Of a DNA stretch of 32,000 bases, positions 1-32,000 are shown piece after piece; positions within the stretch are counted from its first letter, which is position 1, and each line of letters starts with the position of its first letter. This DNA is from Patescibacteria group bacterium (GTDB lineage Bacteria; Patescibacteriota; Minisyncoccia; UBA6257; HR35). The stretch lies in contig JAUQQN010000005.1 in assembly GCA_030549845.1 (NCBI GenBank), forward strand, positions 1 to 32,000, written 5' to 3'. Below the pieces are notes generated by a model. It saw nothing but the letters and a program-made list of their open reading frames with translations, was not told where the DNA came from and did not search any database. The position numbers and the translations under genes were made by a program.

Positions 1-1
1 T

Positions 2-427
2 GACCTCGTTGGATATATTGATTTAATAACTAAAAATAAAGAAATTTACGAGTTAAAAACAACACAAAAAACGCCATCAAATGAAGAAGTTGAAAAGGAC
101 CCGCAAGTCTCGTTCTATAACTTTCTGCTAAAAAATGCCGATTTTGTAACAAATCCCAAAATTATTAAAGAATTTGTGATTTTTTTGCAGACCCCCAGGG
201 TTAAGCGCTATATAGTAAAAGCAGATGATTTGCGAATGAGAGATGAAACGGTATTAAATTATATAAATAACATCATTAGGGCAATTGAAAATAACATCTT
301 TTATTGCATTCACCCATCGAATTCATGGATTTGTTCAAGTGGCTGGTGCGGCTATACAAAACTTCATAAAGAATTAAGAGAAAAAGGCCTTGAATGGATT
401 TTAACAAAATATTCAAAAAGTAATTAA
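2..427 (+). CDS. PD-(D/E)XK nuclease, Cas4/RecB-like; C-terminal part, 5' end outside window
   Basis: Frame 2 is open from the window edge (DLVGYIDLI..EIYELKT..DPQVSFYNFLL) into track ORF 176..427. It shows D, ExK (ELK) and QxxxY (QVSFY) motifs plus a C-terminal Cys cluster (YCIHPSNSWICSSGWCGY), as in Cas4/AddB-type nucleases. Motif reading only. Confidence 0.6.
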   Translation, partial: DLVGYIDLITKNKEIYELKTTQKTPSNEEVEKDPQVSFYNFLLKNADFVTNPKIIKEFVIFLQTPRVKRYIVKADDLRMRDETVLNYINNIIRAIENNIFYCIHPSNSWICSSGWCGYTKLHKELREKGLEWILTKYSKSN

Positions 428-470
428 TTAATTAAAATCCCTACGTTGGTGTAGGGAAAAAATAAAAAAC

Positions 471-704
471 ATGAAAGAAATATCAATTAAAGAATTATCA
501 CAAAAAACTGGACTACTTTATTCCCAAATTTATTTATTAATTAAAAAAAATGCATTAAAAAGCGTTAAAAAAGTTAAAGTTGGTAAAAAGTTTTATTACT
601 TATTTGATGAAGATAGGGTCATAAAAGAATTAGAAGATTTAAAAAATAATAACGTTTTTCAGCCAGTAAAAACAAATATAAGAATTAATTTAAGAAAAAT
701 TTAA
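471..704 (+). CDS. small helix-turn-helix DNA-binding protein (excisionase/MerR-like HTH)
   Basis: 77-aa basic protein. ISIKELSQKTGLLYSQIYLLIKKNALK reads as an HTH. It sits directly upstream of the initiator-like gene. Confidence 0.5.
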   Translation: MKEISIKELSQKTGLLYSQIYLLIKKNALKSVKKVKVGKKFYYLFDEDRVIKELEDLKNNNVFQPVKTNIRINLRKI

Positions 705-705
705 T

Positions 706-1302
706 ATGCAAAAAAACACAAACAAAGAACAAAATAAATATTATCCAGATTTTATCATAGTCCCAGGAGTTGTGGCATTTGATAAAAATTTAAGACCACT
801 TGATTTAATTGTTTATGCTGTCGCCTATTGGCTTGAACACCTAAAAATAGAAAAATGCACAGCATCTAATAGTTTTTTTGCCAAAATAATTGGCTGTCAT
901 CCCAAAAGTGTTCAAAAAAGCCTAAAAAATTTAGAAAAAAATGGATATATTTTAAAAGTTTATGATGAAAAAATGAAAAGAAAAGAAATTAAATGCCTTG
1001 TTACGTTTAGTTTTTCACAACAAAATCAAAAAATAAGCATAGTTAACCACCAAATGACGGTAGGGGTACCGCCAAATGGCTCCCCCCTACCGCCAAATGG
1101 CTCCCAGATAAGTAAAAGCAATATAAGTAAAAGTTATAAATATAATAATATTAATAACAAACAAACCAACAACTTATCAACAGGGTTATCCACAGATTTA
1201 TCCACAATTAAATGTATTAACTGTAAAAAATATTTCAGAAAAAAAGATATAGTATTAATAATAAGAGGGGGTGGAGTGTGTAAAAAATGCTACACCTCCT
1301 AA
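706..1302 (+). CDS. replication initiator / replisome-organizer-like protein (N-terminal winged helix, repeat linker, C-terminal zinc ribbon)
   Basis: N-terminal LRPLDLIVYAVAYWLE..FFAKIIGCHPKSVQKSLKNLEKNGYIL resembles wHTH replisome-organizer N-domains. The C-terminus has CINC..18..CKKC. The middle is a repeat-encoded linker (VPPNGSPLPPNGS, LSTGLSTDLST). Confidence 0.5.
   Translation: MQKNTNKEQNKYYPDFIIVPGVVAFDKNLRPLDLIVYAVAYWLEHLKIEKCTASNSFFAKIIGCHPKSVQKSLKNLEKNGYILKVYDEKMKRKEIKCLVTFSFSQQNQKISIVNHQMTVGVPPNGSPLPPNGSQISKSNISKSYKYNNINNKQTNNLSTGLSTDLSTIKCINCKKYFRKKDIVLIIRGGGVCKKCYTS
1045..1206 (+). other. putative replication origin embedded in ORF 706..1302 (iteron-like repeats, AT tract, 3 phased DnaA boxes)
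   Basis: ACC(A/G)CCAAATG(A/G)C occurs at 1046, 1068 and 1089, with an 18/18 identical repeat at 1067-1084 and 1088-1105. ATAAGTAAAAG occurs at 1108 and 1123. An A+T tract spans 1134-1173. TTATCAACA (1174), TTATCCACA (1186) and TTATCCACA (1198) follow at 12-bp phasing. Confidence 0.5.
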
Positions 1303-1308
1303 TCTAAT

Positions 1309-1755
1309 ATGAAAAACAATAATGAAAAAAAAGCAATTTTAATACTTATTATAATATTTTTAGTTTTAACATTTCTTATTTCAAATTCTTTAAAAATAAA
1401 AAATAAAAACCTAGAACAACTTAAAGAGGGTGAAAAACAAGAAATGATAAATAAAAAATTTGAAGAATTAATAAATTGTGAAAGCTCTAATAATGAGTTG
1501 GCTATTAACAGAAAAGATAGTGATGGAACGGCAAGTTTTGGACTTTTACAATGGAAGCCCGAAACCTTTAGAAGGTTGGCCATTAAATATGGAGTTATTG
1601 GAGAAAAAGCAGATTGGAACTGGACGATGACTTTAATTTTTGATAGGAGAGTGAATAAGAAGATTTTTACTGAAATTGTAAACGATGCAGCAGAAAATCC
1701 ATACAATTTATGGCCTATTTGTTGTAAAAAAATTGGGTGTAAATTTAAAAATTAA
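1309..1755 (+). CDS. membrane-anchored lytic transglycosylase (SLT/GH23-like)
   Basis: N-terminal TM/signal anchor (AILILIIIFLVLTFLI). CESSNNE..SFGLLQW matches the SLT catalytic E-S motif and the downstream GLMQ-like motif. Confidence 0.6.
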   Translation: MKNNNEKKAILILIIIFLVLTFLISNSLKIKNKNLEQLKEGEKQEMINKKFEELINCESSNNELAINRKDSDGTASFGLLQWKPETFRRLAIKYGVIGEKADWNWTMTLIFDRRVNKKIFTEIVNDAAENPYNLWPICCKKIGCKFKN

Positions 1756-1803
1756 CAAAAACTACATTGCGGTTATTTATTTAATCGCGTGTAGTTAAAA
1801 ATT

Positions 1804-1974
1804 ATGAAAAATGACAATCTAAACATATTTTTAATCATAATTCTTTCAATTTTTCTAATAAACTTGGTGATTAACATTTCTATTTTGTTAAACATCAAAA
1901 ACAAATACAAAGAATCAACTAAACAAATTAATACACCATATATTTTTAAAAAACTAGAATATTGCCCAAAATAA
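1804..1974 (+). CDS. small membrane protein (56 aa), holin-like candidate
   Basis: ATG 1804 to TAA 1972-1974 by my own translation (MKNDNLNIFLIIILSIFLINLVINISILLNIKNKYKE..). One hydrophobic span and the same strand as its neighbours. Below the ORF-track size cutoff. Confidence 0.35.
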   Translation: MKNDNLNIFLIIILSIFLINLVINISILLNIKNKYKESTKQINTPYIFKKLEYCPK

Positions 1975-1977
1975 AAC

Positions 1978-2097
1978 ATGACAAAAAGTATAATTTTGGC
2001 ATTTATTTTATTTTTCTTACCAATACAATTTATGCCAGGATTTTTTTTCTGGCTATTTATTACTTATTTATTTTTTAGAATAAGCCTAGATGAATAA
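1978..2097 (+). CDS. small membrane protein (39 aa)
   Basis: ATG 1978 to TAA 2095-2097 (MTKSIILAFILFFLPIQFMPGFFFWLFITYLFFRISLDE). Very hydrophobic, and starts 4 nt after the previous stop. Confidence 0.3.
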   Translation: MTKSIILAFILFFLPIQFMPGFFFWLFITYLFFRISLDE

Positions 2098-2111
2098 CAT
2101 TAAATATGGTG

Positions 2112-2188
2112 TTAAAATATATAAAGTAGCATTGAATATTAAAATTAAAAATATATCAACTCTTCGAGTTGATGATTAAAAAATAAAA
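2112..2188 (+). promoter_or_regulatory. conserved cassette leader, copy 1 (TATA-rich block plus hairpin plus identical 15-nt spacer to ATG)
   Basis: TTAAAATATATAAAGTAGC at 2112-2130. Hairpin ATCAACTC-TTC-GAGTTGAT at 2155-2173. GATTAAAAAATAAAA then leads to ATG 2189. A near-identical arrangement occurs at 2713-2791. Confidence 0.6.
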
Positions 2189-2644
2189 ATGAATAAACAT
2201 CTTAAAAAAAACACAAAAGTTTATATCTTTTTCTCAATTAGTCTTTTAACAATTAGAGATAGTGGTAAAAAAGCAATACAAGAAAGAGAAATAATAAAAA
2301 AAAGAATTGAAAAAGGAAATAACTGTTTCCACAAAGTTATAATTTATGAAAATCTTGAAAAAACAAGTTATTACGTTTTTGAAAGTAAAGTAGGGTTTCA
2401 TTTTAAACCCCTTGATATTAAAATTAAGGAAATGTTACCTCCCGCGCTAAAACAGCGGTTTGAGGTTTACGAAGCTTATTTTCCTCGTCAAGCGGTTTTA
2501 AGATATGAATGTGTAAAAAATTTAGACCATAAAGATTTTAAAGAATTTTATTTATATAGTAATCGTAAAATACCGTGGGGATATTATTGGATATATGTAG
2601 ATACTAGAAAAGTAAGTGTTCCCATTGATCTGAAAATGAGCTAA
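2189..2644 (+). CDS. hypothetical protein (151 aa), cassette gene 1
   Basis: Long ORF on the local coding strand, preceded by the conserved leader. No motif recognised. Confidence 0.65.
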   Translation: MNKHLKKNTKVYIFFSISLLTIRDSGKKAIQEREIIKKRIEKGNNCFHKVIIYENLEKTSYYVFESKVGFHFKPLDIKIKEMLPPALKQRFEVYEAYFPRQAVLRYECVKNLDHKDFKEFYLYSNRKIPWGYYWIYVDTRKVSVPIDLKMS

Positions 2645-2712
2645 TAAAACTAATGAGAGAAAATAAACAAAAATCAAAAAGGAAGCATAAAATGGTTGGA
2701 AATTAAATTGTA

Positions 2713-2791
2713 TTAAAATATATAAAGTAGCCACTAGGTGTAAATATAACATAATATATCCACTCTCTGGGTGGATGATTAAAAAATAAAA
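2713..2791 (+). promoter_or_regulatory. conserved cassette leader, copy 2
   Basis: TTAAAATATATAAAGTAGC at 2713-2731. Hairpin ATCCACTC-TCT-GGGTGGAT at 2758-2776. The same 15-nt spacer leads to ATG 2792. A possible TTGGAA(2696)-N17-TATATA(2719) promoter. Confidence 0.6.
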
Positions 2792-3049
2792 ATGAAAAAA
2801 ATAAAATTGGGGAAGAAATATTTATATCCAATTTTTACAATTACAAAAATTTGTAATAATTTAGATATGGCGAATGAAGAGCTTAAAAAATTTTTAGAGA
2901 AAAAGAAAGATAACCGCCTAGCTAAACATACTAAGTATTATGACGAATATTTTTTGATTGTTAAAGATGAATTTTCTGTATATAACCATCAATTTGGAGA
3001 GATTAAATTAACAAAGGGTTTGTATTATTTAAGTTTTTGGTTTGAATAA
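2792..3049 (+). CDS. hypothetical protein (85 aa), cassette gene 2
   Basis: ORF preceded by leader copy 2. No motif recognised. Confidence 0.6.
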   Translation: MKKIKLGKKYLYPIFTITKICNNLDMANEELKKFLEKKKDNRLAKHTKYYDEYFLIVKDEFSVYNHQFGEIKLTKGLYYLSFWFE

Positions 3050-3050
3050 A

Positions 3051-3158
3051 GTCAACAAAAAGATTTTTGTTGAAGTAATAAGAGATAAAAGTGAGAACCC
3101 CTATGATTTATGGGAAAATTGTTGCAGGAAAGTGGGGTGTAAAAAGGTCGGTAATTAA
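3051..3158 (+). pseudogene. remnant of a second SLT-gene 3' end (C-terminal 35 codons only)
   Basis: The frame starting at 3051 gives VNKKIFVEVIRDKSENPYDLWENCCRKVGCKKVGN*. This is collinear with the end of ORF 1309..1755 (VNKKIFTEIVNDAAENPYNLWPICCKKIGCKFKN*), about 21/34 identical by eye. An in-frame stop at 3030-3032 leaves no upstream catalytic part. Confidence 0.7.
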
Positions 3159-3174
3159 AAGAGAAAAGTTAAAA

Positions 3175-3501
3175 ATGGAGAACATTGATAAAGAAGATTT
3201 GTTAATAAAAACCGTAAATATTTTACGTAATCGTCTTTTGGAGTTACACTCAAAAATAAATGAAGCAAGTATAAATAAAGATGAAGTAAACGCTCTTGTT
3301 TTAAATATTTTAGATGATTTTGAAAAATTGATGTCGTTGGTTAATGAAGCATTGTCTACGATACAATCATTAAACAAAATGATTGATAGATTGGAAGATA
3401 GGGTTTCTAAATTAAACAAAGAACTAAATTTTATGGGGGAATTAGCAACAAAAATGTATTTTGGATGGGAAGATGAACAAACACCGCCAAAAAGGTTATA
3501 A
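3175..3501 (+). CDS. coiled-coil protein (108 aa from ATG 3175)
   Basis: Track ORF 3091..3501 begins at a GTG inside the SLT remnant, so ATG 3175 (MENIDKEDLL) is more plausible. Heptad-like LLELHSKINE..LMSLVNEAL..RLEDRVSKLNKEL. Confidence 0.6.
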   Translation: MENIDKEDLLIKTVNILRNRLLELHSKINEASINKDEVNALVLNILDDFEKLMSLVNEALSTIQSLNKMIDRLEDRVSKLNKELNFMGELATKMYFGWEDEQTPPKRL

Positions 3502-3799
3502 ATTAGAACATTTTCTTGAGAAATTCTTTAACGAAAACGGAATTGAAGTAAAAAGACGAGGTTTGGCTTATGAAGAAGACTTAATTTTCATCAAAACTGG
3601 TGAAAAAATGGAGGTTAAGAATAGAAAAAATGCAAATTTAAGCCAAATTTATGAATTTTTGGGTGAAAATGACTATTTGGCGATTAAACAAACAAGTAGA
3701 AAGCATAGAAATAGGCCTATTTTAATTGTTTTAAGATTAGAGAAGTTTTTGGAACTATTAAAAAATCAAATGAGTTGTCGTGTTTCTTGTGATGCGTAG
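3473..3799 (+). CDS. Hjc-like Holliday-junction resolvase (PD-(D/E)XK)
   Basis: KGYKLEHFLEKFFNENGIEVKRRG..EDLIFIKTGEKMEVKNRK..DYLAIK aligns by eye with archaeal Hjc (E..D..EVK catalytic pattern, PYLAIK-like strand). Track position 3461 is TTG; the first ATG is 3473. Confidence 0.55.
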   Translation: MNKHRQKGYKLEHFLEKFFNENGIEVKRRGLAYEEDLIFIKTGEKMEVKNRKNANLSQIYEFLGENDYLAIKQTSRKHRNRPILIVLRLEKFLELLKNQMSCRVSCDA

Positions 3800-3814
3800 C
3801 ATTATCAACAAATA

Positions 3815-3842
3815 AAATGGGGGGGCTAATTGCCCCCCATTT
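3815..3842. terminator. bidirectional intrinsic terminator between convergent genes
   Basis: AAATGGGGGGGC-TAATT-GCCCCCCATTT is a G/C stem. It is followed by TTGTTT on + and by a T-run on - (complement of AATAAAA). It lies between the stop at 3799 (+) and the stop at 3845 (-). Confidence 0.8.
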
Positions 3843-3844
3843 GT

Positions 3845-4441
3845 TTAAAGCCTAATAGAATAAAGAGTTTTACTATCTAAATATCCAAATGAATTTACTG
3901 CCAAAAGATAATATTTCCCCGTACTAGTATCTTTAGCGTAAATACCGCCGCCAGATATTCCTGGTATAACAACTCCCTGGGTGATTATATATTTTTCATC
4001 TTTATTTATTATCCTTGGCCTCCACGATTTACCAAAAACAGCCTGCGGGCAACCAAATGCTACAGTAATTTCGCCAACATTTTCAATATTCGGTGGTGGT
4101 AAATTACAAGGATTAAGGTGTTTGGGAGTTATTATCTGACAAAATGCTAAATCACTTTCAACGTTTAGTATAACATCTTTTATTGGAATAGTAGCTATTC
4201 TACAGTCATCTATGAAAAGCGTAGCATTTGCATCACTAAATGGAAAAGAAAAAAGGTGGGCGGCGGTTATTATGCCAACTGGAGTAATAGTACCGGCACC
4301 GCAAACCATTCTTTCGCTGTTTTCTACAATAACAGAGCAAACAAATCTTTTAATTTCTTCATCGAAATACGGAAAAATCCATGGAAGAAATTCGAATAAG
4401 AGCCTATTTTTCTTAAACAAAACATATTTTGGGCGGAACAT
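3845..4441 (-). CDS. trypsin-like serine protease
   Basis: His (ITAAHLF), Asp (SDLAFCQI) and Ser (PGISGGGIY, GxSGG) are present in the chymotrypsin-fold order. Preferred start is ATG 4441, 5 nt after AGGGGGTGA; track position 4450 is a GTG inside that SD. Confidence 0.6.
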   Translation of the reverse strand: MFRPKYVLFKKNRLLFEFLPWIFPYFDEEIKRFVCSVIVENSERMVCGAGTITPVGIITAAHLFSFPFSDANATLFIDDCRIATIPIKDVILNVESDLAFCQIITPKHLNPCNLPPPNIENVGEITVAFGCPQAVFGKSWRPRIINKDEKYIITQGVVIPGISGGGIYAKDTSTGKYYLLAVNSFGYLDSKTLYSIRL

Positions 4442-4465
4442 ATGCCTCACCCCCTTGTTTTGTTT

Positions 4466-5116
4466 TTAGATTATTAAATTCTCGTGTTTCTTATCTCTAC
4501 AAGAGCATCTTGGCGGCGTATCCATAACTAAAAAAGTATGAAGCATTTGTGCTCTTTGAATTAAATGCTCTAAATACCAATCAGAGTAAAAGTGTGGGAA
4601 TTCTTTAAGTTTTAAACCACCATCTAAATCATATCCAGCATACAATAGTACTCCTTTTACTCTTTTTAGCGCAGCTAAATAAAAATTAAGCTGAAGTTTG
4701 TGCGCAAAATGTGGATTTGGCGGGACAGTTCTTACGTGTTTAAATTCCCACACCTCCTCATCAACTCCTTTTCCCCTAATAGCATCTGCGTGTCCAATAA
4801 TCTTTATTTTCTCGCCAGCAACATCAACGTCTATAGAGCACTCAACCTCAACCCTATCCCAGAAATTTTTTCCTTCCCTATCTTTTAATGATTGGATCAG
4901 TCTATGAAAAACTACGCCACCAGCCAATAAAAGAACAATATCGTCTGGAATTTCTTCCGGCTTTTTACCATCAAAAAATCGATAATAATTAAACTGCTTC
5001 CTTGTGCAGCTCCACGCCAAAACAGATGGTCTGTAAATTCCAATCTTCACTGGCTGATTATTCTCGCCGAAATACTTTTTTCTACAATAATCCGCGAGTA
5101 ATTTTTGTATTGTCAT
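4466..5116 (-). CDS. PD-(D/E)XK nuclease, Cas4-like
   Basis: N-terminal Cys (WSCTRKQFNYY), GGVVFHRL, GHADAI (D), EFK (ExK), QLNFY (QxxxY) and a C-terminal RCSC. Strong SD AGGGGTGAT lies 5 nt before the ATG. Confidence 0.55.
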   Translation of the reverse strand: MTIQKLLADYCRKKYFGENNQPVKIGIYRPSVLAWSCTRKQFNYYRFFDGKKPEEIPDDIVLLLAGGVVFHRLIQSLKDREGKNFWDRVEVECSIDVDVAGEKIKIIGHADAIRGKGVDEEVWEFKHVRTVPPNPHFAHKLQLNFYLAALKRVKGVLLYAGYDLDGGLKLKEFPHFYSDWYLEHLIQRAQMLHTFLVMDTPPRCSCRDKKHENLII

Positions 5117-5158
5117 GGCTTATCACCCCTGTTTTTGTTTTTTAGTTGCTATTTGAAA

Positions 5159-5185
5159 ATTATAAAACAATTTTTATTTTGTCAA
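5159..5185 (-). promoter_or_regulatory. sigma70-type promoter for the nuclease-protease operon
   Basis: The minus strand reads TTGACA (5185-5180), then 15 nt, then TATAAT (5164-5159). About 40 nt upstream of ATG 5116. The spacer is shorter than optimal. Confidence 0.5.
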
Positions 5186-5206
5186 CAACTAAAGATATGA
5201 TATAAT
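5179..5206 (+). promoter_or_regulatory. sigma70-type extended -10 promoter for ORF 5213..5479 (probably a leaderless mRNA)
   Basis: TTGTCA (5179-5184), 16-nt spacer, TGATATAAT (TATAAT at 5201-5206). Only 6 nt separate the -10 from ATG 5213. Confidence 0.6.
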
Positions 5207-5212
5207 AATTTT

Positions 5213-5479
5213 ATGTTTTTCAAAAATATTAATAAAGATTCAAATGAGAATGAATTTTTTGAAACGGCAGACTTTGGATTAATAGTTTACCTCACTTATT
5301 TGGGATATAAAATTGTTGAGATTAAAAAAACTAATAATAAAAGAAAAATATTTGTTTTTAAAAGAACTCCAAAAATAGAAATTGACATAAAACAATTTTG
5401 GGAAAGAGAGGCGATGGTTGAGCCACAGCAATTTTTAAACACCATAAAATACGTAAAAAGCAGAATATACAATTCGTGA
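5213..5479 (+). CDS. small phage protein (88 aa), DUF5659-like by recollection
   Basis: FETADFGLIVYLTYLGYKIVEI..KIFVFKRT resembles a small domain common in phages. This comes from memory and is not verified. Confidence 0.5.
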   Translation: MFFKNINKDSNENEFFETADFGLIVYLTYLGYKIVEIKKTNNKRKIFVFKRTPKIEIDIKQFWEREAMVEPQQFLNTIKYVKSRIYNS

Positions 5480-5504
5480 AAAACGTATTTTAACTATATT
5501 TATT

Positions 5505-5636
5505 TTATTCTTCCTCTTCTATTTTTTCCCAGTCTTCTTCTTCCCAGCTCTCTTCTTCATTTTCTTCTTCGTCTTCTTCATAATAAAAACCCTCTTTATA
5601 ATATTCGTCTCCCTCACTTGAGGGAATATAGTTCAT
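5505..5636 (-). CDS. very acidic small protein (43 aa)
   Basis: My own translation: MNYIPSSEGDEYYKEGFYYEEDEEENEEESWEEEDWEKIEEEE*. Starts 6 nt after the holin-like stop. Low-complexity, so coding status is uncertain. Confidence 0.35.
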   Translation of the reverse strand: MNYIPSSEGDEYYKEGFYYEEDEEENEEESWEEEDWEKIEEEE

Positions 5637-5642
5637 TAATTT

Positions 5643-5906
5643 TTATCTCCCCAAGATTTTTTTTATAACAACAAAAAATCCTTGAGGAGAGAATAAAAGT
5701 GGTAAAATTACATCCCAATCTAAATCAATTATATTAAAATATTTTAATGCAGCAATCGATAAACCAGCTAAAATTGAATAAAATACATCTTTTACTCTTT
5801 CATTTAAACCAATTACTTTTTGTTCAATTATTTTTAAAATCTCAACACCAATAACAACAGAAAGTATAAAAGAAAAAGGAATTAATGATTGTGGTAATGT
5901 AATCAT
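5643..5906 (-). CDS. holin-like membrane protein (87 aa)
   Basis: Two to three hydrophobic spans (LIPFSFILSVVIGV, ILAGLSIAAL, VILPLLF). Lies immediately downstream of the M23 peptidase gene. Confidence 0.5.
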   Translation of the reverse strand: MITLPQSLIPFSFILSVVIGVEILKIIEQKVIGLNERVKDVFYSILAGLSIAALKYFNIIDLDWDVILPLLFSPQGFFVVIKKILGR

Positions 5907-5967
5907 GTTTTAAAATACCCACAACACCTTTAAGTGTTTATGGGCATTTAAATATTATAACACACGA

Positions 5968-6945
5968 TTAACCATTCTTCCAAATCCTATTCCAAGCATA
6001 ATTCAAAAATAAACCGATTACTGATTTAAACCACAAACCCAATGTTTTTTCTGTTTTTGAATAATTGTTATATTTTCTGACCCAATCTAATTCTGTTAAA
6101 AGCCAATCACCTATTTTATCATTAAGAGAATTAAAACCACAAATTCTTATAAGATTTTCAGCGTATTTAAAAGGATTGTTCCCATCCTCCTTGGGAGCCC
6201 AAACCTTGCAAAATTCTAAAATTGTTGAATTTCCATTTAAACCAGTTCTTGTATTTCCTCTCGCCTTTTGTTCTAAATCCCATACGAGTGCCCTAAAACC
6301 ATCTTCTGGAGTATTAAAAACAGCAAAACCACCCTTTTGTCCAATTTGAAATGGAGACCATCTTAAACCACCGGGATTATTATTTTTAACTAAAATTTCT
6401 GATTTATTACCAAAATATCCCTCAATTTGGCCAATTGCTTTCGCTACCCTCACTAAAACCCTTTGACAGTTAATGTTCGGGTCTATAAAACCATCGAGCC
6501 CATTATCAACATCTTTATATTTATGACCATAATTCCAAAATTTCGCCGGCCCCCCATTATCGTCATCAATTTTTCTAACAGCAAAATGAAGATGAGACCA
6601 ATATGGTTTTAAAAATTCTTGTATAGATGCTCCCCGACTATCCTGATATCCCAAAAACGTTTCAAAAGATATTAAATCACCACTTTGAACTCGAATATTT
6701 TTTAGATGAGCAAAAACATATTCCCAGTTATTAGTGTCTGATAAAACTATAGTTCCCTCGTCTTGAAGTGCTGGATTTACTTTTTCTACTTTACAAGTGT
6801 CATCTACAAAAGAATAAACCGGGTCTCCATCACCAATTGAAATATCTATACCATTATGCCACGGTATTTCAGTTTTCAAATCTTCTCTTTGTCCGTAATC
6901 AGCAAGTAAGAGTATTTCTTTAAGCTTAAAAGGAAATCTCCACAT
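5968..6945 (-). CDS. M23 (LytM-type) peptidase with an uncharacterised C-terminal domain; endolysin candidate
   Basis: HNGID (HxxxD), FAHL and SHLHF (HxH) are in M23 order. The C-terminal half carries an NNPGGLRW..GFAVF..GFRAL motif of unknown family. Confidence 0.65.
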   Translation of the reverse strand: MWRFPFKLKEILLLADYGQREDLKTEIPWHNGIDISIGDGDPVYSFVDDTCKVEKVNPALQDEGTIVLSDTNNWEYVFAHLKNIRVQSGDLISFETFLGYQDSRGASIQEFLKPYWSHLHFAVRKIDDDNGGPAKFWNYGHKYKDVDNGLDGFIDPNINCQRVLVRVAKAIGQIEGYFGNKSEILVKNNNPGGLRWSPFQIGQKGGFAVFNTPEDGFRALVWDLEQKARGNTRTGLNGNSTILEFCKVWAPKEDGNNPFKYAENLIRICGFNSLNDKIGDWLLTELDWVRKYNNYSKTEKTLGLWFKSVIGLFLNYAWNRIWKNG

Positions 6946-6947
6946 CC

Positions 6948-7181
6948 TTAAAGTTTTTGAATGTTAACATTGCACTTATTAATTGACCCCCATATCCTCA
7001 TTAATCTTCTTATAAGTCTTATATTTCTACCCCTTTTACCAACTAACATTGGTAGATTATTTTTATCGCAAACTATTTTTAAATCAATTCCTCTTTCATT
7101 TATATCACTAACAACATCTACAGAAAATCCCCATATCAACTCTATTAAATTTTTAATTGTTTTTTCCGCCCTCTCCCTCAT
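6948..7181 (-). CDS. KH-domain RNA-binding protein (KhpA/YlqC-like, 77 aa)
   Basis: LKIVCDKNNLPMLVGKRGRNIRLIRRLM contains the GxxG loop (GKRG). Its length and layout match the small bacterial KH proteins. Confidence 0.55.
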   Translation of the reverse strand: MRERAEKTIKNLIELIWGFSVDVVSDINERGIDLKIVCDKNNLPMLVGKRGRNIRLIRRLMRIWGSINKCNVNIQKL

Positions 7182-7353
7182 TTTCCTTTTTTAAAATATT
7201 TAAAATTTCTTGATACCTTTCATTTAAATCACCAAAATCGTTCCAAAACTTATTTAAAATATGGGTTATTTCTTGAATTACTTCATCTTTTTTCATTAAT
7301 ATTTTTCTTTCTAACTCTTCTTTTTTATTTTGGTAATATTCTTTATCAAACAT
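7153..7353 (-). CDS. hypothetical coiled-coil protein (66 aa)
   Basis: ORF in the operon strand. Charged and helical. Overlaps the next gene by 29 nt. Confidence 0.5.
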   Translation of the reverse strand: MFDKEYYQNKKEELERKILMKKDEVIQEITHILNKFWNDFGDLNERYQEILNILKKENEGEGGKNN

Positions 7354-7356
7354 TTT

Positions 7357-7587
7357 TTATTTTAATTTTTCAATATCTTTTAATAATTCGTCTATAGCCT
7401 CGACTTGTTTTTGTAAATGTTCTTTCATTTCTTTTAGCCAACCTATATTTATTGGTATAATCTCATCATCTATTTTTTCTCCTGTTTCTGAATCAAACCT
7501 TTTAATTGACATTAAATAAACATCATCTTGTTTTATTAACGATATTAATCCTTTTTGTTTTTTTTCCTTGTATCTTATTAAATCCAT
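7357..7587 (-). CDS. hypothetical protein (76 aa)
   Basis: ORF in the operon strand, directly downstream of the tail fibre gene. Confidence 0.55.
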   Translation of the reverse strand: MDLIRYKEKKQKGLISLIKQDDVYLMSIKRFDSETGEKIDDEIIPINIGWLKEMKEHLQKQVEAIDELLKDIEKLK

Positions 7588-7615
7588 TTTAATTATTATA
7601 CCACACTTCTACATT

Positions 7616-10411
7616 TTACCAAGTTTGTAAAGGAATTCTTTTCCATGTATTAGTATCAACACAAACATATAAATAATCACTATCCCATGCTATATCGCCC
7701 TTATTACCAGAAGATCCAGATGTTGGTGGTGTTTTGGTATTTCTTAATCTAATAGTATCTGAATCTATATCTAATTTAGCCGTTGGGGAAGTTGTCCCAA
7801 TTCCAACATTACCACTTGTATCAATTGTTAATCTTGAAGATGATGATGTCCTATCTATAATAATAAATTTACCCTGTCCCTCTGCGGCAGTACCCGCAGA
7901 CGAAAATAATTCCCAAACCCTACCACCACTTAACGCTGTTGCATCTATAGAAATTTTAGCGCCATATAATCCACTTGGTCCTTGCTTGACTCGTAAATGT
8001 GTATTATCTCCAGCTATGTTTACGCTTTTTTCAATGTGTAGCGGTGAATTAGGTGACGTTGTTCCTACACCAACATAACCAGATGGTAAAATAGTAAATA
8101 CTTCATTCCAATACGATGAGTCATCTGGAGTAGAAATGTTTTGATTAGAAAAATAAAATCTTATACCACTATTATTTGAACCTATTTTAATTCTACCATT
8201 ATTAGCCGATCCTGATGTAGTAAAGGTTAAAATATCCAATCCTTTATTATTTTGACAAGATATAAATCCTGTTTTTTCATTACCAACTTGCCATATTGGA
8301 CCCCTAAAGAATAAACCATCATAAGTTACTCCAGAATTTGTGTTATAAATTCTAAGACTTATATCGCTTCCGTAGATAGTTAATTTATAATTAGGAGATG
8401 TTGTCCCTATTCCTACATTACCAGTTATTGCTGGATATAAATTACTTCCACTTACTACCCACGGATCCTGCGCGCCCATAGCATGAATTGCTCTTGATAA
8501 AACTTGGAAACCAGCTATTTTAATTTCACTCTGATTTGGTTGAAATTCACTAACAGTTAGTTTTATATAACGAGCCATAATCCAGCCAACATGGTGCTTA
8601 ACTCTTGGATTAGTATTATTAGAAACAGAAACTAAAGTAGTCCAGTTAATATTATCTGTACTATATTCAATTGTATAACTTTTTGGTATAAATTGATAGC
8701 CATCCTGCCAGTTAGTACCGAATGTTATATATGTTATAGCATCAATATTAGATCCTAAATCTACTGTCATACTAGCGGGAACACTTGTAACGTGCCACTG
8801 AGAACCATTGTTCCTGTAAGTTGGACCACCACCATATAAAACACCAGACGTTATTGTAGCCGATTTCCCCCTAGCAACATCCCATAAACCAGATATTTGA
8901 ACTAAACTATCAGATGTAATAATACCACTAACATCTAATTTGGATTGTGTATTAACTGTTCCTATTCCTATACTACCATTAACAATAAGATTATTTGTTA
9001 CCCTTGTATCTCCATTTACGTCAAGTTTATAAGATGGTGTCGTAGTTCCTATTCCTACATTACCAGTTGATGTAATTCTTAGTCTTTCGTTTAAACCATT
9101 GGAGTCTCGACTAGATATTGATAAAAAGCTGTTTGAAGAACCAGGAGATACGCTATTTCCTCCATATATTAATTCAATACGCCCACCCATTCCAGCACCA
9201 CCCCTATCTTGTGCGCTTAGAATTAATGCAGCCCCAGTAGTTGAGTCGTATCCACTGTACAAATCTAATGACCACGATGTATCTGACCTCCTTATTCCCC
9301 TGTTTGTTGAACCGCTACCCCTAACTATTATTCCGCCACCAATATCTAGTTTTTCTTCTGGTGTTATTACCCCAATACCAACATTACCATTTCCCAAGAT
9401 AACCATAGCATCAATTTTATTTGTCCACCCATTTTGTAAATTTGTAATAAAATGATGGGCTATAGAAGTTCCTGTTTTATCTGATGAGAGAACTAAGCGT
9501 TCATCGTTTGTTGGAATATTACCCCTTACCTGGCTAGCTGATTCCCCGCCACCTATTACTGTAAGACCACCAGAACCAAGAAATAATGAATTACCACCCT
9601 GATCTTCGTCAAAACTCATCCACGTAAAAGCATAATTTGTACCTTGGCTTATTAAATTACCACTATGTCTTATATCTCCAACAACATGAAGCCTAGAATT
9701 TGGTGTGTATGTGCCGATACCAAGTCTTTTATTTGTATTATCCCAAAATAAATTTTCGTTTCCACCTATAGTATTAGAAGATGTTCCAAATGCAATTTGA
9801 CCAGAAGAAATTGATCCAATTATTGGCGGAATTTTCCAACTTACATTACCCTGGTCATCAGATGTTAAAACCTTACCATTACCAGGATTACCACTTGTTA
9901 TTTTTAGTTGATTAGAAATTATTAATGGCGATGAAAATATATATTCTCCCGGCGTACTATTTTTACCAAATTCACCACTAGATACATAATCAGCCTTCAC
10001 ATTAGTTGGTGGAACAATTCCCAAAACCTTAATATTGCTTATTTGAAATTTTAATTTGTCTATCAATTTTTTTATGTTTTCTATATCTTCTAAAATATCT
10101 TTTATTTTTTCATTTGAATCATTTTTTATTTTTTCAATTTCTTCTTGAATAGAAATAAGTAAATTATTTAAGGATAATTCAAGAGCATTTAATTTTATCT
10201 CTAGTTGTTTTTCGCTTTTTTCTTCTTGTTTTTTAAATTTTTCTCTATTTTCTTCAATAAAAACCTTAATAATGTTGTAAAGATTTTCTAAATCACTTTT
10301 TAGTGCCTCGCCATCTTTTATTAATTTATAAACACTGCCCTCATTTTCTTTCAGTTTTTTGTTGAGTTTATTAAATACTTCTTTTAGTTGATTTACAATA
10401 ACCTCACTCAT
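7616..10411 (-). CDS. tail fibre protein (931 aa) with coiled-coil N-terminus, repeat units and a discoidin-like domain
   Basis: N-terminal 130-aa coiled coil. Seven copies of G(N/S/Y)(V/I)G(I/V)GT..P..KL.(V/I). A segment around 8490-8900 (SYTIEYSTDNINWTTL..ARYIKLTV) looks like an F5/8 type C fold. The C-terminal GDIAWDSDYLYVCVDTNTWKRIPL is typical of fibre tips. Confidence 0.8.
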   Translation of the reverse strand: MSEVIVNQLKEVFNKLNKKLKENEGSVYKLIKDGEALKSDLENLYNIIKVFIEENREKFKKQEEKSEKQLEIKLNALELSLNNLLISIQEEIEKIKNDSNEKIKDILEDIENIKKLIDKLKFQISNIKVLGIVPPTNVKADYVSSGEFGKNSTPGEYIFSSPLIISNQLKITSGNPGNGKVLTSDDQGNVSWKIPPIIGSISSGQIAFGTSSNTIGGNENLFWDNTNKRLGIGTYTPNSRLHVVGDIRHSGNLISQGTNYAFTWMSFDEDQGGNSLFLGSGGLTVIGGGESASQVRGNIPTNDERLVLSSDKTGTSIAHHFITNLQNGWTNKIDAMVILGNGNVGIGVITPEEKLDIGGGIIVRGSGSTNRGIRRSDTSWSLDLYSGYDSTTGAALILSAQDRGGAGMGGRIELIYGGNSVSPGSSNSFLSISSRDSNGLNERLRITSTGNVGIGTTTPSYKLDVNGDTRVTNNLIVNGSIGIGTVNTQSKLDVSGIITSDSLVQISGLWDVARGKSATITSGVLYGGGPTYRNNGSQWHVTSVPASMTVDLGSNIDAITYITFGTNWQDGYQFIPKSYTIEYSTDNINWTTLVSVSNNTNPRVKHHVGWIMARYIKLTVSEFQPNQSEIKIAGFQVLSRAIHAMGAQDPWVVSGSNLYPAITGNVGIGTTSPNYKLTIYGSDISLRIYNTNSGVTYDGLFFRGPIWQVGNEKTGFISCQNNKGLDILTFTTSGSANNGRIKIGSNNSGIRFYFSNQNISTPDDSSYWNEVFTILPSGYVGVGTTSPNSPLHIEKSVNIAGDNTHLRVKQGPSGLYGAKISIDATALSGGRVWELFSSAGTAAEGQGKFIIIDRTSSSSRLTIDTSGNVGIGTTSPTAKLDIDSDTIRLRNTKTPPTSGSSGNKGDIAWDSDYLYVCVDTNTWKRIPLQTW

Positions 10412-11921
10412 GATTAAGTTTTGATTGGAATTCTTCTATTAGGCTTTGTATTGATAATATTTCTTTTTCTAATGATTTAACCATATAAGAATTTATAAGC
10501 ATTGATTTTATGGTGTGGTAATCATATAACGGCTTAAATTCAAATTTTTCTTCTAAAATATTTTCAAAAACCCACCCAATTCTAGTGGCTATGTTATTTT
10601 TATAGCCTTTATCAATTATATCAAAAAAGCTTCTTTTATAAAAATCAACAAATTTAAAGTTAAAATCTATAAGACTGTCTGCTTTTAAAAAAGCTAATTG
10701 CCAATCATCATCTGATCCAGTTACTACAGCTAAATTTTTATCATATCCGCACGATACTAATTTATTACCAACTCTTTTAACATCCCAAAGCCAGATGTCT
10801 TTATTTTTGATATCTGTTAATATGGTTGAATTTTGTAAGGATAATTTTGCATATTTTTTGTCTGGCAATATGTTAAAAATTCTAAAACTTGCCCCAAATT
10901 TTAATGGTTTTAATTCATAAAAAGGAACACCATTTTTAATTGCTATAAAATAATCACCAACCCTAGAAAATGTAGATAGCTTATTAAAAACACTATTCCA
11001 CCCCTCCCTATTTGGACAAAATTCGCTAAAGTAAAATTTATCTCTTGAGGGAGAATACATTACTCCAATATCCCAAATAACAAACTCGTTATCTCCCCTA
11101 AGGAACATTTCTTCCATTGGCCTAAAAAACATATCATAAATTCTTTCTGCTTGTTCTTGTTTTTTAATCCAAAAAATAACAGATGCCGCATCTCCGGTTT
11201 GAAAACCACTATTTGCTGGACCAATTGGTTTAAGTTCTATATCTATGCTCATACCAATTAATTTTCTATCCCTAATAACTATTTCTGGGACAAACTCAAT
11301 TAAATCATCTATTTTCTCTTCTAATATAAATCCACCATCTTCATATAATGTTTTATCTTCTTCTAAAATATTAATCACCTCGTCTCTTGCAATTAGTGGA
11401 ATATCTGATAATGGAACAAATGTTTCTGCGTTTATATTTTTACCCTTTACAACCCATACCTTATCCGTATTTTTTAAAAATTCTTTTGCTTCTTCTACTT
11501 TATTAAACTCATGAATTTCTTGTTTGGCAAATAAATTGTGATTCTTAAAGATGTATTCTTTTGCTATTTCTCTATTTGTTTCAAACAAAAAATCTTGTTT
11601 TGTTGGAAATAGACCGAAATAACCCATTTGTTTTATTTGATTAGCATAAGGATAAAGAAAATTAAAATCACAAAATATTAAATAATCATCTCTTTTTCTC
11701 TCCTTATTTAAAAAATTAATAACATCGTCAATTCTCTTTTTTTCTATTATTCCATCATAAAGCTGTAATCTTCTTTCTTTTTCCTCGGGAATTTCATCTG
11801 GTAAATCTTTTAATTCCTCTACTTGCCCAACTATTACATCCCATCCCTCTTGTTGCAATTTAAGAGCTATTGGCATACCATGACCATCATATGTAATTAA
11901 GACAAATTTTGGCTTATTCAT
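10404..11921 (-). CDS. ATP-grasp enzyme, PurD-like fold (505 aa)
   Basis: KFVLITYDGHGMPIALKLQQEGWDV (Rossmann-like N-domain), VWVVKGKN, GFILEEKI and GVMYSPSRDKFYFSEFCPNREGWN parallel PurD-type motifs (VVKADGLAAGKG, IEE, GVLYxGLM..EFNxRFGDPE). Overlaps both neighbours by 8 nt. Confidence 0.45.
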   Translation of the reverse strand: MNKPKFVLITYDGHGMPIALKLQQEGWDVIVGQVEELKDLPDEIPEEKERRLQLYDGIIEKKRIDDVINFLNKERKRDDYLIFCDFNFLYPYANQIKQMGYFGLFPTKQDFLFETNREIAKEYIFKNHNLFAKQEIHEFNKVEEAKEFLKNTDKVWVVKGKNINAETFVPLSDIPLIARDEVINILEEDKTLYEDGGFILEEKIDDLIEFVPEIVIRDRKLIGMSIDIELKPIGPANSGFQTGDAASVIFWIKKQEQAERIYDMFFRPMEEMFLRGDNEFVIWDIGVMYSPSRDKFYFSEFCPNREGWNSVFNKLSTFSRVGDYFIAIKNGVPFYELKPLKFGASFRIFNILPDKKYAKLSLQNSTILTDIKNKDIWLWDVKRVGNKLVSCGYDKNLAVVTGSDDDWQLAFLKADSLIDFNFKFVDFYKRSFFDIIDKGYKNNIATRIGWVFENILEEKFEFKPLYDYHTIKSMLINSYMVKSLEKEILSIQSLIEEFQSKLNHE

Positions 11922-14900
11922 GTTTAATCAAAACCCCCCTTTTTCTTATTTTTTTTATTTCTTTAATAACATCTTTAGTTAAAATTCCTTCTCTCCTTAA
12001 AATTTTAATATATTTTTTGATTTCTTCCTTATTCATTCCCTCTTCTTTTTGCTTATTAATCCAATTATTGATAAAATGAGCCCTTTCTTCTACTCTCCAA
12101 TTTTTAATAGATAATGGAATGTCTGGCGGAAAAATTTTTCTTAATCTTCTTCTTTCTAAAATATCCATATAGACTTTTTTTAATTTTGGATTTTCTTCTA
12201 ATTTTTCCTTAATTTTTTTAATTCTTTCTTCTTTTGGTATTTCTTTATTTTTTGAATATACAAAAAGAGACATTGCCTCTGTCTTAAGCGTATTTAATTC
12301 CTCTTTTTCTCTAACAGTTCGTGGTATGAGTTCTCCGCGATATTTTTCTCTTCTAGTTTCTTCTAAAACATCTTCATAAAGTTTTTGTAATTCTGGAACA
12401 AATTTACCCGGCTCCCACGGAAGCATCATTTGCCACCATCTTCTATGTGATAAACTTTTTTCTCCTTGTGGAGTTATTTCTAAAAATGGTTTTGGCATTA
12501 ATTCTTTTATTTCTTCTGGTGATTTGCCGGTTGCCTCAAGATAAAGTTTATAATAAGCAGAAAATTCTTTCTTAATAGAATCTGGAATTGTTTTGCCCGC
12601 CCTTCTATAAACTGGATCGAGGACCCTATTTATAGTTCTCCATATACCAGAAAATGGTATAAACTGACTACCAACAAAAGTAAGTGTTTGTGGTAATGTA
12701 TAATCAATTTCCCCCCCTAGAGTTTTAAAGAATGAACTTAAACCAGTCAACGATGTTTGTTCGCTAATAAACCTTAAAACACCCAATGTTGTCGCTATTA
12801 TTTGTTGCTCTACTCCCTTGTCTGGATCTACTTTTAACTCCTTTGTTGACCAAGTAACTGCTGCTGGTATTATTAATGGTAATGCTAATGAACCAAAATA
12901 CCAAACAGGAACATTTAATTCAATTCCTGGTATACGAATAGAAAATGGTTTATTTCCGGCACTGTACCATATTTCTTTTTCTTTAGGATCTGATGGGGGT
13001 AAAAATGTAGTTCTTCCATTAAAAGCAAACCAAGCACTAATTCCCATTGCCATAGAACCCAATAAAGCCTTGGCATAACTTTCTGACGTTTTACTGCTGG
13101 CAAAAAGAATATCTGGAGAATATTCAAGTATTAATTTAGCAACATTAATAGGTGTTCTTACAAAAAGAATAAATGGAGAAAGTGCATAATAAGCGGCCGG
13201 CGACTTTTCTTTCATATGACTTTTAAGTTTTAAAAGATTATATCCTAAAATATCAAAAATTTGTGCTAGTGGTCCTAATTCTTTTAATCTTTCCCCCTGA
13301 CCCAATTTTTCTCTATATAAAAATCTTGTGGCAACCTCACCAGCTTTTTCTTCAATTTCTTCTAACAATCGTGGAGTAATTTTTTTACCAGCATTTTTAT
13401 ACATATCAATCAGCCTCATTTTTTCTCCTTCCTTAATAAGGGCAGTAAAAAAAATATCGGTAGCCTCTAAAAAGTTAAGTGGCCATTTAGAAACGCGAGT
13501 CAAGAAATCATTTGTTCCAGCATATCTTCCCATTTCAATAATTTTTTCTATTCCCTCTTTAGTCATCGTTTCCAATATTTTTTCAGACGATGCCCCCCTT
13601 TTCATTGCTTCTAAAAAACTATCAAAAGCGAATCCCAGAGAACCAATCATGCTTTTATAATAAGAGGCTACGTTTGATAATGTTATCCTTTCTATATCGG
13701 GATTTTTTAAAGACCTAAGATAATCAGTTATAATTTGAGTAGTTAGAGTTGCTGGTCTCAAAATAAAAGCCTGAAAAGCATTTGAAAAAGCGTTTCTATA
13801 AGCACTCCAGGGATTAAATAACACCCCACCAGTTCTTATAATATCAAGTCTTTCTTTAAAAGAAAGGTTTGGTAAATACTTTTTAGAAAATTCAAAAATA
13901 GTATCGGAGAGATATTTTTCAAATTCTTTATATCCCATTTGCGTTGATTTTTCCATCAAATTTTGTGTAATTTTATCAAGTTCTTTTATTGCCTCATCAG
14001 AAAGTTTAAGTCCGTATTTAGAAGCATAATCCAAAATTTGATTTTTAAAAGCGAATGGCTTTAGTTGTATTTTTACCGCCTCGGGAATTGCTTTGTAAAT
14101 TTCTACACCCCTCCCCGCCCTTACCGCCATCATTGTAAGCTTTTCTGCTAATTGTGATGCCCTTATCCATTCCTTATTATCAATAAAATGCTTAAATAAT
14201 TTAATTCCCAACATTTCTAATTCGTCTTGTTCAAATTTTACCCTTTCCCTCGTCGTTTTATTCATAATACTTTTCCACTCATTCATAATCATTTTATAAA
14301 GTTGATCTACGCTTTTAAGGCCAGCTCTTTCTAATTTATTTTCGAGTTGACTCCAAAATTCCACCCTATTTCTTCTTAAATATGTTCCACCACTTTCTCC
14401 TAAAATTTCTTTTAGGGTTGCTTCATCTATAACTCCTTTTTTTAAAACATTTTGCCATAGAGAAGACATAACCCTTTTTTCTTTTGGTTGAGAAATAAAT
14501 CTTGCTATATCATCATTAGGAAAAGAAGTACCTATGGGAGGTTTTTTGGGTGGTTCAGGAGGAGGAACAGAGGGTCGTGTTGGTATTTTTTCTACCACTT
14601 CTTTTGCTTTAAAACCGCTCCTTAATATTCTCAAAACATCTTTTGATTTTTTAGCCTCAGCAATTTGAGGGGCAATTTTTTCTATAACTTCATCTGACAA
14701 TTGGGGCACCTCTCTTTTAAGCACATCCTTAATGATATTTTCATTGGTTTCTTTTGCCAAAGTTTTAAGAACTGATTTAGAAACTAAAGATTTACCCGGC
14801 CAAATAGGAACTAAATCTAGTGCAAAAAACGCTAACCCACCCAAACCACCCACACCCGAGCTAATGTCTGTTGGTATTTTTATTCCATACCACTCTTCTA

Positions 14901-15204
14901 ATTTTTTTGATGCCCCAACTCCAATTTCTTTTCCCCCTTTAAAATAGTAAGATGCTGGTGCGATTGGTTCTTTTCCAAATATAATTTCTCCAATCTTTCC
15001 AAGTTTTTCTGTGCTTGCTGGCTCCCCAGTTAACCTTCCTTTTGTTATAAAATCACCGATATCTAACGCTAGACCAACTACCGCCCTGGGAAAAGATCTT
15101 ATTGCATCGACAATTAAATTTTTTCCAAATTTAATACCTTCTTTTACGTACTTAAATAAGGTTTTTTGCTCCTCTTTATTTTTTTGATTTTTTTCCTCTT
15201 CCAT
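11914..15204 (-). CDS. large virion protein (1096 aa), tape-measure or ejection-protein-like
   Basis: Size and position in the tail module. Hydrophobic segments (GVGGLGGLAFFALDLV, LLGSMAMGISAWFAF, WYFGSLALPLIIPAAV), a PPPEPPKKPP linker and a basic helical C-terminus. Function inferred from context only. Confidence 0.5.
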   Translation of the reverse strand: MEEEKNQKNKEEQKTLFKYVKEGIKFGKNLIVDAIRSFPRAVVGLALDIGDFITKGRLTGEPASTEKLGKIGEIIFGKEPIAPASYYFKGGKEIGVGASKKLEEWYGIKIPTDISSGVGGLGGLAFFALDLVPIWPGKSLVSKSVLKTLAKETNENIIKDVLKREVPQLSDEVIEKIAPQIAEAKKSKDVLRILRSGFKAKEVVEKIPTRPSVPPPEPPKKPPIGTSFPNDDIARFISQPKEKRVMSSLWQNVLKKGVIDEATLKEILGESGGTYLRRNRVEFWSQLENKLERAGLKSVDQLYKMIMNEWKSIMNKTTRERVKFEQDELEMLGIKLFKHFIDNKEWIRASQLAEKLTMMAVRAGRGVEIYKAIPEAVKIQLKPFAFKNQILDYASKYGLKLSDEAIKELDKITQNLMEKSTQMGYKEFEKYLSDTIFEFSKKYLPNLSFKERLDIIRTGGVLFNPWSAYRNAFSNAFQAFILRPATLTTQIITDYLRSLKNPDIERITLSNVASYYKSMIGSLGFAFDSFLEAMKRGASSEKILETMTKEGIEKIIEMGRYAGTNDFLTRVSKWPLNFLEATDIFFTALIKEGEKMRLIDMYKNAGKKITPRLLEEIEEKAGEVATRFLYREKLGQGERLKELGPLAQIFDILGYNLLKLKSHMKEKSPAAYYALSPFILFVRTPINVAKLILEYSPDILFASSKTSESYAKALLGSMAMGISAWFAFNGRTTFLPPSDPKEKEIWYSAGNKPFSIRIPGIELNVPVWYFGSLALPLIIPAAVTWSTKELKVDPDKGVEQQIIATTLGVLRFISEQTSLTGLSSFFKTLGGEIDYTLPQTLTFVGSQFIPFSGIWRTINRVLDPVYRRAGKTIPDSIKKEFSAYYKLYLEATGKSPEEIKELMPKPFLEITPQGEKSLSHRRWWQMMLPWEPGKFVPELQKLYEDVLEETRREKYRGELIPRTVREKEELNTLKTEAMSLFVYSKNKEIPKEERIKKIKEKLEENPKLKKVYMDILERRRLRKIFPPDIPLSIKNWRVEERAHFINNWINKQKEEGMNKEEIKKYIKILRREGILTKDVIKEIKKIRKRGVLIKHE

Positions 15205-15205
15205 A

Positions 15206-17044
15206 TTATTCTTCTATAATGTCCTCCTCAATCTCTTGTTGTTTCAGTTTTAGTTTTTCTCTTTCTATCTGTAATCGTTCTTCTTGCATTCTTTGTTGAG
15301 ATATACTTCTTTGTATATCATTAATAATTTTTTGTTTTTCTATTTCTTCTCTTTCTCTTAAAATTCTCGCTGTTCTAAGAAGGGCGGCTATTTCTTCTGG
15401 GGTAACATCAGCGTAAAGCATACTACCAGGATTGGCAAAATTAGATAAAACATCTAAAGAAAGTTCTAAAATGGTGCCGTCTTTAACATAATTCATTAAT
15501 TTAGTCCTATTTTTGTTTATTAAGTCTTTATAAAAGTCGTATCCCCACTGTAGGGCCTCTAAATTAAATCTGGAAATCTTTGATTTAATATCCAAAATTC
15601 TATCAAAATAATCGTTTAGTTGCTTTCTATCCATTTCTATATACTTTAGGGTTTTATCTATCATTTTTTCTTTTAATTCAACTAAATCAACGAGTGCTTC
15701 TAATTCGTCTCTCAACATCGAGGTTCTAAAATTAACAATAGCTTCAATTTGACTTTCTGTTACTATTCCGCCACTAGCAATTGCTTCTCTTACAACATCA
15801 TCTCTTGTTTTTTTTATAATTTTCTGTAAGTCAAAAATTCGTTGATAATCCTCACTTATTCCTGATTGTTCCAATAATCTTTGGTATTGCTCTTGATAAT
15901 TAAGTGGCCCAATATTCTCTATTCTTTGAAGAATTTCCTGAAGAGAAGAAATTTGATCTTGAAATGTTTTTAAAAATAGATTAGAAAATACGGATTCTGG
16001 TATTATTCCTGTTTTTAATTGATCTAAGGTTTGTGATATTTGTTGGTTAATTTGCTGAAGAGGTTTACCGCTAATACCAAATAATTGTTTTCTTATTTGA
16101 TCTTCTGTTGTTGGTTCGCTTACTTTAAGGGGAATTCTTATTTGTTCTCCAGCAATTATTAAATCTGGACTTTTTATTGCAAGTTTATTGTCTTCATTAA
16201 TTCTTAAAATTTCATCAACGGTAACACCATACTTTTTTGCTATTTTTGATAAGTTTTCTCCTGGTTGAATAAGATGGAAAAAAATAGGGGTTGATCCTCC
16301 TAATGGATCTTTATAAACCTCTATAGAAGTACCGGGTGGTGCATTTGTTTGTAATTGTTGGTTTTTTAAGAATGGTTCTAATTCTGAAAGAAATGCGGCC
16401 AATCCATCTCTTGTTAAACTAGGAAGTGTTGTTGGGGATGGTGTTGTTGGTGGTAATTTTTGTAGTGGTGATTGTTTAGTTGATGATGTACCATAATTAC
16501 CCACAACAACGCCACCAACAATTTTTGTTGGTTGAGTAGATGCTGTTTGTGACAATTTTAGGAGTTGTTTAGCAACATCTTCTTTTTTTGTTGTTGGAGG
16601 CGTTGTCGCCCCACCAATTTTAGATATATTCTCTAATAGAGCTTGTTGAAGAAGAACATTTTGCTGTGGTGGAATATATGGAGAATATTGACCAACTAAT
16701 AATTGTGGCTGAAAAGATGTTTGTTGTGGTGGAGTATATGGAGAATATTGTCCACCAGTAATTTTTATTTGTTGTGATGATGTTTGTGGTATAGATTGAT
16801 AGACTGACATTCTTAATGTTTGTTGTGGATTTAGGCTTCTAATAACATCTGACCAATACATTAAATTTGCCCGAGAGACGGCCTCTTTTAAAAAACCACC
16901 AATTAAATTTTGAATAGACTGAATAATACTTTGAGATTGAGTAGCGATCGACGGCGTTGTTACCGATTTTTGTGGAATATTTACAGAAGTTGTTGTTTTA
17001 GATGTGGGTTGTGGTTGTGGTTTTATTTGTGGATTTATGGCCAT
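15206..17044 (-). CDS. LysM-domain virion protein (612 aa)
   Basis: HLIQPGENLSKIAKKYGVTVDEILRINE..IIAGEQIRIP is a LysM motif (about nt 16127-16279). Q/P/T-rich N-terminus with GQYSPY(T/I)PPQQ twice. C-terminal coiled coil. Confidence 0.7.
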   Translation of the reverse strand: MAINPQIKPQPQPTSKTTTSVNIPQKSVTTPSIATQSQSIIQSIQNLIGGFLKEAVSRANLMYWSDVIRSLNPQQTLRMSVYQSIPQTSSQQIKITGGQYSPYTPPQQTSFQPQLLVGQYSPYIPPQQNVLLQQALLENISKIGGATTPPTTKKEDVAKQLLKLSQTASTQPTKIVGGVVVGNYGTSSTKQSPLQKLPPTTPSPTTLPSLTRDGLAAFLSELEPFLKNQQLQTNAPPGTSIEVYKDPLGGSTPIFFHLIQPGENLSKIAKKYGVTVDEILRINEDNKLAIKSPDLIIAGEQIRIPLKVSEPTTEDQIRKQLFGISGKPLQQINQQISQTLDQLKTGIIPESVFSNLFLKTFQDQISSLQEILQRIENIGPLNYQEQYQRLLEQSGISEDYQRIFDLQKIIKKTRDDVVREAIASGGIVTESQIEAIVNFRTSMLRDELEALVDLVELKEKMIDKTLKYIEMDRKQLNDYFDRILDIKSKISRFNLEALQWGYDFYKDLINKNRTKLMNYVKDGTILELSLDVLSNFANPGSMLYADVTPEEIAALLRTARILREREEIEKQKIINDIQRSISQQRMQEERLQIEREKLKLKQQEIEEDIIEE

Positions 17045-17048
17045 GATT

Positions 17049-18605
17049 TTAAGATAATTGTGTGTAATAAATTACTATTCGTTTTAAATTTGTTATAAAC
17101 GAGGTTGAGTTGCTGTAGTAAACTTTTATAACCAACTTATTACCAATAAGACCAAGATCAGTTGTTACAAAATAATAATCGTCTTTTGAATTATCTATAA
17201 CAACATCTAAACTATTTGTTTTATTTAATCTTTCATCTAATAAAGATAGATTTATTTTGATTTTATCGTTTATCGAATTGGGCTTTTTGCCATAAAAAAC
17301 CTCGATTTTATCTATCTTTACTCTGTTAAAGAAATTAATCTTATTAGATACATAAAGCAAATCATCGGTTATTACCCTAAAAGAAGAACTACCATTTGTT
17401 TGAACATAACTATCTAAAGAAGTTGTGGGGTAAATTATTCTTTTATAAACGGTATCTATTATATCACTGGTGAAAAAATAAAGTATATTTCCATTTAAAT
17501 CGGCCGAAAGCGCACCACCTAAAACCTCATTACCACCACTAGTAGAAAAGTAAATAACCTCTTTCTCAAGAATATTATACATCAAAAATCCATTAATGTT
17601 TAGATCCTTAATTTTTGCCGGAAAAACAATATAATTTCCCCAAACACTGAATCTTTGTTTTGGTAATAAGTTGGTTGGAACCGAAATTGATGGGAAGCTA
17701 TCTATATAAACTAATGAATATCCAGATAATTCATAAACTTTTAGATCAGAACCAACTTGAAGAAAAATCAAAAATGCCCCCATATAATTTACACTTCCAA
17801 CATAATATCCTGGTAATTTTATGGCATGAAAATATCTATTTTGATAAGAACCATCCCACAAAAAAGCGTTTTGATTCGATTTTATTCCTTGGGTTTGTGC
17901 GAAAACAACAATAAATTTGTTGTTGTTATTGACTATATCAAGAATATCCCAACTACTACCCAAATCAAAATTTCCTAATAAACTAAAGGATGTTCCGTAA
18001 ACCCTAACAAGCCTTCTATTAACATCAGAAGAATTATTTTTGTCGGCTAAATATAAGTAGATTGAAAAGGTTTCGGCGAGATATGGGGAATAAAGTCCCG
18101 TAATAGAACTCCAGGTTGTATTAGTTGTGTTTTCGTCTATATAATAAATTGATGAAGAAGATGGGTTGATAAAGAATATTTTATTTGAATAAAGAATTAA
18201 AGACGTTTGATAATTATTGTTTAGGCTAATTGGTTGGCCAAGGTTTCTTGCAACCCCAGAAATAGATAATGCCCTAACCCTTCCACTATTAGTAACAACA
18301 TAAATAACTCTATTATCATTTGTAATCGATGGTGATAAAAAAAATACTGGTTTACCATCGCCGGAATTTAATCCTATAGTTCCTTCTGGCAATGAAGAAA
18401 TTAGCGGATATGTGGTATCCCCCATATCAGTCAAATAAGAACCATCAGCAATTTTAAAAAGATAGGTTGGGGAAATAATTAAACGATGCAAAAATTCTTC
18501 ATTAGGAGAGGATTCTCTAGAAAAAACAGTTCCCCTATTAAAATTTTCTAAAACTAAAACATTATTTTCTGTTCCCAACACTTTACTTTTTCTTCTTCTT
18601 GGCAT
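17049..18605 (-). CDS. hypothetical tail/baseplate-module protein (518 aa)
   Basis: Long ORF packed tightly in the structural operon. Beta-rich composition. No motif recognised. Confidence 0.6.
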   Translation of the reverse strand: MPRRRKSKVLGTENNVLVLENFNRGTVFSRESSPNEEFLHRLIISPTYLFKIADGSYLTDMGDTTYPLISSLPEGTIGLNSGDGKPVFFLSPSITNDNRVIYVVTNSGRVRALSISGVARNLGQPISLNNNYQTSLILYSNKIFFINPSSSSIYYIDENTTNTTWSSITGLYSPYLAETFSIYLYLADKNNSSDVNRRLVRVYGTSFSLLGNFDLGSSWDILDIVNNNNKFIVVFAQTQGIKSNQNAFLWDGSYQNRYFHAIKLPGYYVGSVNYMGAFLIFLQVGSDLKVYELSGYSLVYIDSFPSISVPTNLLPKQRFSVWGNYIVFPAKIKDLNINGFLMYNILEKEVIYFSTSGGNEVLGGALSADLNGNILYFFTSDIIDTVYKRIIYPTTSLDSYVQTNGSSSFRVITDDLLYVSNKINFFNRVKIDKIEVFYGKKPNSINDKIKINLSLLDERLNKTNSLDVVIDNSKDDYYFVTTDLGLIGNKLVIKVYYSNSTSFITNLKRIVIYYTQLS

Positions 18606-18608
18606 GGT

Positions 18609-18923
18609 TTAGTAAATTATTAATACATTAACTAAAGAATTATCTGACCCAGAGGAGCTAGTAATTACTGCATAACCATTACCACACAAAACACTTAAAA
18701 CACCAATTGTACCAGAAAAAACGGCATGACTAGCTATTCCAACAGATGTTGGAAAAATTTTACTATCATAAATTGTTGCTGAGCCATTAACTAATTGAAC
18801 CTGAACTGCCGCAATAAAAGATTGTTTTAGGGCAGAAATATCTTCGTGATCTAACGGAAACGCTATTCCACCCCTTTGTTTTGGTCTTTGAATTGATAAT
18901 TTTTCTTTATTCTCTTCATCCAT
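18609..18923 (-). CDS. hypothetical structural-module protein (104 aa)
   Basis: ORF in the operon with 1-3 nt gaps to its neighbours. Confidence 0.55.
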   Translation of the reverse strand: MDEENKEKLSIQRPKQRGGIAFPLDHEDISALKQSFIAAVQVQLVNGSATIYDSKIFPTSVGIASHAVFSGTIGVLSVLCGNGYAVITSSSGSDNSLVNVLIIY

Positions 18924-18924
18924 T

Positions 18925-19881
18925 TTAGAAAATTGGTTGGATTAAAAATGATCTTTTTATTATTGGTTCTTCTGCGCCAACAACGGCAGAAAGGTTGGTA
19001 TAAGCATTTTTAGCAACAAAAAGCCAATCAATATATAAAACCACATAATCAATGGCGTATGGCCAAGCCTGATAAGCCCCAGCACTTATTGGGAGGTTGC
19101 CCACCGTGCTTCCTGTTGTTGGATTTGCTTCCAAAATATAATTACGAAAATATTTTGATTGAACCCCAAATCTTTGAATTTCAAAAATATTAGTTGCTCC
19201 CCTAAAATCATTCACAGCAACATAGGATGTGCTGTTATAAAAAAAACTTCTACCACTCCAACCAACATAATCTGCAAGATATACTTGGGTGGAATAGCCG
19301 ATTCTTTCCCACTCTCCAGAAGTTGAAGGAGTAGAAAAATAAGCTCTTACCCTCAAAATAGTATCGTCTCCAAAGGTGTTCAAGGAAGTAATTGTATCTG
19401 TAGTTGTATAATTTTCATCCGCCAAAGCAACATAACTATTACCATTTAAAACCGGAGTTCCTCCCAATGACCATTTAGAGGTATCTGGTATTGAACCAGC
19501 GGGACCATTAAAATCATCAAAAAGTAAAAAAACATTATCTGGTTTAGCAATATTGGGAAATTCTGGATCATTGTAATAAACAAAAATTCTTATTGTAGAA
19601 TTGGCCGAAATAGATGGTAATTTGGTCCAAATCCTTGAATTAGCCGTATTAAGAGTTTCCTTTTGTATCCAATGTGGCAAAAAATTTAAATTCTCATCAA
19701 CAACAACAAAATCGCTCCCATCGCTTTTTAGTTTATTAGCAGTAATCAAGCTTGCAGTATCAAATAAAAACTCCACCTGAACATCGGTATAGTTATTGCT
19801 TGAATTATTCGTAATCAACACTTCTCTGCCGTATCTAAACCCCATAAATACTGGAACTTTTTTTGATGAATATACTGGCAT
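18925..19881 (-). CDS. DUF2341 / concanavalin(LamG)-like domain tail protein
   Basis: DGSDFVVVDENLNFLPHWIQ..IWTKLPSISANSTIRIFVYYNDP matches the DUF2341 pattern as I recall it. Track start 19911 is GTG; ATG 19881 overlaps the upstream TAA as TAATG. Confidence 0.55.
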   Translation of the reverse strand: MPVYSSKKVPVFMGFRYGREVLITNNSSNNYTDVQVEFLFDTASLITANKLKSDGSDFVVVDENLNFLPHWIQKETLNTANSRIWTKLPSISANSTIRIFVYYNDPEFPNIAKPDNVFLLFDDFNGPAGSIPDTSKWSLGGTPVLNGNSYVALADENYTTTDTITSLNTFGDDTILRVRAYFSTPSTSGEWERIGYSTQVYLADYVGWSGRSFFYNSTSYVAVNDFRGATNIFEIQRFGVQSKYFRNYILEANPTTGSTVGNLPISAGAYQAWPYAIDYVVLYIDWLFVAKNAYTNLSAVVGAEEPIIKRSFLIQPIF

Positions 19882-20354
19882 TATGGTGTTAAATCTCCCC
19901 CAAGAACCCACTCGTCGGATGCTATTTTAATCAAAAATGCTACACTATATTGCGCCCTAGTTTTGGTTCCTAGGGAAGTATATAAAGAAACTTCGGTTGC
20001 TGGTGAAAAAATAATTTGACCATTGTTTTTTTGAAAAAAATAAATAACCGTTCCTATATTAAAAGATATGGACGAATTAGATGGTATTGAAATTGTAATG
20101 GATGATGTTGAATCACTAATTATAACTTTTCCCGCATCAGAAAGTTCAAGACTATAATTGGCATTAATTACTTTTGTTCCTATTAATTTAATTTCATTTT
20201 TTGTCTGATAAATCGTATCAAAAAAATTTTTTAGTTTATCCTTAATCGTCTGCCAAATTATTTTTTTAGTAACATTAGAACCAACGTCAACAATAACAAA
20301 TTCGTCATCATTTTGGGGGTTTATATAATTTGTGAGTTCAGATATTTTAACCAT
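19881..20354 (-). CDS. receptor-binding/tail-fibre paralogue B (157 aa)
   Basis: N-terminus MVKISELTNYINPQNDDEFVIVDVGSNVTKKIIWQTIKDKLKNFFDTIY is paralogous to that of ORF 20609..21184. This type of N-terminus is common in fibre/spike anchors. Confidence 0.55.
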   Translation of the reverse strand: MVKISELTNYINPQNDDEFVIVDVGSNVTKKIIWQTIKDKLKNFFDTIYQTKNEIKLIGTKVINANYSLELSDAGKVIISDSTSSITISIPSNSSISFNIGTVIYFFQKNNGQIIFSPATEVSLYTSLGTKTRAQYSVAFLIKIASDEWVLGGDLTP

Positions 20355-20589
20355 GATTATTAAAAATTTTAACCTCTAATTTTGCTACCCTTTCTCTTAA
20401 TTCTCCAATTTCTTCTTCGATTCTAGTAAGTCTCTTATCAATAGAATTCAAATGATTTTCTTCAATTTCTTTTATTTTTTTACTAATTCCGTTGTTTTTC
20501 TTTAAATAAGCAACAAAAATTGTCATTGCAATAATAACAGCTACAGCCCCCCCATATTCCAAAAGTTTTTGTAAAATTTGTTGTTCCAT
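20347..20589 (-). CDS. membrane-anchored coiled-coil protein (80 aa)
   Basis: One TM span (GGAVAVIIAMTIFVAYL) followed by a coiled coil (RLTRIEEEIGELRERVAKLEVK). Lies between the two paralogues. Confidence 0.5.
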   Translation of the reverse strand: MEQQILQKLLEYGGAVAVIIAMTIFVAYLKKNNGISKKIKEIEENHLNSIDKRLTRIEEEIGELRERVAKLEVKIFNNHG

Positions 20590-20608
20590 TTTTAATTATT
20601 CAAAAAGT

Positions 20609-21184
20609 TTAATAATACTGAACTACATAAGAAACCAACCAATAATTATAATAATACCTAATTGTAAACTCCATTATTTTACCAGCCGTAGTTGATGATG
20701 GTAGTGGCTGTCCCATTCCTACATAAAAATTGCCCCAAATTAAAGATCTAGATGTGCCATCGTCCCTAATTAAAATTGTAATAGTATCTCCTAACGTTGG
20801 ATTTCCTATTGGATTGTAAATTGTTAAATTATTTGAAAGAGAATTAATTTGATAAACATCGTATTGAGAAATGTCTGGGGTTATAGATGTGATTGATGTT
20901 GAAGTAGAATATACTCTTTTTTGTATTCGTTTATTGGTTAAAACTTGGGCGTCTGATGTTCCAACCACATTTCCAGATACACCATGAATGCCAGAAATTG
21001 AGTTCTTATGATTATTAAAATCAGTTATAATAGGATCATAAATTGCATCGAAATAACTTTTTAATGCATTTTTAATTGAAGACCACGTTATCTTTTTGGT
21101 TTTACTATTATTAACATCCACAATAACAGTTAAATCATTATCTTGAGGATTTATATATTGTTCTAATTGTGAAATTTTAGCCAT
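20609..21184 (-). CDS. receptor-binding/tail-fibre paralogue A (191 aa)
   Basis: N-terminus MAKISQLEQYINPQDNDLTVIVDVNNSKTKKITWSSIKNALKSYFDAIY is shared with ORF 19881..20354. The C-termini are unrelated. Confidence 0.55.
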   Translation of the reverse strand: MAKISQLEQYINPQDNDLTVIVDVNNSKTKKITWSSIKNALKSYFDAIYDPIITDFNNHKNSISGIHGVSGNVVGTSDAQVLTNKRIQKRVYSTSTSITSITPDISQYDVYQINSLSNNLTIYNPIGNPTLGDTITILIRDDGTSRSLIWGNFYVGMGQPLPSSTTAGKIMEFTIRYYYNYWLVSYVVQYY

Positions 21185-21440
21185 TCCAGTTAGTTATGGG
21201 TAAATTATTTTTTTCCCAGGTGGATAATGGAAATCTCAATTGAATATTGATTATTTCGTTGTCATTCGTTGTTATTTCTTCACCACCCTGGGTCTCTAAC
21301 GAAGAAAAATAAAATCTTTCGTTCCAAAAAATCATATTATCATCTTGAAAAATAAAATCGCCATCTTCTGTTAATAATTCTTGATAATCTTCGGTATAAA
21401 TATTTATTAAACCACGTTCTGTCCAATTTGTCATAGCCAA
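21177..21440 (-). CDS. hypothetical acidic protein (87 aa)
   Basis: ORF in the operon, with overlapping start and stop codons on both sides. Confidence 0.5.
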   Translation of the reverse strand: MAMTNWTERGLINIYTEDYQELLTEDGDFIFQDDNMIFWNERFYFSSLETQGGEEITTNDNEIINIQLRFPLSTWEKNNLPITNWNG

Positions 21441-22105
21441 CCACTATTGAAATAATTAGGAACGGATGTTTTAATTGGCTCAACAACCTCTGTTTTTAAA
21501 TCCTCAATCATTTTACCCAAATAAAGCCTGTAAATCTCGAATCTTCTTTGAGCAAGTGGATGGCCTATTTCTTCAAGATAATTATAGGCAGCGCCAAGGG
21601 CTAAAACCCTCCAATATTTATCAATTTGATAAGGAATGTCATCGTTGGGTGATGTAAAATCTGGTTGTTTTGGAATATACCAAATTCTTAATCCTGTTGT
21701 TTTTGTTTCTGTTGGTCTTGGAAATATTGTAAATCCACCAGCAAAAAGATCCATTAATGGCTTTGATCGTGGTTGAGATTTAAGAAGCCTAAACCATTCA
21801 TATGGAATATTTGGTAAATCTGTTTCGTCGACTTTTTTCCACTTGTTTTCGTCGCTGGGATCATCGTAATTAACTTCTAGTCTTAAAATAGCTATCGCGT
21901 CTTGTGGTAAACCATAAAATTCTTGATTAGCAATTAAATCCGTGTATCTTATGGCCCCAAAAACATCAATACCCTCATTTGCTAATTCTGTCTGAATTTC
22001 TAAATAAGATTCATTTATTAAATCAATAATTCTATTATCATCCAAAACTGATTGTGATGCATTTACTAATTTTCTTACTTTTTGGATTATTTTATCTAAT
22101 TTCAT
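21431..22105 (-). CDS. hypothetical head-tail joining module protein (224 aa)
   Basis: Position is two genes downstream of the capsid gene. No motif recognised. Confidence 0.55.
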   Translation of the reverse strand: MKLDKIIQKVRKLVNASQSVLDDNRIIDLINESYLEIQTELANEGIDVFGAIRYTDLIANQEFYGLPQDAIAILRLEVNYDDPSDENKWKKVDETDLPNIPYEWFRLLKSQPRSKPLMDLFAGGFTIFPRPTETKTTGLRIWYIPKQPDFTSPNDDIPYQIDKYWRVLALGAAYNYLEEIGHPLAQRRFEIYRLYLGKMIEDLKTEVVEPIKTSVPNYFNSGWL

Positions 22106-22117
22106 TTTTTATAATTG

Positions 22118-22582
22118 TTAGTTATAAAAAATATCGACATAAAAAGTAAAAGAATTTCCACCACTAATATCCCATTTAATTCTCCAAACATTAGAAACCA
22201 ATGGAAGTAGGGGGTTACCACTAGGAATGTTTTCGATATCTTCAGACGTAAAAAATTCATTTTTTGAACCGGCAACTAAAAATAAATAATGGGTGATTGG
22301 TTCAGCAATACCATGAAAATGGGCTGTGTTTATAAAAGTTTTACCACCATCTAAAGATTGTTGAAATATAACCTTCAAATCTTCTCCCGGAGAAGAAGAC
22401 ATATCGCAATCAGTAACAGTTAATTTAACAACAACGTTTTCTATCTCCATATCGTTAACAACAATAATTCTACTTTCTCCGCTCTCTATTCTTGTTTCTA
22501 GAGGAACGATATTTATACAATTAAGGGACTTTTTTATTGCCATAGCATAAGTAAATGGCCGGGGTTTATCTCCCCCGGCCAT
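22118..22582 (-). CDS. hypothetical capsid-associated protein (154 aa)
   Basis: Immediately downstream of the major capsid gene. Beta-rich. A decoration role is only a positional guess. Confidence 0.55.
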   Translation of the reverse strand: MAGGDKPRPFTYAMAIKKSLNCINIVPLETRIESGESRIIVVNDMEIENVVVKLTVTDCDMSSSPGEDLKVIFQQSLDGGKTFINTAHFHGIAEPITHYLFLVAGSKNEFFTSEDIENIPSGNPLLPLVSNVWRIKWDISGGNSFTFYVDIFYN

Positions 22583-22592
22583 TAATTAAAGA

Positions 22593-23525
22593 TTAAAGAG
22601 TTGATGCGGCCGATTCAATTCTTACTAATCTTTCTTGTTGGGTAATTGCCACAGCCATATTAACCTTTGCACCAACCGAACCCCTTTGACCAAGAGGATT
22701 ATTAACAGAAAGATTGCTTTCTGGTGGCAAAACATAAGTTGCCACTTTTCCTGGAAGCCAGTAAGCAATCCTATAAGCATCAGCACCAATTAAAGTGGTT
22801 GGATAAACGGTGACATTTGAAGAGAAAGTATCAACATTAGAGGTTTGAACAACTCTTGCGCCACCAACTGAACCAACCTCACCAGTGAAAATATTTTCTG
22901 GTGCGGCGTATTTTCTAATATCAAGCCATTGGCCAGTTGAGGGGTTGCTCATTAAATCGTGGGCAACGGCAGGATGCATAACACAAGCATAACCACCACC
23001 AGGAAATTCTGGTGCATTATTTGCCCTCAATTTTTGTACAGCCCTTATGATTAATCGTACATCAATTAAATCTCCATCGGCCAAAGCATCTCTTGAATTT
23101 TTATTATTGGGATAAATAACATTTTCTCCGTTGTTATTAACAACTGTTTGAATTACGCTATCAATTTTTCTTGCTATTACTTTACCAACCTCAACTAATG
23201 TAGAATTAATTAAGTCAAAAAATGATGTTAAAACAACTAAATCCGTTAGTTCAACATTAACACCGTACTGTGTTGGTGTTCTTTCAACGGTAGAAACACT
23301 CAAAGCAATTGATGTTGGCGGCGTTCCCTCGGTTAATGTTGAAACTGATGAAGTAGCAATTTTATTAACCACAACAAACCTCGAGAAATAATTACCCTGA
23401 CTTACATATTCTACTGTACCAAATTGCTCAAAATAAAGATATGGCTGAAGGCTTTCTACTACTTTTTTGTCGAAATAAATACCAAGGGCCTGTGAGCCTA
23501 AAGAAGATGTGGTGGTTATATCCAT
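22593..23525 (-). CDS. major capsid protein, HK97 fold (N4-gp56-like family)
   Basis: 310 aa. The pattern YFEQFG..LTEGTPP..TPTQYGVNVELTDL..GGYACVMHPAVAHDL resembles N4-gp56-type capsid proteins. It follows the scaffold gene, and a 96-bp untranslated gap lies upstream. Confidence 0.8.
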   Translation of the reverse strand: MDITTTSSLGSQALGIYFDKKVVESLQPYLYFEQFGTVEYVSQGNYFSRFVVVNKIATSSVSTLTEGTPPTSIALSVSTVERTPTQYGVNVELTDLVVLTSFFDLINSTLVEVGKVIARKIDSVIQTVVNNNGENVIYPNNKNSRDALADGDLIDVRLIIRAVQKLRANNAPEFPGGGYACVMHPAVAHDLMSNPSTGQWLDIRKYAAPENIFTGEVGSVGGARVVQTSNVDTFSSNVTVYPTTLIGADAYRIAYWLPGKVATYVLPPESNLSVNNPLGQRGSVGAKVNMAVAITQQERLVRIESAASTL

Positions 23526-23621
23526 TTATATAAAACCCTGGGAGGATTTAAAAATTTATAGAAAAACCAGAATTTAATCCATTTCTATCTTCTATTCACT
23601 TTTTTAGTCAAAAAACTAATA

Positions 23622-24116
23622 TTATTCTAAACCATAAATTTTTTTGAACTCCTCTCTGGCTCTTTTTTCAAGTTGATCCATTGGCAAAGAAGATAAATCC
23701 TCCTCAAGGCTTGGTGAAATTGTTTTAGATCCCAAAGAAAATCCACTAATATTTTGATTTGTTTCGTTTTCAAGTATTTTTTTACCTATATATCTTGATA
23801 CCGTGTCTTCTATGGGTTCTCCTTGTTTTCTTAAATTCCATATATCATCTATCTCGTTTGCTAGGTGTGGAAATTTTTTTAAAATAGTATTCTCAAAATC
23901 TAGTTTATCAACCTTCAATGCTAACTCATCTATATTCGCTATTCTCGAAACTGTTTTTAGATGCTTATTTTCTTCCTCTAATTCTTTTAATCTTTTAAGC
24001 GAATCCTCATATTTTTTTCTTAAAAGCTTAATAACATTACTCTCTACATCGTTTTTAACATTTTCTTGTTTATTTTCTTCTTTTTGTTCCTCTTGTTCTT
24101 TTATTTCTTCGCCCAT
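23622..24116 (-). CDS. scaffolding protein
   Basis: Acidic coiled-coil protein (EEQKEENKQEN..LKRLKELEEENKHLK) between portal and capsid. Track start 24152 is TTG; the first ATG is 24116 (MGEEIKEQ). Confidence 0.6.
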   Translation of the reverse strand: MGEEIKEQEEQKEENKQENVKNDVESNVIKLLRKKYEDSLKRLKELEEENKHLKTVSRIANIDELALKVDKLDFENTILKKFPHLANEIDDIWNLRKQGEPIEDTVSRYIGKKILENETNQNISGFSLGSKTISPSLEEDLSSLPMDQLEKRAREEFKKIYGLE

Positions 24117-24170
24117 TATTTTACGCTTGATTGGTCGGGAGCAACCAATCAAGGATAATTAATTACTTTT

Positions 24171-24512
24171 TTAAAGATAAAAATTCAATATTTCTGGGTC
24201 TTGGTATCCCCCCATGTTTTCAACAAGTCTTCTACATGTTTCGGCATTACAAATCCACACCTCGAGCCTCTTCCAGTATTTATATATACTTTGAGAAAAT
24301 CTTTGTGGATTACTAGAGCCCCCACAAAGGCATTTAAATGTTTTGTTTTTAAATAAATAACCCAATTCTTCGCACTCGTCTACTTTTTTACCACAAAATT
24401 CACACCTACCACCAATAATTCTTAATGACTCAATTTTTTTATGCCCAACCGCGCTCTCTTCCCCACCATTATTTTGTTCAACTATAATTTCTTCTTTATT
24501 TTTTCTTGCCAT
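24171..24512 (-). CDS. zinc-ribbon protein (113 aa)
   Basis: CEFCGKKVDEC..CLCGG..WICNAETC cysteine pairs. Confidence 0.55.
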   Translation of the reverse strand: MARKNKEEIIVEQNNGGEESAVGHKKIESLRIIGGRCEFCGKKVDECEELGYLFKNKTFKCLCGGSSNPQRFSQSIYKYWKRLEVWICNAETCRRLVENMGGYQDPEILNFYL

Positions 24513-24519
24513 AATTTTA

Positions 24520-24834
24520 TTATAAACCCTCTTTTTCTTTTGTCAAGAAAGAGGTATATAGGTCTATTTGTTTAATTAATTCCGATGGTAAAGAAATTAA
24601 AAAATCAATAGCAACCAAACTTTGTTTATATGCATAAAAGTCGTCTATAGATCCTCTTGTATCCTTTTTAAAATTATCTAAAAGGTTCTCTCTAGCCTCA
24701 AGTAATATACTTTTTAAAACAGACCATTCTTCTGAACCCTCTAAAACCCTTAATTTGGTTAAAATTCTATGTGCTTTTTCTAAATCATCTCCTATTAATT
24801 TTTCTAATGTTTTTTGAAAATAAATATCCTGCAT
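24520..24834 (-). CDS. hypothetical protein (104 aa)
   Basis: ORF in the head-module operon. Helical. Confidence 0.55.
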   Translation of the reverse strand: MQDIYFQKTLEKLIGDDLEKAHRILTKLRVLEGSEEWSVLKSILLEARENLLDNFKKDTRGSIDDFYAYKQSLVAIDFLISLPSELIKQIDLYTSFLTKEKEGL

Positions 24835-24842
24835 ACCTTAAA

Positions 24843-25043
24843 TTATCTTTTTTTCTTTTTTCTTTGTACCCCGTGTTTGCCATAAGCAATGGCCGCGGCT
24901 TGTTTTAGTGCTTCTTCTTGTGTTTGGGGTTTATAAGTAGCCCTACTAGTTGTCATTTTTCCAGTTTCCTTCCATTCTCTCATTAATTTTTCTATTTCAT
25001 TAGATATTTTTTCTTTTTTTTCTTTTGATATCTTTCTTGTCAT
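24843..25043 (-). CDS. hypothetical basic protein (66 aa)
   Basis: ORF whose start overlaps the portal stop by 1 nt. Confidence 0.5.
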   Translation of the reverse strand: MTRKISKEKKEKISNEIEKLMREWKETGKMTTSRATYKPQTQEEALKQAAAIAYGKHGVQRKKKKR

Positions 25044-27001
25044 TATTTTATTTCGGTGGGGGTATTGGGTTCAATTGATTTTAATAAACCCATAATACCC
25101 TCATTTAATATATTTTTTTCTTCTTCTTCTACTGAGGTTGGTTTGGGAAATTCTATATTTTCTATTTTTTCACCACCCTTCTTTCTTCTTTCTTCTTTCA
25201 AATTCTTAATTCCTCTCTTTTTTAAATAATTAAGATAATGAACGTAAATATGCGCATTTCTTGCTTCTGTTTCTGGTGATTTATAATGTATTGATATGTG
25301 TTCTAAGTCGTCGTCTTCTTCCATAACATCAACATAGTTATTTTCTTTTAGTTCTTCATTTTCTAATTTTGCCTTCAATTCGTGTGGTGTTGGGGGAAGT
25401 AAAATTTCAACTTGTTGCGGAGAGAGATCCATGTCGTATAGTAAAATTTTTAATGCCTCCTTTGGATTCCCGCCCAATTGTATTAAAAGTGGTAAAACCT
25501 CGGCCATCTCTCTTCTTCTAATTATTTTGTTTGGTTCTGTAAGAAGTGAAGAAACTATTTTAATGTCTGGATCAATTTCCGGGATAAAATCTGATTTTTT
25601 AACCTCACGAAAACTTTCTGCGCCGTAATAACCAACTACTTTTATAAGTTTTGTATCTCTTGGTTTTAAAAATCTTTTGTGTCTTTTGAGCCACCTATAC
25701 CAAAAGTCTTTTTCACCATCTAAAATATTTCTCATAATACTTGAAATCTGTAAATCCTGCTTTGCTTTTGCTATGGCTATTTCTGTTGCTGTTTTTTTGA
25801 CTTGCGTTAGAGAGCCCCTTAAAATTCTTGATGCTCCAACGGCACCAACCGCTTCATTTTGAATAATATTCATAAATGATATTGTATCATTAGAAACTAC
25901 ACCAGATTTCGGAAATGGAGTAATCTGACCTTGTGGGGGAACGTTAGTAAATATGTTTTTTCCTATTTCTCTTGTTAGCAAATCTTTTGGATTAACTAGG
26001 GCATTAACATTTACAAGAAACTGTGGAACGGCGTCCATTATTATTCCCTTTAATAGAAAGTTTTTAAGAATAACATCAACCCTATGGTTGTCCTCAATAA
26101 TATCTGGTAAACCTATGCCCCAACCAGAAATACTTGTTTTAATGAAATAATAAAATATAAATGGTATTTTGCTTTCATTGTTTCCTTTATCTCTATAATC
26201 TACCCTTCTAAATCCTAGTAAATTACTTATTCCGTTATCTGTCCAAACAACCCATAATTTGTTATTATTATAAAAATACCACTCTAAAATCTCTTGGTAA
26301 GTACTATTCATTACTGGCTCAAAAGAATAATTGTCGCCAATTAGAATTTGTTTTGCTTCTTCTTCTTGCCTTCTTTCATATGTTAGTGATTGAGCTGATT
26401 TAAATAGAATACTTTTTACTTTTTTCTCGTCTAGATTTGGATTATTAAGAAGTTCTTCCGGTGTTTTATAAACGAACCTTCCAGCAAATCTCGCGTCCTC
26501 AATTGAGGTTGCTTTAGGATCCAAAAAGAATGTAAAAGGAGATTGAACCACCGGTAAGAGAATCTTTCGAGATGTATCATATATAGAAACATCTAAAATT
26601 CCTGTTCCAAAAAAGATAATATCCCAGTTAAGCTCCCTTTGAATTTTTGCCATTCCCATTTCATCAAAATCAAAATCAGCAACAGCATTAGCAAATTTAA
26701 CTTTTTCTATATCTTCTGGTTTTCTTTCTTTAAACTCTGTCCTTCTTATATCATTATCAATCGAAGAATAAAGCTCGTGAAATTGAGTGAAGGTAAGTTT
26801 TGAACCAATTTGAATATCTGAAATAGATTTTCTGAATTGATTTAGATATAATTTGAGTTCTTCTAACCAAACCCTTTTTCTATTTAACCAAGACTCGCGA
26901 GAATAATTAAATTGACTTCTAACAATTTGAAGTATTTCATCTTCCCTCCATTCGTTTAAATCCCTTGTTATAAGTTCAATTAGTCTCTGTTGATTGATCA
27001 T
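25043..27001 (-). CDS. portal protein
   Basis: 652 aa, located between the large terminase and the scaffold/capsid genes, with an acidic C-terminus. The call rests on size and synteny. Confidence 0.65.
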   Translation of the reverse strand: MINQQRLIELITRDLNEWREDEILQIVRSQFNYSRESWLNRKRVWLEELKLYLNQFRKSISDIQIGSKLTFTQFHELYSSIDNDIRRTEFKERKPEDIEKVKFANAVADFDFDEMGMAKIQRELNWDIIFFGTGILDVSIYDTSRKILLPVVQSPFTFFLDPKATSIEDARFAGRFVYKTPEELLNNPNLDEKKVKSILFKSAQSLTYERRQEEEAKQILIGDNYSFEPVMNSTYQEILEWYFYNNNKLWVVWTDNGISNLLGFRRVDYRDKGNNESKIPFIFYYFIKTSISGWGIGLPDIIEDNHRVDVILKNFLLKGIIMDAVPQFLVNVNALVNPKDLLTREIGKNIFTNVPPQGQITPFPKSGVVSNDTISFMNIIQNEAVGAVGASRILRGSLTQVKKTATEIAIAKAKQDLQISSIMRNILDGEKDFWYRWLKRHKRFLKPRDTKLIKVVGYYGAESFREVKKSDFIPEIDPDIKIVSSLLTEPNKIIRRREMAEVLPLLIQLGGNPKEALKILLYDMDLSPQQVEILLPPTPHELKAKLENEELKENNYVDVMEEDDDLEHISIHYKSPETEARNAHIYVHYLNYLKKRGIKNLKEERRKKGGEKIENIEFPKPTSVEEEEKNILNEGIMGLLKSIEPNTPTEIK

Positions 27002-27371
27002 TTTTTGTAGAATACGGATATGGTTCTATTTCCTTTAATTTTTCTTCAACTATTTTTATAAATTGTTCTCTTGTTATTGGTGGTGGTTTAAGCTCTTTTT
27101 CTTGTCTTGTGGTAAACCTAGGATAAGCTAGAGCAATCACACAAAATTCTTCTGGTAATTCTCTAATCATTATATCATCATATAGATAATAATTTTCTTC
27201 TTTTGCTTTTTTAATTATTACACTTAAAAGCTCTTTTTTTAATCTTTCATCTATTCCTTCTTTTAAAAACCTTATAGAGCCAACTTTATATAACCAATCT
27301 GGATGCTTTTTGGCTATTTCATCTTTTTTAATCCTCGCATACAGAACCCTTACAAATTCTTTTTTAAACAT
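26976..27371 (-). CDS. hypothetical protein (131 aa)
   Basis: ORF between TerL and the portal. Abuts the TerL stop. Confidence 0.55.
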   Translation of the reverse strand: MFKKEFVRVLYARIKKDEIAKKHPDWLYKVGSIRFLKEGIDERLKKELLSVIIKKAKEENYYLYDDIMIRELPEEFCVIALAYPRFTTRQEKELKPPPITREQFIKIVEEKLKEIEPYPYSTKNDQSTETN

Positions 27372-28724
27372 TTAAATATTATACCACTCTTTTTGAAAAT
27401 TAAGAAGACTTTTTATTTTGTCTATATCAACAAAAAATGTTAGAGCAAGGGCATCGGCAACGTCTGGAGATGGAATACCCCTTTTCCTTAAAATGTCTTT
27501 TGGTATTATCATTATTTTTTTATCAGAATTTTTTTTATATTTAATGTTTAAAATTTGATTAAATGAATCATCTTTAATTAATTTTCCTCCCCCCAAAATC
27601 CAATTTCTTAACTTCCAGTATAGCTCCGCCCTAATATTTAAAAAATCTGGCTCAGATGATTTATTTCCCAAAACAATCGGAATTAAATTTAAAAAGCCGA
27701 TTTCCCTTAATCTATCTACAACACCCCTTCCAACACCAATTGCATCTATACAAATTTTAATAATTGGATAAATTTTTGATAAATTAAAAATTAAAGTAAT
27801 AATTTGCATCGTATCTTCTAATTTTTGATTAAATACTACTTTTGCTAATAAATTATTTCTTAAAACTATTGCTGTTTTATCTCCTCCGGCCCCAACATCA
27901 ACACCAAGTATGTTTTCTGAGTTTTTAAAAATTTTTTCAAATTCCTCGCCAAATACAAATGCATTTTCTAGCTCTTTAGATGTAATCAATGAAATAAAGC
28001 CCGACTCATCCATTTCACCCTCGAAAGCATACCAGTCACCATCCAAAAATGCCCCCCTTTCTTTTTCTGGTAAACTTTTAAGTTGCTCAAAATATTCATA
28101 ATTCAAATATGGATTATCGTGTGGTAATGCCTTAATAAAAGCTATTTGATTCCTATATTTCTCAAACTCTGATGGAAGATTTTTTTCAACAAAAAATTGC
28201 CTTACCCATAGCATATGTTCTCCAATTGGATTTGATGCGCAGATAAATTTTGTATCTTCAATACCAGGATATCTTAATCGAGTTAAAAGAATCTTAAAAG
28301 TTTCAAATGGTATTTGTGTTATTTCATCAATTGCCATTAAAGCAAATTCAGCAGAAAGATATTTTTCTGGTTCATCTAGGTTCCTAAAACTAATAATTGC
28401 TCCCCCATATTCTTCTTTTAAGTGAAATTCCTTTTTTTGCTCATAAAAGTCTCCTAACCATTCTGGAAATTCTTGTCTAATATACTTTAAATGTCTGTCT
28501 TCTAATTCCTTATAAGTTTTACAAAATAAGCCAATATGAGTAGAAGCGCCATATTTTTTAGCATAATACAAAGCATAATATAAAGAAATCCATCTCAGTG
28601 CATAACTTTTTCCACTCCCAGCACTCCCCCCGTACAAAACAAATTTATTTTCTTTTGTAGCCCGTAAAAACTCAATCTGTTTTTCAAAAAAATTTGCTAA
28701 CCGAAAAAAGTTTATTTTATTCAT
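27372..28724 (-). CDS. terL: terminase large subunit
   Basis: Walker A LYGGSAGSGKSY, Walker B LMAIDEI and coupling motif CASNP. C-terminal RNase-H-like nuclease with GVDVGAGGDKTA, CIDAIGVG and DVADAL. Track start 28733 is TTG; ATG is at 28724. Confidence 0.9.
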   Translation of the reverse strand: MNKINFFRLANFFEKQIEFLRATKENKFVLYGGSAGSGKSYALRWISLYYALYYAKKYGASTHIGLFCKTYKELEDRHLKYIRQEFPEWLGDFYEQKKEFHLKEEYGGAIISFRNLDEPEKYLSAEFALMAIDEITQIPFETFKILLTRLRYPGIEDTKFICASNPIGEHMLWVRQFFVEKNLPSEFEKYRNQIAFIKALPHDNPYLNYEYFEQLKSLPEKERGAFLDGDWYAFEGEMDESGFISLITSKELENAFVFGEEFEKIFKNSENILGVDVGAGGDKTAIVLRNNLLAKVVFNQKLEDTMQIITLIFNLSKIYPIIKICIDAIGVGRGVVDRLREIGFLNLIPIVLGNKSSEPDFLNIRAELYWKLRNWILGGGKLIKDDSFNQILNIKYKKNSDKKIMIIPKDILRKRGIPSPDVADALALTFFVDIDKIKSLLNFQKEWYNI

Positions 28725-28900
28725 ATATACCAAATAAAAATTATATTAAATTTTTGCCCAAAATTGTCTTATAATTGATGTTTTTTTTATTCCCTTGTAC
28801 CACCCTACAAGAGATTAAATTAATCATAAATTATAACTCAAAATAAAAGAATTTTTCCAACTAGCTTAATCAAATTTCACATATTTTTATTTTTAAAAAC

Positions 28901-28932
28901 AAATCTAAACAGATTAGATTTTTAAAATCTAA
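28901..28932. repeat. three-arm inverted repeat able to form two alternative hairpins
   Basis: AAATCTAA (28901-28908), TTAGATTT (28914-28921), AAATCTAA (25-32 of the same decade, i.e. 28925-28932). The middle arm can pair with either flank. Lies in the 221-bp gap between the terS-like gene and terL. Confidence 0.5.
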
Positions 28933-28954
28933 TTTTTATTTTTTTTTAAAAAAA

Positions 28955-29365
28955 TTAAATCTCAATTATTTTTTCCTCTTTATCTTTTTCCCCCTCTTCA
29001 TTTTCTTTTTTAAATTTTTCTTTTGCTGGTTCGGTTAAATCTATAAGTAGCTGCTTTTGAATAACCTCCAGTTGTTCTGGTGCTTTCCCAAATAGTCTAT
29101 CCATGAAATCCCGCCAAAATTGATAATCTCCTTTAAACATCCTTTTAAAACCCAATTTAATTATTTCAATTTTTGCTTTATCCGGATTTTTGTTTAAATT
29201 CAAAGCTTCCGCTACTTCTTTCCAAGCTTCCCTAAAATAAGTTTCAAAATTTTTTCTTCCTTTTGGCCTACCGTGCGGATTCCCCGAAACCCCGGGGGGA
29301 AATGGCCTCCCTCTTAAGATTTTTCCAGTTTTACTAATAATTTTGTTTTGATTTTGGCCCTCCAT
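28955..29365 (-). CDS. terminase small subunit candidate (DUF5681-like N-terminus)
   Basis: GRPFPPGVSGNPHGRPKGRKN matches the F.pGqSGNP.GRPKG motif I recall from DUF5681 proteins, which often sit upstream of terL. The C-terminus is acidic. Confidence 0.5.
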   Translation of the reverse strand: MEGQNQNKIISKTGKILRGRPFPPGVSGNPHGRPKGRKNFETYFREAWKEVAEALNLNKNPDKAKIEIIKLGFKRMFKGDYQFWRDFMDRLFGKAPEQLEVIQKQLLIDLTEPAKEKFKKENEEGEKDKEEKIIEI

Positions 29366-29543
29366 TTAATTAATTTTTTTAATTTTCTCAGCCCCCCCTC
29401 CTGGGATTTTAATTCTTTAACTCCTTTTTCTGGTTAATTTTTTCCATTTTTACCCTTTTTTAATTTTACCATAATTTTTAATTTTTTTTAAGTCACCATA
29501 AAATTTAAATTTTTTATAAATCCTAGGAAAAATCCCCAAAAAT

Positions 29544-29709
29544 GTTTCCAATGAACTAGTGTAGGATTGAAAGACTTATTTTTATTTTAATAATATAAAA
29601 AAATCTTTTGTTTCCAATGAACTAGTGTAGGATTGAAAGGAAATTAAAGCAAGTGTAGATAAAATTACACTAACACTAAGTTTCCAATGAACTAGTGTAG
29701 GATTGAAAG
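29544..29709 (+). CRISPR. cas-less CRISPR mini-array: 3 identical 30-nt repeats, 2 spacers (36 and 40 nt)
   Basis: GTTTCCAATGAACTAGTGTAGGATTGAAAG at 29544-29573, 29610-29639 and 29680-29709. Spacers are ACTTATTTTTATTTTAATAATATAAAAAAATCTTTT and GAAATTAAAGCAAGTGTAGATAAAATTACACTAACACTAA. Orientation is set by the 3' ATTGAAAG tag. A 178-bp AT-rich leader lies upstream. Confidence 0.8.
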
Positions 29710-29877
29710 ATGCTTGGAAGAGGTTAAAGATTTTATTTTCAAATGGTAAGGGGATTGATTTAACATTGAGCTAATCCTAAAACTAACATTATAGTAGAGC
29801 TTGCTTTTTTATCATGGAATTCTTTCTGTTTTTGCTCAAGATATTTTTACTTTAATTTTAATTTTCTAATCTTTAAG

Positions 29878-29886
29878 TTATCCACA
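29878..29886 (+). promoter_or_regulatory. consensus DnaA box (TTATCCACA) 11 nt upstream of a -35 element
   Basis: Exact 9/9 match to TTATCCACA. It is the only perfect copy outside the 1186/1198 pair. Confidence 0.45.
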
Positions 29887-29896
29887 GTCCATGTGC

Positions 29897-29924
29897 TTGA
29901 CAAAAAAAATTTGAGGAATATAAT
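29897..29924 (+). promoter_or_regulatory. consensus sigma70 promoter
   Basis: TTGACA (29897-29902), 16-nt spacer, TATAAT (29919-29924). Both hexamers are perfect. Confidence 0.7.
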
Positions 29925-29957
29925 TATTTAAAGTTAAAAAAATAAAAATTAAAAAAT

Positions 29958-29998
29958 TTGGCTGCCACATGGTATTTAAAGAATACCGAGGTGGCCAA
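29958..29998 (+). promoter_or_regulatory. 5' UTR hairpin that pairs the only SD-like element of ORF 30004
   Basis: Outer helix 29958-29966 with 29990-29998 (7 Watson-Crick plus 2 G-U pairs). Inner helix 29971-29975 with 29983-29987. GAGGTGG (29988-29994) lies in the 3' arm, 9 nt before the ATG. Confidence 0.45.
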
Positions 29999-30003
29999 AA
30001 AAT

Positions 30004-30399
30004 ATGAATGAAAAAGAAAGAAGAAAAATTAAAGTTGAAAAAATTAATTTTAGGGGCGAGGAAGTGTATACAATCAAACTTAGAAGGTGGCTCTCTCACG
30101 GTAAGGAGTGGGCAGCCCTAATTGTAAACGGAGTAATAACTAGTGATGGTAAAAAAATAATAAATTTAGAATTTTGCCCGAAAATAATTTTTGAGTGGTC
30201 TCATTCAGGAAAAAACGGAACAACTATAGTGAAATTGTTAGGAGGAGGATTTTACAAAATCTCAAATCCTGATGGTGTTTACGGAAAAGACGCCATTGGC
30301 TATTATTTCTGGGATGGAAAAAGTGATGAAATGAAAGAAGTGGATGAAGACTTTGCAATTATTTACGCAGATACATGGTCTTATCACATCCAAAAATAA
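30004..30399 (+). CDS. hypothetical protein (131 aa)
   Basis: ORF downstream of the consensus promoter. No motif recognised. Confidence 0.65.
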   Translation: MNEKERRKIKVEKINFRGEEVYTIKLRRWLSHGKEWAALIVNGVITSDGKKIINLEFCPKIIFEWSHSGKNGTTIVKLLGGGFYKISNPDGVYGKDAIGYYFWDGKSDEMKEVDEDFAIIYADTWSYHIQK

Positions 30400-30428
30400 C
30401 TAAGGTATAACTTAACTAAGGTATAACT
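30397..30428 (+). repeat. 16-bp tandem direct repeat x2 (TAACTAAGGTATAACT) plus a partial third
   Basis: Copies at 30397-30412 and 30413-30428 are identical, and AGGTAT recurs at 30430. The first copy begins at the TAA stop of ORF 30004..30399. Confidence 0.7.
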
Positions 30429-30491
30429 CAGGTATCTGCTTTATAACCGCTAACTGTTTTTGGCCTGTTTCTTTTATATTTTCCAAAATTT

Positions 30492-30535
30492 TAAATTTTA
30501 TTTTTTAAGATTCTAAATTTTATTTTTTAAGATTC
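30492..30535 (+). repeat. 22-bp tandem duplication x2 (TAAATTTTATTTTTTAAGATTC)
   Basis: Copies at 30492-30513 and 30514-30535 are identical. The second copy contains the stop and last codons of ORF 30527..31657 (-). Confidence 0.7.
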
Positions 30536-31657
30536 TGCTGTAAGATTTTTATATTCCTCTTCAGTAATTTTAAATTTCCAAGCAAATGCGGAATAGACAC
30601 TATTTATATTTTTTGGAATAAATGAAATATATTCTTTCCCTGTGCTTATATCTTTATATTTTAAAAATTTAACAAAATCATTTGTATTTTCATTTAAAAC
30701 CATCCACAACTCCCCCCTCTCATTTTTATCTTTTAAAACAGCCAATTTTTCATACTCAAGTGCTTTTTCTAATCCGCCAATAAATTTTGTAAATATAACT
30801 CTTTTTTCTACATTTCTTATTCCTAATAAATTATAAATACTAATATTTTTATTTAAAATAAGAGAAGACTCAAGCACCTCTTTGTCTGAGTTCTCATGTA
30901 ATAATAAATATTTAAAATCTATTTTATTTTTTTCTAACAAATTTTTTAAAATGTTTAAATCATTAACATCTTGAAAGTTAAAATAAAAATAAAATGATTG
31001 CATAAAAAAATCTGAATTAGAATTAAATAAATTATATAAACTTTCTTTATTTATTAATAATTTCATAACCCCGCTTATGTGCATTTTTTTATTATTAATA
31101 ATTTCTATTCCAAGCATGTCAACAACATCTACATTCTCAATAATTACTTCTTTTGTGCTTACTTTCTTTTTCTCTCTTAAAACCGGCAAAAATGATAAAA
31201 CATTACCCCTTTTTATATTAATATTTTTAATTCTTTTATTTTTATTTTCAACAAAAAGCATTAAATTATCAAACCCCTCACCCTCTATAACCTGAAAATT
31301 TGAGAAAACCTTAAAAGATTTTTTTATATTATTAAAAGAAAAATAAGTATATATTTTTTTATCGACCGTCAGCTGTGCAGTTTTTGAATAAACATCATTT
31401 AAATAAATTTTTAAATAGCTACTTAAAACAGGTAAATTATTATCTATTTTAATATCTAGCTCTCCTGTCTCTAGCCCCTGCACAACAACATTTTTAACAT
31501 TTAAAAAATTACAATATAAAAACTCATTAACTTTTTCATTATAATTTTTCCCTGTTAAATAAACATCTTTTATATTTTCCTCATAAAATTCTAAAACTTT
31601 ACTTTCTTTTTTACTTGTATAATTTTCATCTTTTATTAATATTTTTTTATCAAGCAT
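30527..31657 (-). CDS. hypothetical protein (376 aa), very Lys/Asn/Ile-rich
   Basis: Long ORF. The C-terminal GELWMVLNE..YKDISTGKEYISFIPKNINSVYSAFAWKFKITEEEY resembles a conserved C-terminal module of uncharacterised proteins that I cannot name with certainty. Confidence 0.6.
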   Translation of the reverse strand: MLDKKILIKDENYTSKKESKVLEFYEENIKDVYLTGKNYNEKVNEFLYCNFLNVKNVVVQGLETGELDIKIDNNLPVLSSYLKIYLNDVYSKTAQLTVDKKIYTYFSFNNIKKSFKVFSNFQVIEGEGFDNLMLFVENKNKRIKNINIKRGNVLSFLPVLREKKKVSTKEVIIENVDVVDMLGIEIINNKKMHISGVMKLLINKESLYNLFNSNSDFFMQSFYFYFNFQDVNDLNILKNLLEKNKIDFKYLLLHENSDKEVLESSLILNKNISIYNLLGIRNVEKRVIFTKFIGGLEKALEYEKLAVLKDKNERGELWMVLNENTNDFVKFLKYKDISTGKEYISFIPKNINSVYSAFAWKFKITEEEYKNLTAES

Positions 31658-31714
31658 GTTTTTTTAATCCTTAAATCCTAATTTTTAGGATTTAAGGATT
31701 TAATTATTAATAAA

Positions 31715-31981
31715 TTAATCATTTATATTTTCCCAATCATCTGTCAAATAATTAAAATTTCTCTCACATAAAACAGCATATAAACCCTCCTCAACCTGTA
31801 TATCTTTATGCTCTTCATGTTTTAAAATCCCCCTACAGTTTTCTAATTTTATAAAAATTATATTTTCATTTAATTTTAAATCACTTCCCTCAAAAACATA
31901 AAAATTTTTATCACTTACTAAAATATGTTTATGCCCGCCCGCACCTTCCTTTATTACAAACTCATTTATCTTATTTACCAT
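31715..31981 (-). CDS. hypothetical small protein (88 aa), possibly a cupin-like beta barrel
   Basis: GGHKH..ILKHEEHKDIQVEEGLYAV His-rich pattern. Complete ORF near the window edge. Confidence 0.5.
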   Translation of the reverse strand: MVNKINEFVIKEGAGGHKHILVSDKNFYVFEGSDLKLNENIIFIKLENCRGILKHEEHKDIQVEEGLYAVLCERNFNYLTDDWENIND

Positions 31982-32000
31982 TTTTTTAATAATAAATCTT

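What the first reader, a model, noticed from the sequence alone, without database searches (positions are those of the whole stretch)
3815..5206. Self-contained inverted cassette: Cas4-like nuclease plus trypsin-like protease, with duplicated strong translation leaders
Inside a + strand early region, two - strand genes form a tight operon with a 24-nt intergenic gap. It has its own TTGACA/TATAAT promoter and ends at a G/C-rich bidirectional terminator. Both genes are preceded by nearly the same leader: CTAAAAACAAAACAAGGGGGTGA-ggcat-ATG and CTAAAAAACAAAAACAGGGGTGAT-aagcc-ATG. That is an A/C-rich tract followed by a long SD complementary to the 16S 3' end. Almost no other gene in the window has an SD. 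By eye the cassette is also less AT-rich than its surroundings, though I did not quantify this. A nuclease paired with a serine protease under separate control looks like an acquired accessory module. It could be a phage-borne defence, superinfection-exclusion or abortive-infection-type pair, or a counter-defence module, rather than core replication machinery. I know of no described system with exactly this pairing.
Basis: partly seen in the sequence, partly recalled or inferred. Interest (0 to 1): 0.65.

Follow-up and report, generated by a model that had tools for sequence, protein, structure and literature searches.

The report
Insulated exonuclease–protease cassette in phage
A small uncultivated phage carries a two-gene unit (a Cas4-type DNA nuclease plus a minimal serine protease) with its own promoter, terminator and strong ribosome-binding sites; related phages keep the same unit with the same odd expression signals, which almost none of their other genes have, but its function is unknown.

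Summary
Two minus-strand genes (4466-5116 and 3845-4441) lie 24 nt apart. They follow a perfect TTGACA-15-TATAAT promoter and end at a 7-GC-pair hairpin. Both carry near-identical A/C-rich leaders and the strongest or near-strongest SDs in the window.

Structure prediction confirms a Cas4/RecB-type nuclease (best match SSO0001 Cas4) and a PDZ-less HtrA-like serine protease with an invariant H-D-S triad.

The pair is adjacent, nuclease first, in about a dozen distinct related metagenomic phage contigs. Its two genes co-vary in divergence. Each can occur alone. In one distant relative an SbcD/Mre11-like exonuclease replaces the Cas4-like gene in front of the protease.

In relatives these are essentially the only genes with a long AAGGAGGTGA SD (7/7 against 1/112), and their GC3 is raised (z 1.8-8). 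In this window the composition shift is small. A cellular homologue of the protease keeps a strong SD among 14 SD-less neighbours.

It matches no known defence system and is not a prohead protease. The nuclease is as conserved as the core genes.

Best reading: a conserved, exchangeable, separately expressed exonuclease-protease cassette. Its function is unknown; host takeover or counter-defence is most likely. The window also holds a mini-CRISPR array and part of a second Cas4-like gene.

The parts
5159..5185 (-). Promoter of the cassette: TTGACA (5185-5180), 15-nt spacer, TATAAT (5164-5159)
   Evidence: Read from the sequence. It scores 12/12 in my own scan and is one of three perfect promoters in the window. 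A promoter of the same type (-35 TTGACA/TTGACT/TTGAAA/TTGTAA/TTGTCA + TATAAT) precedes the nuclease in L003, L004, L006, L008, L011, L012, L024, L026, L027 and L031.
5117..5145 (-). Leader 1: CTAAAAAACAAAAAC A/C-rich tract, SD GGGGTGA (5129-5123), 6-nt spacer to the ATG
   Evidence: dG -12.6. A CTAAAA...A/C-rich...AGGAGG leader precedes the nuclease in L004, L011, L012, L024, L027, L031 and L033.
4466..5116 (-). Solo Cas4-family (RecB-type PD-(D/E)XK) nuclease, 216 aa
   Evidence: Family scans: Pfam PDDEXK_1 7.5e-5, PHROG 1706 2e-9, PADLOC Cas4 1.4e-7. Profile against PDB: 4ic1 at 2.6e-9. AF2 model pLDDT 94; best fold match SSO0001 Cas4, E 8.5e-11, TM 0.62-0.66. Invariant E90, D111, E124-x-K126, Q142...Y146, C93, C204-x-C206; nearly invariant C37; H211 nearly invariant in the 16-sequence alignment.
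4442..4469 (-). Leader 2, which overlaps the nuclease stop codon: CTAAAAACAAAACAA, SD GGGGGTGA (4454-4447), 5-nt spacer to the ATG
   Evidence: repeat D10, 88% to leader 1; dG -16.2, the strongest in the window.
3845..4441 (-). Minimal HtrA-like S1 serine protease, 198 aa, no PDZ domain
   Evidence: Weak Pfam Trypsin_2/Trypsin matches. AF2 model pLDDT 92.6; it matches HtrA1/DegP/DegS protease domains at TM about 0.65. Invariant H62, D97, G161-x-S163-G-G-G in 26 sequences. The family is sharply bounded: 17 clusters at E<1e-25 among 1.84 billion representatives, then a gap to E about 1e-11.
3815..3842 (.). G/C-rich bidirectional intrinsic terminator shared with the convergent early operon
   Evidence: 7 G-C pairs, T-rich tails on both strands. 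(-20.9 and -21.1 kcal/mol). A GC-rich hairpin, usually followed by a U-run, follows the cassette within 60 nt in most relatives: 10 of 14 by my reading of the folds; absent in L003, L006 and L034.

Best explanation
It is a conserved, insulated, bicistronic expression cassette of a lineage of uncultivated ~25-40 kb tailed phages (SU10-type portal). Their host is a low-GC bacterium that rarely uses SD sequences.

A near-consensus sigma-70-type promoter makes one mRNA that ends at a strong hairpin. Each cistron has an unstructured A/C-rich leader and a long SD complementary to the 16S 3' end. Nearly all other genes of these phages lack an SD.

The first product is a solo Cas4/RecB-family nuclease, predicted to be a metal-cluster-bearing enzyme that processes DNA ends. 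The second is a small cytoplasmic HtrA-like serine endopeptidase. Both are predicted to be catalytically active.

The cassette is inherited, and occasionally exchanged between phage backbones, as one unit. Its theme is 'an exonuclease followed by this protease'.

Inferred, not shown:
- It is expressed independently of the phage's early and late programmes, through an SD-dependent translation route.
- The nuclease acts on DNA ends (host DNA breakdown, recombination-dependent replication, or interference with CRISPR adaptation).
- The fast-evolving protease cleaves a host protein, or less probably a phage protein. Together this would be a host-takeover or counter-defence accessory module rather than a defence system.
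For: Anatomy.

Enzyme identities and intact active sites.

Conserved adjacency, nuclease then protease: L003, L006, L008, L010, L011, L012, L020/21, L024, L025, L026, L027, L031, L033, L035-37.

Inheritance:
- Pairwise identities of the two genes co-vary (Mantel rho 0.78, p 0.001).
- Two backbone genes co-vary with each other (rho 0.96).
- The nuclease does not co-vary with the backbone (rho 0.29-0.39, not significant).
- Example: L011 against L024 is 94% (nuclease) and 90% (protease) but 53% for the backbone SLT-like gene.

Gene replacement and loss:
- In L040 an SbcD/Mre11-like exonuclease (PHROG 284, 1e-42) with its own SD precedes the protease, followed by a terminator.
- An orphan AAGGAGGTGA follows the nuclease in L004, where the protease is missing.

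Expression signals:
- In L001, L003, L004, L006 and L038, 7 of 7 cassette genes have SD dG <= -10.5 against 1 of 112 other genes.
- GC3 is raised in every relative, z 1.8-8.
- The protease keeps its SD and higher GC when it stands alone (L038, L034).
- It also keeps a strong SD in a cellular contig whose 14 neighbouring genes have none (L044).

Promoter and terminator are conserved. The protease diverges about twice as fast as the nuclease (30-34% against 61-69%).
Against: - No expression, activity or phenotype data exist. Timing and substrates are inference.
- In this window the compositional signal is weak (protease GC3 0.24 against a background of 0.21).
- The promoter spacer is a suboptimal 15 nt.
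- Each gene occurs without the other: nuclease alone in L001, L004 and L018; protease alone in L034 and L038. This argues against strict functional coupling.
- The cellular protease homologue in L044 has no exonuclease neighbour.
- The nuclease is as conserved as core genes. It could simply be the lineage's replication or recombination exonuclease.
- The Mantel tests rest on 5-9 taxa.
- Host identity is unresolved. The MAG labels disagree (Parcubacteria, Saccharibacteria, Bathyarchaeota, Calescibacterium/Minisyncoccia).
Confidence: 0.5

Rival explanations
1. Ordinary replication/recombination module. The Cas4-like enzyme would be the lineage's recombination exonuclease, working with the adjacent RusA/Hjc-type resolvase and the HTH_36 replication initiator. 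The protease would be an unrelated passenger, and the strong SDs would only set expression level.
For: - The nuclease is present in most relatives and is as conserved as portal, terminase and lysin.
- A resolvase gene lies next to it: 3461-3799, PHROG 244, 1.8e-8. Hjc-like genes also sit next to the cassette in L038 and L040.
- An SbcD/Mre11-like repair exonuclease can take its place.
- An archaeal-virus Cas4 homologue has been linked to genome replication (Guo et al. 2015, as cited in PMC10541130).
Against: - The window already has a second Cas4-like gene in the early operon, at 2-427.
- This reading does not explain why only these genes carry an SD, raised GC3, and a private promoter and terminator in every relative.
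- It does not explain why the protease travels with the nuclease and co-varies with it.
- L038 has a complete early region without the nuclease.
Confidence: 0.2
2. Counter-defence or inter-phage competition module tied to CRISPR. The solo Cas4 would bias or block the host's spacer acquisition, or feed the phage's own mini-array. The protease would destroy a host immunity protein.
For: - This window carries a mini-CRISPR array (29544-29709). One of its spacers matches the phage's own ORF 30527-31657 at 35/36 positions.
- Viral Cas4 homologues have been reported to reduce or redirect spacer acquisition (SIRV2, Campylobacter phages; PMC10541130, PMC5704561, PMC11656645).
- The protease evolves fast.
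- The cassette is exchanged between backbones.
Against: - No array was found in the fetched parts of any relative that carries the cassette.
- The repeat and spacer 2 have no exact match in IMG/VR.
- The array lies 24 kb from the cassette.
- An SbcD-like enzyme can replace Cas4, which does not fit a Cas1-Cas2-specific role.
- The Cas4 four-cysteine motif is altered.
Confidence: 0.17
3. One reading: a phage-borne defence, superinfection-exclusion or abortive-infection pair, that is, a moron acting for the host or against rival phages.
For: - The architecture is moron-like: private promoter and terminator, different composition, and presence/absence polymorphism (definition in PMC3594210, listed).
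- Nuclease and protease domains are common defence effectors.
- There are weak PADLOC hits to protease-bearing entries: RT-Protease_XI at 0.0017 and LmuA at 0.008.
Against: - No PADLOC system matches beyond generic Cas4.
- No sensor, ATPase or NTPase partner is present.
- The families are almost confined to this phage lineage and were not seen in defence islands.
- No integrase or repressor module was found in the window, so there is no evident lysogen to protect.
- The nuclease behaves like a core gene.
Confidence: 0.08
4. Virion maturation. The protease would be the prohead or tail maturation protease, encoded away from the structural block.
For: No other protease gene was found between portal and capsid in the window. 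Of the three small ORFs between them, two (23622-24152 and 24171-24512) were scanned, each against one library, and neither gave a protease hit; 24520-24834 was not scanned.
Against: - It matches no prohead protease family. Its fold is HtrA-like S1.
- It is absent from L001, L004 and L018, which have the same structural genes.
- It lies with early genes under a private promoter.
- Cellular homologues exist in non-phage contexts.
Confidence: 0.03

Closest known systems
Solo / MGE-encoded Cas4 nucleases (Cas4 family, e.g. SSO0001; SIRV2 gp19-type viral Cas4; Campylobacter phage Cas4-like)
   Same: It has the RecB-type PD-(D/E)XK core with D, ExK and QhxxY motifs. Conserved N- and C-terminal cysteines are positioned as for a metal cluster. 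The best structural and sequence match is SSO0001 Cas4. It is encoded by a virus outside any cas operon, as Hudaiberdiev et al. describe for many MGEs (PMC5704561).
   Different: - The cysteine pattern is C...C-x-C plus a conserved His/Cys. From memory, the canonical pattern is C...C-x2-C-x5-C.
- It scores below the Pfam Cas_Cas4 threshold (13.5 against 22.7 bits).
- It is always preceded by a private promoter and a long SD, and usually followed by a dedicated protease. No such partner is mentioned in the Cas4 phylogenomics paper ('protease' occurs 0 times).
HtrA/DegP/DegS-type S1C serine proteases
   Same: It has the chymotrypsin double-barrel fold, an H-D-S triad and a GxSGG motif.
   Different: It is only 198 aa and has no PDZ domain or signal peptide. 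It is below the Pfam thresholds. It forms a tiny separate family of 17 clusters at 50% identity. It is encoded by phages.
Phage morons (independent promoter-gene-terminator units, Hendrix/Juhala concept; PMC3594210)
   Same: It has a private promoter and terminator. Its composition differs from the neighbouring genes. It shows presence/absence polymorphism and is exchanged between related phages.
   Different: No lysogeny functions are seen in the window. The nuclease is near-universal in the lineage and as conserved as core genes. The compositional offset persists and tracks each backbone rather than fading.
SD-led genes in SD-blind bacteria (rpsU of Flavobacterium johnsoniae, translated by bS21-less ribosomes; PMC9976891, PMC7797042, PMC13000453)
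   Same: A very few genes keep a long SD in genomes whose other genes lack one.
   Different: The host here is unidentified and not shown to be Bacteroidia. There is no evidence that its anti-SD is sequestered. Canonical TATAAT-type promoters occur in the window; from memory, these are not typical of Bacteroidia. The analogy concerns mechanism only.

Membership tests
Cas4 family nuclease | RecB-type PD-(D/E)XK catalytic motifs (D, ExK, QhxxY) | tested here: met
   D111, E124-F-K126 and Q142-L-N-F-Y146 are invariant in 25 sequences.
Cas4 family nuclease | Four-cysteine Fe-S cluster motif (one N-terminal Cys plus C-x2-C-x5-C; pattern recalled from memory) | tested here: inconclusive
   Conserved residues are C37, C204-x-C206, H211 and C93. 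That is three cysteines in similar positions with a different spacing. The fourth ligand and the cluster type are unknown, and no model coordinates were available to measure distances.
Cas4 family nuclease | Passes the curated family model (Pfam PF01930 Cas_Cas4) | tested here: not met
   13.5 bits against a cut-off of 22.7. PDDEXK_1 passes narrowly (23.2 against 22).
Cas4 family nuclease | Fold like a solved Cas4 | tested here: met
   Foldseek top hits are 4ic1 (SSO0001), E 8.5e-11, TM 0.62-0.66, from a model of pLDDT 94. Profile against PDB sequences: 4ic1 at 2.6e-9.
Cas4 family nuclease | Genomic association with cas1/cas2 (CRISPR-associated form) | tested here: not met
   No cas1 or cas2 in the window or the related loci, so this is a solo, MGE-type gene. 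A mini-CRISPR array exists 24 kb away in this window only.
S1 (chymotrypsin-fold) serine peptidase, HtrA-like | Double beta-barrel fold with an ordered His-Asp-Ser triad and a GxSGG motif | tested here: met
   Model pLDDT 92.6. HtrA1/DegP/DegS matches at TM about 0.65. H62, D97 and S163 are invariant in 26 sequences.
S1 (chymotrypsin-fold) serine peptidase, HtrA-like | C-terminal PDZ domain(s), which define HtrA proper | tested here: not met
   The protein is 198 aa and the protease domain fills residues 34-197. No PDZ hit.
S1 (chymotrypsin-fold) serine peptidase, HtrA-like | Passes the curated Pfam model (Trypsin_2 or Trypsin) | tested here: not met
   19.9 against 27.6 bits and 18.3 against 20.6 bits for the window protein. 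Several homologues carry a precomputed PF13365 hit.
Phage moron | Own promoter and own terminator flanking the gene(s) | tested here: met
   By sequence only. Conserved in relatives. Transcription was not measured.
Phage moron | Nucleotide composition different from the neighbours | tested here: met
   Relatives: GC +0.10-0.15, GC3 z 1.8-8. In the window itself only marginal: nuclease GC3 z about 2.3, protease about 0.8.
Phage moron | Dispensable add-on expressed from a prophage | tested here: inconclusive
   The protease or the nuclease is missing in some relatives. However, the nuclease is near-universal, and no integrase or repressor was found in the window.
Known anti-phage defence systems (PADLOC-DB v2) | A match to a system-specific protein model, with the system's partner genes nearby | tested here: not met
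   Only generic Cas4 models (1e-7) and sub-threshold protease hits (RT-Protease_XI 0.0017, LmuA 0.008). No partner genes.
Prohead maturation protease | Membership of a capsid-protease family and a position within the portal-scaffold-capsid block | tested here: not met
   No such Pfam or PHROG hit. The gene lies among early genes. It is absent from relatives that have the same structural genes.

The most novel reading that the evidence does not exclude
In a host lineage whose genes almost never use Shine-Dalgarno sequences, the phage and the cell would reserve a long SD for a very small gene set, including this exonuclease-protease cassette. That would create a separate translational channel, read only by a particular ribosome state or at a particular moment of infection. 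The cassette would then be a two-enzyme host-takeover or conflict weapon. Its exonuclease component can be swapped (Cas4-like or SbcD-like) while the protease stays constant.
Probability: 0.2. Interest if true: 0.8.

Novelty: new variant of a known kind. Interest (0 to 1): 0.58.

Why it matters
Solo Cas4 genes are common in viruses and small-genome microbes, and their role is unresolved. This cassette gives them a conserved partner, a dedicated and fast-evolving protease. It also gives them a conserved regulatory signature, both of which can be tested.

The contrast between a few SD-led genes and an otherwise SD-less phage and host-like genome suggests something further. SD-dependent 'specialised' translation, so far documented for rpsU in Bacteroidia, may be used more widely, including by phages to partition gene expression.

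The replacement of one exonuclease family by another in front of the same protease points to a real exonuclease-protease functional link that has not been described.

Tried and rejected
- GenBank phage collection (tblastn): no hit for either protein.
- Rfam on the whole window and on the array region: nothing significant.
- tRNA scan: none found.
- Flanking direct or inverted repeats that could mark a mobile element: only AT-rich, chance-level pairs.
- Exact searches in IMG/VR for the CRISPR repeat (30 nt and 18 nt) and for spacer 2: no match.
- CRISPR-like arrays in the fetched parts of relatives: none.
- L001's 157-aa downstream gene as a diverged protease: rejected.
- Literature searches for Cas4 + protease, or for SD usage in CPR/Patescibacteria: nothing directly relevant.
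- 'Recent horizontal acquisition' as the sole cause of the GC difference: rejected. The offset is present in every relative and tracks each backbone's own GC3, and the nuclease is as diverged as the core genes.
- Firm assignment of the host to CPR: rejected. The MAG labels of the phage contigs disagree.
- Measuring Cys/His distances in the nuclease model: not possible, because no coordinates are exposed.
Full report
**1. The observation**

The window is a ~30% GC tailed-phage genome. It carries an M23 lysin, a KH protein, a capsid gene, an SU10-type portal, a terminase, an HTH_36 replication initiator and a RusA/Hjc-like resolvase.

The two minus-strand ORFs are real. The nuclease is 4466-5116. 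The protease is 3845-4441, with the ATG at 4441 as its start. They are 24 nt apart.

- Promoter: TTGACA (5185-5180), 15 nt, TATAAT (5164-5159). The tool scan missed it because it allows only 16-18 nt spacers. My own scan shows it is one of three perfect 12/12 promoters in 32 kb. It overlaps a divergent TTGTCA-16-TGnTATAAT promoter for the + strand DUF5659 gene 5213-5479.
- Terminator: a 7-G-C-pair hairpin (3820-3838) with T-rich tails on both strands ends the cassette and also the convergent early operon.
- Leaders: the two leaders form a 17-nt 88% repeat, found nowhere else in the window except one chance-level hit.
- SD strength: -12.6 and -16.2 kcal/mol, ranked 3rd and 1st of 42 genes. Only two other genes fall at or below -10.5.
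- GC: higher than the immediate neighbours but not unique in the window. Only the nuclease's GC3 is an outlier.

**2. What the proteins are**

The nuclease passes Pfam PDDEXK_1 only narrowly. It does hit PHROG 1706 and the PADLOC Cas4 models. Its family profile finds SSO0001 Cas4 in the PDB. A pLDDT-94 model has SSO0001 as its best fold match. D, ExK, QhxxY and a Cys/His set (C37, C93, C204-x-C206, H211) are conserved.

The protease gives a pLDDT-92.6 model that superposes on HtrA1/DegP/DegS protease domains. It has no PDZ domain. H62, D97 and S163 (GISGGG) are invariant.

An exhaustive HMM search shows a tiny, sharply bounded protease family. There are 17 representative clusters at E<1e-25, then a gap to generic S1 peptidases at about 1e-11. 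Neither protein has a relative in deposited phage genomes.

**3. Relatives**

The nuclease family has 25 clusters and the protease family has 25.

On long contigs the phages are syntenic with the window. Protease directly follows nuclease in L003, L006, L008, L010, L011, L012, L020/21, L024-L027, L031, L033 and L035-37.

- Nuclease alone: L001, L004 and L018. In L004 an orphan AAGGAGGTGA follows the stop codon, which indicates that the protease was lost.
- Protease alone: L038/L019, after an Hjc-like gene, and L034.
- L040: the gene in front of the protease is an SbcD/Mre11-like exonuclease (Metallophos; PHROG 284, 1e-42). It has its own SD, and a terminator follows the protease.
- Distant cellular homologues stand alone: L044, among metabolic genes, and L042, beside xseA/xseB.

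**4. The conserved oddity**

In L001, L003, L004, L006 and L038, all 7 cassette genes have a long SD (dG -10.5 to -20). Only 1 of 112 other genes does.

Cassette GC is 0.40-0.52 against 0.28-0.36 for the backbones. GC3 z-scores are 1.8-8, and the offset tracks each backbone's own GC3.

The promoter, the CTAAAA/A-C-rich leader and the SD upstream of the nuclease are alignable across relatives. A terminator follows in most relatives, 10 of 14 by my reading of the folds.

In the cellular contig L044 (GC 0.26), neighbouring genes fall in 90% clusters named Ca. Calescibacterium or Minisyncoccia. There, 14 of 14 neighbours lack an SD, while the protease homologue has AAAGGAGGT. So the phage's SD-less genes appear to follow the host norm, and the cassette is the exception.

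**5. Evolution**

Against relatives the window nuclease is 61-69% identical. That is similar to lysin (59-67%, plus a partial 74% match), portal (55-57%) and terminase (50-52%). The protease is only 30-34% identical.

Mantel tests on pairwise identities:
- nuclease against protease: rho 0.78, p 0.001
- two backbone genes against each other: rho 0.96, p 0.004
- nuclease against backbone genes: rho 0.29-0.39, not significant

Some pairs are clearly discordant. L011 against L024 gives 94% and 90% for the cassette genes but 53% for the backbone gene. L003 against L026 gives 65% and 44% for the cassette genes but 74% and 84% for the backbone genes. The cassette is therefore inherited as one unit and is sometimes exchanged between backbones.

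**6. Interpretation**

Shown:
- A conserved, insulated, bicistronic cassette.
- Both enzymes look catalytically intact.
- An exonuclease-then-protease theme that survives non-orthologous replacement of the exonuclease.
- A special SD/GC signature.

Inferred:
- Expression independent of the early and late programmes.
- SD-dependent translation as a separate channel, by analogy with rpsU in SD-blind Bacteroidia (PMC9976891, PMC7797042, PMC13000453).
- A nuclease role at DNA ends.
- Protease action on a host target.

The rival explanations are ranked in the report sections: a plain recombination module, a CRISPR-linked counter-defence module, a defence/Abi moron, and a maturation protease.

Its 'acquired defence-type pair' reading is only partly supported.

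**7. Context found on the way**

The window also holds a mini-CRISPR array with three perfect 30-nt repeats (29544-29709). Spacer 1 matches the phage's own ORF 30527-31657 at 35/36 positions.

The window starts inside a second, distantly related Cas4-like gene (2-427; PHROG 1706, 7.8e-11).

Viral mini-arrays and viral Cas4 have been linked to inter-virus conflict and to interference with CRISPR adaptation (PMC10541130, PMC11656645, PMC5704561). This keeps a CRISPR-related role for the cassette nuclease open in this phage. However, the fetched parts of relatives that carry the cassette have no array.

**8. Verdict**

This is a real and conserved feature. It is a new variant of known kinds (solo viral Cas4; moron-like cassette) with an undescribed protease partner and an undescribed translational signature. 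Its function is unknown. Interest is moderate to high.

Noticed in passing
window 29544-29709 (+); protospacer at 31313-31348 (-): Phage-borne mini-CRISPR array. It has three perfect 30-nt repeats (GTTTCCAATGAACTAGTGTAGGATTGAAAG) and spacers of 36 and 40 nt. Spacer 1 matches the phage's own ORF 30527-31657 at 35/36 positions, with the mismatch at spacer position 11. No cas genes are nearby. No exact match to the repeat or to spacer 2 in IMG/VR or in the fetched loci.
   Followed up: partly
window 2-427 (+): C-terminal 141 aa of a second Cas4-like PD-(D/E)XK nuclease (PHROG 1706, 7.8e-11; motifs GYIDLI, IYELK, QVSFY, C-x8-C-x4-C). It lies in the early operon and is cut by the window start. It is 27% identical to the cassette nuclease over the motif region.
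   Followed up: partly
window 29897-30399 (+): A second unit with a perfect promoter and an SD. TTGACA-16-TATAAT (29897-29924) is followed by ORF 30004-30399 (131 aa) with SD GAGGTGG. The ORF has no Pfam or PHROG hit and has the highest GC3 (0.28) among the non-cassette genes of at least 100 aa. It is on the + strand, flanked by - strand genes, just downstream of the CRISPR array.
   Followed up: partly
window 5198, 5962, 7603, 27386 (and 24519-24546): Several genes have a TGnTATAAT (or full consensus) -10 element only about 5-7 nt before the ATG. This suggests leaderless mRNAs as a main initiation mode of this phage.
   Followed up: no
L001, L003, L004, L006, L008, L011, L012, L026, L038 (many gene junctions): The motif (G)GTCG-N1-4-ATTAA lies about 16 nt upstream of many start codons in relatives. 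It is 1.5-4x enriched over shuffles and is mostly followed by an ORF start. It is not enriched in the window, which has one instance at 3147. It could be a non-SD initiation, processing or promoter signal of the lineage.
   Followed up: partly
window 3091-3501 (+): The real start of this gene is probably the ATG at 3175 (MENIDKE...), 16 nt after the single GTCGGTAATTAA motif, rather than the listed GTG at 3091.
   Followed up: no
L038 4940-6334 / L019 432-1826: A TROVE + vWA (Ro60-like) protein of 464 aa is encoded in the early region of a related phage that lacks the Cas4-like gene.
   Followed up: no
L004 4518-4545; L003 11432-11490: In L004 an orphan AAGGAGGTGA follows the nuclease stop directly, with no gene behind it. 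This looks like a relic of a lost protease. In L003 an SD-like AAAGGAGGCG plus a 5-codon mini-ORF follows the protease.
   Followed up: no
L001/L032, L031, L033 (public MAG records): Contigs of this phage lineage are deposited inside MAGs labelled Parcubacteria, Saccharibacteria and Bathyarchaeota. The labels disagree with one another, and the lysins target peptidoglycan. The contigs are probably mis-binned, so the host assignment is unsafe.
   Followed up: partly
window 3461-3799 (+) and 6948-7181 (-): A RusA/Hjc-like Holliday-junction resolvase converges on the cassette terminator (PHROG 244, 1.8e-8). A small KH-domain (KhpA/B-like) RNA-binding protein sits beside the lysis genes, and a homologue is present in relative L001.
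   Followed up: no

Follow-up and report, generated by a model that had tools for sequence, protein, structure and literature searches.

Viruses are known to carry CRISPR mini-arrays of one or two spacers, with repeats identical to those of the host and spacers that are mostly directed against related viruses (PMC11656645). In the Saccharolobus portogloboviruses SPV1 and SPV2 the targets of the mini-arrays lie near the array itself (Medvedeva et al. 2019, PMC6858448), and the mini-arrays of phages were catalogued by Faure et al. 2019, whose work is taken here from the summary in PMC11656645. The locus described here, at 29544-29709 of a 32,000-nucleotide stretch of DNA (the window), is a genuine virus-borne CRISPR mini-array, without cas genes, on a phage genome. 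It shares with SPV1, SPV2 and the mini-arrays of Faure et al. the small number of spacers (one or two), the absence of cas genes, the intergenic position, the host-identical repeat, a spacer that matches a close relative from related samples, a site in the carrier that bears point changes, and a target near the array. It differs from SPV1 and SPV2 in its host, which is a bacterial member of the CPR/Patescibacteria with a type I-B system and not an archaeon of the Sulfolobales, and in its leader, which is unlike that of the host and has no recognisable promoter, as is the case for the bacteriophage mini-arrays. Set against the SPV1/SPV2 pattern, no reciprocity in the form of a rival's spacer directed against this phage was observed, and a target is seen for spacer 1 only.

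Other phage-borne repeats resemble the locus in part. Racr (Camara-Wilpert et al. 2023, PMC10651486) are likewise phage-encoded copies of host repeats without cas genes, whereas the present locus is a full repeat-spacer-repeat-spacer-repeat unit with spacers of host length, no strong promoter immediately upstream and one perfect natural target; the single repeat placed directly after a strong promoter that characterises Racr and other solitary repeat units was not found here. The prophage arrays of Clostridioides difficile (Hargreaves et al. 2014, PMC4173771) are also phage-borne, of type I-B, reliant on host cas genes and equipped with spacers that target further phages of their host. They are longer and sit on integrated temperate phages, in contrast to the two spacers here and a phage in which no integrase was detected, and their repeat sequence and host phylum are different. 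The combination of an integrase with a repeat-like attP that marks array-directed prophage integration was not found either. What we describe is a known viral trick in an unusual host group, not a new kind of system.

The window belongs to a tailed phage of ~33 kb with a GC content of ~30%, encoding terminase, an SU10-type portal and adaptor, a major head protein, and tail and lysis genes; no tRNA was found in it. Pfam scans of all substantial ORFs in the window bear out the claim, made in an earlier note on this DNA, that there is no cas gene: with Pfam and NCBIfam together, no cas family scored above cutoff among the window ORFs, and no integrase or recombinase domain was found in those scanned. 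Beyond the window lies ~1.1 kb of the source contig, of which 496 nt could be read in the Logan contig L018 and contain no integrase-sized gene. The same note had credited the phage with two Cas4-family nucleases, a claim that did not hold, as only the ORF at 4466-5116 (minus strand) matches PDDEXK_1 (23.2 bits, cutoff 22); on the cas4 model TIGR00372 it reaches 21 bits against a cutoff of 65, and it is a marginal PD-(D/E)XK protein. A similar early-gene block in the relative L021 encodes a 283-aa PDDEXK_1 protein.

The array itself has the anatomy first read from the sequence: in a non-coding gap, three identical 30-nt repeats alternate with two spacers, one 36 nt and the other 40 nt long. 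The copies of GTTTCCAATGAACTAGTGTAGGATTGAAAG lie on the plus strand at 29544-29573 (repeat 1), 29610-29639 (repeat 2) and 29680-29709 (repeat 3), and enclose two mutually unrelated spacers, spacer 1 (36 nt, 29574-29609) and spacer 2 (40 nt, 29640-29679). All three repeats are perfect and free of decay, including repeat 3, which is intact and not degenerate. With up to three mismatches allowed the window contains three matches to the repeat, as against none in 100 dinucleotide shuffles, and no additional copy occurs in the window even at up to nine mismatches. The locus combines two spacers between full repeats with a viral genome lacking cas genes and a repeat identical to that of the host, the features by which mini-arrays are recognised. 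No ORF of at least 25 aa covers the array, and the sole ORF overlapping it is one of 33 aa (29450-29551, minus strand) that takes in the first 8 nt of repeat 1. Rfam returned nothing at gathering thresholds for the window, CRISPR-DR matches being sub-threshold only. The repeat, whose 3' end is ATTGAAAG, is essentially unstructured (MFE -1 kcal/mol).

To the left of the array, a gap in the leader position (29366-29543, plus strand; 178 nt, 23% GC) separates repeat 1 from a DUF5681 ORF in the terS position (28955-29365, minus strand), beyond which lies the large terminase TerL, a tailed-phage marker (27372-28733, minus strand). To the right, a consensus sigma70 promoter matching at 12 of 12 positions (29897-29924, plus strand) stands before a 131-aa ORF with no function assigned (30004-30399, plus strand), which adjoins the array; there follows a 376-aa ORFan (30527-31657, minus strand) that gave zero matches to Pfam, PHROG or NCBIfam and belongs to two 90% clusters only among 5.8 billion proteins. 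The promoter and the 5' UTR behind it form a duplicated module (TTGACA-N16-TATAAT followed by TATTTAAAGTTAA...), found at 29897-29942 of the window and at 2512-2567 of L018 (minus strand), just beyond the window end. The two modules precede two unrelated ORFs of ~130 aa, which point towards each other from either side of the 376-aa ORFan, and the host spacers hs12, hs13 and hs23 aim at the duplicated promoter copies. We considered whether the ORF at 30004-30399 and the 130-aa ORF past the window end might be paralogues and rejected this, as the duplication covers the promoter, 5' UTR and start module only. At the 3' end of the ORF at 30004-30399 there is also a perfect 16-nt tandem duplication (30397-30428; TAACTAAGGTATAACT twice), which starts within the stop codon.

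The owner of the repeat could be traced. The exact 30-mer occurs on two contigs of the species-representative genome collection, and JAUQQM010000007.1, a contig of a Patescibacteria MAG with 27% GC, carries it downstream of cas1, cas2 and a ~111-nt leader, in 23 perfect copies plus a degenerate last one, all on one strand. By this layout the repeat is transcribed in the sense that the earlier note had assumed, ending in ATTGAAAG. Logan and JGI contigs that share this leader and first repeat encode close relatives of the Cas2 (99% identity), and the longest of these contigs, L009, has the order cas7-cas5b-cas3-333-aa gene-cas4-cas1b-cas2-leader-repeat. In L009, cas7 (Cst2/DevR) scores 121 bits on TIGR02585 (cutoff 73) and Cas1b 467 bits on TIGR03641 (cutoff 304), a cas3 core of HD and helicase is present, and the matches to Cas5b and Cas4 are weak. 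Judged from these genes, the host system that owns the repeat is of type I-B with the canonical gene order. Contigs with the identical repeat end upstream of cas7, and cas8b and cas6 would lie past the contig end; the relative L016 (Cas2 78%) has cas6 and a 369-aa gene without assignment. Neither the 333-aa gene of L009 (3703-4704, in the interval between cas3 and cas4) nor the 369-aa and 107-aa genes of L016 (3117-4533) has a Pfam or NCBIfam match, and these family-less genes of the two operons may encode Cas8 or Cas11 subunits that have diverged in CPR systems.

With the exact 30-mer in cas-adjacent Patescibacteria arrays, the host array of the same repeat that the earlier note had proposed to look for is in hand. 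This excludes two outcomes that the note had named as fatal to its reading, namely that the repeat is merely dispersed and that no host carries it. Its suggestion of a type I-B or type III host effector survives in its first half, for which Cas1b, Cas7, Cas5b, Cas3 and Cas4 speak; nothing was found for the second, with no type III genes seen among the cas genes of the host contigs. Repeats of the Pyrococcus furiosus type, with the AUUGAAAG 5' tag, are processed by Cas6 and belong to types I-A, I-B and III-B. The resemblance to the P. furiosus repeat that had been pointed out amounts to identity at 24 of 31 aligned columns, without identity overall, against what we take to be the sequence of that repeat; unlike P. 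furiosus, the host is bacterial and has type I-B genes, none of type III having been seen.

Host and phage are similar in GC content (27% versus 30%) and co-occur in run SRR21619497, where L008 contains exact copies of the Cas2, the leader and the repeat and where two contigs of the phage, L018 and L023, are 100% identical to the window. A Saccharibacteria contig, L002, was also considered as host and is unlikely to be one, with a GC content of 50% against 30% for the phage and one exact repeat accompanied by variant copies. A second host array, L004, adjoins a cellular DUF2207 membrane-protein gene. Translation of its spacer 3 (TAGTATAAGTCAAGAAGAGTATAAAAACTTAACGGC) gives ...SQEEYKNLTA, a sequence similar to the C-terminal end of the 376-aa ORFan of the window (...TEEEYKNLTAES), and on the strength of this translation the second array seems to be aimed at a more distant homologue of the ORFan gene.

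The host array L001/L006 is directed at the phage itself. Its spacers match the window in 15 cases out of 23, and in 18 out of 23 when the 496-nt extension in L018 and the variant phage L019 are included; seven of the matches are perfect, five of them in the window with NCA flanks and two in the L018 extension or L019. A conserved PAM, which the earlier note had proposed to seek beside protospacers, emerges from these host spacers: of the 18 protospacers, 14 have NCA as their 5' flank (binomial p=2e-15 against a background of 5.1%), the remainder being CCT (2), GCC (1) and GGA (1), and C stands at -2 in 17 of the 18. The 5' position of this PAM is as expected for type I, and it resembles what we take to be the PAM of Clostridioides difficile, CCW as against NCA here. 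Near the mini-array, hs20 matches perfectly within TerL at 28351-28393, hs9, hs2 and hs19 map inside the ORF in the terS position, hs12 overlaps the consensus promoter, four host spacers match the 131-aa ORF, and hs3, hs16 and hs22 match the 376-aa ORFan.

When the 33,079-nt contig is taken as a circle, all 15 of the window protospacers fall within 28351-32000 or 1-1576, an arc of 6.3 kb. Such clustering was reached in 0 of 100,000 simulations, and ~26 kb of structural and tail genes contain no host-spacer match. The mini-array and the carrier's site for spacer 1 both lie inside this arc, the latter near its centre. Leader-distal host spacers tend towards more mismatches, with the perfect hs20 as the exception. 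Repeated acquisition from one region would fit either primed adaptation in successive rounds or a hot spot at a DNA end beside the packaging genes. Six perfect or near-perfect host spacers lying in genes or at gene edges (410-446, 1538-1576, 28351-28393, 29001-29038, 31140-31181 and 31736-31772) would give crRNAs that are all antisense to the local genes, with the strand flipping near 32 kb; this pattern could reflect a strand bias of priming, or could hint that the array also serves an RNA-targeting effector.

Spacer 1 of the mini-array matches a variant phage, L019 (run SRR27730028), at 36 of 36 positions with the flank TCT; the DNA of this variant is 92.7% identical to that of the carrier, and it holds the other 90%-cluster homologue of the ORFan. 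In the carrier, 35 of 36 positions match at 31313-31348 (minus strand, which is the coding strand of the ORF at 30527-31657), ~1.6 kb from the array, with the mismatch at spacer position 11 and TAT as the 5' flank. Position 11 lies outside the usual type I seed. The carrier site has no PAM, as the near-invariant C at -2 is absent. Spacer 1 reads in the sense of the ORFan mRNA and is usable there only by a DNA-targeting type I effector and not by an RNA-targeting type III effector. A perfect match in the variant together with the differences in the carrier is the pattern expected for superinfection exclusion of relatives. That role had been proposed in the earlier note, and it gains support, at the level of sequence, from a spacer that is perfect in a ~93%-identical variant and a carrier that differs at -2 and at one further position.

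With moderate confidence, we take the phage crRNAs to be used by host Cas6 and the type I-B Cascade-Cas3 machinery against co-infecting relatives, with the carrier spared. What has been observed under this reading is the anatomy of the array, a repeat identical to that of the host, the type I-B genes and the PAM of the host, and a perfect target in the variant phage. The array would be transcribed rightward during infection, and host Cas6 would cleave each repeat to leave an 8-nt AUUGAAAG 5' tag. The two crRNAs would then be loaded into the host type I-B Cascade, and Cascade and Cas3 would attack the DNA of co-infecting close relatives wherever a matching protospacer lies beside a licensed PAM. 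The carrier would escape through a spacer-1 site that has TAT instead of TCT or TCA, with loss of the C at -2, and one mismatch. Transcription, processing, loading and interference at the TCT flank are proposed by analogy with published mini-arrays. Points against such targeting are the lack of a plus-strand leader promoter scoring at least 9/12, the host-unlike leader, the TCT flank and a spacer 2 without a target. Moreover, no integrase was found, and a phage that is strictly lytic would leave little time for the crRNAs to be loaded.

The flanks of the two spacer-1 sites deserve particular caution. None of the 18 flanks of host spacers is TCT, so that its licensing of interference is no more than presumed; a synonymous substitution separates it from TCA, and L019 with its TCT flank may itself be a PAM escaper. 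We also rejected the claim that the two differences of the carrier are escape mutations, since they are within the 9% local neutral divergence; for the same reason, selection for self-avoidance is not demonstrated. We give a slim chance to a related process, self-priming, in which the spacer-1 crRNA of the phage would bring host Cascade to the imperfect site in the carrier, with primed acquisition of spacers around it as the result.

For spacer 2 no target was found in IMG/VR, whether with the exact 40-mer, a wobble-degenerate pattern or the central 22-mer, nor in the window or any phage or host locus compared. Spacer 1 was likewise absent from IMG/VR, and the whole mini-array (29544-29709) had no BLAST match to plasmids. 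Among the viral contigs compared, a target was found for spacer 1, with its 36/36 match in L019, and not for spacer 2. Against the host cas loci the best matches of the spacers reach 24-26 identical positions of 36-40, which is the chance level for AT-rich DNA, and neither spacer has a PAM-plus-seed match in the promoters of the host cas loci compared. These results speak against crRNA-like repression of host cas or toxin genes through partial matches, and the lack of an integrase or recombinase in the window speaks against a use of the repeat as homology for integration into CRISPR arrays. Phage crRNA-like regulators have been reported (bioRxiv 10.1101/2024.10.29.618823), and the repeat is identical to that of the host; even so, we consider roles of this kind very unlikely.

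The spacers may also matter less than the repeats. In an RNA decoy of the Racr kind, harmless phage crRNAs would flood host Cas6 and Cascade and dilute the host crRNAs directed against the phage; spacer content would then be secondary, and the two activities, decoy and targeting, are compatible. The phage is under heavy I-B pressure, with 18 of 23 host spacers matching its lineage, and its repeat is the host repeat. In the Racr study a non-targeting crRNA also cut interference and let the phage infect (PMC10651486). Both known spacer-1 sites are without an NCA flank, so that the spacers may be harmless fillers. Racrs, however, are solitary repeat units directly after a strong promoter, whereas this locus has three repeats, spacers of normal length and no good promoter upstream, and a decoy needs no perfect 36/36 match to a co-circulating relative. 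On balance we regard a decoy as the main function as unlikely, if well worth considering.

The leader region bears on the origin of the array. No sigma70-like site scoring at least 9/12 was found on the plus strand of 29366-29543, and a promoter-like site on the minus strand (29815-29788) would read antisense through the array. Sequence comparison led us to reject homology of the phage leader with the host leader, no similarity being found beyond AT-rich 12-mers, and the promoter-bearing leader resembling host leaders that is typical of SPV1/2 was not found in the phage array. [quoted passage not shown] Within the leader region, 70 nt (29447-29515) are 80% conserved in L021, where they lie upstream of a methyltransferase gene. 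A family of C-rich 14-mers resembling CCAGCACTCCCCCC has three copies amid the AT-rich DNA (28618-28631, 29388-29401 and 30704-30717), one of which falls in the leader-position gap.

A block of repeat-spacer-repeat-spacer-repeat captured from a host array by recombination could also sit here as an inert, functionless passenger, in which case spacer 1 would be an old host anti-phage spacer already escaped by both known phage variants. A leader that is promoterless and unrelated to the host leader fits such a capture, as do the relatives without the array and the position of the array within the 6.3-kb arc of all window host protospacers, a heavily targeted region that offers many spacer/protospacer homologies for recombination. 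The spacer-1 flanks, TCT in L019 (synonymous to TCA) and TAT in the carrier, are compatible with successive PAM escapes. There are also a TCA and a CCA at 29493-29498, and the left flank could be a former spacer of 45-48 nt, but this length is at the extreme of the host spacer range of 35-48 nt. Against capture of a dead block stand the three perfect repeats, with no decay, and the absence of both spacers from the 37 host spacers compared; mini-arrays have, furthermore, been functional in the published cases tested (PMC11656645). We therefore hold a functionless passenger to be improbable, without dismissing it.

The array is strain-specific. It is absent from L021 and L003, the closest longer relatives, which indicates a recent strain-level acquisition. 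L022, a relative found via its terS-like protein, ends 194 nt short of the array position, and a TerL search of IMG/VR yielded one relative at 44% identity, without repeats; the exact repeat is absent from IMG/VR, and 24100-32000 of the window has no match among GenBank phages. In L021 (8677-9996; Logan SRR27730027; terS 87% identical) an N6/N4 DNA methyltransferase gene occupies the position of the mini-array beside terS, and the slot may be a variable locus for anti-defence or competition.

The array could also be the product of an assembler that, misled by sequence shared between host spacers and phage, took a detour from the phage through a host CRISPR array. Some host spacers do have exact copies in the phage DNA nearby, and host and phage share one sequencing run. 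Independent support for the junctions covers the right side only, as L023, a Logan contig 100% identical to the window, begins inside TerL. At the right junction, however, the independent Logan contig L018 begins inside repeat 3 and can be followed through 2.8 kb of phage DNA to which it is 100% identical, without interruption where a spacer would have ended, and this continuity argues against the detour. In addition, the phage DNA is collinear on either side of the array, the shared segments of 36-48 nt are, we infer, shorter than an assembler would need to make a join at the final k-mer sizes in common use, and spacers 1 and 2 are in none of the host arrays compared. A chimeric assembly is highly improbable on these grounds.

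Bacteria of the CPR/Patescibacteria are ultra-small and have not been cultured, and very little is known of their phages. CRISPR was present in only ~10% of groundwater CPR MAGs in one survey (bioRxiv 10.1101/2025.02.25.640227), and keyword searches of the literature covered here found no prior report of mini-arrays in CPR phages. The locus extends virus-borne mini-arrays to the phages of this group. It also carries a practical warning: where phages bear arrays with the repeats of their hosts, the assignment of hosts by spacers and the binning of MAGs can be corrupted. If the self-priming suggested above were true, it would explain both the hyper-targeting of the region and the proximity of mini-array and target noted for SPV1 and SPV2, and the array would carry a hidden cost or, alternatively, would steer host immunity towards the fast-evolving ORFans, so that the structural genes are spared. 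For the organisms concerned, what comes into view is an unusually complete, two-sided CRISPR conflict, with an active, spacer-saturated type I-B host array and its derived PAM, NCA, on one side and, on the other, a phage that bears the host's own repeat and a spacer against a ~93%-identical sibling phage.
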